Source of the DNA: a virus
Lineage: Duplodnaviria; Heunggongvirae; Uroviricota; Caudoviricetes
DNA length: 64,000 nucleotides
IMG/VR virus record: IMGVR_UViG_3300034102_002177
Direction: 5' to 3' (one strand)
The notes beneath the pieces are model-generated. The model searched no databases and was not told where the DNA came from. It saw only the letters and a program-made list of their open reading frames with translations. The translations under genes and the position numbers were made by a program. Numbering within the stretch: the stretch's first letter is position 1; each line of letters opens with the position of its first letter. Shown one piece after another: positions 1-64,000 of the stretch.

Positions 1-220
1 CAATTTACTTGGGTTAGTTTAAATATGACATTTGGAACAACAATAGGTGGGTCATTTACTAACACGATTTCACCTATATTACCAACACCACATTGTTTTG
101 TTGCAACTTCATCATATTATATTTTCATAAACAATGTGAGAATTAATAATGATTGTGATACAATAAGAGTTGTTAATCCTAAACCACCAAAAATTCAATA
201 ATTAACTATTTATATACAAA

Positions 221-2755
221 ATGGCATATATAATAAAAAATACATCAGGACTTGTTAACACTAGAATGACAGATACAGGTAGATTGAAAATGTCTCAAGG
301 CAATTTCAATATATCATATTTCCAAATTGGAGATAGTGAAGTTTCTTACGATAAAGTTTCTAGTACTTATAATCAAGCAAATAGTTTTGTATTAATACCA
401 CCATTTGGTAGTCAAAATAGTGACGGTATACCAAAATCAAACAAACAAAATGTTAAATATCCATATTATGTTGATGGAAATGACGGTAACACTTATGGTA
501 TTCCATACATGGATTCTACTGTTGAAAACGTTTTTAATAGGGCTCCTTTGAGAGGGTTTTTTACGGGTAATACAACCGCTAGTACAATCACATGGAGTGC
601 ATTAACAAGTAGTAATTATGTTAAAACATCCAATTATTTAGTTGATCCATTTTCATTAAATGGTACTAATGAAATTACTTTAATTTATTCTGGTTGTAAT
701 ACATTTTTAACCGGATCATTTGATGTTGGTGATTTCATTACAATTTATTTCGATGGTTTGGGTTGTAACAATTGTACTTGTGTTAATCTACCAACCCCAA
801 CTCCAACGGCATCTCAAGGATCAACCCCAACTCCAACCCCAACACCTTCTGCGACTAGTGGAACAATAAATTGTGCTAGTCCTACCCCTACACCAACACC
901 ATCAAAAACTCAATGTTTAACACCAACACCAAGTAGACAATGTCCGGCTCCACCGGATCCTGTTTGTTTAATGTCTATGTATAGTTGTTATCCAATATTA
1001 ACCTATAGAATCATTGCGGTGTGTGAAAATAAAATTACATTAGATAGAACAACACCAAATTTTGGTTTAATTAGTAATGAATGTTGTTTTAGGGCTTTAG
1101 TATACCCTAAAACCATGACAGAATTATATGATAGTATAACGCCAAGTCCACATTGGGATAATGATGTTATTAACTATGAAACAATATGTGATGTTGATCA
1201 GTTTGATGTTAAAATTTGGAATATGAATATTCCTTGGACTGAAAGTCCTGCGGGTCTAAGATCAACTCAATTTGAGGACTATACTTATTTTGGATCAGTT
1301 AATTATATAGGAAGTAAGGAGTATTTTGGATATAATTCAAATTCAGGACAAACCTTTTATGTTAATTCAACTTTAAGTGCTGAAACTACTGACACATATT
1401 ACTACAACTCATTTGATGAGGTGGTAAAAGTTGAACCTGAAGAACAAAAAGCGATTGCGATAATACATTATACAAATCAAACGATTGACTTCTTCTATGG
1501 TGAGAAATTTGCGTTAGAACCGTATGATCCATCTAACCCTGACGACACAACCGGTCAGGCAAGAAACTTTAAGGTTCACATTCCTTGGATTATGTGGCAT
1601 AAAAATCCTGAATGTTGTTTTGGTGATACATTTTGGGTAGATCCTCCGGGATTTGATGGTAAAGGATTATTTGAGGTTCATTTCATGGAATCTAATCTTA
1701 ATAATGATATGAATAACCCTGGTTTAAGATATTATCACTTATGGGATACTCACCCTAATGCTAATGGATTACCAAGTAGAATAGGTAAAGTTTTCCCTGA
1801 TAGTCAAACTATTATTATTGATGATGAAGAAATTGTTGCGGCAATGTCATATAAAGCAAATCGAAATTGGACATTACCGGCACCTCAAGTATCATTAATA
1901 ACTCCGAATATATGTGATACAACCTCATCTACGATTAATGGTATATTAACGGGTAGTAATGAAACTATGTATATTACATATCGTTTAACTAATGATTACG
2001 GATTTACAAATTCATTACATTCCAATTATTATATTAAGATAACGGGTAATAATAACGATTGTTTCCCTGATACGTCTAAAAACGTGGCGATAAGATTTGG
2101 TGGTGAATTTGGATGTTTAGTTGTACCGGGATACAACCCAACAACAACCACAACAACGTATAGTCCAATAACAACTACAACAACAGTATATAGTCCTGTT
2201 ACAACTACTACCACATTCTGCCCAACTTGTGATATACCAAATGGTTTTTATGCTACTAAATTTGAAGTTTTGGCACAAAAAGTACCAACAGGTACTAGAC
2301 CAAATCCATCTAATTGGAGGTTAATAGATTTTACAAATAGTATTAGTGGAGACACAATTAATGGTTATATTACTGAAGATGCCTTAACAGGTACCACATT
2401 TATAGTAACGGAATCTTTGTATAATTCGGCTCCATATTATAACTTAAATGACTATATTGATTTAACCCCACTTGGTAATACAAGTCCAAAATTAAATTTT
2501 GGTGATGAATATTATTTTTATGGTGGGATTGAAACCGATATTCAAGCAACGATTTATGAAATGATGTATAAAGTTAATTTAAATTATACTGAATTCCAAA
2601 ATACGTCAAATCCGACATGGACACCAGGAACAAAATCTTATATTACTGAAATTGCGTTATTAGATGACAAAAAAGACGTGTTGGTTGTATCAAAACTACA
2701 ATCACCTGTTTTAAGACAAGGGATACAACAGTTCTTAGTTAAGTTTGATTTATAA
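221..2755 (+). CDS. Large Cys-rich protein with Pro/Thr-rich linkers (PTPTPT tracts near nt 790-940; poly-Thr near nt 2140-2220). Putative virion surface or host-recognition protein
   Basis: 844-aa uninterrupted ORF. PTPTPT linkers separate Cys-rich modules. Function is inferred only from composition and architecture. Confidence 0.6.
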   Translation: MAYIIKNTSGLVNTRMTDTGRLKMSQGNFNISYFQIGDSEVSYDKVSSTYNQANSFVLIPPFGSQNSDGIPKSNKQNVKYPYYVDGNDGNTYGIPYMDSTVENVFNRAPLRGFFTGNTTASTITWSALTSSNYVKTSNYLVDPFSLNGTNEITLIYSGCNTFLTGSFDVGDFITIYFDGLGCNNCTCVNLPTPTPTASQGSTPTPTPTPSATSGTINCASPTPTPTPSKTQCLTPTPSRQCPAPPDPVCLMSMYSCYPILTYRIIAVCENKITLDRTTPNFGLISNECCFRALVYPKTMTELYDSITPSPHWDNDVINYETICDVDQFDVKIWNMNIPWTESPAGLRSTQFEDYTYFGSVNYIGSKEYFGYNSNSGQTFYVNSTLSAETTDTYYYNSFDEVVKVEPEEQKAIAIIHYTNQTIDFFYGEKFALEPYDPSNPDDTTGQARNFKVHIPWIMWHKNPECCFGDTFWVDPPGFDGKGLFEVHFMESNLNNDMNNPGLRYYHLWDTHPNANGLPSRIGKVFPDSQTIIIDDEEIVAAMSYKANRNWTLPAPQVSLITPNICDTTSSTINGILTGSNETMYITYRLTNDYGFTNSLHSNYYIKITGNNNDCFPDTSKNVAIRFGGEFGCLVVPGYNPTTTTTTYSPITTTTTVYSPVTTTTTFCPTCDIPNGFYATKFEVLAQKVPTGTRPNPSNWRLIDFTNSISGDTINGYITEDALTGTTFIVTESLYNSAPYYNLNDYIDLTPLGNTSPKLNFGDEYYFYGGIETDIQATIYEMMYKVNLNYTEFQNTSNPTWTPGTKSYITEIALLDDKKDVLVVSKLQSPVLRQGIQQFLVKFDL

Positions 2756-2809
2756 TAAAAACTTTAGTTTTATTATCGTCTAATTATATTATTATAAAAT
2801 AATCATTAT

Positions 2810-3418
2810 ATGAGAACACCAATTAAAAACTCACCTAAAGTTTTAGGGTTAGATATTTCCACTAAAACAATAGGATGGGCCTTATTTGATATCAAGACAC
2901 AAGAACTATTAGAATTAACTCATGTATCACCAAGACCAAAATCAAAAGATACTGAGGATAATAAAATGTTAGAGTTAATACTTAAATCTGAAATTTTTAA
3001 AACAAAATTAGAGGATTATAAAAAATTAGGTATCGTTAGTGTGATCATTGAAGAACCATTACTTAATTCAAATAACGTATATACCATTCAAACCTTATTA
3101 AGGTTTAATACATTAATATGTAAAACGATTTATGATATTATTGGTATTGTGCCTGAATTCATTTCTACATATAATTCAAGGAAATTTGCTTTTCCTGAAT
3201 TGGTTAAAGAAAATGATAAGAAGAAACACGTACTATTTGGGGGTCTCCCAAAAGACGTTGATAAGAAAATGGTTATATGGGAATTAGTTGCTAAAAGAGA
3301 ACCACAGATCCAATGGCAATATACAAAAAATCAAACACTTAAGAAAGAGAATTTTGATCAAACAGATGCATATACCTGTGTGTTAGGTTATATGAGATCA
3401 AAAGGTATATGGGAATAA
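2810..3418 (+). CDS. RuvC-like/RNase H-fold Holliday junction resolvase candidate
   Basis: N-terminal GLDISTKTIGWAL (catalytic-Asp context), IIEEP (Glu), C-terminal DQTDAYTCVLGY resembling the RuvC DAADAL motif. Confidence 0.45.
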   Translation: MRTPIKNSPKVLGLDISTKTIGWALFDIKTQELLELTHVSPRPKSKDTEDNKMLELILKSEIFKTKLEDYKKLGIVSVIIEEPLLNSNNVYTIQTLLRFNTLICKTIYDIIGIVPEFISTYNSRKFAFPELVKENDKKKHVLFGGLPKDVDKKMVIWELVAKREPQIQWQYTKNQTLKKENFDQTDAYTCVLGYMRSKGIWE

Positions 3419-3471
3419 TATATGTTAAACAACATATATTTTACTTTATATGATAATTAACATATAAATTT

Positions 3472-3530
3472 AAATATCGTCTTTTTGACCGATATTTTTA
3501 AATATCGTCTTTATAGACGATATTTTTTTT
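3472..3530. terminator. Tandem hairpins sharing AAATATCG(TC)/(GA)CGATATTT arms, each followed by a T-run, between convergent genes. Bidirectional intrinsic terminator
   Basis: Perfect 8-bp and 10-bp inverted repeats read directly, followed by TTTTTTTT. Confidence 0.6.
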
Positions 3531-5115
3531 ATGGACAAAGTACTACGTCAATTATTGTTCCTGTAGAATCTACTTGTACGGCATAAACCACAACTGATGG
3601 TGCTAATACAGATGATATTGCAATCCATTGATTATTTTGACCTGTTATTGGTAAATTTGATAAAGCATCGATTAATGGAATTCCGACAACAGGTAATGAA
3701 GTAGATGTAATCCATCCATTACTTGCAAATGATACATAATTACTACAAGCCAATATATCCGTAGACCACCAATTTGCTCCACTAGTCCAATTATAACTTG
3801 TAATTTGGTTTGTGGATGATGGTGTTGGTGTGTGTGTTGGAGTAGGTGTTGGACTTGGGAAACAAGGTATACCTGTTTCACTAACAATTATTCCACCAAA
3901 CAATGAATATGGTGTTGATAATGAATTAACAATTATGCTTTGGTATGCATTTAATGTTTGAGTTGTGGATAGTCCTGATAAATCGGTATAAATATATGAT
4001 TGACCATTAACCGGACTATTATTATTTAATAAATATTGAACACAAAGATTACTATTACAACATATACCAACATTAGTTATTACGGCGCTACCTACTGAAA
4101 TAGTTGGTATTGTGGTGGAACAAATACGAACTACTCGATCAGCCCAAAATTGCCAACCCATAGACGACGGTCTTAAATCCACTAATCTATTATCTGAACA
4201 ATCGTTAAATGTAATAACTCCAATCTGAGCCGCAGAATTAAAGTTTGATATTGTATATGCGTTACACGAACAAGGTGTTGTTGGTGTTGGGGTCATTGTT
4301 GGTGTTGGTGTTGGTGTAGAGGTGGTTGGAATACAATCTAAACAACTACCATCACTAGAAGGACCATATTCTGTAGTAATAACAATTTTATCACCACCAC
4401 TTATATTATCAACTATTGTTTGGAATATAAAACAAGATGATTTACCGTTTATTGTACCACCATAAACATCCCCAACTACTAATATATTACCAACTGAGTC
4501 AAATAAAGTTTGTGTTGTGTAGTATTCAATACCAGTAAAACAATCTTCAAATTTCTTACTTGTGGCACAAACAATAAATCCATCAACATTATTAAATTTT
4601 GCAACACCATCATAATTACAAGGTCTATCAATTGGTGATGAGGGTGTTGGTGTGTTTGTTGGTGTAGGTGTGGGGGTGGGTGAATATGTGTTTGCGGTGA
4701 CATCTAATGAGACCCCACCACATACATTAGTTGGCGTGGGAGTCATTGTTGGGGTTGGAGTTAAAGTTGAGGTTGGGGTAGGGGTTGGAGTTGGTGGAAC
4801 ATCACAATCAAATTCTGCATCAAAATCAATATCACAAGGTGCTGGTGTGGGAGGTGTTGGATCACAAACCCCATCAGACAAAATTGATGGATAAAAATCG
4901 GGACAACTACTTGATGTTGGGTTTGGACCAAATAAAATACAAGGGTCACCTAAATTAGATGCTAAACACCACCTACTTTCTGATGTTGAATAAAAAATAT
5001 AGTAACCATTAGTGGCTCCCGTATAGTAATCTAAACTATTATATAGACCATCAATGGTATATGTGTCATCATATACTCCGGTACCGCTTATGCAAATATT
5101 TGTACTACAACTCAT
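3529..5115 (-). CDS. Cys-rich protein with multiple PT(P/S)T linkers. Paralogous in style to the 221..2755 protein. Putative structural or adhesin protein
   Basis: 528-aa ORF with at least five PTPTPT linker tracts. The ORFs antisense to it are low-complexity artefacts. Confidence 0.6.
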   Translation of the reverse strand: MSCSTNICISGTGVYDDTYTIDGLYNSLDYYTGATNGYYIFYSTSESRWCLASNLGDPCILFGPNPTSSSCPDFYPSILSDGVCDPTPPTPAPCDIDFDAEFDCDVPPTPTPTPTSTLTPTPTMTPTPTNVCGGVSLDVTANTYSPTPTPTPTNTPTPSSPIDRPCNYDGVAKFNNVDGFIVCATSKKFEDCFTGIEYYTTQTLFDSVGNILVVGDVYGGTINGKSSCFIFQTIVDNISGGDKIVITTEYGPSSDGSCLDCIPTTSTPTPTPTMTPTPTTPCSCNAYTISNFNSAAQIGVITFNDCSDNRLVDLRPSSMGWQFWADRVVRICSTTIPTISVGSAVITNVGICCNSNLCVQYLLNNNSPVNGQSYIYTDLSGLSTTQTLNAYQSIIVNSLSTPYSLFGGIIVSETGIPCFPSPTPTPTHTPTPSSTNQITSYNWTSGANWWSTDILACSNYVSFASNGWITSTSLPVVGIPLIDALSNLPITGQNNQWIAISSVLAPSVVVYAVQVDSTGTIIDVVLCP

Positions 5116-5116
5116 A

Positions 5117-5338
5117 TTATATATTTAAAGTATCCGTAACGATACAATTATTATTATCCACCACTTTTACAACAAATTCTGTTAAACTTGAATAAACAAC
5201 AGGAATATCAAAACTATATGGTATGTCAATTGTATTAATGGTAGCGACATAAATACAAGTTGTTATTGGTGAATCACACACATATATATCAAATGGTTGT
5301 GCACCAGTAACATTGTTTATTGTTATATTTGTTGGCAT
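5117..5338 (-). CDS. Small hypothetical protein, co-oriented immediately upstream of the PT-linker gene
   Basis: 73-aa ORF abutting the downstream minus-strand gene. Confidence 0.4.
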   Translation of the reverse strand: MPTNITINNVTGAQPFDIYVCDSPITTCIYVATINTIDIPYSFDIPVVYSSLTEFVVKVVDNNNCIVTDTLNI

Positions 5339-5410
5339 ATCTATAAATATAGAACTTATTAAAAACTTGTGAAGTTGATATGTTCTTTTATTTTGTCTAT
5401 ATTACTAAAA

Positions 5411-6310
5411 ATGGATGAAAGCGAAGCAATAGTTGAATTACTTGAGGATCTTTTAGGGGATCATGGATTACATTATCCTAATAGAGGTCAAATATCTTTT
5501 AATTGTCCTGTGTGTGATGAGGGTAGGAATAAACATAATTTAGAAATAAACTACATAAATAATGTTTATAAATGTTGGTCATGTGGGGATGTTGATGGAA
5601 CGCATGGTTCTTTAGGTAAATTATTTGATAAGTACGGTAATAAAAAGTTAAAGAAACTATATAATGTTTTGAAACCTGAGACCGTACAACCAAAACAAAG
5701 AAAAACAAAGAAACTTACCTTACCTGAAGGATTTACCTTATTTAAGGATTCAAGTGTGGTTTATCCGGTTAGACGACAAGCGTATAATTACCTAAAAAAT
5801 AGAGGGATAACAGATGAAATTATTGAAAAATATAATATTGGCTTTTGTGATCGTGGTAGTCATACAGGTCGCATTGTCGTTCCATCCTATAACAGTAAAG
5901 GAGAATTAAATTATTATATTGCCAGAAGTTGGGACACCAAAAGTAAGTTCAAGTATAAAAACCCTGAAGCAGAAAAAGATAAGATCATCTTCAATGAGAG
6001 ATTAATTGATTGGGGTAAAGACATTTATTTAGTAGAAGGTGTGTTTGATGGATTTTTCTTAGATAATTCAATCCCAATGTTAGGAAAACATATGTCCGAA
6101 ATTTTATTTGAGAAGATATATACCAAAGCGAAAGGTGATATTATCATTGCGTTGGATGGGGATGCTTGGGACAATGCGGTTAAACTATATCGTGAATTAA
6201 ATGGGGGTGAATTATATGATAGAATTAAGATAGTTCATTTACCTATGGATCAAGATGTTTGTGACCTACGAGGAAAAATTGAAGATTTTTTTGTAAAAAT
6301 TAGAGATTAA
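5411..6310 (+). CDS. DNA primase, T7 gp4-type: Zn-ribbon plus TOPRIM, no helicase domain
   Basis: CPVCDEG...CWSCGD zinc ribbon. TOPRIM motifs YLVEGVFDG (ExxD) and IIIALDGDAWD (DxD). The track start at 5369 is GTG; the first ATG (MDESEA) is at 5411. Confidence 0.8.
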   Translation: MDESEAIVELLEDLLGDHGLHYPNRGQISFNCPVCDEGRNKHNLEINYINNVYKCWSCGDVDGTHGSLGKLFDKYGNKKLKKLYNVLKPETVQPKQRKTKKLTLPEGFTLFKDSSVVYPVRRQAYNYLKNRGITDEIIEKYNIGFCDRGSHTGRIVVPSYNSKGELNYYIARSWDTKSKFKYKNPEAEKDKIIFNERLIDWGKDIYLVEGVFDGFFLDNSIPMLGKHMSEILFEKIYTKAKGDIIIALDGDAWDNAVKLYRELNGGELYDRIKIVHLPMDQDVCDLRGKIEDFFVKIRD

Positions 6311-6323
6311 TAAAAAAAAGTAT

Positions 6324-6331
6324 TATCTTTG
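6324..6331 (+). promoter_or_regulatory. Bacteroidetes-type -7 promoter box TAtcTTTG, 20 nt upstream of the ATG at 6352
   Basis: Exact TAnnTTTG. The same TATCTTTG/TACCTTTG recurs upstream of five other genes. Confidence 0.55.
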
Positions 6332-6351
6332 TGAAATTAATTATATAAAAT

Positions 6352-7206
6352 ATGGATTTAAAAGAAGTTGCTAACGAAATACGTGAGATAATTGCTCAGA
6401 AGCAAAAAGAACTTAAACTAACGTTTGAGGAGGATTCTCATAAGTATACGATGATAGATGTTGATGGTAAATTAAGAGATGATTTCCCATCTGTTTCAAA
6501 AGTTCTTAAATCATTTTATGAGGAATTTGATTCTGAAGGAATTTCATACAGAAAGGCAAATGGAGATCCGTACGAACAACAACGACTATTAGAAGAATGG
6601 GCGGCGGCTGGTGAGTACTCGGTAAACATTGGATCTAGATCTCACTTCTTTTTAGAAGAACATACGTTAAATGAGTTCGGTCTTGAGAAAGAATTGAGAC
6701 AACCTGTTTTTAAATGTGATGCCGAACAAATCGTTAAAAGTGATACGATGATAGTGGCCGGCAAAAAATACATTGATCTTCTTAAAGAACGAGGATGTGT
6801 ATTATTAGATACTGAAATTGTATTGGGTCACCCTGAATTAGGATATACAGGACAACCTGATAAGGTTTGGTTAGTTATTGGTGTTAATGGTCAAGTTGGT
6901 ATACTTATCACGGATTGGAAAACAAACAAACCAAAAAACTTTGAAACCAATAAGTTTACAAAGCAAATGAAGACACCTCTTGATCACTTACCGGATAATG
7001 CTCTTGGTCACTATAAAACACAACTTCCACTATATGGTAAGTTATTGTTAAAAATGTTAGAGGGATCTAAATATGAGAATATCCAACTATTAGGATGTAT
7101 TATTGTTCTAATAACAGAAGAAAGAGAGTATGTTGAACATAGAGTTGATAAAAAGACAATTAATACTATCTTAGAGATGAATGTTAAACAATATTTGAAA
7201 AAATAA
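6352..7206 (+). CDS. PD-(D/E)XK-family nuclease (lambda-Exo/YqaJ/Cas4-like recombination exonuclease)
   Basis: GQPDKVW ... ILITDWKT gives PD-x(n)-DxK. Sits between primase and Mre11/Rad50 genes. Confidence 0.5.
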   Translation: MDLKEVANEIREIIAQKQKELKLTFEEDSHKYTMIDVDGKLRDDFPSVSKVLKSFYEEFDSEGISYRKANGDPYEQQRLLEEWAAAGEYSVNIGSRSHFFLEEHTLNEFGLEKELRQPVFKCDAEQIVKSDTMIVAGKKYIDLLKERGCVLLDTEIVLGHPELGYTGQPDKVWLVIGVNGQVGILITDWKTNKPKNFETNKFTKQMKTPLDHLPDNALGHYKTQLPLYGKLLLKMLEGSKYENIQLLGCIIVLITEEREYVEHRVDKKTINTILEMNVKQYLKK

Positions 7207-7225
7207 ACTTTAAAAATTATATTAA

Positions 7226-7438
7226 ATGGATGATATTTTAAAACCAAGAATTGACCTTAAACAACAACCAACGGTTACTTGTGAGGATTGTGGGTCAAAG
7301 TACTTCAAAGAAGTGGTATTATTAAAAAAAGTACCAAAGTTATTAACCGGAAGTTCAGAAGATACGATCGTACCATTCCCAACATATATGTGTAATTCAT
7401 GTGGGTTTGTTAATGAGGACTTCATATTATTTGATTAA
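7226..7438 (+). CDS. Small zinc-ribbon protein
   Basis: CEDCGS ... CNSCGF pair of CxxC. Confidence 0.4.
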   Translation: MDDILKPRIDLKQQPTVTCEDCGSKYFKEVVLLKKVPKLLTGSSEDTIVPFPTYMCNSCGFVNEDFILFD

Positions 7439-7582
7439 AATGGAAATTGGAAAAATGACAATAAGTGAGGTATATCCTCATTTGAAAACTATATCGCTTG
7501 CGTATGGTTTAAGATTAAACAGATCAAAAGATTTTAAGTTAGCAAGAATTATTTTAGCAAACCTTTATAGTAGAGAATTAGT

Positions 7583-7828
7583 ATGACATACAAAGAATTT
7601 TACATTTGGTTAGAAGGATTTATGACCAATAGAAGTTGGACAGTTATTCAACAATCCGACATTGAGGGAATTCAGAATAAAATGAAAGAAGTTAAAGAAG
7701 TGAACCAACCTGGTATGTTTGATCCTAACAGAATACCAATACCGGTTAACCCATTTCCTAAAACTGATGACCCATTTAAACCACCATTTGAAATATATTG
7801 CAGAGACAAAACACAATTAAATGATTAA
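7583..7828 (+). CDS. Hypothetical protein
   Basis: 81-aa ORF in the operon run. Confidence 0.3.
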   Translation: MTYKEFYIWLEGFMTNRSWTVIQQSDIEGIQNKMKEVKEVNQPGMFDPNRIPIPVNPFPKTDDPFKPPFEIYCRDKTQLND

Positions 7829-8600
7829 GAAAATAGTACACTTTTCTGATTTACATATCAGATTATTTAAAGATCACGATTTATACCGATCAATATTAGA
7901 GACGGCAATTAAACAATGGAAAGAATTAGAACCTGACCGTATAATATTTACGGGTGATTTAGTTCATTCTAAAAACCAAATAACACCCGAACTTATTGAG
8001 ATTGTTGCTTGGATTTTAACTGAATGTTCATTCATTGCTAAAACTGTTATTATACCTGGTAATCACGACTTTTTGGTAAACAATACCGAAAGATTAGATG
8101 CTCTTACTCCTATTATTAATTCTTTGAGGAATGAGGATATTGTGTACTACCGAGATAGAGGTGTGTATGAGGATGAGAATATTAGTTGGTGTGTCTATTC
8201 GCAATATCAGGCTAATATCCCACCGGATTTGAATGTTGCCACGGGAATTAAAATTGGTTTATTTCACGGACCAATTCAAGGAATGAAAACCGATCTTGGT
8301 TTTGATTTTGGAGAAGAAGCATATGATGTGGATAAGTTCAACGGACTTGAAGCCGTACTATGTGGTGATATACATAAAAGACAGGAATTCAAATTCAAAA
8401 CCGGTAAAGGTTATATGATTGGAAGCCCTATTCAACAGAATATTGGAGAAAGTATTGGCAAACATGGATATGGTATTTATGACATTGTCAAAAAAGAATA
8501 TTCGTATGTTGATCTACCGAACCCAAAACCATTTTTAAAGTTCTCCATAAAATCATTTGAAGACATTGAAAATGGAACAGAAAAACTCCAAAATATTTAG
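7821..8600 (+). CDS. Mre11/SbcD-like metallophosphoesterase nuclease (T4 gp47-like)
   Basis: Calcineurin-fold motifs HFSDLHI, FTGDLVH, PGNHDF, FHGP, CGDIHK. Adjacent to a Rad50-like gene. Confidence 0.75.
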   Translation: MIKKIVHFSDLHIRLFKDHDLYRSILETAIKQWKELEPDRIIFTGDLVHSKNQITPELIEIVAWILTECSFIAKTVIIPGNHDFLVNNTERLDALTPIINSLRNEDIVYYRDRGVYEDENISWCVYSQYQANIPPDLNVATGIKIGLFHGPIQGMKTDLGFDFGEEAYDVDKFNGLEAVLCGDIHKRQEFKFKTGKGYMIGSPIQQNIGESIGKHGYGIYDIVKKEYSYVDLPNPKPFLKFSIKSFEDIENGTEKLQNI

Positions 8601-9186
8601 TAAGGAAACGATTCAGTTAGTAATGGCATTTTGTGAATCCCAAGAAATAAAAGACGTAAACAACTTTATGTATTTATGTTTCAAACAAGGGTTTGATATA
8701 AAGAAATATGGATTTTTAGGGGAAACCGAACAAGAAAAAATTGTAGAAGTTCCTGTTGAAATTATCAAAGAGGTTGAGAAAATAGTTGAGGTTCCTGTTG
8801 AAAAAGTTATTACAAAAATAGAATACATACGTGACCAAAATAACGAAAACGAACTTGTTGAAAAAATTACCAAGTTGGAAAATGAAATGTCTAAAAAGGA
8901 TGAAGAATTAGACGAACTTAGACGTAATTTAGACATAATTGTAGACAAACCACCGGTTGAAGTAATCAAAGAGGTGGAGAAAATCGTTGAAGTCATTAAA
9001 GAGGTTGAGAAACCGGATGATAGGATGGAAATGTTACAAGAAACATTACTTACCTTAAGAAAAGAACTTCAAACAAAAAACGAAAGAATAAAAGAATTAG
9101 AAAAAATAAACCGAGATCTTGAGAACATCAGTTCAAATAAAGGGGCTGTTTTTCTTAGGGGATCAAATTTAAATAATAGATTATGA
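8557..9186 (+). CDS. Coiled-coil protein carrying EKIVEVPVE/IKEVEKIVEV repeats. The start is probably an internal Met (8572 or 8623)
   Basis: Repeats at nt 8737-8806 and 8961-9010. The rest is heptad-like and E/K-rich. Confidence 0.5.
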   Translation: MKTLKMEQKNSKIFSKETIQLVMAFCESQEIKDVNNFMYLCFKQGFDIKKYGFLGETEQEKIVEVPVEIIKEVEKIVEVPVEKVITKIEYIRDQNNENELVEKITKLENEMSKKDEELDELRRNLDIIVDKPPVEVIKEVEKIVEVIKEVEKPDDRMEMLQETLLTLRKELQTKNERIKELEKINRDLENISSNKGAVFLRGSNLNNRL

Positions 9187-9536
9187 TAGAATTATTAATT
9201 TGGATGATTGTGGCATATGGTATGACCACAATATTAGTGTATGGATCAATCTTTAATGGGTTGAGAAATAATATTAAAAAAGCGGGTAGTAATGAAGGAT
9301 GGTTCTTAACTAGACCATTTTTTAAATTTGTATCTGACTTAATTTCTTGTATGTTATGTACGGGAACATGGGTAGGGTTTTTCCTATCATTAACTTTTTA
9401 TTCACCAATTTCACATTTTATTGGACTTAATGAATATTATTCCGTATTCTTTGATGGAATGTTATCCGCAGGTTCAGTTTGGGGGATTAATGCAATAATT
9501 GAATGGTTTGAAGAAAATAGACCGAGTAATAAATAA
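9183..9536 (+). CDS. Small integral membrane protein (CxxC in a TM segment, DUF1360-like)
   Basis: Three hydrophobic helices. CMLCTGTW motif. Confidence 0.45.
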   Translation: MIELLIWMIVAYGMTTILVYGSIFNGLRNNIKKAGSNEGWFLTRPFFKFVSDLISCMLCTGTWVGFFLSLTFYSPISHFIGLNEYYSVFFDGMLSAGSVWGINAIIEWFEENRPSNK

Positions 9537-9553
9537 TAACAAATAATATAACA

Positions 9554-9796
9554 ATGGGAAAAGCGGCAAAGGCTCACAGAGCAAAAGTGGAAAAACGAAA
9601 CAGAAAAATTGCACAAGACAAATACGCAATGAACAAGGCAATTGAACGAATGTTTGAGGCACGAAAAATGGCAATGGAAAATGAAGAAAACCTAAATGTT
9701 GAATTAAACGGACAAGAATTAGGGTTTCAAGTTGTTGAAGAAGTAGAGGTTAATGAATCACAAGTTGAAGACCAAGTTTCTGAGTTACAAAAATAA
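9554..9796 (+). CDS. Small basic/acidic bipartite protein
   Basis: 80-aa ORF, Lys/Arg-rich N-terminus, acidic C-terminus. Confidence 0.35.
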   Translation: MGKAAKAHRAKVEKRNRKIAQDKYAMNKAIERMFEARKMAMENEENLNVELNGQELGFQVVEEVEVNESQVEDQVSELQK

Positions 9797-9798
9797 AA

Positions 9799-12174
9799 AT
9801 GGATTTATTCAATCCCCCAAAATTATTCAATTACAATATAATGATAAAAGATTTAGATTTTTCTACGTTTGAAAACCCATCAATTCAAGTTGTATGGGAG
9901 GACTTACCTGAAAATTTCACACAAGATAAGATTAAGAGTGTTAAACATTATTTCCAAAAGAAATATAACACGACTAATGTGAATGTATTAACTAAGGTTA
10001 AAAACATTGAGAAAGATAGTATGCAAACTATTGATGTATCGGTGAATGTTGCTGACGTTAATTACCAACTTGACTTGTTGAAAAAATTCTTGGAATCAAA
10101 AGGTTATGACGGTCACTTGGATGACGTTTTAGGGATCAACAGAATGGTTGAGAACAAAATGCAAGAAGAGGAAGTTGAAACCACACAATTCAAGAAATGG
10201 TATATCAGAAACATAGAGTTCTCTAATTTCTTATCATATGGTGAGAACCAAAGATTGGATTTTGATAAGTGTGATGGTGTTGTGGTTGTAGAATCAAACC
10301 CACCAAACTTTGGGGGAAAAACAGTTCTTACGGTGGATTTGTTAATGTTCTTATTTTTTAATGAGACGACAAAAACTACTAAAGCGGAGGAAATCTTCAA
10401 CCGATTTACTGACAAAAATAAAGTAACGGTTAAAGGTGAGATCACAATTGATGGTGAGGAGTACATCATAGTTAGAAACATTGAAAGAAAACTTTCTAAG
10501 AAAGGTGAATGGAATGTTAAGACAGAATTGGACTTCTTCAAAAAATTGGCTGACGGTAGTTTACAAAACTTCACTGGAGAACAAAGAAGGGAAACTGAGG
10601 CGTTCATTAAGAATTCCATCGGTACAAAGGAAGATTTCCTTATGACCATTTTAACTACGGCAACAAACCTTGAGGAATTGTTGGAATCAAAACCAACGGC
10701 AAGAGGTCAAGTGTTGTCTCGTTTTATGGGACTTGAGTTTTTGAAACGGAAAGAGGAAGTTGCAAAAGAAGTTTATTCGGACTTCAACAAGTCAAAATTA
10801 TCTAACATTTATAATTCTGAAATGTTGAAAACAGATAATGAAACTTATGTAACTCAAATCGCTGAATTAAATGATCAAATTGAGGTATTAAAAACAGAGA
10901 TTGGTGATGTTGATGAGAAAATCCTGAAAGGGAAAGAGTATCGTGACGATATGTTGAAGAAAAAACACGGAGACATTGACCATGAAATCAGTTTGATGAA
11001 CCCGACTAAAACTCAGGAGGAAATTGATTCTTTGGAACGAGAGAAAACAGGGTTTCAAAAGAAATCAGAAGAACTTAAAGTTATTGAACCAAAAGAATTT
11101 TATCACGAAGACCAACATGATAAAATTAAAGAGGAGTATAACGATACCTTTAAGTTGAAAATTGAGCTTGATACACAGATCAATGAGATTGAGAAATTGA
11201 AGAGTTCTGTGAGTGATGGTATCAAATGTGAGCACTGTGGAATTGAGTTAATGAACGCTTCAATAACTCAACAAAAAATTAGTCAACTTGCCGTTTATAT
11301 CACGCATAGAGACCAAAAAACAACCTTAATGACGGATTTATCCGGCAGAGAACAACAGTTCGTACAACTTAAAAAAGATTTTGATGAGTATGAAAAAAAC
11401 AAACTTATCAAAGAAAAATATGAGTTAAGTATTGAAAGTTGTGATTTGAAGATTGGGACCTTAAAAGGTAAATTGGATAGTTGGGGTAAAGTTCAGGATA
11501 AAATCAAAGAGAACACTAAAATTGATGAAATGTTGATTAAGGCGGATCTAAGATTGGATGAACTTGAAAACATTAAAAAGAATAAAAACTCTCAAATTTC
11601 AAATAATGAATATCAAATCAAATCATTTAACGAGAAGATTGTTAATAACGAAGGATTAATTGATAAGATTAAGTTAGAAGAGGGTAGAGAAAAAATTTAC
11701 AAAATTTATTTAGAGGCGTACGGTAAAAATGGGTTATCAAAAATTATTATGAAAACAATGATGCCACTGATTAACTCAGAACTACAAAGATTGATGGAAG
11801 ATAGTTGTTACTTCAAATTAGAAATTAGAATTAATGACAAAAATGAAGTTGAATTTTTGATGGTCGATAATAGCACTGGTATTGAAAAATTAATGGTTTC
11901 GGGATCAGGTTATGAAAGAACAATTGCGTCTTTAGCGTTACGTTCGGTACTAAGTAAAATTTGCACATTACCGAAACCAAATATTGTAGTATTTGATGAG
12001 GTATTTGGAAAAATATCAAATGATAACCTTGAGATGGTATCTGAGTTCTTCCAAAAAATTAAAGAGTATTTTGGTAAAGTGTTCCTAATTAGCCACAACC
12101 CAATGATTAGTCAGTGGGGCGATACTATTGTAAAAATTGAAAAGGAAAATAATGTATCAAGAGTGTTAAATTAA
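9799..12174 (+). CDS. Rad50/SbcC-like SMC-family ATPase (T4 gp46-like)
   Basis: N-terminal P-loop NPPNFGGKTVL. About 450 aa of coiled coil with a CxxC hook-like CEHCG. C-terminal signature MVSGSGYERT and Walker B VVFDEVFG. Confidence 0.8.
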   Translation: MDLFNPPKLFNYNIMIKDLDFSTFENPSIQVVWEDLPENFTQDKIKSVKHYFQKKYNTTNVNVLTKVKNIEKDSMQTIDVSVNVADVNYQLDLLKKFLESKGYDGHLDDVLGINRMVENKMQEEEVETTQFKKWYIRNIEFSNFLSYGENQRLDFDKCDGVVVVESNPPNFGGKTVLTVDLLMFLFFNETTKTTKAEEIFNRFTDKNKVTVKGEITIDGEEYIIVRNIERKLSKKGEWNVKTELDFFKKLADGSLQNFTGEQRRETEAFIKNSIGTKEDFLMTILTTATNLEELLESKPTARGQVLSRFMGLEFLKRKEEVAKEVYSDFNKSKLSNIYNSEMLKTDNETYVTQIAELNDQIEVLKTEIGDVDEKILKGKEYRDDMLKKKHGDIDHEISLMNPTKTQEEIDSLEREKTGFQKKSEELKVIEPKEFYHEDQHDKIKEEYNDTFKLKIELDTQINEIEKLKSSVSDGIKCEHCGIELMNASITQQKISQLAVYITHRDQKTTLMTDLSGREQQFVQLKKDFDEYEKNKLIKEKYELSIESCDLKIGTLKGKLDSWGKVQDKIKENTKIDEMLIKADLRLDELENIKKNKNSQISNNEYQIKSFNEKIVNNEGLIDKIKLEEGREKIYKIYLEAYGKNGLSKIIMKTMMPLINSELQRLMEDSCYFKLEIRINDKNEVEFLMVDNSTGIEKLMVSGSGYERTIASLALRSVLSKICTLPKPNIVVFDEVFGKISNDNLEMVSEFFQKIKEYFGKVFLISHNPMISQWGDTIVKIEKENNVSRVLN

Positions 12175-12175
12175 C

Positions 12176-12709
12176 ATGGATAAAGTTGACTTATCTGATG
12201 TTTCTTTAGATGAAATTATAAAGGAACTATCAAATAGAGATCTTTTAACAAATACTAAATCAAATGGTGCAATTATTGCGGAAAATTTAGAAAACGTTAA
12301 ATTGATTTTAACAATGGGGATCCCTGAGGGTCATTTGGAATGTAGGGAGTGTTTAGAATTTTTACCGGCCACACAATTTAGTTTTTATCAAGGTAGGGTA
12401 GATAAAAATGGTTATTTGATGAGATCAAATGCGATATGTCTAACTTGCTCAAAAAAAATTAATAATGGTAGAAGTGAGGTTTTTAAAAACTCTAAAAAAA
12501 TACCTAAACCAAAAAAAGGAGATGTTTGTCCAAAATGTGATAGATCTTGGATTGGTAACTGGCACAAACATCATATAGATGATACAGTTCTTGGTTATAT
12601 ATGTGGTCATTGTAATATGTCATTAAGTGACCAAAGGAATAAACTTAATAATGATAAAGAATATTCTGTTATACCTGAGGAATTGAAAAAAAATAGTATA
12701 AATGCCTAA
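12176..12709 (+). CDS. Endonuclease VII-like (T4 gp49 family) resolvase/HNH-fold nuclease
   Basis: CPKCDRSWIGNWHKHHIDDTVLGYICGHCN matches the EndoVII CxxC...HxDH...GxxC..CN core. Confidence 0.55.
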   Translation: MDKVDLSDVSLDEIIKELSNRDLLTNTKSNGAIIAENLENVKLILTMGIPEGHLECRECLEFLPATQFSFYQGRVDKNGYLMRSNAICLTCSKKINNGRSEVFKNSKKIPKPKKGDVCPKCDRSWIGNWHKHHIDDTVLGYICGHCNMSLSDQRNKLNNDKEYSVIPEELKKNSINA

Positions 12710-12739
12710 AAAAATTAGTACATATACTAAATAATTTAG

Positions 12740-12747
12740 TATCTTTG
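12740..12747 (+). promoter_or_regulatory. Bacteroidetes-type -7 promoter box TAtcTTTG upstream of the 12773 ATG
   Basis: Exact motif, 25 nt upstream of the start. Confidence 0.55.
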
Positions 12748-12772
12748 TTGAATTAATTAAAAACACAAATAT

Positions 12773-13264
12773 ATGAAGTACTTACTTTTTGTTTATTATT
12801 CGGAAGGAGAAAAAACCGAAGATGATATTCACCAAATTGCCGAAGAATTATCACCAATCGTTGATTCGGATGAGATTAAATATGTATTCGGTCCATCACA
12901 CGTAGTTTTTAACTTTGTGACTGAGATGTCACATAGTGAATTATCAATGTATGTTGATATTATAACAGAAGATATCGGTTATTTTAAGTATATTTTAATC
13001 CCAACACCAAAGGTGATTGCTTCAAACATGGAACCAGATCATCTCAAACACCTTATGGCGGTTAATAGTCAAAATGAAGATAGTGGAGATATATCCCCTA
13101 ACTTTATTGAGTTTCTAAAGGAAAGTTTTAGTGGGTCAAATCACAGTATTTGTTATCTAACAATAGACGAGATTTTAGAGAAAATTAAAGATCAGGGAGT
13201 ACAATCCTTAACAAAAGAAGAAAAAGAAAAATTAGATAATTATTCACAATCAATCAAAAATTAA
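12773..13264 (+). CDS. Acidic hypothetical protein co-transcribed with the sigma factor (4-nt gap)
   Basis: 163-aa ORF with its own host-type promoter. The next gene is the sigma factor. Confidence 0.5.
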   Translation: MKYLLFVYYSEGEKTEDDIHQIAEELSPIVDSDEIKYVFGPSHVVFNFVTEMSHSELSMYVDIITEDIGYFKYILIPTPKVIASNMEPDHLKHLMAVNSQNEDSGDISPNFIEFLKESFSGSNHSICYLTIDEILEKIKDQGVQSLTKEEKEKLDNYSQSIKN

Positions 13265-13267
13265 TAA

Positions 13268-14068
13268 ATGAAGGACAAAAACTTAGGAATACCTATTAAC
13301 CAAGACGAAGTTTACCACTACCTTAAAGACATCAGAAAAATCAAAGTAATGACTCCCGACAGAGAGCGTGAGTTAGCCGTTAAGATGAAATCAAATGAGA
13401 TTTCAGACAAAGAGAGAAAACAAATTGAGGAAGAACTTCTTATAGGTAACTTAAGATTTGTCATTACTGTGGCGAAGCAGTACCAAAACCAAGGTTTAGA
13501 TTTACAAGATCTAATTGCTGAGGGTAATTATGGTTTGATGAAGGCAATCAAAAACTTTGATTGGGGAAAAGACCTTAGATTTATATCTTATGCGGTATGG
13601 TGGGTTAAACAATCAATTATTCAATCGTTAAATGATAATGCGAGAACAATAAGATTACCGGTGAATGTTGTTCAAGATCTTCATAGAGCAAAGAAAGAGT
13701 TGGAACAGACAGGTAAGAAGTTGGAAGACAAATTTTCCACATTACCATCAATCATTGATTTGGACATGAGAATTAATGATGAGGGAGATACTCTTATTGA
13801 TATGATTGCGAATCAAGATGCTGAGGCTCCTGATGCTTCTTTTCATACAAAAGATATTCTAAAAGAAAAAATGATGACCTTGTTGGATGTTTTAGATGAT
13901 CGTGAGAAGTCAATCATTGGGGATTACTTTGGGTTAACAGGAACTCCAAGAACTTTAGAGGACATTGGTAGTGATTTTGGTCTCACAAAAGAAAGAGTAC
14001 GTCAGATTAAAGAAAAGGCGTTAAGACGATTAAGAAACGATAGTTCGGAACTATTTGATTATTTGTAA
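13268..14068 (+). CDS. Sigma-70 family (RpoD/RpoS-like) RNA polymerase sigma factor
   Basis: Region 2: LIAEGNYGLMKAIKNFD. Region 3/4: TLEDIGSDFGLTKERVRQIKEKALRRLR. Confidence 0.8.
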   Translation: MKDKNLGIPINQDEVYHYLKDIRKIKVMTPDRERELAVKMKSNEISDKERKQIEEELLIGNLRFVITVAKQYQNQGLDLQDLIAEGNYGLMKAIKNFDWGKDLRFISYAVWWVKQSIIQSLNDNARTIRLPVNVVQDLHRAKKELEQTGKKLEDKFSTLPSIIDLDMRINDEGDTLIDMIANQDAEAPDASFHTKDILKEKMMTLLDVLDDREKSIIGDYFGLTGTPRTLEDIGSDFGLTKERVRQIKEKALRRLRNDSSELFDYL

Positions 14069-14173
14069 GAAAAGGGTTGAACCGAGATTACCCTTATAAC
14101 TCGGCGGAATGGGACACGAGGTTCCCTGGGTGAAATTCCTCAACTATATCTATATGGTATAGTGAAACTACAT

Positions 14174-14203
14174 CCCCTCACTGGTACCGGTGGGGGGTTT
14201 TTT
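14174..14203. terminator. GC-rich hairpin CCCCTCACTGG/TACC/GGTGGGGGG followed by TTTTTT. Intrinsic terminator of the sigma operon
   Basis: About 10-bp stem with T-run. The downstream gene is on the opposite strand. Confidence 0.7.
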
Positions 14204-14651
14204 ATACCCATATAACTGTTTGCCAACCGGCAACTCTAAAAGGATTTTCTTTTGATTCTCTAAAAACAGTGATCACATTTAATGTCCATTCTAAGTCATT
14301 TTTTTGAACAGGTTGAATTGCAATTGCAATCTCCCATTTTAATGATTTAACAACAAATCTTACATTTGTGACTATATGGTGGGAAACTATTTTTTCGGCT
14401 ATTTTATTTTTTGCTTTAAGTAATACTTCATTTATCTCGGAATTAGTTATTTCTCTTTGATTATAATCGTAACTATATTTACCTGTTAAATCTTTACCCT
14501 TACCCTCCAAATCAGGCCTCATTCTTCTTGCCCAAGCGTGATTTTCCCTATTTATCTCAAGATAAAAATCAGAATTTAAATTAACTGACATATTACCAAT
14601 AGTCCGTTCAATAAGTAAATGTTTTAATATTGTGTTCCTAAGTAATGACAT
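14202..14651 (-). CDS. Hypothetical protein: a single opposite-strand gene island
   Basis: 149-aa ORF. No recognisable motif. Confidence 0.4.
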   Translation of the reverse strand: MSLLRNTILKHLLIERTIGNMSVNLNSDFYLEINRENHAWARRMRPDLEGKGKDLTGKYSYDYNQREITNSEINEVLLKAKNKIAEKIVSHHIVTNVRFVVKSLKWEIAIAIQPVQKNDLEWTLNVITVFRESKENPFRVAGWQTVIWV

Positions 14652-14701
14652 ATGATTATAAATATGTTATTATTGATATTTATAAACACATAACAATTAT
14701 T

Positions 14702-15781
14702 ATGAAAGAAAAATTTTTACCTTGGTTTTTATTATTTTGTGCGTTGGGTCTATCGGGAACTGCGGCTTATTATAGTGTTGTTGGACTATCAATAGTGTTT
14801 GTGGGGGTTGCTATACCTGTTATTATTATGGGTGGGTTTTTGGAAGTTTCCAAGATAGCAATTGCGACTTATTTACACGATAAATGGAAAGAAACTTACG
14901 GAGCATTGAAGATTTATTTAACAATGGCATTAATTATTTTGTCAATTATCACATCCATCGGAATATACGGTTTATTGAGTACTGGATTCCAATCAAACAT
15001 TGCAAAATTAGAGATCAATGATAAACAGATTAAAAACATTGAGGTTAAAAAAAACAGGTTTGAGGAGATTAAATTAGAGTACACTAAAGAAAAAACAATA
15101 TTGGATAAGGACATCTCAAAGTTGAGAGACGGGTTATCAAGCAATACAACAACTCAAACTGTGGATAGACAAACAGGTCAAATTGTAACAAGAGCAAATA
15201 ATGCAAATAGACAATCATTTGAGAAACAGTTAAAATCTGCTCAAGACAACCGAGATATTGTGTCGGGTAAAATTGATGCAATGAACGACAGTATAACTAG
15301 ATTAGACATTAAAATATTGGACATGGAATCCCAAGAGATTGAAGGTAATGAACTTGGAGCAATTAAATATGTTAGTGAATTAAGTGGTTGGGGACTTAAT
15401 GAAGTTGCAAATTTATTTATTCTTATTTTGATTTTTGTATTTGATCCATTGGCAATCACATTAGTTATTGCGACTAATCAGGCGTTTAAGGCAAATAGAA
15501 AACGACCAAGTACCGATGAAGTAACCGATGAAGTTGATCCTATTATAATTGAAAAGATAGTTGAGGTTCCTGTTGAGGTAATTAAAGAGGTTGAGAAGAT
15601 TGTTGAGGTTCCTGTTGAAGTATTTGTGGAAAAAGGAAAGGTAGTTCCTAATATTGAGGAATTATTTGAATCTGACAATTTGTATATGGATATAATGTTG
15701 GATGATGAAACTACGACTACAACAACAACGACTCAAGAAGGTCCTAAAGTTTTAAGATACACTAAAAATAATGCTGGATGA
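14702..15781 (+). CDS. Membrane-anchored coiled-coil protein carrying the same EKIVEVPVEVIKEVEKIVEVPVE repeat, plus a poly-Thr tail
   Basis: Four N-terminal TM helices, coiled coil, a further TM, repeat at nt 15551-15625. The ATG at 14702 is preferred over the track start. Confidence 0.55.
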   Translation: MKEKFLPWFLLFCALGLSGTAAYYSVVGLSIVFVGVAIPVIIMGGFLEVSKIAIATYLHDKWKETYGALKIYLTMALIILSIITSIGIYGLLSTGFQSNIAKLEINDKQIKNIEVKKNRFEEIKLEYTKEKTILDKDISKLRDGLSSNTTTQTVDRQTGQIVTRANNANRQSFEKQLKSAQDNRDIVSGKIDAMNDSITRLDIKILDMESQEIEGNELGAIKYVSELSGWGLNEVANLFILILIFVFDPLAITLVIATNQAFKANRKRPSTDEVTDEVDPIIIEKIVEVPVEVIKEVEKIVEVPVEVFVEKGKVVPNIEELFESDNLYMDIMLDDETTTTTTTTQEGPKVLRYTKNNAG

Positions 15782-16370
15782 ACTGATGAAATACGGGAAC
15801 TTCCAATCAGTCGGGAAGAACCAAAACAAAAAACAAATTATACTAACCAACACATCCCGAAACGTAAAGGATTATTTACAATCACTAAAATATAGATATA
15901 ACGGTAAGTATAATAAGATACCAAACTATATTGTTACCAGAGATGGAAAGATTTTACAGTTATTGGAGAACGATGAGTATGGTAAATATAATGGTAATGA
16001 TAAGGTTGATATGAACTCTATTGTTATATCGTTAGAAAATTTAGGATGGTTAGAAAAAGAACCATTAAAAAATTCACACATTAATTGGATTGGAGATATT
16101 TATAATCAAAAGGTTTTTGAACGTAAATGGAGAGATTATTTTTTTTGGCAACCTTATGTTGAAGAACAGTTAAAAATAACTGCTAAACTATGTGTTGAAA
16201 TAACAAAAGAAACGTTAATTCCTTTAAAAAGTGTTGAACATAATACGAAAATAAATGGTGTAGAAAAAGTTGAAGGTATTGTGACAAGAAGTAATTTTGA
16301 TAGTGATTTTACTGATGTTAGTCCGGCTTTTAATTTTGAATATTTTATAAAACAATTATACGATGAGTAA
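15771..16370 (+). CDS. Amidase_2/PGRP-fold protein (T7-lysozyme-like) with likely substituted zinc ligands
   Basis: NYIVTRDGKILQLLEN...NGNDKVDMNSIVISLENLGW parallels the amidase_2 core IRRDGTV...GYNSQSIGV. The usual His ligands are absent. Confidence 0.35.
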   Translation: MLDELMKYGNFQSVGKNQNKKQIILTNTSRNVKDYLQSLKYRYNGKYNKIPNYIVTRDGKILQLLENDEYGKYNGNDKVDMNSIVISLENLGWLEKEPLKNSHINWIGDIYNQKVFERKWRDYFFWQPYVEEQLKITAKLCVEITKETLIPLKSVEHNTKINGVEKVEGIVTRSNFDSDFTDVSPAFNFEYFIKQLYDE

Positions 16371-16992
16371 TTACGACGAATTAAAACAATTATTATCGGC
16401 TTCAAGAAAATTAATTGGGGGTGATAAATTAAATGAAGATTATAATCGCATAAGAAAAACTTATGGGTTATTAATTGAACAACCAGTTGAAGATCCTGAC
16501 GCGGGTATTAATATAATGAAAGATATTGATGATAAGATTAAGGATGATACCGAATATGAAACCGCTGAAAAACCTGAAGAAGATGAGGATTACGATGAAA
16601 TAAAATCAGATAAAAAAAAGGCATATAGAATTTCAGGTGCGATTTTAGTAATTCACAGTAAAAATACTAGCGACTTACAATTAACAACAGATGACAAGTT
16701 GGCGTTCCAAGAAACTATGGATGAGTTTAAACAAGGAGTTACTGAAATGGCTGACTTCAATAAATTAAATTTATATCCAACAAATGTTGAATGGTCAGGT
16801 AAAATAACAGAGTTAGATATTGAGTTTTTCTTTTCAATTGCGGAAAGAAACGGAGTTTATATTAATGGTACCATGATTAAACTTGATGATGAATTTAGTG
16901 AAATGTCAACAAAACTAAAAACATATTATGAAAAGTTTAAAACAAAATGGTCAAAAATCGTATCAACAAGAAAGGAAACAAGTGGATTATGA
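16363..16992 (+). CDS. Acidic hypothetical protein
   Basis: 209-aa ORF. Confidence 0.45.
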   Translation: MSNYDELKQLLSASRKLIGGDKLNEDYNRIRKTYGLLIEQPVEDPDAGINIMKDIDDKIKDDTEYETAEKPEEDEDYDEIKSDKKKAYRISGAILVIHSKNTSDLQLTTDDKLAFQETMDEFKQGVTEMADFNKLNLYPTNVEWSGKITELDIEFFFSIAERNGVYINGTMIKLDDEFSEMSTKLKTYYEKFKTKWSKIVSTRKETSGL

Positions 16993-17342
16993 GAAAGTTT
17001 TTAAGTGAAAATTTCAAATATATTATGACACCAATATTATTAATCTTAATTGGGTTATTAATTTATGATCTAACAAGTAAAGATAATGGTATGTCCAAGG
17101 AAGATAAAAAAAGAATTGAACAACTTGATAAAGATATTAACAGTATGATTGAATATCAGAAACAGTTAGATGAAAAAATAACCGAATACAATAAAGAGAT
17201 TTTGAAGATAGATTCAACAATCTCAAATATAAAAGTTAAAAAAGAAGTTGTTAATAATTACTACGAACAAAAAGGTAAAGAAATTAAAAACTCTAACGCT
17301 AAACAAGTTGATAGTTTATTACGATCAAGATATAATTTTTAA
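16989..17342 (+). CDS. Type-II membrane protein with a periplasmic coiled coil (i-spanin-like architecture)
   Basis: N-terminal TM PILLILIGLLIY followed by a coiled coil. Start taken at the internal Met. Confidence 0.35.
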   Translation: MRKFLSENFKYIMTPILLILIGLLIYDLTSKDNGMSKEDKKRIEQLDKDINSMIEYQKQLDEKITEYNKEILKIDSTISNIKVKKEVVNNYYEQKGKEIKNSNAKQVDSLLRSRYNF

Positions 17343-17345
17343 AAA

Positions 17346-17759
17346 ATGAAAAATTTATTATTAATAGTATTCATGGCAATTGGGATTACCTCTTTCAGTC
17401 AAACAATTAAGAAGGAAGATACAACTGAAATTTGTTTACCGTATACTGTGGGAAAACAAATTATGTTGGATTTAAATAAATTAGATTCAACTACAGCAAT
17501 TTTAAAATTAACTGAGGAGGAAGTGATTGAGTTAAATAAAAAAATTGATCTACAACAATCGGTGATTACCACCATGGAAGAAAAGGTTAAAACAAGTGAA
17601 ACCATTATACAAAAAACAAATGAGAAGTTTCAAATTGTAGATAACATCAATAAAGACCTTACTTCAGATAACAAAAAATTAAAGAGAAAAAATACAATCA
17701 TACAGATAGTTTCCGCTGTAATTATAGGAGCATTAACATACGAAGTAGTAAGTAATTAA
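17346..17759 (+). CDS. Secreted/membrane coiled-coil protein (signal peptide plus C-terminal TM)
   Basis: Signal-like N-terminus, C-terminal hydrophobic segment. Confidence 0.4.
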   Translation: MKNLLLIVFMAIGITSFSQTIKKEDTTEICLPYTVGKQIMLDLNKLDSTTAILKLTEEEVIELNKKIDLQQSVITTMEEKVKTSETIIQKTNEKFQIVDNINKDLTSDNKKLKRKNTIIQIVSAVIIGALTYEVVSN

Positions 17760-17760
17760 G

Positions 17761-18006
17761 ATGGCGTTAACACAGGCAGATAAAAGAGAAATTGAAACAC
17801 TTATTAAAAAAGAAATTAAAGATTTCTTAGGATCTTCTACCGCCAAACAATTTGAAGACAAATTAGTGGAAAGAATCTCTAAGGAGATGAAAAGAGGTAA
17901 GTTGGAAAAAGACGTTAAGGAGTTAATTATTAAATCATTTAGGGAGTTTTATACCATAATGTACCAGCAAAGAAGTTTCTGGGAATCTAAATTCAAAAGT
18001 TCATAA
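17761..18006 (+). CDS. Hypothetical protein
   Basis: 81-aa ORF, tightly packed. Confidence 0.4.
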   Translation: MALTQADKREIETLIKKEIKDFLGSSTAKQFEDKLVERISKEMKRGKLEKDVKELIIKSFREFYTIMYQQRSFWESKFKSS

Positions 18007-18770
18007 TGGATTTAATTGATTTATTTAATAAAGAATATAATAAAAATGCTACCGATTTGGGAGTTACTGGAACTGAATTGGCTAAACAAAGAAAAAATTT
18101 CCAACCAATGGCCGAAGAGAACGAAAAAAAGAAAAAAACAAAACCTCAGGATTATCTTAAAGATAAGAATGATTTAAAAGACATTTTAGTGTTGGTAAAA
18201 AATAAAAGATTATCGGCAAATAAAACAAGGGTTGAATTGAAAAAAATGTTGGAGGATCCGGAAGATCTTAATGATTTCCTTAATTCATTATTAAAAGTCA
18301 CTAAAGGTAAAAAAGAAGAACCTAAAGAAATGGGTGCAGTATCTGCGGGGGCATATTCAGGTCAATTGTTTACGTCCAAAGAGATGAAAGAAGAAGAGTA
18401 TTGTGATTCTTGTGATAGAGTTAAATCTAAATGTGTTTGTAATAGACCTAAAAAGGTTGAAACAAAAGAAGGTGCAAGTACCACATCATCAGGTCAATAT
18501 TCAGGACCCAAGATGTGGGCGAAGTCAACTAGTAAAAAAGATTGGGGACCAAGCCGTAAAACACAATTACCTGGTGGTAAGTTTGTCCAAGTTAAGAAAA
18601 AGTGTAAAAAGTTTCCTTATTGTAATCAGGGTGATATTAATGCGCTTAAAATCTTTGAAAATGAAGGGTTAAAGAAAGTAATATCAAATATAAGTGAATC
18701 TTATGGTCTCACAGAGAGTTATATTAGAAACATAATTTATTTGGAGATGGAAAAATTGAATAAACATTGA
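18006..18770 (+). CDS. Lys-rich protein with a Cys cluster (possible nucleic-acid-binding or internal virion protein)
   Basis: CDSCDRVKSKCVCN cluster, very basic. Confidence 0.45.
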   Translation: MDLIDLFNKEYNKNATDLGVTGTELAKQRKNFQPMAEENEKKKKTKPQDYLKDKNDLKDILVLVKNKRLSANKTRVELKKMLEDPEDLNDFLNSLLKVTKGKKEEPKEMGAVSAGAYSGQLFTSKEMKEEEYCDSCDRVKSKCVCNRPKKVETKEGASTTSSGQYSGPKMWAKSTSKKDWGPSRKTQLPGGKFVQVKKKCKKFPYCNQGDINALKIFENEGLKKVISNISESYGLTESYIRNIIYLEMEKLNKH

Positions 18771-18792
18771 TATTTATATAAAAAACAAGAAA

Positions 18793-20202
18793 ATGAAAAA
18801 TAACAAATATTATGATGTTTTATTGAAAAAAATCCTCAATGAAACTTTAGAAGATAAGGCAAATGAAGTAATGGAAAAATTAAAATTTAATAAACCAGGT
18901 TCTTCATTTGATTATGTTGAGGAAGGTGAAACTTGCGAATGTGGGTCACCTATGGTTGAAGGGCAATGTATGGAGTGTGGTTATATGAAAGACGGTGAAG
19001 TATTAGAAATTGGGTTAGATGATCTTGAAATGGACAAAAAATATAAATACAACCCGAAAAAGTTTAAGAGAGAAGAAAGTGGAAAAGAATTATCTTATAA
19101 AGGTAGGACTAATTACCCACAAGGAGGAACTCAACATAACATATTCCAAGATGATATGATGGGTATGTTAATACCTGATGAAGGTTTAGATGATTTTGAT
19201 GAAATTGATGAAATTGATATTGAGGAAATTACTGAAAGATTATTATCTAAAGGACAAAAATTTATCGCAAAACAAGCAAAACCTCACAATAAAATTGATG
19301 CGGAAGATTTTAAAATGTTAAGAAAGAAAAAAGAAACAAAAGAAAATCGTGGTGAATGTATGGAATGTGGTGACAAATGGTCAATGGAAGAGGAAGAAAC
19401 TTCGGAAGGTAATGCATTTACAGATAAATTAAGGAACACACCAAAAGGTGGTAAATTTAAACTTGGTAATAAAGAATATACTGATAATTCTTCATTAGAA
19501 GAGGGAGTATTATACAAATTACAATCAGGTAATGATTCTGAATTATTTACTGAAAGTGAAATTGTTGATATGATAGAACAAATTATTATGGAAGAAAAAG
19601 ATAATATTAAGAAAGGAAAAACACCGGCAGGTTTAGAAGCGTATGAAAAGGCTCACAAAGGATCGGGTAAAGAGAATAAAGAATACATGAAAGAATTCAC
19701 AAAGAAAATTACTGAATATCAGAAAGATGGGTCTAAAGAGAAATTTACAACAGATCCAAAACATTTCCCCAAAGGTAACGGTGAATTAGAAAAGATGAGT
19801 AAAAAGGCTTATGTTATGTCTGATGGTGGAAAAGAATTTTTAGATGATTATATGAGTCCTGGTATGGAGGATCTTGTACCTGAAGAAATCACATATGATG
19901 AAGATTGGGTAAAAGATAACATCAAAGGCTCGTCAAGAACTGGTAATAACCCTGAGTGGGCTAATGCGGAAGAAACCGATTTAGGTGAAAAATTAGTTAA
20001 AAAACAAAAGGCTAAAAAATTCCACAAAGCTAAAGAAACTGCTTATAGAAAATCTAAACAACCTATAAGTGATGGTACGGGTGAGAACTCAGGAAGCGGT
20101 GTTAATATTAAACTTGAAAGTGTTGATAAAAAAACAGAAAAATTAAACGAAGAGTTTAACAGAATGAAAAGTTTAATTGGGTATAACCAAAAGACCCAAT
20201 AA
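18793..20202 (+). CDS. K/E-rich protein with zinc-ribbon motifs
   Basis: CECGSP...CMECGY and CMECGD. Confidence 0.45.
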   Translation: MKNNKYYDVLLKKILNETLEDKANEVMEKLKFNKPGSSFDYVEEGETCECGSPMVEGQCMECGYMKDGEVLEIGLDDLEMDKKYKYNPKKFKREESGKELSYKGRTNYPQGGTQHNIFQDDMMGMLIPDEGLDDFDEIDEIDIEEITERLLSKGQKFIAKQAKPHNKIDAEDFKMLRKKKETKENRGECMECGDKWSMEEEETSEGNAFTDKLRNTPKGGKFKLGNKEYTDNSSLEEGVLYKLQSGNDSELFTESEIVDMIEQIIMEEKDNIKKGKTPAGLEAYEKAHKGSGKENKEYMKEFTKKITEYQKDGSKEKFTTDPKHFPKGNGELEKMSKKAYVMSDGGKEFLDDYMSPGMEDLVPEEITYDEDWVKDNIKGSSRTGNNPEWANAEETDLGEKLVKKQKAKKFHKAKETAYRKSKQPISDGTGENSGSGVNIKLESVDKKTEKLNEEFNRMKSLIGYNQKTQ

Positions 20203-20228
20203 TTTACATATACCATATCTTTATTATA

Positions 20229-20258
20229 ATTTCTCCATAGACATAAATCTATGGAGAA
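20229..20258 (+). promoter_or_regulatory. Perfect 10-bp inverted repeat TTCTCCATAG-N8-CTATGGAGAA overlapping the ATG of the 20251 gene
   Basis: Read directly. The start codon lies inside the right arm. Confidence 0.5.
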
Positions 20259-20718
20259 TTTTTTTAACTATATAACCCAACCGATGAAACCTGAGGATGT
20301 TGATATTTGGTTTAGGATTAATAATATAATTCCTGAAAAAATGGATTTATATTATGATTTCACCTTTTCGCTATATTATTTGATAGTTGAGACATATTTG
20401 GGTGATGACAACAACGGATCTGAAACAAAGATCAACATGACAGATGACGACAAGAAAAATCATTTTCAATGGTGTTGGAAAAAAACAATAGAAAATTTTA
20501 ATAAAGAAAGCCTCATTTTTAATGAGAAGGGTGATCATCTTGATTACTTCTTAGATTTTTTTATGGAGATATTTTATTTACAAAAAGAGGATAAGATAAA
20601 GAATTCTATACCTACTTTTTTTACGGATGTTTTTGATAGAAAAAAACCGTTTACAAAATCTGATTTAGATATGATATCTAGTATATATAAGTCGTTAGAT
20701 AAAAATATACTCTTATAG
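20251..20718 (+). CDS. Hypothetical protein
   Basis: 155-aa ORF. Confidence 0.45.
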   Translation: MENFFNYITQPMKPEDVDIWFRINNIIPEKMDLYYDFTFSLYYLIVETYLGDDNNGSETKINMTDDDKKNHFQWCWKKTIENFNKESLIFNEKGDHLDYFLDFFMEIFYLQKEDKIKNSIPTFFTDVFDRKKPFTKSDLDMISSIYKSLDKNILL

Positions 20719-20785
20719 TATTTACAAACGACATTTATTGATTTAGATTTGATTATATAAAAATAAACAATTATTATTTTAAACA

Positions 20786-20959
20786 ATGGAAACTTTAGAA
20801 AAAATTAAAACGTTGACAGAAGAATTAAATGTTGATGTAACTAAATTCTACGGTGGTAATAAAAGTGCTGGAACACGTGCTAGAAAAACATCACAAGAAT
20901 TGAAAGCGTTGTTACAAACACTTAGAGGTGAGATTTTGGAAACAAGAAAAAATGACTAA
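20786..20959 (+). CDS. Histone H1-like (Hc1/Bacteroidetes histone-like) small DNA-binding protein. Below the ORF-track length cutoff
   Basis: 57-aa ORF translating to ...KFYGGNKSAGTRARKTSQELKALLQTLRGEIL, matching the GNKAAGTRARKASLEL core of bacterial H1-like proteins. Confidence 0.5.
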   Translation: METLEKIKTLTEELNVDVTKFYGGNKSAGTRARKTSQELKALLQTLRGEILETRKND

Positions 20960-21140
20960 TATTAATACAATATATTTATTTGTTTTTGTTTTCTCGGCAA
21001 TCTTATTGGTGAGAACAACGTTCAAATTTATTATCTCCTTATTACAAACAAATCCTGAAAGAATGGTTTTAAGTAGTAAGGAGATTTTATTCAACGGTTT
21101 AGCATTAAGTTATATAATAACATATTTAATACAAGTATAA
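20952..21140 (+). CDS. Small hydrophobic membrane protein
   Basis: MTNINTIYLFVFVFSAILLV TM segment. Confidence 0.3.
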   Translation: MTNINTIYLFVFVFSAILLVRTTFKFIISLLQTNPERMVLSSKEILFNGLALSYIITYLIQV

Positions 21141-21578
21141 ATGAGCTTATTTAAGGAATTTACAATATTATTCCCATATTTACAATCGGTTAGGAAATTA
21201 AAGACATACTTATCGTTTGATATTGAATTTCCCGATACTTGGAAATTACCTAAAAAATATGTGAATGAAGAAAAAGTGGTTGAAAATGATAAATCAAAAC
21301 AAGGGTTTAGATTCTTTTCATTTGTTTCAGAATTTGATGAAAAATCAGTTGATGAGATTATATCAAACATTAAAAATATAATTGCATATAATAAGGAAAG
21401 AGAAGAAAAGGAAAAATTATTCCAAGTAAAGGTGGATGAACTTAAAAAGATGTTTGAAAAAGAAAAGTTAGATGATCTACAAGCATTAAAATTTGAAATC
21501 ATCGAAGAAAAAATTATGTTAGATGACACAGAAGAAACCATCAAGCCGGTTGGAGGGAATGCAACAATGGCTAAATAA
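21141..21578 (+). CDS. Hypothetical coiled-coil protein
   Basis: 145-aa ORF. Confidence 0.45.
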   Translation: MSLFKEFTILFPYLQSVRKLKTYLSFDIEFPDTWKLPKKYVNEEKVVENDKSKQGFRFFSFVSEFDEKSVDEIISNIKNIIAYNKEREEKEKLFQVKVDELKKMFEKEKLDDLQALKFEIIEEKIMLDDTEETIKPVGGNATMAK

Positions 21579-21695
21579 TGAAATTGAAAAAGACCAACTT
21601 GATTTGATAAACGAAAAAAATCGTTTCATTAATCAAATTAAAAAAATTAATAAAGAAGATATTATTCCCGTTAAAAAGAAAATAAAACTAACCAT

Positions 21696-22016
21696 ATGGC
21701 AGAAGATCAAAAAAGTATTGATGGGATAATTGAAAAGTTAGCAATGATAACAGACGCGACTCAAACACTATTTCCAAATGGTAAAAGTGCTATAGTCCTT
21801 GAGTTACCTTTTGATGACTTTAAAAAAGTGCAATCAAATTTTAGGCAAATAGATCAAGGTTTTAAACAATTTAAAATTGATCTATCCGGTGTTGAAGTTA
21901 TTTTTATTTTAGATGGGGAATTTAAAATTGTTGAACCACCAAAAGAAATTAAAAAACAAGGGTTTTTTTCTAAAGTACTATCTCTTATACGTGGTAAATC
22001 TACGGTAAAGAACTGA
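21696..22016 (+). CDS. Hypothetical protein
   Basis: 106-aa ORF. Confidence 0.4.
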   Translation: MAEDQKSIDGIIEKLAMITDATQTLFPNGKSAIVLELPFDDFKKVQSNFRQIDQGFKQFKIDLSGVEVIFILDGEFKIVEPPKEIKKQGFFSKVLSLIRGKSTVKN

Positions 22017-22613
22017 TTTAGAATAACCATTTTCTGACAAAAGATCGTACATATATTTCTTTTGTTCTTTTGAAGAATCTTTAACTAAAAGACAATCAAT
22101 CCTTCCCTCGTTTAACATATGGGAAGAAAGACAATCCATTAACCGATCACAATCATCCTCACTCTTAAGTGAAAAAAGAAATATCTTATCATCGTTTTGT
22201 ATAACAATTTTATTGTTAAGTTTAGATACTAATTTAACTCCAACTTTAGGTAAGTATTGTTTCAATAATGTAGGAACGGTTATCTTCTTTGATTTATTAA
22301 GATCATATATTAATTCTTCCTTATTATATTGATTAATAACCGTGATGTTAAAATCAGGATCATCAAGATCAATTTTAATTTGTCTACCAAATTGGTCTCT
22401 TACAAAATAAGGTCTGTGAGCAATTACTCGTTCCAGAAAACCAATTTCATATTCACACGGTTTACCATTCTCCGTTTTCATTCCAAATATAACCGATTGA
22501 CTTTCCTTAACTAAATTATCATAAAATTTTTTAGCCCTATCAAATGTCTTAAATTTCTTGATAATTTTCTTTTTTGTTTTATTTTTAAACAATACGATTA
22601 TATAGTTATCCAT
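21978..22613 (-). CDS. Hypothetical protein, divergent from dnaJ. Start taken at MDNY
   Basis: Minus-strand ORF. The N-terminal 33 codons of the track ORF are hydrophobic junk. Confidence 0.45.
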   Translation of the reverse strand: MDNYIIVLFKNKTKKKIIKKFKTFDRAKKFYDNLVKESQSVIFGMKTENGKPCEYEIGFLERVIAHRPYFVRDQFGRQIKIDLDDPDFNITVINQYNKEELIYDLNKSKKITVPTLLKQYLPKVGVKLVSKLNNKIVIQNDDKIFLFSLKSEDDCDRLMDCLSSHMLNEGRIDCLLVKDSSKEQKKYMYDLLSENGYSKSVLYRRFTTYKR

Positions 22614-22664
22614 TTTGATTATTATATATCTGTTAAATATAAGTGTAAATAAGTTAAAATAAAT

Positions 22665-23594
22665 ATGGAAGATTATTATAGTGTTTTGGGGGTTAATGAA
22701 AGTGCGACCCAAGAGGAGATTAAAAGAGAATATAGAAAGTTAGTAAAAGAGAACCATCCTGATAAAGGAGGGGATGAAGAGAAGTTTAAAAAAATCTCAA
22801 CGGCTTATGATACAATAGGTGACGAAACTAAACGTAGGCAGTACGATCAACAAAAAAACAATCCATTTGGTAACATGGGTGGATTTGGTGGAGCATCTAT
22901 GGAAGAAATGATGAACAGTATGTTTGGTGGTAATCGTAGACAACAAACTAGAGTTCACGATACTGTTATTGATGTTCATATTGGTGTGATAGAATCTTAT
23001 ATGGGTGGAAAGAAAACAATGACATATAATAGAAAGGATAAATGTAATCCTTGTAATGGAACAGGTGGTGAAAAGAAAGTATGTCACACTTGTGGAGGAC
23101 AAGGATATACAGTTAAACAAATGGGTTCAGGTATGTTCATTCAAATTGTACAGGTTGCTTGTGGAACTTGTAATGGTGTTGGAAAAATAACAACCGCCGC
23201 TTGTTATGCTTGCGGTGGACAAGGGGCTAAAAACACAATAAACACAATAGAAGTACAATTACCACATGGTATTGATGATGGTCAATTTTTAAGGTTACAA
23301 GGACTTGGTGATTACAGAAATGGGGGTTACGGTAATTTAGTTGTGAGAATAAGAACGATAAATGAGGGAAATTTTGAAAAGGATGGACCTAATTTAATAT
23401 ATAATGCATTTTTAAATATTGGAGATTTTCAAAAAGGGGATTTTGAGGTACCTCATCCCGATGGATCAATAAGTATTAAGTTTCCTAATAATATAGATAC
23501 CTCAATGCCGTTAAGAGTTAAGGGTAAAGGGTTCAAATATCAACCACAAGGTGATTTATTAATTAATCAATATTTAAAATATAATAGAGGTTAG
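22665..23594 (+). CDS. dnaJ: DnaJ (Hsp40) type-I co-chaperone
   Basis: J-domain with HPD (ENHPDKGG), G/F-rich linker, four CxxCxGxG zinc repeats. Confidence 0.85.
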   Translation: MEDYYSVLGVNESATQEEIKREYRKLVKENHPDKGGDEEKFKKISTAYDTIGDETKRRQYDQQKNNPFGNMGGFGGASMEEMMNSMFGGNRRQQTRVHDTVIDVHIGVIESYMGGKKTMTYNRKDKCNPCNGTGGEKKVCHTCGGQGYTVKQMGSGMFIQIVQVACGTCNGVGKITTAACYACGGQGAKNTINTIEVQLPHGIDDGQFLRLQGLGDYRNGGYGNLVVRIRTINEGNFEKDGPNLIYNAFLNIGDFQKGDFEVPHPDGSISIKFPNNIDTSMPLRVKGKGFKYQPQGDLLINQYLKYNRG

Positions 23595-23758
23595 AATAAG
23601 GATTTAATATCATAAATTAATGATACTAATCCGTAGATTGATAACATCAACATTAAACCTCCAGTTATAAAAACAAATTTTTGAGTTCTTCCTGTTGTTT
23701 GGTTACATTTTCTACATCCGGTTACTTGAGTTGCTTCAGTTTTCATTTCGTCTTCCAT
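23591..23758 (-). CDS. Small tail-anchored membrane protein with CxxC
   Basis: 55-aa ORF MEDEMKTEATQVTGCRKCNQ... with a C-terminal TM. Below the track cutoff. Confidence 0.25.
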   Translation of the reverse strand: MEDEMKTEATQVTGCRKCNQTTGRTQKFVFITGGLMLMLSIYGLVSLIYDIKSLF

Positions 23759-23833
23759 GATTTCTTTTTATTAATAATAAATATTATTGATTGACATATA
23801 AATATAAAATAACTATTTTTACACTAAAAAATT

Positions 23834-24673
23834 ATGCTATCATATATCGGAGGTAAAAGTAAAATTGGAAAGTGGATTGTCCCTTTCTATGATAAAAATA
23901 TGGAAACATATCTTGAAACATTTGGAGGTATGTTTTGGTGTTTTTATAACATGGATTTAAAACAATTTCCCAATTTAAATAAAGTTGTGTATAACGACTT
24001 TAACCCACTCAACCACAATTTATTTAAGTGTGTTCAAAACCCAACTGAATTATTAAGGTCAATCAACTCAATTGACTGTCAAAAATTTGGTAATGAGGTA
24101 ACACCTGAAATATATCGTGAACAATTTGTTTCTTTCCAAAGTGAGTTATTTAATGACGGATTCAAAATTGATGGAGTTGATTATGATGCTGCGGCTAAAT
24201 ATGTTTACGTGTTAACTCAGGTTTTTAGTGGGTCAAAACCAGAAACGTCAAAATTTATTGACTTAAAAGGAAAATATAAGTCAAAATACCTTACCTTTAG
24301 AGACAAGTTAATGAAACCTGATTGGGTAGATCATTTCTTAAAGATTACAGATGTTGAAAACATGGATTTTGCGGATGTAATCAATAAGTACGACTCACCA
24401 TCAACATACATTTACTTGGACCCGCCTTATTGGAAAACTGAGAACTACTACTCCAACCACGACTTTGATCGTGACGATCATGAGCGTTTAGCAAATGTGT
24501 TAGATGAGGTTAAAGGTAAGTTTTCATTGTCTTACTATGACTTTGACTTACTTCGTGAATGGTTCCCTGAGGATAAATATACTTGGGTTAGAAAAGAGTT
24601 TGCAAAAGCGGCGGCAGCTAAGAAAGGGGAGAAACAAAATATGGGTGAAGAGTTACTTATAATGAATTACTAA
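23834..24673 (+). CDS. Dam-like N6-adenine DNA methyltransferase (D12 class)
   Basis: N-terminal SYIGGKSK, catalytic motif IV YLDPPYW. Confidence 0.7.
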   Translation: MLSYIGGKSKIGKWIVPFYDKNMETYLETFGGMFWCFYNMDLKQFPNLNKVVYNDFNPLNHNLFKCVQNPTELLRSINSIDCQKFGNEVTPEIYREQFVSFQSELFNDGFKIDGVDYDAAAKYVYVLTQVFSGSKPETSKFIDLKGKYKSKYLTFRDKLMKPDWVDHFLKITDVENMDFADVINKYDSPSTYIYLDPPYWKTENYYSNHDFDRDDHERLANVLDEVKGKFSLSYYDFDLLREWFPEDKYTWVRKEFAKAAAAKKGEKQNMGEELLIMNY

Positions 24674-24714
24674 TTTTTTTTATTTCTTAGATATTTATAT
24701 TAAAAAAAGTCAAC

Positions 24715-26778
24715 ATGGAATTAGTAAGAATTTTATCAAAAGTTATTAAAGAAAACGTAAATATTAAAAAAATATTATTAGAATATCCCGAATCAACGGT
24801 TAAAAAACTATTGGATAAGTTTTCTGGAGAAACTGATGATACTGAGGATGAAATCAAGAAAACAATATCTGATTTTGAAAGATTTAAAGGTGGTTTTGCT
24901 ATAGATGAAAAAAATGAACTTAAACAACTTAACGACGAGTTAAAAACTTTAGAACCGTCTTCTCAAGAGTATATAGATTTACAAAATAGAATTCGTGATT
25001 TAAACAAAAGAGTACAAGATACCTTAGACATATTCAAGTACGACTATGAGAGTTTAAAAAATCTGACCGCAGATAAATCCACAAAACAAAAAACCAAAAA
25101 AGATCTTGAAAGTATAGCTCAAGAATTTGTTACCAAACATAAAGGTGCTGACTTACAATTAGTGAAAACAAATATTAAAAAATATTTTGAGTTAAAAACT
25201 TTGTTCCCTGAACAAAAATTATTCAAAAGAGAGATAACTGAATTAACACCATCTCAGTTGAGTGATTTAGTTGGTAAATTCTTTTCTAAATTTAATGAAA
25301 GAGGGGAAAATGAGTTAACAAAAAGGATGACGGAAAAGTTTTCTAAAGAAAATCCGGATGATGATCCACTTACCGTAATATTACCAAGGGTTAAAAGATT
25401 TGTACATCACTTTGAATTAATTCCATTAAACGCTAAATTAAGTGCGTTTATGACATTTGATGACTTTGAACATTTAGTTGATGGTTACACACCAATGGGT
25501 GAAGATGAATATAGTTTACCTGAAATTGATTTAGATGACGTTGATATTGCGTATGAAGATGATGACATATTAATTTTTGCTCCTGATGAAAAACAAAAAT
25601 GTATTAACATTAGAAAAAAACACGCTCCTGATAGAAAATGGTGTACATCTTGGGAAGGATCAAGTAATTACTACTACAATTATAGATTAAATCAAAACTT
25701 AACATTATATTATGTTATTAGTAAGAATTTACCTGAATCTGATGTGAACTATGCGGTTGTTGTTCTTGTTGATAGATGGGGAGGAATGAGATTGGCGGAT
25801 GGTACCAATTCAGGTAAATATGCTGGTGGACAAGAAATTGATTGGTCTGAAATTATTAGAAAGGTCCCTACATTACGAGATAAGAAAGAATATCTTGAAC
25901 CAAAACCATTTAGTAATGAGGATCAAGAAAAAATGCAGAGATACAAATCTTATAACTTAAAAACTGATGACCCAATACAAGAGTTAGGTAGTGTTGAAGA
26001 AGTTGAATTATGGATAGAATTAAGAGGTCCTGACTTTAGTCATATGAGTAATGGTGATGTAATATTTGGTAAATTACCTGAAGAATTACAAAGAAAATAT
26101 ATTGGTTTAGGAACTGAGTTAAGTGGTGGGATGGTTAAAGTCCTTAAAGGTGGGGCACTAGGTTATTATGTGTCAAAGAAAAAAGAGAAGTTACTTACAA
26201 AGACATTAAGTCAGTTAACTTCAAGTGATATTGAAACAATTAAGACCTTAGAAATGAGACCTTATTTAAGAGAGTTAAAAAGAAAATTCTCTAAGGAGTT
26301 AGTTTCTAAGGATATGGGATCATATGTTCAATTAGAATACCCTAAAGATGATGCGTCTAAATATGTTGCTCTATTTGGTTTTGAGGAATATTTTGATTCT
26401 ATTCCTGATAATGTTGAATTTATTAACATAGAGAATAAATCAAATGATGTGATTGCGGAGAAACTACCTGAATCAATAGGAAGATTTACTGAACTTAAAA
26501 CATTGGTAATTGATAATTATATTAAATCAATACCTGAAAGTATTGGAAATTGTAGACAATTGTCATTCTTAAATTTAACTAATAATAGTCAATTGGATAA
26601 ATTGCCGGGATCTATTTCTAAATTAACTTGTTTGGAGTTCTTCTCAATTATGGGATCAGATCCAAACATTAAAATACCTAAAAAATTAAAGGATTATATG
26701 ACACCGGATGAAGATTTTTTCTTACTACACTTCCCTGAAAATATGAAAAAACACTGTACCGGAATGGTAGGGTTCTAA
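24715..26778 (+). CDS. Member of the KWCT-core paralog family fused to C-terminal leucine-rich repeats
   Basis: Core DDDILIFAP...RKWCTSWEG...LTLYYVISKN aligns with the 41903, 47763 and 55853 proteins. C-terminal LPESIGRFTELKTLVIDNYIKSIPESIGNCRQLSFLNLTNN are LRRs. Confidence 0.6.
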   Translation: MELVRILSKVIKENVNIKKILLEYPESTVKKLLDKFSGETDDTEDEIKKTISDFERFKGGFAIDEKNELKQLNDELKTLEPSSQEYIDLQNRIRDLNKRVQDTLDIFKYDYESLKNLTADKSTKQKTKKDLESIAQEFVTKHKGADLQLVKTNIKKYFELKTLFPEQKLFKREITELTPSQLSDLVGKFFSKFNERGENELTKRMTEKFSKENPDDDPLTVILPRVKRFVHHFELIPLNAKLSAFMTFDDFEHLVDGYTPMGEDEYSLPEIDLDDVDIAYEDDDILIFAPDEKQKCINIRKKHAPDRKWCTSWEGSSNYYYNYRLNQNLTLYYVISKNLPESDVNYAVVVLVDRWGGMRLADGTNSGKYAGGQEIDWSEIIRKVPTLRDKKEYLEPKPFSNEDQEKMQRYKSYNLKTDDPIQELGSVEEVELWIELRGPDFSHMSNGDVIFGKLPEELQRKYIGLGTELSGGMVKVLKGGALGYYVSKKKEKLLTKTLSQLTSSDIETIKTLEMRPYLRELKRKFSKELVSKDMGSYVQLEYPKDDASKYVALFGFEEYFDSIPDNVEFINIENKSNDVIAEKLPESIGRFTELKTLVIDNYIKSIPESIGNCRQLSFLNLTNNSQLDKLPGSISKLTCLEFFSIMGSDPNIKIPKKLKDYMTPDEDFFLLHFPENMKKHCTGMVGF

Positions 26779-26788
26779 ATTATAAAAT

Positions 26789-27085
26789 ATGAAAAACATA
26801 GATGTTGAGGTTTACATAAGTCAAATGATCACTTTTTTTGAAAACAATCCTAGTGATTTTATGGATTTAGTTGGTACCGCACAAAAAGATGAGTTCTTTC
26901 AAAAAATGAAAGAAAAATCATTAGAAAATGTTGAAAAAGGTGAAGATTTTATTTTAACTAAACAACAAATTTTAGATATTGTATTAGAGTTAAAGGCACC
27001 TGAATTAACGGAAAAGTTAGGATCAATTGAAAAAATTGAACAACATATTATGAAAACAAAATTCGGAGATATATTTTTAAATTAA
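26789..27085 (+). CDS. Hypothetical protein
   Basis: 98-aa ORF. Confidence 0.4.
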   Translation: MKNIDVEVYISQMITFFENNPSDFMDLVGTAQKDEFFQKMKEKSLENVEKGEDFILTKQQILDIVLELKAPELTEKLGSIEKIEQHIMKTKFGDIFLN

Positions 27086-27126
27086 AAAAAAAGTAAAAAA
27101 GTTATTGTGGTTTTTAAAAAAAGCAT

Positions 27127-27134
27127 TATCTTTG
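27127..27134 (+). promoter_or_regulatory. Bacteroidetes-type -7 promoter box TAtcTTTG upstream of 27158
   Basis: Exact motif, 23 nt upstream of the ATG. Confidence 0.55.
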
Positions 27135-27157
27135 TGGTATAATTAAAATTTATACTT

Positions 27158-27913
27158 ATGATTTACACACCAGAATTAATTAAACAAGTGGCACCATCGG
27201 TGTTCGCAACAGAACCTTCAAGTAAATTAACTAACAAATATTCTTTTGTACCTACGGATCAGGTAATTGAATATTTTGTAAGAGAAGGTTGGGATGTTTC
27301 TTCGGCACATCAAACGGGTAGAGGTATCCATGCTTTACATGAAGTTAAATTCCGTAACAAACAATTACCGGCAGTTGGTGATACCTTAGTTGAGGCGATT
27401 GTTCGTAACTCACACAATGGTACTTCAGGGTTTTCTTTGGGGGCTGGTCTTTATCGTTTGGTTTGTAGTAATGGTCTTGTTGTCCCTACGTCTGTTTCTG
27501 AAAGATTTAATATTCGTCATAAGGCATTTACTTTAGATGAGGTTAAAGAATTGACTGAAAGTTTTAGTAAGAAATTACCTAAGATTGAACATTCTGTTGG
27601 TAGAATGATGGCAAGAACATTAACAATTGATGAGAAGATTGATTTTGTTGAAAAATCCTCTAAGTTTAGATGGTCAATGGGATCTGTACCTGCGGAGTTA
27701 AATATTGAAGAAATATTAACACCTTTAAGACACGAAGATTCTGGAGATGACCTTTGGTCAACATTCAATATGGTTCAGGAAAAATTTGTCCGAGGGGGTA
27801 TTGAGTATAAGACAAAAACAGGTCGTAGATCAAGTTTAAGAAGTTTGAAAAACATATCATCTTTGAATTATGTTAACACAAAACTTTGGGAAACTGCTGA
27901 ATCGATGTTGTAA
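27158..27913 (+). CDS. Hypothetical protein
   Basis: 251-aa ORF with its own promoter and terminator. Confidence 0.5.
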   Translation: MIYTPELIKQVAPSVFATEPSSKLTNKYSFVPTDQVIEYFVREGWDVSSAHQTGRGIHALHEVKFRNKQLPAVGDTLVEAIVRNSHNGTSGFSLGAGLYRLVCSNGLVVPTSVSERFNIRHKAFTLDEVKELTESFSKKLPKIEHSVGRMMARTLTIDEKIDFVEKSSKFRWSMGSVPAELNIEEILTPLRHEDSGDDLWSTFNMVQEKFVRGGIEYKTKTGRRSSLRSLKNISSLNYVNTKLWETAESML

Positions 27914-27918
27914 ATACT

Positions 27919-27944
27919 ATGGGGTCTACGGACCCCATTTTTTA
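27919..27944 (+). terminator. Intrinsic terminator ATGGGGTC-TACG-GACCCCAT followed by TTTTTT
   Basis: Perfect 8-bp stem with T-run, directly after the stop codon. Confidence 0.8.
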
Positions 27945-27948
27945 AATT

Positions 27949-28284
27949 ATGGAAGATAAATATTTTTTAAAGGAAAATGACTTTTTGGGGATCCTTAAGG
28001 ATAAACACCAAAAATTATATGGTATAATAAAAGTTAATAGTCATCTTATTTTAACTCCTGATTTATTAATCCAAAAAGAATTTGATATCGAATATCTTAA
28101 TGGGGATGAGTACAACGGGGAGATAAAATATAATGAAGGGATTTTTAGACATAGATCTGGTTTTTATATATATTTATCTAAGATTACGGCAACAGAATTA
28201 AATTTTAGTGTTAGAGTTTATTATGATGTTGATCAATTAGAAGAGGTAAAATTCTTCATAAAAAATTTGTTAAAATTAAAGTAA
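27949..28284 (+). CDS. Hypothetical protein
   Basis: 111-aa ORF. Confidence 0.4.
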   Translation: MEDKYFLKENDFLGILKDKHQKLYGIIKVNSHLILTPDLLIQKEFDIEYLNGDEYNGEIKYNEGIFRHRSGFYIYLSKITATELNFSVRVYYDVDQLEEVKFFIKNLLKLK

Positions 28285-28289
28285 AAAAA

Positions 28290-28604
28290 ATGGAAATTAC
28301 GAGTGTAGAATTACAAGAAAAAATCAACAAAGGTGAAAAACTTATTATTGAGTTTTGGGCTGAATGGTGTGGGCCATGTAGAATGATGAAACCCATCTTT
28401 GAGAGAATCTCAACTGAAAATACATCTGACGTACAAATGTATACAATGAATGTTGATTTAAATAGAGAAGTTGGGGCATCGTTAGGTATTAGAAGTATCC
28501 CTACGATTAAGGTAATCAATTCTGGTGAAGTTATTGACACAAAAGTTGGTGTTCTTAACGAAGGACAACTAAAAGGTATGTTAACTGAATTAATTAATGG
28601 ATAA
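28290..28604 (+). CDS. trxA: Thioredoxin
   Basis: WAEWCGPCRMMKP active site. Confidence 0.85.
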   Translation: MEITSVELQEKINKGEKLIIEFWAEWCGPCRMMKPIFERISTENTSDVQMYTMNVDLNREVGASLGIRSIPTIKVINSGEVIDTKVGVLNEGQLKGMLTELING

Positions 28605-28881
28605 GGTAGCGGTTCTTTTTACGATGAAACAATGTCCTTTTTGTCATATGTTAAAAGAAATGTTAGACAAAGAGGGTGTTGAATATGTTGATCGTGACAT
28701 ACACGAATATGAGGAAGAGTATAACTTATTTGTTGAAGTAACAGAAAATGAGTTTGTTCCTGCGTTTATGTTGATTGAATCACCTGAGAATAATCCTGTT
28801 ACTAGATTATTTGCCCCTGACCGAGATTTTGAAGATATCAATCAGGGTGCTAAAATCATTAAAGAATTCTTTGAAAGATAG
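28597..28881 (+). CDS. Glutaredoxin-like (NrdH/Grx) redoxin
   Basis: N-terminal MKQCPFCHMLK CxxC in glutaredoxin context. Overlaps trx by 8 nt. Confidence 0.65.
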   Translation: MDKVAVLFTMKQCPFCHMLKEMLDKEGVEYVDRDIHEYEEEYNLFVEVTENEFVPAFMLIESPENNPVTRLFAPDRDFEDINQGAKIIKEFFER

Positions 28882-28882
28882 A

Positions 28883-29578
28883 TTAGAAGACAATAACGTC
28901 TTCCAATCTATCTTGGATAAGATATGGTTTTTCTCCCATAGGATCTAATATATCTTGAATTATATTATATCCATCCACTTTAGTTTTAAAGTCCTCTAAA
29001 TCAAAGTCAAATAGGTCTAATATTAAAGATTTAATAATATTTTTATCTAATCCTTTATCTGTCACTATTTTAATTTTAAAATCTTCATTGGAATCAATTT
29101 TCTTACTAAAGAAAAAGTGAACCTCATCAGTCATTATTGTGCTATAAACTTGGTTAAACATATAGTGGGTGTAGTAAACCATTAATCTACCACAGTTTAA
29201 ACTATGACCGTAGGGGAATTCAGAATTGATTGATATTTCACTTAAAGGTTCAGGTTCTTCAACGAACGGGTGTTTATTAACTTTAACCCATCCTTTCTCA
29301 ATGTTACCAATTTCTTGGTTATATTTGATAATATCAATAACGTTAAGTGATTTTATTTCTAATGACGTTAAGATGTCTTGAAATTTTTCCGTAAATTCAT
29401 CTCTTATTAAATTTACATCTAAAAATGTTTCACTTGTGGTTATACCATTTATAACATAAAAAGATCCCACATCTGAAACTTGTATTATTGAATTTTCATT
29501 CTTATCAATTTTAGATAAAATGAAATCGGCAAATAAATTAACAATGCCTCTTTTTGAATTTTTATTTATTAATCTCAT
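28883..29578 (-). CDS. Hypothetical protein
   Basis: 231-aa minus-strand ORF. Confidence 0.45.
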   Translation of the reverse strand: MRLINKNSKRGIVNLFADFILSKIDKNENSIIQVSDVGSFYVINGITTSETFLDVNLIRDEFTEKFQDILTSLEIKSLNVIDIIKYNQEIGNIEKGWVKVNKHPFVEEPEPLSEISINSEFPYGHSLNCGRLMVYYTHYMFNQVYSTIMTDEVHFFFSKKIDSNEDFKIKIVTDKGLDKNIIKSLILDLFDFDLEDFKTKVDGYNIIQDILDPMGEKPYLIQDRLEDVIVF

Positions 29579-29639
29579 ACCTTTTTTTTACAATTGATAT
29601 GGATTTTAAATGAATATCTAAATAGTTAATGATTTTTAG

Positions 29640-30725
29640 TTAAATATAATCTGATAACATATCATTTATATTCTTCTCAACTTCACGGTAGTCAGGATAA
29701 TCTGGTATTCTAAAATCTAAGTAATCCATTATTTCCGAATCCATTAAATGTTTAATCATTTCGGTATATGATCCGTGATAGTCAAGGTTATCTTCGTTAT
29801 ATCCTGAACCTTCAAATGAACTAAGAAATCTGTGTACATCATTATAAAAATCTCGTATTTTAATATATGGGGTATAATAAGTTCTATCATTCTTTGTTGA
29901 CTGTTCTTCGGTTATGTCACCAACAAATAATCTTTCTAATTCTGATCTAACATCGTCATAAATTTCACTTTCATAAGCACTGTTATATGAGTTACTGTGT
30001 AGTGAGTACAATTCTTGTTTTAAATCATCAAGATCGTCATTAAGAAGTAGTTTCATTGATTCTTCATCTCTGAGTAATTCACCGACATTTTCCGTTGTAA
30101 TTGTAAATTCTCCCGATTCATTTGAAATACTATCAAAAAATTCAGTTTCATAATCATCAATTGATAAAACCTGATTACCAATACGATCAACTATATAATG
30201 AGAGATAACTTCTAAATTTTCTTTATCTAAAACTTCAATAACATCCCTATAAACATCATTAGTTGTGTCCCAATATGGTTCAAATATATCATCTTCACCT
30301 AAAACTGATTTTGCAACATCACGGGGAGAAGTACTTCTACCATAATCTTTAAAAAATTGAGATAATTCTTCTCGGTCTGTTAAACGAAGGTAATAATCTT
30401 CACCCCTTAGCTCAACGTCTGATAAAAGGTCATCACAAATAAATGACAAAGTTTCTTTTGGATTTTTCTCTAATTTATACAAAAGAAATTTATTTGATGA
30501 TTCGTCTGGAACTGATCTATATTCTAAATTATCTAAAAGACCTAAAGAATCCAAAAATTCCATTTCAGGAAAATCATCTTCCGGTATCTGATTTATATCA
30601 ATTCTATCTAATAAGTTTTTACCTTTTAAAAATTTTAAAAAAGTCGTAATTTTACGATTAAAAATAGGTGATATATCTTCCCAATCACCATCATTAAAAT
30701 TTTGTATAATTTGTCTTAAATCCAT
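29640..30725 (-). CDS. Acidic hypothetical protein
   Basis: 361-aa minus-strand ORF. Confidence 0.45.
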   Translation of the reverse strand: MDLRQIIQNFNDGDWEDISPIFNRKITTFLKFLKGKNLLDRIDINQIPEDDFPEMEFLDSLGLLDNLEYRSVPDESSNKFLLYKLEKNPKETLSFICDDLLSDVELRGEDYYLRLTDREELSQFFKDYGRSTSPRDVAKSVLGEDDIFEPYWDTTNDVYRDVIEVLDKENLEVISHYIVDRIGNQVLSIDDYETEFFDSISNESGEFTITTENVGELLRDEESMKLLLNDDLDDLKQELYSLHSNSYNSAYESEIYDDVRSELERLFVGDITEEQSTKNDRTYYTPYIKIRDFYNDVHRFLSSFEGSGYNEDNLDYHGSYTEMIKHLMDSEIMDYLDFRIPDYPDYREVEKNINDMLSDYI

Positions 30726-30741
30726 ATCTAATTAATAAATA

Positions 30742-30770
30742 TAAAAAAAGGTGGAAAAATAATTCTCCAC
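30742..30770 (-). terminator. Minus-strand intrinsic terminator GGTGGA-N10-TCCACC with a T-run on the minus strand
   Basis: Perfect 6-bp IR. The A-run at 30743-30748 is the T-run on the minus strand. Confidence 0.45.
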
Positions 30771-30793
30771 CTCAACAATTAGCATAACACCTA

Positions 30794-30934
30794 TTACTTA
30801 TTCTTGTAATATTTCTCAACAATTTTTTTCACAGATTCCTGAACCGTAGCATTTTGTGGTGCTGGCTGAGGTTGTGCTTGTGGTTGAGGTGCCGCTTGTG
30901 CTTGATTTTTTTTACATCCGCATCCCATGATCAT
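30794..30934 (-). CDS. Small Cys-rich protein MIMGCGCKKNQAQAAPQPQ...
   Basis: 46-aa ORF followed by its own terminator. Below the track cutoff. Confidence 0.3.
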   Translation of the reverse strand: MIMGCGCKKNQAQAAPQPQAQPQPAPQNATVQESVKKIVEKYYKNK

Positions 30935-30978
30935 TTGTTTTTATTAGGTTTATTTATCTATAAATATCTAAAGATTAT

Positions 30979-30986
30979 TATATTTG
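30979..30986 (+). promoter_or_regulatory. Bacteroidetes-type -7 box TAtaTTTG
   Basis: Exact TAnnTTTG. Implies a TSS near 30993, so the second Met (31012) is the likely start. Confidence 0.45.
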
Positions 30987-31011
30987 TAAAGAATTGAATA
31001 TTTATTATTAT

Positions 31012-32502
31012 ATGTCAAGAATAGTAGAGATAAAGGAAAGTGATTTAGTTGATCTAATAAAAACTATAATATTTGAGGAAACTGAAGATCAAAATGATTA
31101 TTATGATCTTTCACCTGAACAGTATTATAAATTGTTACGATCTGTTAATTATGTGGCTCAGGCAATACCTAAGTTACCAATGTTTAAAGGTAAAAAACTT
31201 AGAGTTAATGGTAATTTAAATTTATCCGATAAACCTATTAAAAGTTTGGGTGAATTATCAATAACTGGACAGTTAGATTTTAGGAATACAAATATAAAAA
31301 GTTTAGAGGGTGTTGAATATGGTGTCCTTGGGACTTATTATGGTACGCCATATTCGGAAGAAATTGAAAGACGTAAAAAACAAAAAGAAAGAGACGATGC
31401 CGATCAGAGAAGAATTGATGATGAGTGGAATTTAAACGATACTGATAATACTGGGGAAATGGCTCATGCGGTATTCCGATTTATGGTTAATGAGGGTGAT
31501 ATTGATGAGTTAGATGAAGATGAAATTGAAGAGTTAAAAAGTTTAGAACAAAAACTAGAGGAACTCCAAGATAGGATTGATGTTGAATCAGATGCTGATG
31601 TGGTTGATGAATTAACAAATGATTATGATGAGTTACAATATGATATTGACGAACTTAAATCTAAAAATAATGATGTTTACGGATTAATTCCAACCGGTTA
31701 TAATCATTATGAGATGGATACATTTAGATCAATTCATGATGATACAAATGGAAATACATATGCGGTTGGTACCGAATACGAAGCGGATAAATCTCTTGAA
31801 ACTTATTATGATGATATGGTGGATGATTTAAGTAATTTTGATAAAAATACTTTATCTTATTATATTGATGGTGATGAGGTGGCTGAATATTTTGAGGAAA
31901 CAATAAGAGAATGGATCTATGATGACCCGGATAATTATGATGTGACAAGATATCTGTCCAAATCTCAAGAAACCGAAATAAAAGAATTAGAGGTTGAGTT
32001 ATTTTTATTAAACTATGGTATTATACCACCATTAGAATTGGTTGTTAACCGAGAAAATAATTGGGAGTACACTGATGGTGTCGGAAATAAAATAAACTTT
32101 ATTTCCAACCAAGACGGTAGTAGTACGGTTTTATTAAATGGGACACCAACTCTCAAGAATCCGGTATATGAAGATATTGATTGGGATGAAATGTCAGAAA
32201 ATATTTCTGAAAGAATTGTTGATATTAATGATGAGATAGAAACAATAAAAGATAATCCGGATGGAGATCTTGATGACAGTACTGTTGAAAGAGAAGTTGA
32301 AGAAAAAATGGATGAAATAAAAGATGATCCAGTTAGATGGTTGGACGACTATGGTATGGAGTATCAACAATTTGTAGATGTGAGAGGTTTAAAGGACCAA
32401 TTAGTAAGTGAATCGGATTATGGTACATTGGCAAGTTATGACGGAACTTATGATGAAATTAGAGTTGATAATACAAACTACGTTGTCTTTAGAATTGACT
32501 AA
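31012..32502 (+). CDS. Large highly acidic protein
   Basis: About 497-aa D/E-rich ORF. Alternative start at 30994. Confidence 0.5.
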   Translation: MSRIVEIKESDLVDLIKTIIFEETEDQNDYYDLSPEQYYKLLRSVNYVAQAIPKLPMFKGKKLRVNGNLNLSDKPIKSLGELSITGQLDFRNTNIKSLEGVEYGVLGTYYGTPYSEEIERRKKQKERDDADQRRIDDEWNLNDTDNTGEMAHAVFRFMVNEGDIDELDEDEIEELKSLEQKLEELQDRIDVESDADVVDELTNDYDELQYDIDELKSKNNDVYGLIPTGYNHYEMDTFRSIHDDTNGNTYAVGTEYEADKSLETYYDDMVDDLSNFDKNTLSYYIDGDEVAEYFEETIREWIYDDPDNYDVTRYLSKSQETEIKELEVELFLLNYGIIPPLELVVNRENNWEYTDGVGNKINFISNQDGSSTVLLNGTPTLKNPVYEDIDWDEMSENISERIVDINDEIETIKDNPDGDLDDSTVEREVEEKMDEIKDDPVRWLDDYGMEYQQFVDVRGLKDQLVSESDYGTLASYDGTYDEIRVDNTNYVVFRID

Positions 32503-32543
32503 TATCTTTACAGAATAGAAAAATATTATTATCTTTATGTGTA

Positions 32544-33326
32544 ATGGGAAGAAAGAAAAAAATAGAGTTTTTAATGAACACCGAGTGGATGTTTGAAAAA
32601 CCTATTGACCAAGAGCACAAAGAATACAAGTTATTATCGTACTTCCAAAAAATGGGAGAAAAATTAGACAACATGGAACTGTATCCAAGTTTCATTGAAT
32701 TATCATTACATTTAGCGAATATCCAAACCTTAATTAAGGATAAGAAAATAATTTATACCGATAAGAAATTTTCAACAATAGACGATGAGTTACTTGTTAA
32801 AGATTTAAAGATCAAAGAAATCCCAACACTGGAAAGTGATGAAATGGGTGAATTTACAAAAATACTTTCGTATAGTGCTCCAAGGATGTTAGAATACTTT
32901 AACATAGCAAAATCTGTTTGGGAAATAGTTTTTGATAGTATTGTTATGAAGTTAAAGAAAAACAAAAGTGAAGTTTTACAAAAAAAAGGTTATTTTTATT
33001 ATATTAATCCTAAAGATGAGATGTATTATGTTTGGGAGTATGATATTAAACCTGTTAATAAAAAATCACCTGAAAGTAAAACTTTAGTGAATTTAATATA
33101 TTCAGATAAAAAAAATAATTTGACAATTACAAAAATTATAAATACATTTAGTCAATGGAACACAGAAAATAAATCAAAGTTACCTCTATTTGAAATGAGT
33201 TGTGAGGGTGAGTTTCCGATTAATGAAACACTTTTACCTCTTTTCAAAAGAAAGTTGATTAGTTATGTAAACCAAGTACAAATGTTGGAAAACTACAAAA
33301 AGAACAAGGAACAATTAAATTCTTAA
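32544..33326 (+). CDS. Hypothetical protein
   Basis: 260-aa ORF. Confidence 0.45.
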   Translation: MGRKKKIEFLMNTEWMFEKPIDQEHKEYKLLSYFQKMGEKLDNMELYPSFIELSLHLANIQTLIKDKKIIYTDKKFSTIDDELLVKDLKIKEIPTLESDEMGEFTKILSYSAPRMLEYFNIAKSVWEIVFDSIVMKLKKNKSEVLQKKGYFYYINPKDEMYYVWEYDIKPVNKKSPESKTLVNLIYSDKKNNLTITKIINTFSQWNTENKSKLPLFEMSCEGEFPINETLLPLFKRKLISYVNQVQMLENYKKNKEQLNS

Positions 33327-33466
33327 TATGGATAAAAATTTTGACAAATTAATTGAAAAATTAATTAAGGATCTACCAAATGATATGGAGTTAGGTAGAG
33401 AAATCAGAAAGGCATATATTAAAAATGTAAAAGAAAAAAAATCCGAAACCCTTAAATCTAATTTAA

Positions 33467-33649
33467 ATGGGATTCAATAAAAGAATTTTCACAAAAGAAC
33501 TTATTATAAGACACATTTATGATATTGAAAGATATCTAAGTGTTGATGCGGCATTTTTGAGAGATGATTTCTCAAGAGATGTTTATAGAATGCATAATGA
33601 GGGAAAATCAAAAGAAGAAATAATAAAATACATAAATGAAAACAAATGA
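33467..33649 (+). CDS. Small hypothetical protein
   Basis: 60-aa ORF abutting glnA-like gene. Confidence 0.3.
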   Translation: MGFNKRIFTKELIIRHIYDIERYLSVDAAFLRDDFSRDVYRMHNEGKSKEEIIKYINENK

Positions 33650-34770
33650 AAATTAAGTTAGAGTATGTTTGGCTTGATGGATACAAACCAGAACCAAACC
33701 TTAGAAGTAAAGTTAAAATTGTTGAAAGTGAAGTTCCTATGGAATTAAAAGATATTCCGGTATGGAATTTTGATGGATCATCCACTTCTCAAGCGGAAAC
33801 AGGTAATTCGGATCGTCTTTTAAAACCTGTTAGACAATATACAACCCATGGATTCCCATTCATAAATGATACTGTGTATGTGTTATGTGAAGTATTAAAT
33901 CCTGATGGTACACCACACGAATCAAATAAAAGATCTCAGATTGGAGATAACTTTGAAGATCTTTGGTTTGGTTTTGAACAAGAATACTTTATTCGTGAAG
34001 AAATTAACGGAAACATTTTAGGACATAAAAGAAACATTCTTAAAGGTCAGGGTGAATATTATTGTGGTGTGGGTCATAATGTTGTTGGTCGTGATTTTGT
34101 TGAAGAACATTTAGAAATGTGTTTAAACTACGGAATTGATATTACCGGTATAAATGCTGAAGTTGCTTTAGGCCAGTGGGAATATCAAGTATTTTCAAAA
34201 GGAAAACATAAAGGAGGAGATGATCTCTGGATGACTCGTTACTTCTTATTTAAGATGGGGGAAAAATACGGATATCATATTGAACTACATCCAAAACCAT
34301 TAACTCACGGAGAATGGAATGGATCAGGACTCCACACAAATTTTTCAACAGATATGATGAGAAACGAGGGGAATGAGAAATATTTTATGGCTTTGTTTAA
34401 TGCATTTGAATCAAGACACCAAGATCATATTAAAGCGTATGGGTCCAACAACAACCTTCGTTTAACTGGTGAGTATGAAACTCAATCAATTGATAAGTTC
34501 AGTTGGGGTGTGTCTGATCGAGGAGCGTCAATTAGAGTTCCACAAGATACCGCAAAAGAATGGAAAGGTTATGTTGAAGATCGTAGACCTGGATCAAACG
34601 CGGATCCATACAAAATTATTCGTGAGATTGTTAAATCATTAGACACCACTAAACAAATCTATGAAATGAAAGATATAATGACTAGATTTGTTGATATGGA
34701 TGGTTTAAGTGGTAAGTACAATGCCATATCAAATGAAGAATTATTAAAAGAATATAGAGAGGAGGAATAA
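33646..34770 (+). CDS. Glutamine synthetase, type II (GSII)
   Basis: N-terminal LEYVWLDG, GFEQEYF, GLHTNFST, RGASIRVP. All are hallmark GSII motifs. Confidence 0.85.
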   Translation: MKIKLEYVWLDGYKPEPNLRSKVKIVESEVPMELKDIPVWNFDGSSTSQAETGNSDRLLKPVRQYTTHGFPFINDTVYVLCEVLNPDGTPHESNKRSQIGDNFEDLWFGFEQEYFIREEINGNILGHKRNILKGQGEYYCGVGHNVVGRDFVEEHLEMCLNYGIDITGINAEVALGQWEYQVFSKGKHKGGDDLWMTRYFLFKMGEKYGYHIELHPKPLTHGEWNGSGLHTNFSTDMMRNEGNEKYFMALFNAFESRHQDHIKAYGSNNNLRLTGEYETQSIDKFSWGVSDRGASIRVPQDTAKEWKGYVEDRRPGSNADPYKIIREIVKSLDTTKQIYEMKDIMTRFVDMDGLSGKYNAISNEELLKEYREEE

Positions 34771-34772
34771 TA

Positions 34773-35057
34773 ATGGATAATTTAAAAGTGTGTTTATGTG
34801 GGGGTACAGGACCTTGTCAGTGTCCTCCACTAAAAGTAGAACAAGTTAACCATCCACTACATTATGGTGGAGTAAACAATCCTTACGAAGCCATCAAGGT
34901 AATAGATGCTTGGGGATTAGGATTTAGTTTAGGTAATACAGTAAAATACATTTCAAGAGCCGGAAAGAAAGATTCGGATAAAGAATTACAAGATTTAAAA
35001 AAGGCATTATGGTACTTACAACACCATATTAAAATGTTAGAAAATCAAAATGGATAA
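34773..35057 (+). CDS. DUF3310-like phage protein
   Basis: HPLHYGG...PYEAIKVIDAWGLGFSLGNTVKYISRAGKK...LKKALWYLQHHI pattern. Confidence 0.45.
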   Translation: MDNLKVCLCGGTGPCQCPPLKVEQVNHPLHYGGVNNPYEAIKVIDAWGLGFSLGNTVKYISRAGKKDSDKELQDLKKALWYLQHHIKMLENQNG

Positions 35058-35370
35058 AAAAACTAAAAAAGTATTAGAAAAAGAGATTGTTGTTTTAGAT
35101 GCGATAACAAGTCCGGGGGAACTTATAAGAGAAACTTTAATTAATTTTACTTGGGGATTATTAGGGAACTCCGTAGTGGTTTTTGTTTCTAAAGAAATGG
35201 ATTTCATGGTTTTAATTAACTATATTTTATACTACATTTTAATATCATATATTGTGAATAGAAAAAAATACGAAACCATGTTAGGTAAGTTTATTGTACT
35301 TCCTGGATCGGCAGCAATCGGTGCTTATACGGGATACAAAATTGCACAATTAATTTCAGGAACATTATGA
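35050..35370 (+). CDS. Small membrane protein
   Basis: Two hydrophobic helices. Confidence 0.4.
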   Translation: MDKKTKKVLEKEIVVLDAITSPGELIRETLINFTWGLLGNSVVVFVSKEMDFMVLINYILYYILISYIVNRKKYETMLGKFIVLPGSAAIGAYTGYKIAQLISGTL

Positions 35371-36305
35371 AAATAGTAGTAACGGGAGGGGCGGGTTTTA
35401 TAGGTTCCGCATTTATAAATCACTTATTAGATAACTTTGAATGTGATGTTCTTTGTATTGATAAACTGACTTATGCTGGTAAAAGAGAAAATATCAAACA
35501 TAATGTTTCGTTTCTACAAAAAGATATTTGTGAGGTGACGGCAGATCAACTTGGTGAATTTGATTATATTGTTCATTTTGCTGCGGAATCTCATGTAGAT
35601 AATTCAATTAAAAATGGGTTACCATTTGTTAGAACTAATGTGGAAGGAACATTCAATTTGTTGGAGATTTCAAGAAAGAATAAAAATCTTAAGAAATTTA
35701 TTCACATCTCAACTGATGAAGTTTATGGGGACATGGATGATCATTTTGCAATAAACCATACTGCAACAGAGGAGAATAAGATTAAACCAAGTTCCTATTA
35801 CTCATCAACTAAGGCAGCTTCTGATATGTTAGTTATTTCCGCAAATAGGACATATGGGTTACCATACTTAATCACAAGAACTTGTAATAATTTTGGGGAA
35901 CATCAATTTGAAGAGAAATTCCTCCCAACAATTACAAGATCAATTAATGAGGGTAACTCAATACCTGTTTATGGTGATGGAAAACAGGTAAGGGAATGGA
36001 TGTATGTGTATGATAATGTAAAAGTAATATGTGACCTAATGTTTGATGATGAGGTTATAAATCAAATTTTTAACATTGGAACACGTTTTAGATTAACTAA
36101 TTTAGATATTATTAAAGAAATAGGTATTATTTTAAATAAAGATGTTAAAATAAAACACGTTGAGGATAGATTAGGTCATGATAAGAAATATGGTTTAAAT
36201 ACCAATAAAATGGATAACTACTATAAAAATAAACATGGACAAATACCTGAATTTTTAAATTTAATAAACTATCTAAAAAAAATTTACGGAAATGAAATGG
36301 GATAG
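35367..36305 (+). CDS. dTDP-glucose 4,6-dehydratase-like (RmlB) NAD-dependent sugar dehydratase/epimerase
   Basis: VTGGAGFIGSAF Rossmann, HFAAESHVDNS, YSSTKAASD (YxxxK). Confidence 0.8.
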   Translation: MKIVVTGGAGFIGSAFINHLLDNFECDVLCIDKLTYAGKRENIKHNVSFLQKDICEVTADQLGEFDYIVHFAAESHVDNSIKNGLPFVRTNVEGTFNLLEISRKNKNLKKFIHISTDEVYGDMDDHFAINHTATEENKIKPSSYYSSTKAASDMLVISANRTYGLPYLITRTCNNFGEHQFEEKFLPTITRSINEGNSIPVYGDGKQVREWMYVYDNVKVICDLMFDDEVINQIFNIGTRFRLTNLDIIKEIGIILNKDVKIKHVEDRLGHDKKYGLNTNKMDNYYKNKHGQIPEFLNLINYLKKIYGNEMG

Positions 36306-36445
36306 GAATGAATGGCAAGGAAGATCGGAGGAACAGGTAAAACGTAACTATAAAGTATTTGGAATGGGTATTATAAGTATTTTTGTTGTTACCACTGGAC
36401 TTTTAATTATTTATTTATTATTATTATAAAAAACAAAAAAAAGAA

Positions 36446-37291
36446 ATGATAGAAACAGGAAAAATAATAAATGGGGATTGTGTTGAGGTAATGAAAACAC
36501 TACCTGAAGGAACGGTAGATCTGATTGTAACGTCTCCACCTTATGGGGTTGGCATTGCGTATGATGTTCACGAAGATGATGTTGAATTTGATGAATATGT
36601 TGAGTTTGCAAAAAATTGGTTAACAGAAGCGTATAGATTATTAAAAGATGATGGAAGAATCGCTTTGAATATTCCATATGAGATTAATCGTCAAAAAAAA
36701 GGAGGTCGTATCTTTTTTGTATCTGAGATGTGGCAAATTATGAAAGAGATTGGTTATGGGTTCTTTGGAATCGTTGACCTTGAAGAACAATCACCACATA
36801 GAAGCAAGACAACGGCTTGGGGATCTTGGATGAGTCCTAGTTCACCATATATCTATAACCCAAAAGAATGTGTTATCTTAGCGTATAAGAAACAACACAT
36901 CAAAAAAGTTAAAGGTCAACCACAATGGACCGGAGTTCCAACTGATATTGAACAGGAAGATGGAACATTAAAGAAAAAAGTAGTTTATGAAGAGGAAGAT
37001 AAGAAAGAGTTTATGGAGCTTGTTTTTGGTCAGTGGAATTATTTTGCAGATACAAAATCACTCACCAAGGCGACCTTCTCAATGGACATCCCAACGAAAG
37101 CAATCAAAATATTGTCCTACAAAAACGATGTAGTATTAGATCCGTTTGCGGGATCTGGAACAACTTTAGTGGCGGCAGAAATATTAAATCGTAGATGGTT
37201 AGGAATTGAATTATCACCTAATTATATGGAAATTGCTTTAGAAAGAGTTAGTTTATTTGCGAATCAGAAATCACTCTTTGATCAAAATTGA
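36446..37291 (+). CDS. Beta-class DNA N6-adenine/N4-cytosine methyltransferase
   Basis: Motif IV DLIVTSPPYGVG precedes motif I LDPFAGSGTT. Confidence 0.8.
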   Translation: MIETGKIINGDCVEVMKTLPEGTVDLIVTSPPYGVGIAYDVHEDDVEFDEYVEFAKNWLTEAYRLLKDDGRIALNIPYEINRQKKGGRIFFVSEMWQIMKEIGYGFFGIVDLEEQSPHRSKTTAWGSWMSPSSPYIYNPKECVILAYKKQHIKKVKGQPQWTGVPTDIEQEDGTLKKKVVYEEEDKKEFMELVFGQWNYFADTKSLTKATFSMDIPTKAIKILSYKNDVVLDPFAGSGTTLVAAEILNRRWLGIELSPNYMEIALERVSLFANQKSLFDQN

Positions 37292-37627
37292 ATCTCCCTC
37301 GGTGATATCGTATTTGATACAATCACCACCATTGATCTCTAAGATCATATCACCAACACCTTCATAGTGGGAACATTTCGTATTGTCTTGTTCCCTACAT
37401 GGAGGACAGTCACTGTAAATTTTTTGAATTTTACCGTCTGATATGTAAATGATGTCTAAAGAAATCAAACAATCTTTCATCCAAAATGAATGATAACCTT
37501 CATTCATTACAAATAACATTCCATTAAATGTGTCATTAAATTTTTTACCTTTCATCCCTTCTTGAATGTCTTTATCAGTTATTGCTGATTTGACATTAAA
37601 AAGATTATTGTTTATTATTATTTCCAT
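37271..37627 (-). CDS. DUF192 (COG1430) family protein
   Basis: GMLFVMNEGYHSFWMKDCLISLDIIYISDGKI and LEINGG cores. Confidence 0.55.
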   Translation of the reverse strand: MEIIINNNLFNVKSAITDKDIQEGMKGKKFNDTFNGMLFVMNEGYHSFWMKDCLISLDIIYISDGKIQKIYSDCPPCREQDNTKCSHYEGVGDMILEINGGDCIKYDITEGDSILIKE

Positions 37628-37646
37628 ATTTATAAATATAGGAGGT

Positions 37647-38066
37647 ATGAAGAAAAATAAAAGATTTTCCGGTATATTAGTTAAATGTAATGATAAGGTA
37701 TTGTTGTGTAAGAGAAGTAATGATAATACTTTACCTGGCGTTTGGTCAATACCTGGTGGTGGGATAGAAGATGGGGAAAGTCCTGAAGATGCTGCTCGTA
37801 GAGAGTTTTATGAAGAAACAAATATCAAAGTTGATGGTAATTTAGATTTAGTTGGATTTATTGATCGTTATAATAAAGACGGGACTTATTTAAAAGGATT
37901 TATGTATGTGTACTCTTTAGAGGTGGATGAAGAGATTTATCCCGATTTAGAAAACGCAGTTGATGGTGGAGAACATACTGAATGTGGTTACTTTGGTATT
38001 AATAATTTACCATTGGATAAAAAAAATGATGAATTTTATAATATTATTGTAAATAATTTAAAATAA
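37647..38066 (+). CDS. NUDIX hydrolase
   Basis: Nudix box GGIEDGESPEDAARREFYEETNI. Start taken at the internal Met, because the track N-terminus overlaps the minus-strand gene. Confidence 0.8.
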   Translation: MKKNKRFSGILVKCNDKVLLCKRSNDNTLPGVWSIPGGGIEDGESPEDAARREFYEETNIKVDGNLDLVGFIDRYNKDGTYLKGFMYVYSLEVDEEIYPDLENAVDGGEHTECGYFGINNLPLDKKNDEFYNIIVNNLK

Positions 38067-38163
38067 AATTGAATTTTGGTAAATAATGGTATATTTATAT
38101 CATACAAAAACAACCAAAATCCCCCTTCTCAGTTATTTAATGGTTAATCAAAACATAATCCCA

Positions 38164-38210
38164 TAATTTTTTTAAAAAAAAAGTTGTGGGATTTTTTGTT
38201 TTTGTTTGGC
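38164..38210. terminator. Hairpin ATCCCATA-loop-TGTGGGAT followed by a T-rich run
   Basis: Near-perfect IR with a palindromic T7/A9 loop. Confidence 0.4.
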
Positions 38211-38227
38211 AGTTTAAAAAATAGTAT

Positions 38228-38235
38228 TACCTTTG
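38228..38235 (+). promoter_or_regulatory. Bacteroidetes-type -7 box TAccTTTG upstream of 38262
   Basis: Exact motif, 26 nt upstream of the ATG. Confidence 0.55.
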
Positions 38236-38261
38236 TAGTGTAATTAAAAACATAAACAATT

Positions 38262-38720
38262 ATGACAACTACAAAAACCAACACAATTATCACAGTTAAT
38301 GAAGGAACAATGGCTGGTGACGTATTCTACGGATCTTTTAGTACAATCGTTAAAAACAAGGTACATAAGGTACTAGTTACTAATCATCTTAAAGATGAGA
38401 ATCAAGAATATGAATTCCGTATCGCGGGAAAATGTAGAGCAGGGTTTATTAGTATCCACGATACTAAAGGAACACCTTCTAGTGTTATTCGTGGGTATAA
38501 GAAAAATGTATTAGTTAACATCCAAATGAAAAATGAGTTTGGTCATTGGATGAATGTTTATACTACTAAAGGTGGTAAGTGGTTTTCAATAGATAAAGCA
38601 TTCTTGGAAACATTAACTGTTGGGACTATGAGAGAATCATTCCCTGATATGTGTGACATGAATATTTGGACCCGAATGGGAGCAAAAACTTGGGCTGATA
38701 AAGCGTTTAGTCAAAATTAA
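38262..38720 (+). CDS. Hypothetical protein
   Basis: 152-aa ORF with its own promoter and terminator. Confidence 0.5.
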   Translation: MTTTKTNTIITVNEGTMAGDVFYGSFSTIVKNKVHKVLVTNHLKDENQEYEFRIAGKCRAGFISIHDTKGTPSSVIRGYKKNVLVNIQMKNEFGHWMNVYTTKGGKWFSIDKAFLETLTVGTMRESFPDMCDMNIWTRMGAKTWADKAFSQN

Positions 38721-38727
38721 TTAATCT

Positions 38728-38756
38728 TCCCCCCTTAATTGGGGGGATTTAAATTT
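38728..38756 (+). terminator. TCCCCCC-TTAATT-GGGGGGA hairpin plus T-rich tail
   Basis: 7-bp G/C stem. Confidence 0.6.
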
Positions 38757-38763
38757 TAAAACA

Positions 38764-39093
38764 ATGGGAACTTACATTTATACTTACAAGAAGAAATTAG
38801 ATAAGAAGGCAACTCTTGATGGACAAGAGGTTATAGTTGGAGAAGCAACTTTCTTGTGTAGACAAGATTGGTCTGGAAATTACACACCACAAGAAAAACG
38901 TGAAATGACAAGATCAGCATCTTTACTTGAACACGATCAACCGGAATATATTACATTCGGTGAAGAAGTTTATAAAAATAATAAACGTGGTCTTTGGAGT
39001 GATGGTAGTGGTTTTTGGTCAGGAATTGATTATAAAAACGACTATGTTGGTAAGTTAGAAAAACAAGGTAAAAAATATATAATAACAAAATAA
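38764..39093 (+). CDS. Hypothetical protein
   Basis: 109-aa ORF. Confidence 0.4.
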   Translation: MGTYIYTYKKKLDKKATLDGQEVIVGEATFLCRQDWSGNYTPQEKREMTRSASLLEHDQPEYITFGEEVYKNNKRGLWSDGSGFWSGIDYKNDYVGKLEKQGKKYIITK

Positions 39094-39094
39094 T

Positions 39095-39547
39095 ATGGGA
39101 AGTGTAATTGATAATATCGAATGTCCAAACTGTAAACAAGAAGCGTTTAGCGACTTCTATTATAAAACAGGAGAAGAATATATAGGTTGTAATAATTGTG
39201 GTTATCGTAGATTGGCATTTTATAAAAGAGATGAGAACGGTAAACTTGTAACCGAAGATGGTACTGATAATTATAAATTTGAAAATCTTATTATGGAATT
39301 TTCGGAACTTAAAAATCCATATGGATCATATAGGATAAAGACCTACAACTCACCGGCAACACAGATAGGTTCATTTGAAAATGAAGAACAATATAATGAG
39401 TTTAAGTTACAACTTGAAGGGGATGTTGAAATTGAGTTTTGTTCCGTGTCAAAATTTGTTGATGGTGAAATAAAAGTTGAAGTTTTAATTGATAATGGGC
39501 CACAAATTGATTCATCAGGATTTACACATGAAGATAATTTTTTATAA
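39095..39547 (+). CDS. Zinc-ribbon protein
   Basis: CPNCKQ...CNNCGY. Confidence 0.45.
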   Translation: MGSVIDNIECPNCKQEAFSDFYYKTGEEYIGCNNCGYRRLAFYKRDENGKLVTEDGTDNYKFENLIMEFSELKNPYGSYRIKTYNSPATQIGSFENEEQYNEFKLQLEGDVEIEFCSVSKFVDGEIKVEVLIDNGPQIDSSGFTHEDNFL

Positions 39548-39576
39548 TAAAAATTTGTTATTGTAAAATAGTTTAC

Positions 39577-39584
39577 TATCTTTG
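39577..39584 (+). promoter_or_regulatory. Bacteroidetes-type -7 box TAtcTTTG upstream of 39601
   Basis: Exact motif, 16 nt upstream of the ATG. Confidence 0.55.
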
Positions 39585-39600
39585 TTTAAAATTATAGAAT

Positions 39601-39885
39601 ATGTCAAAACCAACAATTACAGGATACACATTAAAAGTCATCAACGAGAACATGGGTGTGTTAATTGATGAGAAGTTTATGGATCAGATTCAATTCAAAT
39701 TGTTTCTAAAAATGATTCATGGATCAATTGAGTTAAAACACAATTTAAGTTTTTACAATGGTGATACATTTTTAGTTCACATTCCATATAAAATTTTGGT
39801 TAACTCTGTAATTATTAGTAATGAGAGTGAGATCTTAATGTCAGAACAAGTTAAGAGTAAGATTGAATCATTAGTAACACAATAG
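39601..39885 (+). CDS. Hypothetical protein
   Basis: 94-aa ORF. Confidence 0.4.
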   Translation: MSKPTITGYTLKVINENMGVLIDEKFMDQIQFKLFLKMIHGSIELKHNLSFYNGDTFLVHIPYKILVNSVIISNESEILMSEQVKSKIESLVTQ

Positions 39886-39888
39886 ATT

Positions 39889-40341
39889 ATGAAGAGAATA
39901 TTTTTTTTATTAGTATTATCCTTGGGTTTGTTTTCTTGTGAGAAACAAGTAATTGAACCGGGAGTGTATCAACCACCGGTTCCTACTAACCCAAACCCAC
40001 AGGATACTACAGAGTATTCATTGGTTGGACAAACTTGGGTGATCAAACAATACCGTATTGGTGAAATGGGATTACCATTGGATATGACCCCACCTGATAC
40101 AATTAAATTTATCACAAAGAGTGTGTATAAGTATAATTCAATGGGACCATATAACTATGGGTTTAATTCAGTTGGAACTGTTTATTCTTTAACATTGAAT
40201 TACACAATATTTGGGTATTTGACTGGTAATCTGAATAAGGTTAATTTAGAAATGGGATATATAATTGGGGGTAGATTTACAGATATTTCAATAGGTGTGG
40301 TTAATCCTCCAAACTACTACCTTTGGATTGAAAGAATATAG
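39889..40341 (+). CDS. Lipoprotein (signal peptide plus lipobox LFSC)
   Basis: MKRIFFLLVLSLGLFSCEKQ. Confidence 0.5.
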   Translation: MKRIFFLLVLSLGLFSCEKQVIEPGVYQPPVPTNPNPQDTTEYSLVGQTWVIKQYRIGEMGLPLDMTPPDTIKFITKSVYKYNSMGPYNYGFNSVGTVYSLTLNYTIFGYLTGNLNKVNLEMGYIIGGRFTDISIGVVNPPNYYLWIERI

Positions 40342-40343
40342 AT

Positions 40344-40823
40344 ATGGGAACAAATTATTACAGAATACCAACTGTAAATGAATTGGAAACAAGACGAAAT
40401 CGTCTTATGTCTAGAATTAGACAAATGGAATTAACTGTGGAATCGGTTAGTAAAGATTTTACGATTGGGGATCCTACTAAATTTGACAATTGGTCACCTT
40501 GGGATGAGTTTAGTGATAATGTAAAAGTTCATTTAGGTAAACGTAGTATGGGGTGGAAGTTCCTTTGGAATTTTAATGATGATAAGTATTTTAAGGATAA
40601 AGAATCACTATTTAAATTCATTAGATCAGGACGTATTATAGATGAATACGGAAATGAAATGAGTCAGGAAAAATTCATTGATATGGCTCTTTCTTGGGGT
40701 AAGGAAGATGGTTATGATATTGAGTCATACTATTTGGAATATCCTGAACGTAGAACTTCCTGGAGTAAACCTGAACGTTATGTGGATGGATTAAGAATAT
40801 CAGATTCAACAAACTTTAGTTAA
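40344..40823 (+). CDS. Hypothetical protein
   Basis: 159-aa ORF. Confidence 0.4.
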   Translation: MGTNYYRIPTVNELETRRNRLMSRIRQMELTVESVSKDFTIGDPTKFDNWSPWDEFSDNVKVHLGKRSMGWKFLWNFNDDKYFKDKESLFKFIRSGRIIDEYGNEMSQEKFIDMALSWGKEDGYDIESYYLEYPERRTSWSKPERYVDGLRISDSTNFS

Positions 40824-40882
40824 TTTTCCTTGTTTAGTAAAACAAGGTGGTGGAGTCGGACAATTCGTTGTCGACCTTTAAA

Positions 40883-40909
40883 GGGAGGGGTTAACCTTCC
40901 CTTTTTTTA
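40883..40909. terminator. GGGAGGG-GTTAA-CCTTCCC hairpin plus TTTTTTT, between convergent genes
   Basis: 7-bp stem with T7. Confidence 0.65.
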
Positions 40910-41451
40910 TTTAGTTTTTCTAAATAAGATTTAACATTTGCTTTTGCTTTAAATAAATTTGATTTTGAGGTCCCATCACTAATTCCTAATTCATCGGCAA
41001 TTTCTTGGTGAGACATATTTTCAAAATAATACATATTAAAAATTCTTTTATATGATGGTGATAAACTTTCCATCGCATCTTTAATATCTGACATAGAAAA
41101 AATGGGTTCTTCATTTGGTATATCCTCAAGACCTAAATCTTCATAACCAAAATCAACATCTTTTCTTTTTGGAGATCTTTTTTCTTTTCTTAATTCATCA
41201 ATAATTGTATTTTTTATAATACGTTGAATCCAACCTTCAAGGCTACCTGAACCATCGTACATAGACATTTTTTGGTGAACTTTAATAAACCCTAATTGAC
41301 AAAAATCATTTGCCTTTTCTATATCACCATTTGCATATCTTAAACAAATTTGTTTAAATAGTTTTGGGTATAATCTTTTATATTCAAGATCAAAATTAAA
41401 ACCTTCATTTAATAGGTGTTGATATTGTAACTCAGTCAAGATAATTTTCAT
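40891..41451 (-). CDS. ECF-type (sigma-24 family) sigma factor, orphan with no adjacent anti-sigma
   Basis: Region 2 YPKLFKQICLRYANGDIEKANDFCQLGFIKV. Region 4 LSPSYKRIFNMYYFENMSHQEIADELGISDGTSKSNLFKAKANV. Confidence 0.7.
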   Translation of the reverse strand: MKIILTELQYQHLLNEGFNFDLEYKRLYPKLFKQICLRYANGDIEKANDFCQLGFIKVHQKMSMYDGSGSLEGWIQRIIKNTIIDELRKEKRSPKRKDVDFGYEDLGLEDIPNEEPIFSMSDIKDAMESLSPSYKRIFNMYYFENMSHQEIADELGISDGTSKSNLFKAKANVKSYLEKLNKKREG

Positions 41452-41492
41452 ACATATAAATAGTTGTTTATTAAAAAAAAATTTTCTATATT

Positions 41493-41900
41493 TTGATTAT
41501 GGAAAAAATATTATATATTGTTCGTGGAATTCCAGGATCCGGTAAATCCACATTTGCCAAATCTTTAGGTGGTACTCACTTTGAAACTGATATGTTTTTT
41601 ATGAAAGACGGTGAGTATAAATTTGATATGTTTAAACTTAAAGAGGCTCATAAATGGTGCCAGGATAGTGTTTATAGTGCAATGCTATTAAATCATACTG
41701 CGTTATTAAACAACGTAATTGTTGTTTCAAACACATTCACTCAAGAATGGGAAATGAAACCATATTTTGAAATGGCGGAATATTTTGAATATAAAATTTT
41801 TTCCATAATTGTGGAAAACAGGCACGGTGGTATTAACGAACATAATGTACCTGAAGAAACATTAACCTCAATGAGAAATCGGTTTGAAATAAATTTGTAG
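41493..41900 (+). CDS. P-loop polynucleotide kinase-like protein (T4 Pnk N-terminal domain-like)
   Basis: LYIVRGIPGSGKSTFAKSL Walker A. Resembles the T4 Pnk N-terminus ILTIGCPGSGKSTWAREF. Confidence 0.6.
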   Translation: MIMEKILYIVRGIPGSGKSTFAKSLGGTHFETDMFFMKDGEYKFDMFKLKEAHKWCQDSVYSAMLLNHTALLNNVIVVSNTFTQEWEMKPYFEMAEYFEYKIFSIIVENRHGGINEHNVPEETLTSMRNRFEINL

Positions 41901-41902
41901 TT

Positions 41903-42817
41903 ATGAGTAGATTAGATAAATTAAAAGAACAACATCCTGAATTAAACATTACAATTATTGATCTTATTGGTATGATAGATCCTACCGATACTTACAAGTA
42001 TTCGGAGTTTCTAATTAAAATTTTGAAAAATTGGTATGATAATATGGACATACGATATGGAATTGGGGTTGATCTTTTTGGTGATGAGAATGTAGAGACC
42101 TTAAATGAGTTTGAAAAACATTGTAAGGCAAAAAGAATTGAAAAAAACGATATTAGTCAACATACCACCTTTATAACTTTACAAAGTGAGGTTAATAAGG
42201 CTAAAGAAATTCTTAGATTGAAAGAGTTAGAAAAACAAACCAAAAAATTACTTGAACACGGAGAATGGTTGGTTATGATACCATTAAGTTATGAAGCGGC
42301 GAAGTTATATGGGGCAAATACTAAATGGTGTATAACTGAATTAAAATATTGGAATAACTATGTTGAGAATTATAAAATTATTTATGTGATCAATAGAAGT
42401 ACGGATGTTAAATACGCTATCTCTAGAGATAAAACGGATAATAAAGATTTAAAAGCGTGGTTGTCTGATGATAGTGAGACAAGTCCATTACTATTAAATA
42501 TACCTCAGGAAATATGGTCGGTGGTAATACCTGAATTACAAAAAGAAGAATCAATATGGGATTTACTACCAGATAATAATAAGATTATTCCACATAATTT
42601 GGGTTCGGATAACATCCTTGATAGAGTGAGAAATTTATTAATCAGCAATAGTACGGGCACAACAAATTTGACCGGAGGTTATATGGGTGACATAAATACT
42701 GATTTCCGCACTGACGCATATAAAACTTACAGTACATATGGTACATATGGAGATGATTTTGAAAAGTATTTAAGAGAATATATGTATACGTCAGATGAAT
42801 CAATTGATTTACCTTAA
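41903..42817 (+). CDS. KWCT-core paralog family protein, copy 1
   Basis: EWLVMIPLSYEAAKLYGANTKWCITE...YKIIYVINRS. Confidence 0.55.
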   Translation: MSRLDKLKEQHPELNITIIDLIGMIDPTDTYKYSEFLIKILKNWYDNMDIRYGIGVDLFGDENVETLNEFEKHCKAKRIEKNDISQHTTFITLQSEVNKAKEILRLKELEKQTKKLLEHGEWLVMIPLSYEAAKLYGANTKWCITELKYWNNYVENYKIIYVINRSTDVKYAISRDKTDNKDLKAWLSDDSETSPLLLNIPQEIWSVVIPELQKEESIWDLLPDNNKIIPHNLGSDNILDRVRNLLISNSTGTTNLTGGYMGDINTDFRTDAYKTYSTYGTYGDDFEKYLREYMYTSDESIDLP

Positions 42818-42828
42818 ATAAAAAGAAT

Positions 42829-43482
42829 ATGAAATTTGATAAAATATTAACAACAGGTAGAGTGTGGGTCACATCGGATCCACATTACAACCATAAAAAC
42901 ATTTGTAGAGGGGTAACGAATTGGAGAACCCAAGATGGTGAGATTCCTATTAATAGTACAAGAGATTTTCACACAATAGATCTAATGAATAATGTTTTAG
43001 TGGATAACATAAACTCAAAAGTTGGACAGAACGACACATTAATTATATTGGGTGATGTTGCGTTCGGTGGTTTTGAAAGTATTAGAATTTTCTTGGATCG
43101 TTTGGTGTGTAAGAATATTCATTTAGTTATGGGTAATCATGATCAACACATAAGAAACAATAGAGATAACATCAAAGATATGTTTTTATCTGTGAGCGAT
43201 TACCTCCAAGTTAATATTGACGGTGCCGATTTTGTTATGACACATTATCCATTTGAAAGTTGGAATGGTCTTAATAAAGGTGTTATACACCTTCACGGAC
43301 ACGTTCACTTACCTGCAAGTAAAAAGTGGGGTAAAGGTAAACGATTAGATGTTGGTGTTGATGGTAACAATCTATCACCATATAGTATAACTGAAATTGT
43401 ACATATGATGGATAAACGAGATATCGTTCCTGAAATGGAAGGTGATCACCATTTAGATGATTTAATTGGGGTTATTGGATAA
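42829..43482 (+). CDS. Calcineurin-like metallophosphoesterase (lambda-PPase or CthPnkp-phosphoesterase type)
   Basis: DPHYNH, ILGDVAFGG, GNHDQ, LHGHVH. Confidence 0.75.
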   Translation: MKFDKILTTGRVWVTSDPHYNHKNICRGVTNWRTQDGEIPINSTRDFHTIDLMNNVLVDNINSKVGQNDTLIILGDVAFGGFESIRIFLDRLVCKNIHLVMGNHDQHIRNNRDNIKDMFLSVSDYLQVNIDGADFVMTHYPFESWNGLNKGVIHLHGHVHLPASKKWGKGKRLDVGVDGNNLSPYSITEIVHMMDKRDIVPEMEGDHHLDDLIGVIG

Positions 43483-43509
43483 TTTAATATCCTCAATATA
43501 TTTATTAGT

Positions 43510-44748
43510 ATGAAAATTATTATAACTGAAAGTCAATGTAGAATTATTAATGAGGCGTTAGGTGTTCCTGACAATATTCTTGATGCCGCAGAAAAACTAT
43601 TTGAGATAGTATCTAAAGATATTCAAACCATTAATACCAAACAAGAAGAATATAATTTTGAGGGGGATTTAGATATTGAGTTAGGGTATAATAAAAAAAT
43701 AATTATTGATCATTATGAGTTATCGGTTGAGGTAAAAGAATTTGATGAATACAATGGTGAACCGGATGTTCTATCAATGGGTATGGGTCAAACATTTAGG
43801 TTTGATAGAAAAATTATGATGAAAAAAGTTAAACCATCAACGAATGCCGCTTTAGTAATAACATTTGCGGTTTCACCATATTGGGAACCTAACCAGTTAT
43901 ATGAAACTTTAATAAAAAACAAGAGTGAACATTTATCTTCACTAGCGCATGAACTAAAACATAAGTACGATAAACAAGCGAAACAAACTGATTTAATCGG
44001 TAGAGATGTAAAATATAGTGCAACACAAAAAATCTCTACATTTGGAATACCTGTGATAGATAAACAATTTTTTAGGTATATGTACTATACTTCTATTGCT
44101 GAAAATTTAGTAAGACCAACTGAAATTGCATCTGGACTTAAAAGTGAAAATATAACAAAATCTCAATTCAGGGAATTTTTACAAAACAATAGAGTTTATA
44201 AAGAATTAATTGAAATTAAAAATTTTACATACGAAAAACTTATTGAAGGTTTGTATGAAAGGATGGACAGAGTGGATGCATTACTTAACCATATTGGAGA
44301 AGATACGGATGAAATGACGGATCAAGAAAAAGTTGAAAGAGTACTAGAACTTGTATTTATAAATCTTGCAAATATAAAAATTGAAATATTTGATGAAATG
44401 GTTAGTACTGAGAACGATATGTTAAAAAGTTTTTTTAGACAAATGGTGGGTAATGTACCTTCATTTATGGAAGATGATGAAGAAAAAAACGTGGATAAAG
44501 TAAGGAGAAAAATTATAAATAGTATTGTTAAATATGAAAAAGACCCCTTAAGATTCTTCCAAGACGAGTGCGAAAAATTTAATTACATTACAACAAAAAT
44601 GTTGAAAAAAATTGGTAAACTTTATGCTATGGCAAAAGATGATGAACCGGTTAATGAATCTATCATTAATTGGGAACTTCATCAGAAGTTAATGGAAAAA
44701 AAGTATGGAAAAAGACCAATACACAAAAAAATTTCTTACTTAAAGTAA
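43510..44748 (+). CDS. Hypothetical protein
   Basis: 412-aa ORF. Confidence 0.5.
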   Translation: MKIIITESQCRIINEALGVPDNILDAAEKLFEIVSKDIQTINTKQEEYNFEGDLDIELGYNKKIIIDHYELSVEVKEFDEYNGEPDVLSMGMGQTFRFDRKIMMKKVKPSTNAALVITFAVSPYWEPNQLYETLIKNKSEHLSSLAHELKHKYDKQAKQTDLIGRDVKYSATQKISTFGIPVIDKQFFRYMYYTSIAENLVRPTEIASGLKSENITKSQFREFLQNNRVYKELIEIKNFTYEKLIEGLYERMDRVDALLNHIGEDTDEMTDQEKVERVLELVFINLANIKIEIFDEMVSTENDMLKSFFRQMVGNVPSFMEDDEEKNVDKVRRKIINSIVKYEKDPLRFFQDECEKFNYITTKMLKKIGKLYAMAKDDEPVNESIINWELHQKLMEKKYGKRPIHKKISYLK

Positions 44749-44768
44749 ATTAATCAAAATTTTTTTAT

Positions 44769-44776
44769 TATCTTTG
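44769..44776 (+). promoter_or_regulatory. Bacteroidetes-type -7 box TAtcTTTG, 7 nt upstream of a short ORF
   Basis: Exact motif. Confidence 0.5.
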
Positions 44777-44783
44777 TTCTTAT

Positions 44784-44963
44784 ATGAAAAAACCATGTAA
44801 GGAATGTCCTCATTTTATCAAAAATCATCACAATGATATGATTGTTAGTTTTGCCGAAAGAACCGGTAAAAAACATAATTGTCATATGACGGAAGGAAAA
44901 AAAGATTTGTGGAATGTAACGGATAAGAAACTTGAATGTTATGGTAGTAGAAAGGACAGTTAA
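44784..44963 (+). CDS. Small Cys/His-rich (zinc-binding-like) protein, 59 aa. Below the track cutoff
   Basis: MKKPCKECPHFIKNHHND...NCHMTEGKK...ECYG. Promoter immediately upstream. Replaces the antisense track ORF 44754..44978. Confidence 0.4.
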   Translation: MKKPCKECPHFIKNHHNDMIVSFAERTGKKHNCHMTEGKKDLWNVTDKKLECYGSRKDS

Positions 44964-45222
44964 GAAGAAATATATCATTGTGTTTTTAAGTGCTTCGGTT
45001 CTTGAAATTGGGAGTACTTTTTACATTAGTGTGGTCTCAGATAAGGATTATCTTGGTATGATGTTTTTTGCATTTATTGGGCCATTTCTATCATTACCAT
45101 TTGTTGGTTTTATGGTTGAATCAAAAACTTGGAAAGAAAGATTAAAACTTGCTTTATGGTCAGGTTTTGGTTATTTGATTGGTTCATTAATAACTATTAT
45201 ATTTTTTGAAATATTAAAATGA
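44932..45222 (+). CDS. Small membrane protein
   Basis: Three hydrophobic helices. Start uncertain. Confidence 0.35.
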   Translation: MNVMVVERTVKKKYIIVFLSASVLEIGSTFYISVVSDKDYLGMMFFAFIGPFLSLPFVGFMVESKTWKERLKLALWSGFGYLIGSLITIIFFEILK

Positions 45223-45581
45223 AAAAAAAAGAAACAAAATTTGGAACCTATATAGATATGGAAACAAAAAGTAACTCAGAAATAACCGGAGATAAAATCA
45301 CGGTATTCGTAGAAAGATTAAAAAAGATTGGTATTGAAGTTAAACTTGTGGGTAACTATCCTTGGGTTTATATTGATGAAATCTGTGGTATTAAAGTAAA
45401 AGAGAAGTTCGCGGGTAATCACGGGTTTACTATAATCTTTCTTCCTGTAAGAACTGACACACCGCCAAGCGATTTTACCGATATTGGGGAGACATTCAAA
45501 TTGATAAGAAAATACAGTAGACAAGCTCTATTGGTAAAACTTATGAAAGATGATGAAGAAAGTGGAATGTATGAAAATTAA
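45219..45581 (+). CDS. Hypothetical protein
   Basis: 120-aa ORF. Confidence 0.4.
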   Translation: MKKKETKFGTYIDMETKSNSEITGDKITVFVERLKKIGIEVKLVGNYPWVYIDEICGIKVKEKFAGNHGFTIIFLPVRTDTPPSDFTDIGETFKLIRKYSRQALLVKLMKDDEESGMYEN

Positions 45582-45592
45582 AAAAAATAAAA

Positions 45593-46036
45593 ATGGAAAA
45601 ACAAAAATATAGAATTTATTTGGATGATGTAAGAACACCGGTTAGTCCTAACAATGCATTGGTGGATGGTATTCCTGAGTGGACTGTGGTTCGTTCTTAC
45701 GACGAGTTCGTACAAAAGATAAACTCAATTGGTTTGGAGAACATTGAGTTAATCTCATTAGATCACGACTTGGGTGACAGTGCTATGTCAGAATGGTTAT
45801 ATGGTGTTACTAAAAACTATTCAATTAACTACGATAACATTACCGAAAAAACCGGTATGGATTGTACTAAATGGTTAGTGAATCAATGGTTAGATGGTAA
45901 ACCTGTTGTTGAAGTTGTAGTTCATTCCGCAAACGCTGTTGGTAGTGCAAATATGATGGGTTACATTAACAATTACCGACACCTCAATCGTTTACCACAA
46001 AATTGTGTGAGAGTACAAATAGAACATACAGTATAA
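45593..46036 (+). CDS. Hypothetical protein
   Basis: 147-aa ORF. Confidence 0.45.
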   Translation: MEKQKYRIYLDDVRTPVSPNNALVDGIPEWTVVRSYDEFVQKINSIGLENIELISLDHDLGDSAMSEWLYGVTKNYSINYDNITEKTGMDCTKWLVNQWLDGKPVVEVVVHSANAVGSANMMGYINNYRHLNRLPQNCVRVQIEHTV

Positions 46037-46046
46037 AAATAAAGTT

Positions 46047-46307
46047 ATGGAATTAGAAAAATTTGAACAAGCAAAAAAAGTAAAAGAAAACCTTGATAGG
46101 TTGGAAAGACAGAAGTATAAATTGGAATCTGCGCTTAAATCTTGTGGTTTGAGTGTCACGATTGGATTTACACACTCTGGAGGATTCAACAGAAAAGGTG
46201 AGGTCAGTTTCTATAACAAAGAGATTATTAAAGAAATGATCTCTAAAGAACTTGATAGAGTGAATGAAGAAATTGATTTAGTAAAAAAAGAATTTGAAAA
46301 CGTATAA
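46047..46307 (+). CDS. Small coiled-coil protein
   Basis: 86-aa ORF. Confidence 0.4.
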   Translation: MELEKFEQAKKVKENLDRLERQKYKLESALKSCGLSVTIGFTHSGGFNRKGEVSFYNKEIIKEMISKELDRVNEEIDLVKKEFENV

Positions 46308-46310
46308 AAA

Positions 46311-47444
46311 ATGGAAAATTTAAATAGTGTATGTTATGTTGGTGTGATCGGAGAGATATTACCAATAGATGGAGCGGATAACATTGAACTTGCATTGGTT
46401 GGTGGTTGGCAAGCCATTACTAAGAAAGGTGAATATAGTGTTGGTGATAAGGTTGTTGTTGCAACTACCGATGCGGTAATCCCTGTTGAATTATCTGATT
46501 TAATGGGCGTAACTAATTACCTAAGAAAAGGTCAAAGAGTTCGCACCGTTAAACTTCGTAAAGTTTACTCTGAGTGTTTGTTAATACCATTCAAATACTT
46601 GGCACCAAGGTCTTTGGAGAACAATGTAAATGAAGGTCACGACATGATGGAACTGTTAGGTATCACTAAATATGAACCACCAGTTAAGATGGTTGAGATG
46701 AGTGTTGGTGGAAGAAAATTCAAATACCACCAAAACCCGAACTTCCACATTTACTACAAATTCCCAAATATGAAGAACGTACCTGATATGTTCAATGAGG
46801 AGGATGAAGTATGTATCACTCGTAAGTTACACGGAACCAATGCTCGTTACGGTATTGTGAGAAAGAAAAAACTTTCAATCCTTGATAAGATTAAAGGGTG
46901 GTTTGGTAATCAATGGGTTGGTTACGAATACGTTTATGGATCCCACAACGTTGAGAAGGGATCTGACTCTCAAGGTTTTTATGCAACTGATGTGTGGAAA
47001 ACAGTTGCGGAAAAATATGATATCCGTAAAAAACTTTGGGATCACGTTAAAGATACTTTTGATCCTAATGATGTTGGTTCAGGATTTATCATCTATGGTG
47101 AAATCTATGGACACGGAATACAAAAGAATTACGACTATGGTTTAACTGAAATCCGTTTTGCGGGATTTGACGTTGAGGTTGATGGATCTTATGTTGATAA
47201 CATTTACCAATCAACTCATTTTAAATGTTTAGGTTTAGAAGAAGTTGAAACTTTATATTCAGGTCTTTGGTCAAAAGAAGAACAAGATAAATATGTGTTT
47301 AATAACAACATTCAAGGAACTAAAGTTCCTCACGAAGGTATTGTTGTAAAATGTTTATCTGGTAATCGTCATAAGATTGGAAAAGTAATCAACCCTGATT
47401 ATTTAATTTACGGTGAAAAAAATAACGTAGGTGACTCCCATTAA
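46311..47444 (+). CDS. RNA ligase, Rnl5-type (DraRnl/NgrRnl-like)
   Basis: Motif I as KLHGTN (KxHGxN variant characteristic of DraRnl), motif IV EGIVVK, motif V HKIGKV. Confidence 0.65.
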   Translation: MENLNSVCYVGVIGEILPIDGADNIELALVGGWQAITKKGEYSVGDKVVVATTDAVIPVELSDLMGVTNYLRKGQRVRTVKLRKVYSECLLIPFKYLAPRSLENNVNEGHDMMELLGITKYEPPVKMVEMSVGGRKFKYHQNPNFHIYYKFPNMKNVPDMFNEEDEVCITRKLHGTNARYGIVRKKKLSILDKIKGWFGNQWVGYEYVYGSHNVEKGSDSQGFYATDVWKTVAEKYDIRKKLWDHVKDTFDPNDVGSGFIIYGEIYGHGIQKNYDYGLTEIRFAGFDVEVDGSYVDNIYQSTHFKCLGLEEVETLYSGLWSKEEQDKYVFNNNIQGTKVPHEGIVVKCLSGNRHKIGKVINPDYLIYGEKNNVGDSH

Positions 47445-47488
47445 CTTGATGGGATCACTTTTTTTATTTATATTTAAAAAAATAACAA

Positions 47489-47761
47489 ATGAGTTGGGTT
47501 AGAATTGATGTGGATTTAGATGAGGTTTATAATGAAATGAGCCGCAATGATAAAAGAGATATGGCCGAATGGTTACACGAAGATGGAATTTTGGAATCAC
47601 ATCCAAATCCTGAAATACGTAAAGTGGTTAGAGGTGACCGAGAATCTCCAGGGGAAAAAGAATTAAGAGATAATCTCCTTAGAATATGGAATTCTTATTA
47701 TCAGTTAACACAAGAAGATGAAGAAATAATAAAAAAAATAACAAATAAATTACCTTTATAG
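47489..47761 (+). CDS. Hypothetical protein
   Basis: 90-aa ORF. Confidence 0.4.
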   Translation: MSWVRIDVDLDEVYNEMSRNDKRDMAEWLHEDGILESHPNPEIRKVVRGDRESPGEKELRDNLLRIWNSYYQLTQEDEEIIKKITNKLPL

Positions 47762-47762
47762 T

Positions 47763-48863
47763 ATGGGAATAAAACATTTAATTCAGGAAAATCCTAATAT
47801 GGATATAAATTTGGTTCGTTTAATATCTAAACTTGATCCAAGCAAAACAAATAAACTAACACCATTTATGGTAAAAGTTTTTAAAAAAAGAATGGTTGAT
47901 TTTGAAAAAGAAATCACTCAAGAGGAAGGTATTTATGGATTAAGATATGAATATGTTAATAGTAAGATGAGTGATGCAAGTGGTTTTGAAAAATTAATAT
48001 TAACTTGGGTTATAGATCAATTTAGAGCGGAAAATATTGAAATCTTAAGAGAATTTAATGAGGTTTTGGATAAAGGTTTAGTGGATCAAAATGACATATC
48101 TAAATACGAAAATTTTGAAGAGATTACAAATCAATTGTCGGTTGCTAGAACAAAAGATTTATTGAAGAAATCTAGAAAAGAAATCTCTGTTGTCTATGAA
48201 GATGATGAAATTATGATGCTTAAACCATTATCTTTTGAGGCATCTTTGAAATATGGTGCTGGAACAAAATGGTGTACAGCAATGAAAAATGAACCTGAAT
48301 ATTTTTATAGATACTCTAAAAATGGTATTTTAATCTATCTTATTAATAAAGAAACCGGTAGAAAATTTGGGTGTCATTCGGAAAGATATAATGATAATAG
48401 AGTTCAAATCTTTAATGAGATTGATCAGGTTATTGATTCTTTCCATATGGGTTTACCATATGAAAAATTAACTATCTTAATGGATTTAATGGATTCAGAA
48501 AAATATGGTGTTAATTCAGAGTTATTTAGTGAAGAGGAAAAAAGTAAGTATGGGTTAAGAGTGAATAAATATTCGGTAGATGAGGTGATGGATATGCCAA
48601 CTGAAGAAATGCCAGTGAATGAAGAATTACCAAGATTGATGCCAAGATTGAACAGACGAATCCCAATTACGGATCAAGAAATGAGAATAATGGAAGACCC
48701 AATGGTAGAAGAGCAAGGACCGATAGAAATTGAATACAATATGGCTGTACCTGATAGAATGTTAATGAGAGAGATTCAAAAAGAAATTGATTCCATTATG
48801 GTTCTTGATCGTGCGGGAGCTTTCGCTCATCTTGAAAATGAAGAGGGTGACACATTACCATGA
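47763..48863 (+). CDS. KWCT-core paralog family protein, copy 2
   Basis: EIMMLKPLSFEASLKYGAGTKWCTAMK...GILIYLINKE. Confidence 0.55.
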   Translation: MGIKHLIQENPNMDINLVRLISKLDPSKTNKLTPFMVKVFKKRMVDFEKEITQEEGIYGLRYEYVNSKMSDASGFEKLILTWVIDQFRAENIEILREFNEVLDKGLVDQNDISKYENFEEITNQLSVARTKDLLKKSRKEISVVYEDDEIMMLKPLSFEASLKYGAGTKWCTAMKNEPEYFYRYSKNGILIYLINKETGRKFGCHSERYNDNRVQIFNEIDQVIDSFHMGLPYEKLTILMDLMDSEKYGVNSELFSEEEKSKYGLRVNKYSVDEVMDMPTEEMPVNEELPRLMPRLNRRIPITDQEMRIMEDPMVEEQGPIEIEYNMAVPDRMLMREIQKEIDSIMVLDRAGAFAHLENEEGDTLP

Positions 48864-48906
48864 TTAGATTACGAAGATAAACAAGGATAAAAATAAATAA
48901 AATAAT

Positions 48907-49110
48907 ATGCAAACACTAACATTTAACACAACAAAAAGAGAAGTTAAAGTAGTTAACTCTCAAGGGGATACGATTTATAGTCAAGATAACGTCCCAACGG
49001 TAAAAGTAATGGAACAACACTATGAAGTTTATGTTGAGGATTTTGAAGGAAAAAAAATCCCAACATTTAGAGCCCCAATTGCTAACACAAATATGTTTAT
49101 TCAAAAATAG
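48907..49110 (+). CDS. Hypothetical protein
   Basis: 67-aa ORF. Confidence 0.35.
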   Translation: MQTLTFNTTKREVKVVNSQGDTIYSQDNVPTVKVMEQHYEVYVEDFEGKKIPTFRAPIANTNMFIQK

Positions 49111-49116
49111 TAAGTC

Positions 49117-49407
49117 ATGGATGAACCTCAAGAACGTATTAACAAAATGTATTTGAGAATAAATGGTGAAATAACAGATCGTGAAATGCCACCACCTCCA
49201 CCTAAAAAAGGTAAAACTAAAACTTTTACTCTTGATGAAAATCAAGTTAAAAAGTTGGAGGAGTGGCAGAGCCACATAAAGGCAATCTATGGGAGTTATG
49301 GAAACTACGAATATACATTCTCAAGTAGTGGTATAGGACAAAATGTCGTAGTATACAGCGAATTAGCTGACACAGAATTAGATTTGACAGACGTTGATAG
49401 TTGGTAA
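49117..49407 (+). CDS. Hypothetical protein
   Basis: 96-aa ORF followed by a small hairpin and T-run at 49408-49429. Confidence 0.4.
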   Translation: MDEPQERINKMYLRINGEITDREMPPPPPKKGKTKTFTLDENQVKKLEEWQSHIKAIYGSYGNYEYTFSSSGIGQNVVVYSELADTELDLTDVDSW

Positions 49408-49507
49408 ACTGACAAAATGTCAGTATTTTACGAATGGAACATTTTTTGGGAAACTTGGTACGACTGAAAAGTAATAATAAATAAAAAATAAAAACTAAAA
49501 ATTAAAA

Positions 49508-51364
49508 ATGGGAAAAATAATTGGAATTGACTTAGGTACAACAAACTCTTGTGTGGCCGTTATGGAAGGGAATGAACCGGTAGTTATTACAAATAACGAA
49601 GGTAAACGAACAACGCCATCTGTAATCGGATTCATTAAAGATGGTGAAAGAAAGATTGGGGATCCGGCTAAACGACAAGCGGTAACCAATCCTGAAAAAA
49701 CCGTACATTCAATTAAACGATTTATGGGAACAAGTTTTACTGAATCTAAAAATGAGGTAAAGAAAGTTCCTTATAAAGTTGTAAAAGGAGATGGTGGATC
49801 ACCAAGAGTGGATATTGATAAACGACAGTATTCTCCGCAGGAACTTTCCGCAATGGTTTTACAAAAAATGAAACAAACTGCTGAGGATTATTTGGGTGAG
49901 ACGGTTACTGAGGCGGTTATTACGGTACCAGCGTATTTTAATGATGCTCAACGACAGGCAACCAAAGAAGCGGGTGAGATTGCGGGTTTGGAAGTAAAAC
50001 GTATCATTAATGAGCCAACAGCGGCGGCATTAGCATATGGTTTAGATAAAATGTCTAAAGATATGGTAGTGGTTGTGTTTGACTGTGGTGGTGGTACACA
50101 CGATGTTTCTATTCTTGAATTAGGTGATGGTGTATTTGAAGTATTGTCTACTGATGGTGATACTCACTTAGGTGGTGATGACTTTGATCAGGTTATTATT
50201 GAATGGTTAGCAAATGAATTCAAAGATGAGAATGGAATTGATGTGACCAAGGATCCGATGGCGTTACAACGTTTACGAGAAGCGGCAGAAAAGGCAAAAG
50301 TTGAATTATCTTCAACCTCATCAACGGAAATTAATTTACCGTATTTGATGCCGGTAGATGGGATGCCAAAACACTTGGTTAGAACTTTATCAAAATCTAA
50401 ATTTGAACAACTGGCAGATTCATTAATCAAACGAACTATTGAACCTTGTAAGACAGCGTTGAAAAATGCTAAGATGGATGTGTCTGATGTTGATGAAATT
50501 ATCTTGGTTGGAGGTACAACAAGAATTCCGGCAATTCAAGAAGCGGTTAAACAATTCTTTGGTAAGGAACCATCTAAAGGTGTTAATCCTGATGAGGTAG
50601 TTGCTTTAGGTGCGGCGATCCAAGGTGGTGTACTTGCTGGTGATGTTAAAGATGTCTTATTATTAGATGTGACTCCATTATCTTTAGGTATTGAAACTAT
50701 GGGTGGAGTTATGACTAAATTGATTGATGCTAACACCACGATCCCAACTAAAAAATCTCAGGTGTTCTCAACGGCAGTAGATAATCAACCAACAGTTGAG
50801 ATCCACGTACTTCAGGGAGAACGAGCAATGGCAAAAGATAATAAAACCATTGGTAAGTTCAATTTAGATGGTGTTCCACCAGCGATGAGAGGTGTTCCAC
50901 AAATTGAGGTTACGTTTGATATTGATGCGAATGGTATTATCAATGTTTCTGCAATGGATAAAGGTACAAACAAACAACAAACAATTCGTATCGAAGCGTC
51001 CTCAGGTTTATCAAAAGAAGAGATTGAGAAAATGAAACAAGAAGCTGAGTTAAATGCCGAACAGGATAAAAAACTCAGAGAAGATGCTGAAGTTCTAAAC
51101 ACGGCTGATGGTACAATCTTCCAAACTGAGAAGTCAATCAAAGATTTGGAAGATAAATTAACTGAAGAACAAAAGAGTGAACTTGATGGATTACTTGGAA
51201 CGTTAAAAGAATCTTACGCAAAAAAAGACATTGAGAAGATTAATCAAGATATTGAAAATCTTAATAGTCAGTTCCACCATATTAGTCAATCATTGTACGA
51301 ACAAACTACAACTGAAGAAGGTAATGATGCTCCGTCTGACGTTGAATTTGAAGAAGTACTTTAA
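49508..51364 (+). CDS. dnaK: Hsp70 chaperone DnaK
   Basis: [47 protein letters not shown], full substrate-binding and lid domains. Variant [10 protein letters not shown] in place of canonical DLGGGTFDVS. Confidence 0.9.
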
Positions 51365-51403
51365 AAAAGTTATCGGGGCCTCAAAAATAAATTGGGGTCC
51401 CGC

Positions 51404-51432
51404 TTGACTTAACGGTATTTATAACTTATACT
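51404..51432 (+). promoter_or_regulatory. Sigma-70-consensus-like promoter TTGACT-N17-TATACT
   Basis: Read directly. -35 at 51404-51409, -10 at 51427-51432, 21 nt to the ATG at 51454. Confidence 0.45.
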
Positions 51433-51453
51433 TTCATACAAAAAATATTTATT

Positions 51454-51888
51454 ATGACAATTAAGCAAGCTCTGAAACAAAAAAATAAACTGATCAAACA
51501 GATTGGTGAGAACACAAAGTTGATGCAAGAATACAACTCAATAGAGGTTGGAAATGAAAGACCATATAGTTCAATTATACTATTGGCTAAAATCTCTGAA
51601 GACACAAAAGAGTTGGCTAATTTGAAATCAAAAATCCATATTGCCAACACACCGGTATTGGAAGACATCTTTTTGATGTCAGAGTTGAAATCCATTGCTC
51701 AATCACTTAAAAAAATGGATTGTACCGAAGGTAAATCAAATCGTGATCGTTACCGATTAGAAAGTGAGAGTGTTAAAACCTCAGAAATCTCTTTGGTTAG
51801 ACGAAATGAAACAATTAAAGAGTTGGAAACTCGTATTGAAGAAATCCAAGATCGTTTGGATGTATTCAACGCAACCACTCAAATCTAA
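51454..51888 (+). CDS. Coiled-coil protein immediately downstream of dnaK
   Basis: 144-aa ORF. Confidence 0.45.
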   Translation: MTIKQALKQKNKLIKQIGENTKLMQEYNSIEVGNERPYSSIILLAKISEDTKELANLKSKIHIANTPVLEDIFLMSELKSIAQSLKKMDCTEGKSNRDRYRLESESVKTSEISLVRRNETIKELETRIEEIQDRLDVFNATTQI

Positions 51889-52066
51889 TATAGTTTGTGG
51901 ATAGGGTCAAAATGATATGTGTTCTATACATGGAGGCTGCATAGTCGGATAATTGATAGTGATAACGTAATGGTCCCAAACTCATTATTCAAATACTCAA
52001 AAGTCATTTGATTAAAATTTAAAACTCTTGTCTACATAATTTTAATTCTTGAAACAAACTATACGA

Positions 52067-52096
52067 AACCCTCACAGAAATGTGGGGGTTTTTTTG
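52067..52096 (+). terminator. AACCCTCACA-loop-TGTGGGGGTT hairpin plus TTTTTTT, ending a roughly 180-nt non-coding stretch
   Basis: About 9-bp stem with T7. Confidence 0.6.
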
Positions 52097-52122
52097 ACTA
52101 TATGATTTTTATTTATTATTAT
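52094..52122 (+). promoter_or_regulatory. Second sigma-70-consensus-like promoter TTGACT-N17-TATTAT, 7 nt before the ATG at 52130
   Basis: Read directly. Same -35 hexamer and spacing as at 51404. Confidence 0.4.
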
Positions 52123-52129
52123 TACATAA

Positions 52130-52411
52130 ATGAACTCAAACAAGAAAATATTAATTAAAAAGTTTCTTTCCTTACACTATAGTAATTTAGAGTATAGTCC
52201 TAAACGAATGCTGTATTATAAGGAAGGTAAAGTTTATTTTGAGTATCAACCAAAAGACGAAATAATATTTTTGAATTTTAAGTTAATGGTTGAACCAATG
52301 ATAAGAACACTTAGAATTGATGATAAAGATCCTGTCATACTAACAGAAGTTTATAAAGTGATGGAAGAATGGTTTGAGGAGAAGTTTAATATAATAGGTG
52401 CAATAACATAA
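52130..52411 (+). CDS. Hypothetical protein
   Basis: 93-aa ORF. Confidence 0.4.
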   Translation: MNSNKKILIKKFLSLHYSNLEYSPKRMLYYKEGKVYFEYQPKDEIIFLNFKLMVEPMIRTLRIDDKDPVILTEVYKVMEEWFEEKFNIIGAIT

Positions 52412-52414
52412 AGT

Positions 52415-52999
52415 ATGAAAGTATTATTTTTAGATCATGATGGTGTAATTTGTCTCTCCAATAATTGGGGTGGACGAACAAAGAAATGGGCGAAATATCG
52501 TTCTGAAAATCCTGAATCCTCCTCAAATCTAAAAGAGGGTCCGGTGTCTGTACGATTTGATGACTTTGATCAAAAGGCAATTAAGATCCTTAATGAGATT
52601 GTTGAAGAGACAGGATGTGAAATTGTGGTAAGTTCAGATTGGAAGCTACACGCAACTCTTGAAGAACTTGGTGAATATTATGAATTACATGGGATAAGTA
52701 AAAAACCAATTGCGTTAACACCAAATATACAAGATTGTAAAGTTCATGGTAATTTATTTATATGGTCACCAAGATGGGATTTAGAACAAACACGAACTAT
52801 TGAAATCAGACAATATCTTCAGGATCATCCTGAGGTTACACATTGGGTTTCTGTTGATGATTTAAATATGGGTAAAATTGGTGAGGATTGGAAAGATGTA
52901 TGGGCGATAGATAATTTTGTTTTAACGCCAAGATCAAATGAGGGAATAAAACAGAGCGGAGTTAAAGAAAAAATATTAAAGTTTTTGAAAAATGACTAA
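52415..52999 (+). CDS. HAD-superfamily phosphatase-like protein (T4 Pnk 3'-phosphatase-domain-like)
   Basis: N-terminal VLFLDHDGVI = hhhhDxDGV motif I, comparable to T4 Pnk VIFDVDGTL. Confidence 0.45.
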   Translation: MKVLFLDHDGVICLSNNWGGRTKKWAKYRSENPESSSNLKEGPVSVRFDDFDQKAIKILNEIVEETGCEIVVSSDWKLHATLEELGEYYELHGISKKPIALTPNIQDCKVHGNLFIWSPRWDLEQTRTIEIRQYLQDHPEVTHWVSVDDLNMGKIGEDWKDVWAIDNFVLTPRSNEGIKQSGVKEKILKFLKND

Positions 53000-53390
53000 A
53001 AATATAGAAGAAGAAATGAATGAGTATCTTGAGTCCATTGGAGGACTTGAGAGTGGGTTTTTTACGGATAGACCACCAATTACTGATAGTGGTTTTTTTA
53101 GTGTTGGTTTGGGTTGGTACCCAATCATTAAAGATCTAATAGAAGATCTCATTAAACTTGGATGGAATAAACAATTGTGTCAGGTTAAAGAAAAATTTGG
53201 TGGATTACGGTTTTACATTAATGAGGGATCGGATGAAATACATAAAAGAATCCGACTTGCTGAAGATCAAAGTTATGAAATCTGTGAGATCTGCGGTGAA
53301 AAAGGGGAGTTAAGAACAAATATAGGTTGGTATAGTACATTATGTGAAAATCATTACAATGAAAAATATAAATCAAATATTCAAAAATAA
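52992..53390 (+). CDS. Zinc-finger hypothetical protein
   Basis: CEICGEKG...CENH. Confidence 0.4.
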   Translation: MTKNIEEEMNEYLESIGGLESGFFTDRPPITDSGFFSVGLGWYPIIKDLIEDLIKLGWNKQLCQVKEKFGGLRFYINEGSDEIHKRIRLAEDQSYEICEICGEKGELRTNIGWYSTLCENHYNEKYKSNIQK

Positions 53391-53670
53391 TAGACACCTG
53401 ATGGATGAACCTGAAGTTATGGAGTTAATAGAGTATTGTAGAGAATTAGAAGGAGACGTTATGGAAGTGGAGATCAATAGACAATACGATAAAGAAGAAA
53501 TCCTACATAACGTGGTTAAAGAAATCTATAGTAGTTGTCGGCAACTAATCAAAGATGAGGAAGATTCTGTTAGATTTGGTGAAACTCCGAGAGTTGATTT
53601 TGAAAAATCTATCACTAACCTTAAAGAGTATATTGAGGATATAAATAGAACATACAAGTTTGGGTTATGA
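53344..53670 (+). CDS. Hypothetical protein
   Basis: 108-aa ORF. Confidence 0.35.
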   Translation: MKIITMKNINQIFKNNRHLMDEPEVMELIEYCRELEGDVMEVEINRQYDKEEILHNVVKEIYSSCRQLIKDEEDSVRFGETPRVDFEKSITNLKEYIEDINRTYKFGL

Positions 53671-53984
53671 AAAAGATAAGATTAAGTGAAAATTGTTTTG
53701 GTCCTGATGTTGAAATTGATGATGAGTCATTATTTATACATGAGTATGATAATAGAAATCCTGAGATGATTAGTGATTTACAAGATCAATTAATTGATAA
53801 ATTAAAATCATTAAAAAACAATTTGGGAATGAGTGATTGGACTGAAATTACAATGATGGTTATTAATAGTGGTGATGAGTTTGAATATGATGTGGATAAC
53901 TCAAAAGAATACGAACCTTGCGATCAGTGTGGTAATTGGAACCATAATCACATATATATAAAAAAAGATAAAAATGATGAATAA
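53667..53984 (+). CDS. Hypothetical protein
   Basis: 105-aa ORF. Confidence 0.35.
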   Translation: MKKIRLSENCFGPDVEIDDESLFIHEYDNRNPEMISDLQDQLIDKLKSLKNNLGMSDWTEITMMVINSGDEFEYDVDNSKEYEPCDQCGNWNHNHIYIKKDKNDE

Positions 53985-54276
53985 GATTATTATAATGGAA
54001 AAGGAACCGTACTTGGTTTCAGATGAAGAGATCCAATTAGGAGATGTTGCAATTGTAACGGTGGGCAATCAATACCCTTCAAGAGTTGTTTGTGAAAACG
54101 AAACGGTACTATCCTTAATAAAAGATCCAAAATTAACTCTAACTAAGAGTTATAAGTTGGTTGGTGAACCTGATAAAGTAAAATTACCTGAAGCCAGAAT
54201 CAATACCATAATTGAGAATGGTGGTATATGTGATGTTATAATTGATGGTGCGGAACTTAAATTTACTACGGTATGA
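53974..54276 (+). CDS. Hypothetical protein
   Basis: 100-aa ORF. Confidence 0.35.
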   Translation: MMNKIIIMEKEPYLVSDEEIQLGDVAIVTVGNQYPSRVVCENETVLSLIKDPKLTLTKSYKLVGEPDKVKLPEARINTIIENGGICDVIIDGAELKFTTV

Positions 54277-54372
54277 TGTTAATAGAAGGTATATTACATT
54301 TGGTTGGGATTGGTTTTTTACTTATTGTTATGCCAATATGTTGGATTATAAAAAACTATAAAAATAAAAAAT

Positions 54373-54927
54373 ATGGTCATAGAAATTAATAATTTTTTAT
54401 CGTACGAAGAATGTGATAATTTAATAAGTTTAGCCTCAGATATTTTTGATGAAGTTGGAGTTCTTGGTGAGAGTATTGAAGGGTATAGAGTTGCAAAAGG
54501 GGCTTGGTTAGATGAAGAACATGGGGATGTTGTTATAAAATATAGAGACCTTATTTCTGAGACGACCAAACTACCAAAAATTAATATGGAAAGTATTCAT
54601 GTTGTTAAATATAGTGTTGGTGAAGAATATAAAGATCATCATGATTTTTTTCATCCTGGTGAAGAATACTATGAGGATGAGGTAAATAGAGGTGGACAAA
54701 GATTAAAAACGGCTTTGGTTTACTTAAATGATGATTTTGAAGGTGGAGAAACAAATTTCCCAAATTTAAATATTAAAGTTGATCCTAAAAAAGGTAAACT
54801 TGTATTGTGGGACAACATTAAAGATGATGGTTCTTTAGATTACGATAGCCTTCATGCTGGATTACCCGTAAAAAGTGGTTACAAGTATATTGCGGTAATT
54901 TGGATTAGAGAGAATGAATTTTATTAA
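54373..54927 (+). CDS. 2OG-Fe(II) oxygenase, prolyl 4-hydroxylase-like
   Basis: HHDFFHP (HxD), GGETNFPNL, LHAGLPV distal His. P4H alpha-subunit-like. Confidence 0.7.
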   Translation: MVIEINNFLSYEECDNLISLASDIFDEVGVLGESIEGYRVAKGAWLDEEHGDVVIKYRDLISETTKLPKINMESIHVVKYSVGEEYKDHHDFFHPGEEYYEDEVNRGGQRLKTALVYLNDDFEGGETNFPNLNIKVDPKKGKLVLWDNIKDDGSLDYDSLHAGLPVKSGYKYIAVIWIRENEFY

Positions 54928-54980
54928 AAATTTGTTTTATTTAAAAAATAATTACTATATTTGTCTAATAATATAATTTT

Positions 54981-55217
54981 ATGGACCCAATCAAAGCAAA
55001 TTTATTAAGTCAAACTTTGGAAATGACATACACCCAAGAGGCGGATTGTTGTACAACTGAGGAACAATATTTAACGATCAAAACAGATAATGGTGGTGGT
55101 GGTGATTTTTATGTCATTGAGACAAAAAGATGGGCATTTGATACTGTTGAAGAGATCATTGAATTATTAAATCAATTTAAAGAAAAACACCTTAAAATAA
55201 AAGAAGAAAATCTATGA
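54981..55217 (+). CDS. Hypothetical protein
   Basis: 78-aa ORF. Confidence 0.35.
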   Translation: MDPIKANLLSQTLEMTYTQEADCCTTEEQYLTIKTDNGGGGDFYVIETKRWAFDTVEEIIELLNQFKEKHLKIKEENL

Positions 55218-55456
55218 AAAAGTTAATATTAATTACTTTAGTTGGGATAGTATTGTTTTCTTGTAAGAGAAAAGAATATAAATATGAAATTCACGGGAAA
55301 GTTTATATCCCAACCTCAGGGTTGAACCCAATGCATGATGCAATATGGTATACGGATACAATTAGTTTTGATGGTGACACATTATATTATTTTAATAGTG
55401 ATGGGTCTGAAGTAAGAATTTATCCACCGTATATTTTAAAAGATAATTCAAAATGA
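55214..55456 (+). CDS. Small lipoprotein (lipobox VLFSC)
   Basis: MKKLILITLVGIVLFSCKRKE. Confidence 0.45.
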   Translation: MKKLILITLVGIVLFSCKRKEYKYEIHGKVYIPTSGLNPMHDAIWYTDTISFDGDTLYYFNSDGSEVRIYPPYILKDNSK

Positions 55457-55866
55457 AGATAGGAATAACTTGCTCCTGTTTTGATTTATTTCATGCGGGA
55501 CACGTAAAGATGTTGGAGGAAGCTAAAACTCAATGTGATTATTTAATTATTGCGTTACAAACAGATCCAACAATTGATAGACCAGAAAAAAACAAACCAA
55601 TACAATCGGTCGTTGAAAGATACATTCAACTTAAAGGTTGTAAATTCGTTGATGAGATCATACCATACGAAACTGAAAAAGATTTAGAAGATCTTTTTAA
55701 CACATTAAAATTAGATGTTAGAATTATTGGTGAGGACTATAAGGGTAAAGATTTCACCGCAAAACAAATATGTTTAGATAGGAGTATTGTGTTATACTAC
55801 AATGAAAGAAAACACAATTTCTCAAGTACAGAACTTAAAAAAAGAATAAACAATGGCAAAAATTGA
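55453..55866 (+). CDS. Cytidylyl/adenylyltransferase of the HxGH nucleotidyltransferase superfamily (HldE C-domain/TagD-like)
   Basis: GITCSCFDLFHAGHVKMLEEAK. Confidence 0.7.
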   Translation: MKIGITCSCFDLFHAGHVKMLEEAKTQCDYLIIALQTDPTIDRPEKNKPIQSVVERYIQLKGCKFVDEIIPYETEKDLEDLFNTLKLDVRIIGEDYKGKDFTAKQICLDRSIVLYYNERKHNFSSTELKKRINNGKN

Positions 55867-56746
55867 TGAACTAAGAAAAAAATACCCAAAAGTTAATAAA
55901 TCTACGGGTGATAAATTTTTTGAGGGAGATAAAACACCAACCAAAAAATATCTTGAATTTATGTTTAAGATGTGGTCAACAAGAAATGAACGTCCAGTTG
56001 AGGGAGTATCGGCACCTCAGTATGTTAAAATAATTAATGAGTTTGATCAGTTGTTACCATATATTCAAAATAAAGACATTTATAGTAGTCAATATAAATC
56101 TATGATGCAGTTATTTAGGATAGTTGAAAATGCTAAAGCATTAAAAGAGGAAAATGAATTTATTCGTGAAGATCATATTGATGTTTTAATTGAAAATGAT
56201 GATTATCTTTTAATTAGTCCTTTAACTTTAAAGGGATCCCTAAAATATGGTGCGGATACTAAATGGTGTACCGCCAGTAAATCAAGTTCTTATCAGTTTA
56301 CAAGTTACACTAAAGACGGTTATTTGTTTTATTTGATCTCAAAAAAAGAAAGAGCTAAAAATTATAATAAGGTTGCATTTTATTCACGTAGTAAAAATGA
56401 ACACTTGACCACATATTATACAATTTATAATCAAATTGATACTGAAGTTAATGAGCAAAAAGTTATTTTGAATGATTGGACTATGTTTGAACTATTTGAA
56501 ATAATGGCTAAAATAAGAGTTTATACTTATGAAAAGTATATAATTGAAAAGGCTAAAACTGATGTTGAAAAAACTGTTAATGTTCTGAAATCAGTTAATT
56601 TAGATGAATTTTTACGACAAGTTAATTTGTTGGAGAAATACGGAGAAAGTGGGAAAATAGAAGGAAAAGATGAATTGGAAAAAGTAATTCAAACTTTAAG
56701 TAAAAAAACAGAAGATTTATTTGGTAAATCTAAAATTAATGTGTAG
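55853..56746 (+). CDS. KWCT-core paralog family protein, copy 3
   Basis: DYLLISPLTLKGSLKYGADTKWCTASK...YLFYLISKK. Confidence 0.55.
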   Translation: MAKIDELRKKYPKVNKSTGDKFFEGDKTPTKKYLEFMFKMWSTRNERPVEGVSAPQYVKIINEFDQLLPYIQNKDIYSSQYKSMMQLFRIVENAKALKEENEFIREDHIDVLIENDDYLLISPLTLKGSLKYGADTKWCTASKSSSYQFTSYTKDGYLFYLISKKERAKNYNKVAFYSRSKNEHLTTYYTIYNQIDTEVNEQKVILNDWTMFELFEIMAKIRVYTYEKYIIEKAKTDVEKTVNVLKSVNLDEFLRQVNLLEKYGESGKIEGKDELEKVIQTLSKKTEDLFGKSKINV

Positions 56747-56789
56747 ATTTGTCATTCACAAGTTAAATCATATAAAATAAATGAAGTAA

Positions 56790-57011
56790 ATGTTTAAAAC
56801 AGAAAAGTTAGGACTATGGGGAGTCATAATACTAACAACGATCTATCTCTATCTAATCAATTTATATTTTGAATATATCCTTAGTAGAGAGGTGGCAAGT
56901 GAAATCCAAATTGTTGTAAGTTTAGTAGCCTTGGCTTACACAATTTTTCAAGTAAAATTAATAGTAAAAAAGGCAGTTAGTTTATTTAAAAAAGAAGAAA
57001 AAAATGATTAG
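56790..57011 (+). CDS. Small membrane protein
   Basis: Two TM helices. Confidence 0.4.
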   Translation: MFKTEKLGLWGVIILTTIYLYLINLYFEYILSREVASEIQIVVSLVALAYTIFQVKLIVKKAVSLFKKEEKND

Positions 57012-57906
57012 TATTGTATTATTTATTGTGTTTATTGCTATTGGGGCAATGATGTTTTTATCAGGTCGTGCAAATGACGATGACCGTAGAACTATAATGG
57101 GAATTGCCGTTGCGGTGATTGGAATTTTGGTTACAATATTCCAACCATATTCAATTGAAAAAATTGATTCGGGTCACAAAGGATTAAAAATTAATTTGAT
57201 TGGTAATCAACGAGGAGTGTCAAGTTATCAATATAAGACAGGTTGGGTTTTTTATAATAGTTGGACAGAACAAGTTTTAGAGTTCCCAACATACCAACAA
57301 CATATTGAATACGAAGATCAAGGTGTGATCCTAAAAGGTGGGTTCTCTGCGACTATTAAACCAACGTTCAACTATTCATTACGTGAAGATGCGATTGGAG
57401 ATATGTTTGTTAACTTAAGAAAAGATATCAAAGAGATTGAACAAGGTTGGTTGAAAAATGCCATTATCGGAGCGGTTAATGATGTTGCTAATACATGGGA
57501 AGTAGATAGTATCTTTAATCACCGACAAGCATTTGAGGCGGCTATTGTAACCGAATGTAATGTACGTTTATCTAAGTGGTTTAATGTGTCTCAATTACGA
57601 ACTAATATTATCCCACCTGATGCATTACAAGAATCTATTATAGCAAAAACAAAGGCAATCCAACAAGCGGAAGCATCAGAGCAACAAGCGATCGCTGCGA
57701 TCTCTGAAGGTAGACGTAAGGTGGCTGTGGCACGAGCTGACTCGGCAGAAACTATCATCAACGCACAAGCGGCGGCATTGGCAATCAAAATTAAACAAAA
57801 CCAATTGTCTCCATTGTATATTGAATATGTTAAGTGGAATGCTTGGGATGGGAAACTTCCTACAACAGTGGCTGGTGGATCAGGAACTTTATTAAACATT
57901 AAGTAA
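57004..57906 (+). CDS. SPFH/Band-7 (HflK/C, prohibitin-like) membrane protein
   Basis: N-terminal TM, then a C-terminal AIQQAEASEQQAIAAISEGRRKVAVARADSAE Ala/Glu-rich coiled coil typical of SPFH proteins. Confidence 0.5.
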   Translation: MISIVLFIVFIAIGAMMFLSGRANDDDRRTIMGIAVAVIGILVTIFQPYSIEKIDSGHKGLKINLIGNQRGVSSYQYKTGWVFYNSWTEQVLEFPTYQQHIEYEDQGVILKGGFSATIKPTFNYSLREDAIGDMFVNLRKDIKEIEQGWLKNAIIGAVNDVANTWEVDSIFNHRQAFEAAIVTECNVRLSKWFNVSQLRTNIIPPDALQESIIAKTKAIQQAEASEQQAIAAISEGRRKVAVARADSAETIINAQAAALAIKIKQNQLSPLYIEYVKWNAWDGKLPTTVAGGSGTLLNIK

Positions 57907-57927
57907 TTCACTAATATTATAATTAAA

Positions 57928-57956
57928 CCCCATCTTTTTTACAGGTGGGGTTTTTT
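57928..57956 (+). terminator. CCCCATC-loop-GGTGGGG hairpin plus TTTTTT
   Basis: 7-bp stem with one G-U pair, T6. Confidence 0.65.
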
Positions 57957-57973
57957 ATTTAAAAAACTTTTAT

Positions 57974-57981
57974 TATATTTG
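57974..57981 (+). promoter_or_regulatory. Bacteroidetes-type -7 box TAtaTTTG, 4 nt before the ATG at 57986
   Basis: Exact motif. Implies a leaderless or near-leaderless transcript. Confidence 0.4.
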
Positions 57982-57985
57982 TATT

Positions 57986-58219
57986 ATGGAAAAAAGAAGT
58001 ACACACTACGGAGACGTACAAAAATGGATTGAGAAAGTTATTGACTCTTGTGAGACATATGAACAAACTCGTTCAGCAAGAGTTTTAGTTTGGAATTTTG
58101 AAAAACAAATGATTAGAAATAAAGTAGATAGTGGTATTCTTTATACTATAGGACATTATTTACGTGACGTGATTAGTTACAAAGTTCAGGCAATACAAGG
58201 AAAATATTTAGAATCATAA
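57986..58219 (+). CDS. Hypothetical protein
   Basis: 77-aa ORF. Confidence 0.4.
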   Translation: MEKRSTHYGDVQKWIEKVIDSCETYEQTRSARVLVWNFEKQMIRNKVDSGILYTIGHYLRDVISYKVQAIQGKYLES

Positions 58220-58232
58220 AAAATAAAACAAT

Positions 58233-58406
58233 ATGGAAAATAAAATAGATAAGATCGCGATAGCAATTGGAATTGTTATTGGTTGTGTTTTAGGTAGTAT
58301 CATGTCGTACTCAATGTTGAAGGAAGCTAAAAAATGTGAACTACTTGTTGAAGAAAATAAAATGTTGAGAGATATGCTCTATGAAGAGCAAAACGATGGT
58401 CAGTAA
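58233..58406 (+). CDS. Small single-TM protein, 57 aa. Below the track cutoff
   Basis: MENKIDKIAIAIGIVIGCVLGSIMSY... fills an otherwise empty gap. Its stop overlaps the next start (TAAATG). Confidence 0.35.
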   Translation: MENKIDKIAIAIGIVIGCVLGSIMSYSMLKEAKKCELLVEENKMLRDMLYEEQNDGQ

Positions 58407-58652
58407 ATGAAAGGTACGTTAATATATTTTGAACCTGATGAAGAAACAGGTTATAAAGGTAATTGGGTGATACAGATACCTACTGAAAAACCTTATAATA
58501 ATATATTCTCACTTTCTGATGAAAGTGTGAAATGGATTAAAGAAAATAATCCACCAAAAAAAATTGATGTTGATTTTGTGGTAATTTGTGATTGTCATTA
58601 TGATGAGGAAACAAATACTGCTAAACACGCATTAGTTGCCACAATAAAATAA
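58407..58652 (+). CDS. Hypothetical protein
   Basis: 81-aa ORF. Confidence 0.4.
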   Translation: MKGTLIYFEPDEETGYKGNWVIQIPTEKPYNNIFSLSDESVKWIKENNPPKKIDVDFVVICDCHYDEETNTAKHALVATIK

Positions 58653-58666
58653 TAAATAAAAAATTA

Positions 58667-59293
58667 ATGGAAAATTACGAAATACTTGAAAATGGTTTAA
58701 TAAAACAAAAATCTATCGTTAATAAGATCCAAACGTATGATACAAAATATGTGGATGAAAGATATAATCAATACGGTGAAAAAGGACCTCAAATGGCTGG
58801 TATTCGACTTGGATATTTAGTTGGGACTTTAGGTTACTGGCCACAATCCATACTAGATATTGGATATGGTAATGGTGATTTCTTAAAGGTCTGTAAAGGT
58901 GTTATTGAGTCATATGGTAATGATGTTTCAGGATATCCTGTACCTGAAGGTGTTACATACACTGATAATATATTTGATAAACATTACGAGGTGATCTCAT
59001 TCTTTGATGTATTGGAACATTTTGAGGAAATTGATTTCGTAAAAGATTTGGATTGTAATTACGTCTACATTAGTTTACCTTGGTGTCACAACTTTAGTGA
59101 AGAATGGTTTATGAATTGGAAACACAGAAGACCTGATGAACATTTGTGGCATTTTAATGAAAAGTCAATTGAAAACTTCTTCAATGAAATGGGGTATGAC
59201 ATGGTTGATTATTCAAATGTTGAAGATTTAATAAGAGTTTCTGGTGAAGAATATCCTAACATTTTAACTTGTATCTTTAAGAAAAGAAAATAA
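58667..59293 (+). CDS. Class I SAM-dependent methyltransferase
   Basis: Motif I ILDIGYGNGDF, motif II FFDVLEH. Confidence 0.65.
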   Translation: MENYEILENGLIKQKSIVNKIQTYDTKYVDERYNQYGEKGPQMAGIRLGYLVGTLGYWPQSILDIGYGNGDFLKVCKGVIESYGNDVSGYPVPEGVTYTDNIFDKHYEVISFFDVLEHFEEIDFVKDLDCNYVYISLPWCHNFSEEWFMNWKHRRPDEHLWHFNEKSIENFFNEMGYDMVDYSNVEDLIRVSGEEYPNILTCIFKKRK

Positions 59294-60210
59294 TGGGAGA
59301 ATTTGGAATAAAAGTTTCTGAGACATTTGGAGATACGATATATATGACACCTGTAATTGCTTACATGAGCAGGTGTCATAATAAAAAGTTTCATGTTGAG
59401 ACAATGTTTCCTGATCTATTCAAAAACAATCCTTATGTGGAAAAAGTATATAACACCAAAAATGGTGAATTTTTTCCTGAAGATATAATCGTTTATGAAG
59501 CGAAACGAATATTTGAAGGGGATATGTTTAGGCAAAGAAAAATGCATTCAATTGACTTTTATTCAAGTAATCTTGGATTTATTTTAGCGCCTGAAGAAAA
59601 AACTTTATTATATTATCCTGATGAATTGGATATGGAGTTACCTGAAGGAAGATATGTTGTTATAAATCCTTCCGTTACAACTACTTGTCGTACATGGGAT
59701 AAAGAGAAATGGGAAACATTAATAGATATGATCATCAGTACGGGTACAAAAGTTGTTGTTGTTGGTAAAGAAATAAATTACGACCATGAATTTAACAGAG
59801 GTGTTATGCGTGTTGGTGGTGATAAAGTTATTGATCTAATCAATAAATTAAATACCTCACAGTTATGGCATATAATTGAGAATAGTTTAGTGATATTTAC
59901 GATGAACGCAGGATTATGGCCGTTCGCAGGTACAACAGATGCCAACATAATTGCAATGGGAAGTACAATTAATCCTTATTATCGGGCACCATACAGACAT
60001 GGTAGACAAGATTATAAACATTATTTTGTTGGGGGTGAATGTAAAATATTTTGTCATACTGACATGAAGTATAATTCAAGTGGGGATATTAAAGTTACTG
60101 GAGGTTTTCCAATAGCAAAATGTTTTGAAAATAAACCAACTTATGAGTGCCATCCAACGCCAGAAAATGTATTTAAAACATTTTTAAATTTACTTGAAAA
60201 TAAAAATTAA
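59293..60210 (+). CDS. GT9-like glycosyltransferase (heptosyltransferase fold), tandem paralog A
   Basis: N-terminal IKVSETFGDTIYMTPVIAYM and C-terminal NSLVIFTMNAGLWPFAGTTDANIIAMGST match GT9 patterns. Confidence 0.55.
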   Translation: MGEFGIKVSETFGDTIYMTPVIAYMSRCHNKKFHVETMFPDLFKNNPYVEKVYNTKNGEFFPEDIIVYEAKRIFEGDMFRQRKMHSIDFYSSNLGFILAPEEKTLLYYPDELDMELPEGRYVVINPSVTTTCRTWDKEKWETLIDMIISTGTKVVVVGKEINYDHEFNRGVMRVGGDKVIDLINKLNTSQLWHIIENSLVIFTMNAGLWPFAGTTDANIIAMGSTINPYYRAPYRHGRQDYKHYFVGGECKIFCHTDMKYNSSGDIKVTGGFPIAKCFENKPTYECHPTPENVFKTFLNLLENKN

Positions 60211-60212
60211 TA

Positions 60213-61136
60213 ATGAGATACGGATTTAAAATAGAAGGTTGTTTTGGTGATGTGTTATATTCAACACCTGTGTTAAGATATTTGAGTGTGTGTCATAATG
60301 ATAAGATAGATGTTGAAACTAATTTCCCAATTATCTTTAAGAACAACCCATATGTTGGTAAAATATATGACACTAACCAAAATGAATTTTTACCTGGTGG
60401 TCAAGAATTTTATGATTGTAATGGTCATAATTTTGAGGATGTTCAAAAACAAATTAGAAAAATGCATCTCACCGATTATTGGTCAACTCATTTGGGTTTT
60501 ATTTTAACGCCAGAAGAAAAAACAATTAATTTTTATCCGGATCCAATTGACATTGACTTACCTGAAGGTGATTACATTGTAATAAGTCCGTCAAAAACTT
60601 GGGAATGTAGAACGTGGGACAAAGAAAAATGGGAAAAGTTAACTGAAATGATTTTAAAGTTAGGGATAAAAGTTGTTGTTACTGGTAAAGATATAAGTTA
60701 TGGTGATGATATAAAAAGCTCTATAGAAATTGACAATCCTAATGTGATAAATTTGATAAATAAATTAAATTTGTCTCAGTTATGGCATTTGGTTAATAAT
60801 AGTTTGGTTACCATAACTATGAATGCTGGTTTATTACCTTTTGCTGGGACTACAGATGTAAATATTTTGGAATTAGGGGGAGCAATTAATCCGGCATATA
60901 GATCCCCATTTAGGAATGGATCGCAGGAATATAAACACAAATTTGTTGGGGGTTCTTGTAAATTATTTTGTCAGTCAGATATGAAATATAATGTGATTGG
61001 AGATCAAAAAATTACAAGATGGAATAGTTTTGCAGCACCGGCTTGTTATGAAAAAAAACCAACATATGAATGTCACACATCAGTTAATGCTGCTTTTAAT
61101 GGGGTTTTAGAGTTTTTAAAAATGAAAAATAAATGA
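60213..61136 (+). CDS. GT9-like glycosyltransferase, tandem paralog B (about 40% identical to A)
   Basis: Collinear with 59293..60210: GCFGDVLYSTPVLRYL, TWECRTWDKEKWE, NSLVTITMNAGLLPFAGTTDVNILELGG. Confidence 0.55.
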   Translation: MRYGFKIEGCFGDVLYSTPVLRYLSVCHNDKIDVETNFPIIFKNNPYVGKIYDTNQNEFLPGGQEFYDCNGHNFEDVQKQIRKMHLTDYWSTHLGFILTPEEKTINFYPDPIDIDLPEGDYIVISPSKTWECRTWDKEKWEKLTEMILKLGIKVVVTGKDISYGDDIKSSIEIDNPNVINLINKLNLSQLWHLVNNSLVTITMNAGLLPFAGTTDVNILELGGAINPAYRSPFRNGSQEYKHKFVGGSCKLFCQSDMKYNVIGDQKITRWNSFAAPACYEKKPTYECHTSVNAAFNGVLEFLKMKNK

Positions 61137-61567
61137 TAAATCTAAAAGATTATAAAATCATAAAATATAATTACGTTTTATCTAATGAGGAATTAACAAT
61201 TCAGTTATGGGATAAAATGAATTTTGAGGAAACTAGATGGGCGGTTAAACTAACTTTGGAAGGTGTGAATGATTCTTCTTCAGGTGATCAATATCCTGCT
61301 TGGGATATGTTCTTTCTTGAAACAAAATTGGAGGAAAAGATTAGTAATGTACTTTTTAAATATAATATTGAATACGTTATTGAGGATTTAACTGAAGAAT
61401 TGTTAAAAGATGATACTGTATTAACCGAAGAGTTATTAGATAAAATTGAATACTTTTTAGAAAAAAATTTAACCGTTGATGAAGTATTAGATAATATAAT
61501 TGATGTTGGTATTGAAAATATTAGTATCTTTGAAAAATACTATTTGAAAAAACAAAATAATGAATAA
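61133..61567 (+). CDS. Acidic hypothetical protein
   Basis: 144-aa ORF. Confidence 0.4.
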   Translation: MINLKDYKIIKYNYVLSNEELTIQLWDKMNFEETRWAVKLTLEGVNDSSSGDQYPAWDMFFLETKLEEKISNVLFKYNIEYVIEDLTEELLKDDTVLTEELLDKIEYFLEKNLTVDEVLDNIIDVGIENISIFEKYYLKKQNNE

Positions 61568-62624
61568 CAAAGAGAAAATTGTAAAGAGGTTATTATTTGA
61601 AATAATTGATAAAATGAGTAAAGACGCTGATGTTTATCATAATAATGGATCTTTATGGTTAATTCATACTGATGATAGAAAATGGATCGTTGAGTACACA
61701 AAAGAACGAACATTGTGGTTTAATTATAATTTTTTTAGATCTGCCTTTAAATTTGTTTCTTTAGATATTAATGATAAAAATGAATATGTTACCGAATGGT
61801 TTGAGTCAAGATTTTTGAATATGAATAGGGTAAAACACATTTTAGATGTGTCAAATCCTAATCCACCTGGTGTTGAAGACACCATTCAAAATGGGGTGAA
61901 ACGCACCAAAACACTAAATTTGAAAATAGAAGAATCTGTTGAAGACACCATTGAAAATGGGGTGAAACACACCCGGCAATTTGCTGCAAATAAACACTTC
62001 GCGGTTGAAGACACCATTGAAAATGGGGTGAAGAACACCAGTTTTTATTACGATGGATATAACCAATATGTTGAAGACACCATCCAAAATGGAGTTAAAC
62101 GCACCGTACCTGAATCAATTGCCGATTCATTCGCTATTGAAGATACCATTCAAAATGGTGTGAAAGAAACTAATCCTACAAATTTTGCTGCCGTTGATGA
62201 GGCAATTCAAAATGGGGTGAAGGACACCAAAACCTCGATGTCATACCAAACGTTTTCAGTTGAAGATACCATTCAAAATGGTGTTAAGGATACCAAACCA
62301 ATGGATGAGTGGGTAAATGCTGAAAGTATTGTTGAAGGTGTAATGGAGTATGGTGTTAAAGAACTACAACCACTACCGGCACAAGATGGTAATATGGATT
62401 GGGGTAATTACTATCGCGGAAAAGAAGATAGGACAAAACCATTTAATGAATATCTTGATGAAGCAATTAGATTTGGTGTTAAAGAAGTTATTGAAGAAAA
62501 TCATCACAGAACAAGAGAAGTTGTTGTAACAATAAAAGATGGTGTAAAAGAAACTCACCAAGATTGTTCAAATAACATTGCAAGAGTTGAAGGTATAATT
62601 AGAGTTGGGGAAAAATTAGATTAA
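61560..62624 (+). CDS. Tandem-repeat protein: about 10 copies of a roughly 20-aa unit with core VEDTIQNGVK(R/D/E)T
   Basis: Repeat tract at nt 61866-62560, visible also as DNA repeats (gttgaagacaccattcaaaatggggtgaaa...). Confidence 0.6.
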   Translation: MNNKEKIVKRLLFEIIDKMSKDADVYHNNGSLWLIHTDDRKWIVEYTKERTLWFNYNFFRSAFKFVSLDINDKNEYVTEWFESRFLNMNRVKHILDVSNPNPPGVEDTIQNGVKRTKTLNLKIEESVEDTIENGVKHTRQFAANKHFAVEDTIENGVKNTSFYYDGYNQYVEDTIQNGVKRTVPESIADSFAIEDTIQNGVKETNPTNFAAVDEAIQNGVKDTKTSMSYQTFSVEDTIQNGVKDTKPMDEWVNAESIVEGVMEYGVKELQPLPAQDGNMDWGNYYRGKEDRTKPFNEYLDEAIRFGVKEVIEENHHRTREVVVTIKDGVKETHQDCSNNIARVEGIIRVGEKLD

Positions 62625-62625
62625 G

Positions 62626-62931
62626 ATGGGATTTGATAAAAAAATAATGGAATTAAGTAGAACTATCTATCAAACATCTGTCATGTCTCACGGAACAAAA
62701 GCAGATCCAACAAAACAGATTGATAAGATCCGTGCTATGATTAGAGAGTTTATACGAGTTGAGGTGGTTCCATATGAATTAACTAATCAGGAAAAACTAT
62801 CATTCATTTTAAAAAATGAGGCAATGATTAATAGTGCGGTTATGGGTGGTCATCAACCAACAAATCAAGATGAATACCAACCTGTTAGAAATAAAATAAA
62901 ACAATACAGAAAAGAATTGGGGTTGATATAA
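62626..62931 (+). CDS. Hypothetical protein
   Basis: 101-aa ORF. Confidence 0.4.
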   Translation: MGFDKKIMELSRTIYQTSVMSHGTKADPTKQIDKIRAMIREFIRVEVVPYELTNQEKLSFILKNEAMINSAVMGGHQPTNQDEYQPVRNKIKQYRKELGLI

Positions 62932-63119
62932 TGAAAAAAATTGATTATTATAAACTTGTTTATGAGATGTTGGATAAACTATACGAAAATCAGGGTTTTA
63001 GTGAGTGGTATGATAGTTTAGATGATGATCAGGAGAATAAAATAAATGATGATCTTATTGAAATAGTAGAAAGAAGAATTAATAAAAATAAAATAGGAGA
63101 TGGAGGAAAAATTAAATAA
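62931..63119 (+). CDS. Hypothetical protein
   Basis: 62-aa ORF. Confidence 0.3.
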   Translation: MKKIDYYKLVYEMLDKLYENQGFSEWYDSLDDDQENKINDDLIEIVERRINKNKIGDGGKIK

Positions 63120-63342
63120 GTTACACAATCAATTAGAAGATTTTGAAAGCGTTAGATACCGAATGGGTGCTGAAGGATTTCATTATTGTTTTGAAAGTTA
63201 CTCAAGTTTTGAAGAAATTGAGGATGATAAATTTCACGATTTAAGAAATGAATATCTCAGAGTGAGTAAAGAGTTGGAGAACTATGTGAAAAATAAAATT
63301 CATGAAATAGAAACTGAAATTGCGATCAATGAATATGAGTAG
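63100..63342 (+). CDS. Hypothetical protein
   Basis: 80-aa ORF. Confidence 0.35.
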   Translation: MEEKLNKLHNQLEDFESVRYRMGAEGFHYCFESYSSFEEIEDDKFHDLRNEYLRVSKELENYVKNKIHEIETEIAINEYE

Positions 63343-63505
63343 TACATTTGAGGAAATCTATAATGAGATTGTTGAGAGTTCCCGTGGTAATTTAACAAAC
63401 GAAGAATATAGAGAATTAATCACACTTGAATATGTTGTAACTCAAGGGTATGATAAAGTTGGTGATCTTGAAAGATTAAATGAATTAAGAAGTAAGAAAC
63501 GATGA
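63320..63505 (+). CDS. Hypothetical protein
   Basis: 61-aa ORF. Confidence 0.3.
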   Translation: MRSMNMSSTFEEIYNEIVESSRGNLTNEEYRELITLEYVVTQGYDKVGDLERLNELRSKKR

Positions 63506-63708
63506 AAAAAATTTATATATTTTTTTGGTGGGTATGGAATTACCCTGAAATAGTTTGGATGAAAATTAAATCAAAATTTGAAAGATGACGGAAGAAGAAA
63601 AGGATAACAGAATAAAAGAACTTGAGGAATTTCTTGAAGAGGTTATTGAACATCCTTATATGTATGGGTCACACATTTGGGAAGAAGGATGTAAATTATT
63701 AAACAAAG

Positions 63709-64000
63709 ATGAAGATGAACAAACTAGATAAACAATACCAAGAATTACTCCAAACCATATTGGATTACGGAGTTGAAAAGAAAGACAGAACAGGTACAGG
63801 AACCAAAAGTATTTTTGGTTATACCATTCGTCATAATATGCAAGATGGATTTCCAGTTCTTACAACCAAGAAAATGGCTTGGAAACAAATTGTAACTGAA
63901 TTATTATGGTTTTTAAGAGGAGATACCAACATTAAGTTTTTAGTTGACAATGGTTGTCACATTTGGGATGGTGATTGCTTTGCCAATTACATTAGAAATT
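63709..64000 (+). CDS. thyA: Thymidylate synthase (ThyA), N-terminal part. Continues beyond the window
   Basis: [74 protein letters not shown] closely matches the ThyA N-terminus (DRTGTGT, LLWFLxGDTN). Not in the ORF track because it is truncated. Confidence 0.85.

Follow-up and report, generated by a model that had tools for sequence, protein, structure and literature searches.

A gene in the 64,000-nt stretch of phage DNA that we analyzed (the window) encodes a protein built mostly from 22-residue modules, each a conserved core followed by a variable linker. Comparison of alleles showed that the module array evolves through homologous recombination within the 36-nt core DNA rather than by slippage, with whole modules inserted, deleted, or replaced between strains. 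For the observations as a whole, the explanation that we favor, and rate a little above an even bet, is that a large uncultured aquatic phage carries a coding gene whose core-recombining module array may specify a solenoid-like scaffold, with variable loops for host interaction.

Organization of the repeat gene

The sequence at 61560..62624 on the plus strand is a true protein-coding gene. It is listed as a complete ORF of 354 codons and a stop codon, homologues align with its product from residue 1, and an identical 354-aa protein is called on eight contigs from independent assemblies. The reading frame remains open across its 354 codons in DNA of 31% G+C and, beginning with its ATG, shares 8 nt with the end of the upstream ORF.

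The product consists of an N-terminal domain of ~100 aa followed by 11 modules, seven with canonical and four with degenerate cores. AlphaFold2 modeled the non-repeat N-domain (aa 1-104; 61560..61871, plus strand) as a helix, four strands, and two helices, with pLDDT values of 73-90 for residues 1-80 that drop to 64 and then to 33 by residue 100. Its invariant residues include W33, W42, W53, and W80, and it is conserved at the protein level with synonymous codons mixed (dN/dS ~0.23). Fused to the last helix of this domain is a degenerate core, repeat 0 (FESRFLNMNRVKHI; 61800..61841, plus strand), which we identified from the N-terminal sequences of relatives, many of which read W-VEDTIINGVKST at this position. 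The repeat 0 region, residues 75-86, is modeled as a helix.

The seven canonical modules (61872..62294, plus strand) carry the 12-residue core V-E-D-T-I-Q-N-G-V-K-x-T, and core plus linker give a period of 22 aa, or 66 nt, in most units. Each core is followed by a unique 30-nt linker, except that the linker measures 21 nt behind the 62136 core and 36 nt behind the 62259 core. An eighth core (VEGVMEYGVKEL; 62331..62366) is degenerate, uses background codons, and holds a fixed position in alignments of the family. Alignment also reveals a conserved C-terminal segment (QPLPAQDGNMDWGNYYRGKEDRTKPFNEY; 62367..62453), which is followed by three terminal degenerate cores with conserved linkers (62454..62621), namely LDEAIRFGVKEV at 62454, VVVTIKDGVKET at 62520, and VEGIIRVGEKLD at 62586. 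These C-terminal features also lie on the plus strand.

In the DNA, the array is visible as a family of 32-nt direct repeats with 10 copies, starting at 61872, 61938, 62004, 62070, 62136, 62193, 62259, 62331, 62454, and 62520, with spacings of 66, 66, 66, 66, 57, 66, 72, 123, and 66 nt. The 36-nt canonical cores start at the first seven of these positions, and a weak 11th copy of the repeat lies at 62586. Allowing up to three mismatches, VEDTIQNGVK occurs seven times in the protein, compared to a mean of 0.0002 and a maximum of 1 in 5,000 shuffles. Residue identity is 0.39 at a lag of 22 and 0.00-0.10 at the remaining lags from 15 to 29. Similarly, a 29-nt DNA consensus has six occurrences with at most three mismatches, all inside the repeat ORF, and none in 100 shuffles of the window.

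The tandem repeats reported in a preliminary description are thus real at both the protein and DNA levels, with units aligning far above shuffled expectation. The unit, given there as about 20 aa or about 60 bp, does repeat but measures 22 aa (66 nt), and the array, which had been placed at 61866-62560, is present there and extends to 62621. The units are also not near-identical, as had been proposed, since repetition is limited to the 12-aa (36-nt) core and the 7-12-aa linkers between canonical cores are mutually unrelated. Tandem Repeats Finder called no array at period 66, because only the 36-nt core repeats and the linkers are unrelated.

The protein family and its genomic neighbors

The repeat protein belongs to a large family without a description in the databases or papers that we searched. 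We identified more than 2,249 metagenomic homologues, each with 4-25 modules, and the cores follow the family consensus [VI]-[ED]-D-T-I-[QE]-N-G-V-K-x-T. The N-domain, which defines 439 clusters at 50% identity, is always N-terminal; in a regular-expression survey of 143 family proteins, its motif was present in 131 and the C-terminal motif in 128. The linker is exactly 10 aa long in 867 of 1,698 units, the next most common length being 11 aa (166 units). The 10-aa linkers comprise 416 distinct sequences of near-maximal entropy, essentially without positional preference and with no enrichment of Cys, Ser, or Thr. A prohead-protease motif, (S/A/G)-x-E, at the junction of linker and core was considered and dropped, as the residue preceding the core is not conserved in the family.

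The preliminary description had recognized no known repeat family, and our searches agree. The repeat protein has no significant family match in Pfam, PHROGs, NCBIfam, or PADLOC. When PDB sequences were searched with the single protein, the N-domain profile, or the repeat profile, no match fell below E = 0.06, and the best Foldseek match in the PDB had E = 0.86. Rfam contained no match at E <= 1, CRISPR repeat families included. We searched 50,697 deposited phage records by tblastn and megablast with the repeat protein, the N-domain, a 412-aa neighbor, and 9 kb of DNA without obtaining a match, and a scan of 185,579 prokaryotic species genomes yielded no relative of the repeat protein. A literature search for the motif and for hypervariable tandem repeats of jumbo phages found no description. 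The N-domain matches uncharacterized phage proteins of 105-263 aa in BFVD with probability 1.0. The family is abundant in aquatic viromes, yet absent from every curated library searched.

One resemblance was to dodecin (PF07311, NF043052), whose helix, at profile positions of about 8-30, is similar to the repeat core, and a few homologues that pass the Pfam dodecin whole-sequence score are named dodecin in JGI. We rejected this assignment. Five homologues score 25-30 bits over the whole protein, yet no stretch passes alone; each score adds up fragments no longer than 21 residues, which cover only profile positions of about 8-35, and the rest of the ~65-aa β-α-β-β domain is missing. The repeat protein itself has no Pfam dodecin match at E <= 1, and the NCBIfam dodecin model reached 19.5 bits against a cut-off of 75.

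The most conserved neighbor is a downstream ORF (62626..62931, plus strand) that encodes a basic protein of 101 aa (pI 9.4) and is found close to the repeat gene at 57 of 84 loci. Here it begins 2 nt past the repeat gene, and in many relatives the two overlap at the end of the repeat gene. The upstream ORF (61133..61567, plus strand), the end of which overlaps the repeat-gene start, encodes an acidic protein of 144 aa (pI 4.3) and is partly conserved, being present in 22 of 84 loci. Neither protein has a match in the family libraries run on them. Thymidylate synthase lies near the repeat gene in 45 of 84 loci and is the sole family found in more than four of 147 non-redundant neighbor ORFs. 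The repeat gene sits among small ORFs and genes of nucleotide metabolism, not recognizable virion genes.

The window also encodes a sigma factor, DnaK, DnaJ, a glutamine-synthetase-like protein, SbcCD, a primase, and glycosyltransferases, and a protein with a T9SS sorting domain is encoded downstream on the parent contig. The same repeat protein is present on a 234.7-kb contig and a homologue on a 304-kb contig. The gene content of the window fits that of moraphages, and the T9SS protein also agrees with this phage type, which comprises aquatic jumbo phages with large genomes and a predicted Bacteroidota host (Flavobacteriia) that carry DnaK/DnaJ, glutamine synthetase, a sigma factor, and several glycosyltransferases (PMC12619734). 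The repeat family does not appear in that paper, which describes the likeliest phage lineage.

Recombination within core DNA

An allele from another assembly (L089) is 100% identical to the 61560..62624 gene from about nt 130 onward, apart from an insertion of exactly 66 nt whose junction falls inside a core. Its first ~130 nt are far more divergent, at about 74% identity. In another relative (P0122), one linker is swapped. Single linkers are also nucleotide-identical between genes with N-domains that are only 41-57% identical. Moreover, 14 pairs of identical 10-aa linkers, which occupy different array positions and come from genes with N-domains 61-76% identical in DNA, differ at 0-1 of 30 nt. 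The shared cassettes that we checked in DNA are one-unit islands, in which the linker block matches at 33 of 33 nt and the flanking cores at 25-31 of 33, while the next linkers match at random level. A search for linker donors in the flanks of the 84 loci gave only unmasked paralogous repeat genes and a few short matches of low significance.

Copy number had been predicted to vary, and it does, both among relatives with 4-25 units and in the allele with exactly one additional 66-nt unit. As to the cause, for which slippage or recombination had been proposed, the single-cassette islands and the junctions inside cores argue for homologous recombination. We place the recombination in the cores because of the 66-nt allele difference and the linkers that are identical across divergent genes. 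With only the 36-nt core in common between adjacent units, and a unique linker in each, slipped-strand mispairing is unlikely. A slipped-strand contingency locus was likewise rejected, since Tandem Repeats Finder reports no period-66 array and the linkers are mutually unrelated. The comparisons also showed exchanges of single modules between distantly related gene copies, and concerted evolution, in which the cores taking part are kept alike at the nucleotide level.

The locus provides an unusually clean natural case of module-level recombination, with 66-nt units and 36-nt homologies that can be read directly from sequence. In mosaic tail-fiber genes and in bacterial surface proteins such as M proteins, recombination at conserved stretches reassorts the variable segments, and strains differ in their number of repeats. 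The repeat gene behaves similarly, but its unit of exchange is only 66 nt and is bounded by 36-nt homologies.

The codons of the core are fixed in the seven canonical modules (GTT GAA GAY ACC ATT CAA AAT GGG/GGT GTG/GTT). Canonical cores use GTT (98%), ACC (85%), CAA (100%), AAT (99%), GGG (63%), and GTG (60%), compared to 52%, 16%, 82%, 67%, 13%, and 14%, respectively, in background genes. Most of the lineages examined share this codon consensus. In degenerate cores the bias is lost and codon use is that of the background, with the G-V-K residues kept. Synonymous divergence between cores plateaus at 27%, and cores vary at about 10-30% of synonymous codons. Since the consensus extends to lineages with only 40% N-domain identity, which is beyond concerted evolution alone, either cassettes must flow between lineages or selection must act directly on the DNA or RNA. 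The synonymous-site conservation of the cores allows concerted evolution to be tested against DNA/RNA selection within a coding repeat.

Possible fold and roles of the repeat protein

AlphaFold2 modeled the repeats as a β-solenoid with one coil per repeat at pLDDT 45-65, in a full-length model with pLDDT of about 60. When five repeats in a register-perfect alignment were used as input, the model was worse (pLDDT 45). The model resembles β-helix proteins, phage tailspikes and tail fibers included. Within the core, V1-T4-I5-G8-V9-T12 form an apolar stripe. Helical proteins dominate the weak profile matches (the dodecin helix, designed armadillo repeats, and an M-like protein), and the residue pattern suggests short amphipathic, Gly-capped helices rather than strands. 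The repeat region is very hydrophilic (GRAVY -0.78, pI 4.5) and therefore may be partly disordered.

In the explanation that we favor, each module would contribute one turn to a regular, solenoid-like scaffold built from the cores, and the linkers would be exposed as fixed-length loops. The protein would then interact with the host as a modular scaffold for binding or spacing, and its N-domain would anchor or target it. The strict 22-aa period and a linker dN/dS of ~0.57 support such a scaffold. As this dN/dS is below 1, with no sign of positive selection, the linkers may be spacers rather than binding loops. If the variable loops do bind host components, the protein would represent a new scaffold for variation in host range or counter-defense in phages of Flavobacteriia. 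A use as a small, natural scaffold for display is also conceivable.

We compared the protein with known repeat architectures. β-solenoids with about 22 residues per coil include curli CsgA, the SufB/SufD β-helix, and pectate-lyase-like tailspikes. The repeat protein has no sequence match to the curlin repeat or β-helix families, no signal peptide, and a low-confidence model. Moreover, since only 12 of 22 residues are constrained, half of each coil would, in a β-solenoid, lack a defined core. We rejected a CsgA-type amyloid with curlin repeats (S-X5-Q-X-G-X-G-N-X-A-X3-Q, Sec signal, and csg genes), as there is no Pfam match, the N-terminus is of a folded, cytosolic type without a signal peptide, and there are no csg-like neighbors; the sole link to curli is the fold-level similarity of the low-confidence model. 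Leucine-rich, ankyrin, and FNIP/IP22 repeats are expanded in large viruses, where they vary in copy number and are thought to be host-interaction scaffolds. As these repeats are generally described, leucine-rich and similar repeats share with our protein units of 20-24 residues in which ~11-12 constant residues are followed by a variable segment. In contrast, the variable segment of the repeat protein is essentially without positional preference. The leucine-rich motif LxxLxLxxN/CxL (LxxLxLxxNxL) is absent from the core logo and there is no Pfam LRR match, so this assignment was also rejected.

An unlikely but serious alternative is that the protein is a virion fiber, whisker, or adhesin stalk, with a length set by the number of modules, that binds host surface glycans. 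Such a structure would probably exist only as an oligomer, and a poor prediction for the monomer would then be expected. The resemblance of the low-confidence model to tailspikes and tail fibers and the range of 4 to 25 modules are consistent with this role. Mosaic exchange, as found in the repeat gene, is typical of phage receptor-binding genes. Glycan genes next to the repeat gene, from which a carbohydrate-associated role had earlier been proposed, point the same way: two GT9 genes precede the repeat gene in this phage, and at one locus (L052) a second copy of the repeat gene adjoins a cytidylyltransferase and a GT2 gene. However, GT9 genes lie within the 10-kb flanks of at most 5 of the 84 related loci; the glycan genes are thus not conserved neighbors, and the carbohydrate link is not supported. 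The protein matches no PHROG tail-fiber or structural family, and virion genes are not among its conserved neighbors (the 101-aa ORF, small ORFs, and thymidylate synthase); we therefore rejected a tail fiber identified by homology or by tail/baseplate position. The linker dN/dS is also unlike that of a receptor-binding surface under positive selection.

To a similar degree, we doubt that the protein is a multivalent string of beads, in which the 12-residue cores are the working parts, each binding an oligomeric host protein or a copy of some ligand, and are set apart by neutral, fixed-length linkers in a region that stays mostly flexible. Constraint on the cores only, with linkers that evolve nearly neutrally, fits this arrangement, as do the hydrophilic and acidic repeat region, the low AlphaFold2 confidence, and the freely varying copy number. 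Nevertheless, a flexible spacer needs no exact length, yet linkers of 10 aa dominate, and no search indicated a ligand or partner.

We give less credence to a reading in which the locus is a built-in diversification device. The 36-nt cores would be held as exchange sites, and populations would recombine a shared pool of 30-nt cassettes to display combinatorial 10-residue peptides on a constant scaffold. Such a locus would be a recombination-based phage counterpart of diversity-generating retroelements or of variable lymphocyte receptor assembly.

It is highly improbable that the protein is a peptide-library precursor in the style of multi-core RiPPs such as the cyanobactin precursor PatE, with the cores as recognition and cleavage sequences, the 10-mers as products, and the N-domain as a long leader. 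The patE precursors contain hypervariable cassettes between conserved flanks, and cassette swapping has been reported. Compared on general knowledge, the repeat gene shares the hypervariable cassettes of fixed length, the flanks conserved at the nucleotide level, and the swapping of cassettes between otherwise identical alleles. The best, non-significant Foldseek hits of the N-domain also include a RiPP leader-binding domain (E = 2.2), although this match is at chance level. Unlike PatE-type precursors, the repeat protein is much larger and has a folded N-terminal part and a conserved, domain-like C-terminal segment. The 147 non-redundant neighbor ORFs include no maturation enzyme (protease, cyclase, or radical SAM enzyme) as a conserved neighbor, and modification-prone residues are not apparent in the linkers, which have neither positional preference nor an excess of Cys, Ser, or Thr.

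Just as improbable is that the nucleic acid is the selected feature and the protein secondary, with the 36-nt cores serving as RNA or DNA elements, be it as an array of hairpins, as mimics of CRISPR repeats, or as target sites of a dedicated recombinase. The conservation of the cores at synonymous sites across most of the family would fit, the core holds an imperfect palindrome (ACACCATT-CAA-AATGGKGT), and a 451-nt region folds better than shuffles (z = -2.97). The geometry is also like that of a CRISPR array, with a repeat of ~36 nt and a unique segment of ~30 nt, and single "spacers" are shared between arrays in other order. However, the array is translated in frame, all length changes are multiples of 3, and codons vary between cores. 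Degenerate cores shed the codon bias and retain the G-V-K residues. With the favored GGG codon the palindrome is no longer perfect, and only 12 of 257 cores combine ACC with GGT. Since the T-I-Q-N-G-V codons by themselves account for part of the palindrome and single units fold no better than shuffles, we rejected an RNA hairpin. A CRISPR array was rejected because of the in-frame ORF, the lack of an Rfam match at E <= 1 (CRISPR-DR families included), and a linker 30-mer that, among 2.9 million viral contigs, is found only inside homologous repeat genes. There was no cas gene among the window ORFs scanned, a set that left out many small ORFs.

Lastly, the chance that short-read assemblers joined unrelated fragments at the repeated cores is negligible, for although all sequences come from metagenome assemblies and the 36-nt cores are shorter than the smallest k-mers of some assemblers, the eight contigs with the identical protein come from several independent assemblies, a final k of 141 spans two units, and the flanking genes are collinear.

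Repeated cores and unrelated linkers

The repeat-protein gene (61560..62624, + strand) is an ORF of 354 residues. A repeat search recovered ten copies of a 32-nt element, which start at 61872, 61938, 62004, 62070, 62136, 62193, 62259, 62331, 62454 and 62520 and are spaced 66, 66, 66, 66, 57, 66, 72, 123 and 66 nt apart; an eleventh, degenerate copy at 62586 is visible on translation. With up to three mismatches allowed, VEDTIQNGVK occurs seven times in the protein, compared to a mean of 0.0002 in 5,000 shuffles, and residue identity within the protein peaks sharply at a lag of 22. For the DNA consensus of the repeat, the 64-kb window has six occurrences, all within this gene, and shuffles have none. 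The tandem repeats noted in the preliminary description are therefore real, and the observation can be sharpened. Its "near-identical units" are correct for a 12-residue (36-nt) core, but not for the 7-12 residues between canonical cores, which are mutually unrelated. Because these linkers do not resemble each other, Tandem Repeats Finder did not call the array. With a pI of 4.5 and a GRAVY of -0.78, the repeat region is both acidic and hydrophilic. Antisense ORFs of 43-57 aa lie inside the repeats (61858-62087, - strand) and translate to a repeated "HPIFNGVFN"; we read these as a side effect of the palindromic core rather than as a sign of a gene.

A large protein collection contained more than 2,249 homologues, none with a meaningful name. 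They follow a common plan: an N-terminal domain of ~90-100 residues, then modules in series, the conserved segment QPLPAQDGNxDWGxYYxGKEDRTKPxxEY and, at the end, one to three degenerate modules. Module number varies from 4 to 25 per protein. The core logo is [VI]-[ED]-D-[TAV]-I-[QEK]-N-G-[VI]-K-x-T, and in units picked by their G-[VI]-K motif, which also defined the units for the codon and entropy analyses, positions 1, 5 and 9 are almost invariably hydrophobic. Linkers are exactly 10 residues long in 867 of 1,698 units, yet comprise 416 distinct sequences with near-maximal entropy at all positions. The N-domain, which is N-terminal in every case, forms 439 clusters at 50% identity; residues 1-80 are predicted with pLDDT 73-90, and matches in BFVD are solely uncharacterised proteins of uncultured phages. 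A degenerate "repeat 0" continues from the last N-domain helix, and in many relatives this position is occupied by a perfect core, W-VEDTIINGVKST. Tandem paralogue pairs of the gene are present in several related phages (loci L048-L051, L055, L057, L061, L066, L069, L078, L080 and L083), and at loci L052 and L065 an additional copy lies on the other strand (6906-7985, -), beside genes for a cytidylyltransferase and a GT2 glycosyltransferase.

The statement that no known repeat family is recognisable held up: the protein has no significant match in Pfam, PHROGs, NCBIfam or PADLOC, or by sequence in the PDB, and the best Foldseek match to the PDB has E = 0.86. The family is common in IMG/VR, where contigs of 292 and 304 kb are among those that carry it, and was not found in 50,697 deposited phage genomes or 185,579 prokaryotic species genomes. 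Some homologues are labelled dodecin. This label is an artefact: the scores of 25-30 bits add up short matches to the dodecin helix, each covering at most 21 residues and none of them significant by itself. The family is previously undescribed, and its evolution by cassette exchange is unusually clear.

Recombination within cores

Strain alleles, linkers shared across lineages and codon choice together show that the array evolves through homologous recombination inside the 36-nt cores and that the participating cores undergo concerted evolution. From ~nt 130 as far as the stop codon, an allele from another assembly (L089) shows 100% identity to the window gene, apart from one insertion of exactly 66 nt, corresponding to one module, whose junction lies within a core. 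Over the ~130 nt before that point the two are far less alike (~74% identity), and the drop in identity marks a second recombination breakpoint. In another allele, a single linker is replaced.

Across lineages, 68 linker sequences are common to at least two proteins. For 14 shared-linker pairs, the N-domains of the genes that carry them share just 41-72% of their residues and 61-76% of their nucleotides, while the linkers themselves show 0-1 differences in 30 nt and occupy different array positions. Linkers of the window gene that recur at other loci do so as single-unit islands: the shared linker block is identical over all 33 nt, the cores on either side agree at 25-31 of 33 positions, and the next linkers show no more than random similarity. 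Slipped-strand mispairing is unlikely, and not needed, because adjacent units are not alike. Of the two routes of expansion and contraction first suggested, recombination is supported and slippage is not; the original interpretation as a whole is partly supported. Linkers evolve under weak constraint (dN/dS ~0.57, compared to 0.23 for the N-domain).

Synonymous codons are fixed in the cores family-wide, whereas invariant N-domain residues of the same genes use mixed codons. Relative to background, the preferred codons are GTT for V1 (98% versus 52%), ACC for T4 (85% versus 16%), CAA for Q6 (100% versus 82%), AAT for N7 (99% versus 67%), GGG for G8 (63% versus 13%), GTG for V9 (60% versus 14%) and ACC for T12 (66% versus 16%). 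At the variable residue 11 (in the window gene, cores within 61872-62294), the third base is usually C whatever the amino acid (CAC, GAC and AAC family-wide), and arginine is encoded by CGC in 75% of cases, compared to 1% in background genes; it looks as if each variant had arisen from one ancestral codon by a single mutation. The bias is carried by canonical, shuffling cores (GGG 84%, GTG 72%) and is absent from degenerate ones (GGT 53%, GTT 44%). Synonymous divergence between cores is 9-12% beside identical linkers and reaches a plateau of 27% between unrelated units. The codon consensus is unchanged even in lineages with just 40% N-domain identity, which requires either that cassettes pass steadily from lineage to lineage or that selection acts directly on the DNA or RNA.

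Fold and possible roles

The core has an apolar stripe (V1-T4-I5-G8-V9-T12) with helical spacing, helical proteins account for most of the weak profile matches (the dodecin helix, designed armadillo repeats and an M-like protein), and "repeat 0" is a helix in the predicted model. These features suggest that each unit may form a short Gly-capped helix followed by a loop. Because the 22-residue period is strict and the linkers are free in sequence but fixed in length, the array is best explained as a regular solenoid-type scaffold with exposed loops. Such a modular scaffold may serve in host interaction, with the N-domain as its anchor.

Two other protein-level roles are less probable, and equally so: a virion fibre or adhesin, and a flexible multivalent protein in which the cores alone are functional. 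A role as a nucleic-acid element, with the DNA or RNA of the cores as the selected feature, is unlikely. The core does hold an imperfect palindrome (ACACCATT-CAA-AATGGKGT), and the 451-nt region is more stable than shuffles (z = -2.97). However, single units fold no better than shuffles, the dominant GGG codon breaks the perfect stem, and the stem-completing ACC-GGT combination occurs in just 12 of 257 cores. Moreover, Rfam, including its CRISPR repeat families, gave no match, a linker 30-mer was confined to homologous genes among 2.9 million viral contigs, and the reading frame is always preserved. This evidence outweighs that in favor. A RiPP-like precursor of a peptide library is just as improbable. 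An assembly artefact can be dismissed almost entirely; the identical protein is encoded on 8 contigs from independent assemblies, the longest 234.7 kb.

Neighboring genes and phage type

The carbohydrate-associated role first proposed came from two adjacent family-9 glycosyltransferase (GT9) genes (59293-60210 and 60213-61136), which look like paralogues of each other and are preceded by a methyltransferase gene (58667-59293). Comparison of 84 related loci gives this idea little support. The methyltransferase and GT9 block is specific to this phage and a small number of its closest relatives, and the GT9 pair occurs at no more than 5 loci. Glycan genes recur sporadically near repeat-gene copies, as at L052; the association is weak. 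More conserved neighbors are a 101-aa basic ORF that directly follows the repeat gene and in many cases overlaps its end (57/84), thymidylate synthase, usually 0.4-1.4 kb downstream (45/84), and a 77-aa ORF upstream (45/84). Among 147 non-redundant neighboring ORFs, we found homing-endonuclease domains (HNH, 3; NUMOD3, 3; GIY-YIG, 2) as well as a single match to the CBASS inhibitor Acb3, a hint that the surroundings of the repeat gene form a variable region with accessory or counter-defence functions.

The repeat gene sits in a long co-directional gene run, whose start is probably marked by a strong terminator-like hairpin (57925-57953; 11 pairs, then a T run) followed by promoter-like sites. 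GC skew is positive in all 2-kb blocks, in agreement with nearly all genes being on the + strand; G+C is 27-36% throughout, and no tRNA genes were found in 1-64000.

The window belongs to a 64.5-kb contig of a metagenome assembly and encodes primase, SbcCD, a sigma-70 factor (13268-14068), DnaJ (22665-23594), DnaK/Hsp70 (49508-51364), Dam, a glutamine-synthetase-like protein (33646-34770), RNA ligase and glycan enzymes. Genes for ClpP and a T9SS-sorting-domain protein lie just outside it on the parent contig. DnaJ, DnaK/Hsp70, the sigma-70 factor and the glutamine-synthetase-like protein make up the set of genes described for "moraphages", a type of aquatic jumbo phage with genomes reaching 307 kb and Flavobacteriia as predicted hosts (PMC12619734); that paper does not mention the repeat protein. 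Judged by gene content, the phage appears to match this description. It also encodes a second repeat-type protein, of 687 aa (24715-26778), with a C-terminal leucine-rich-repeat region.
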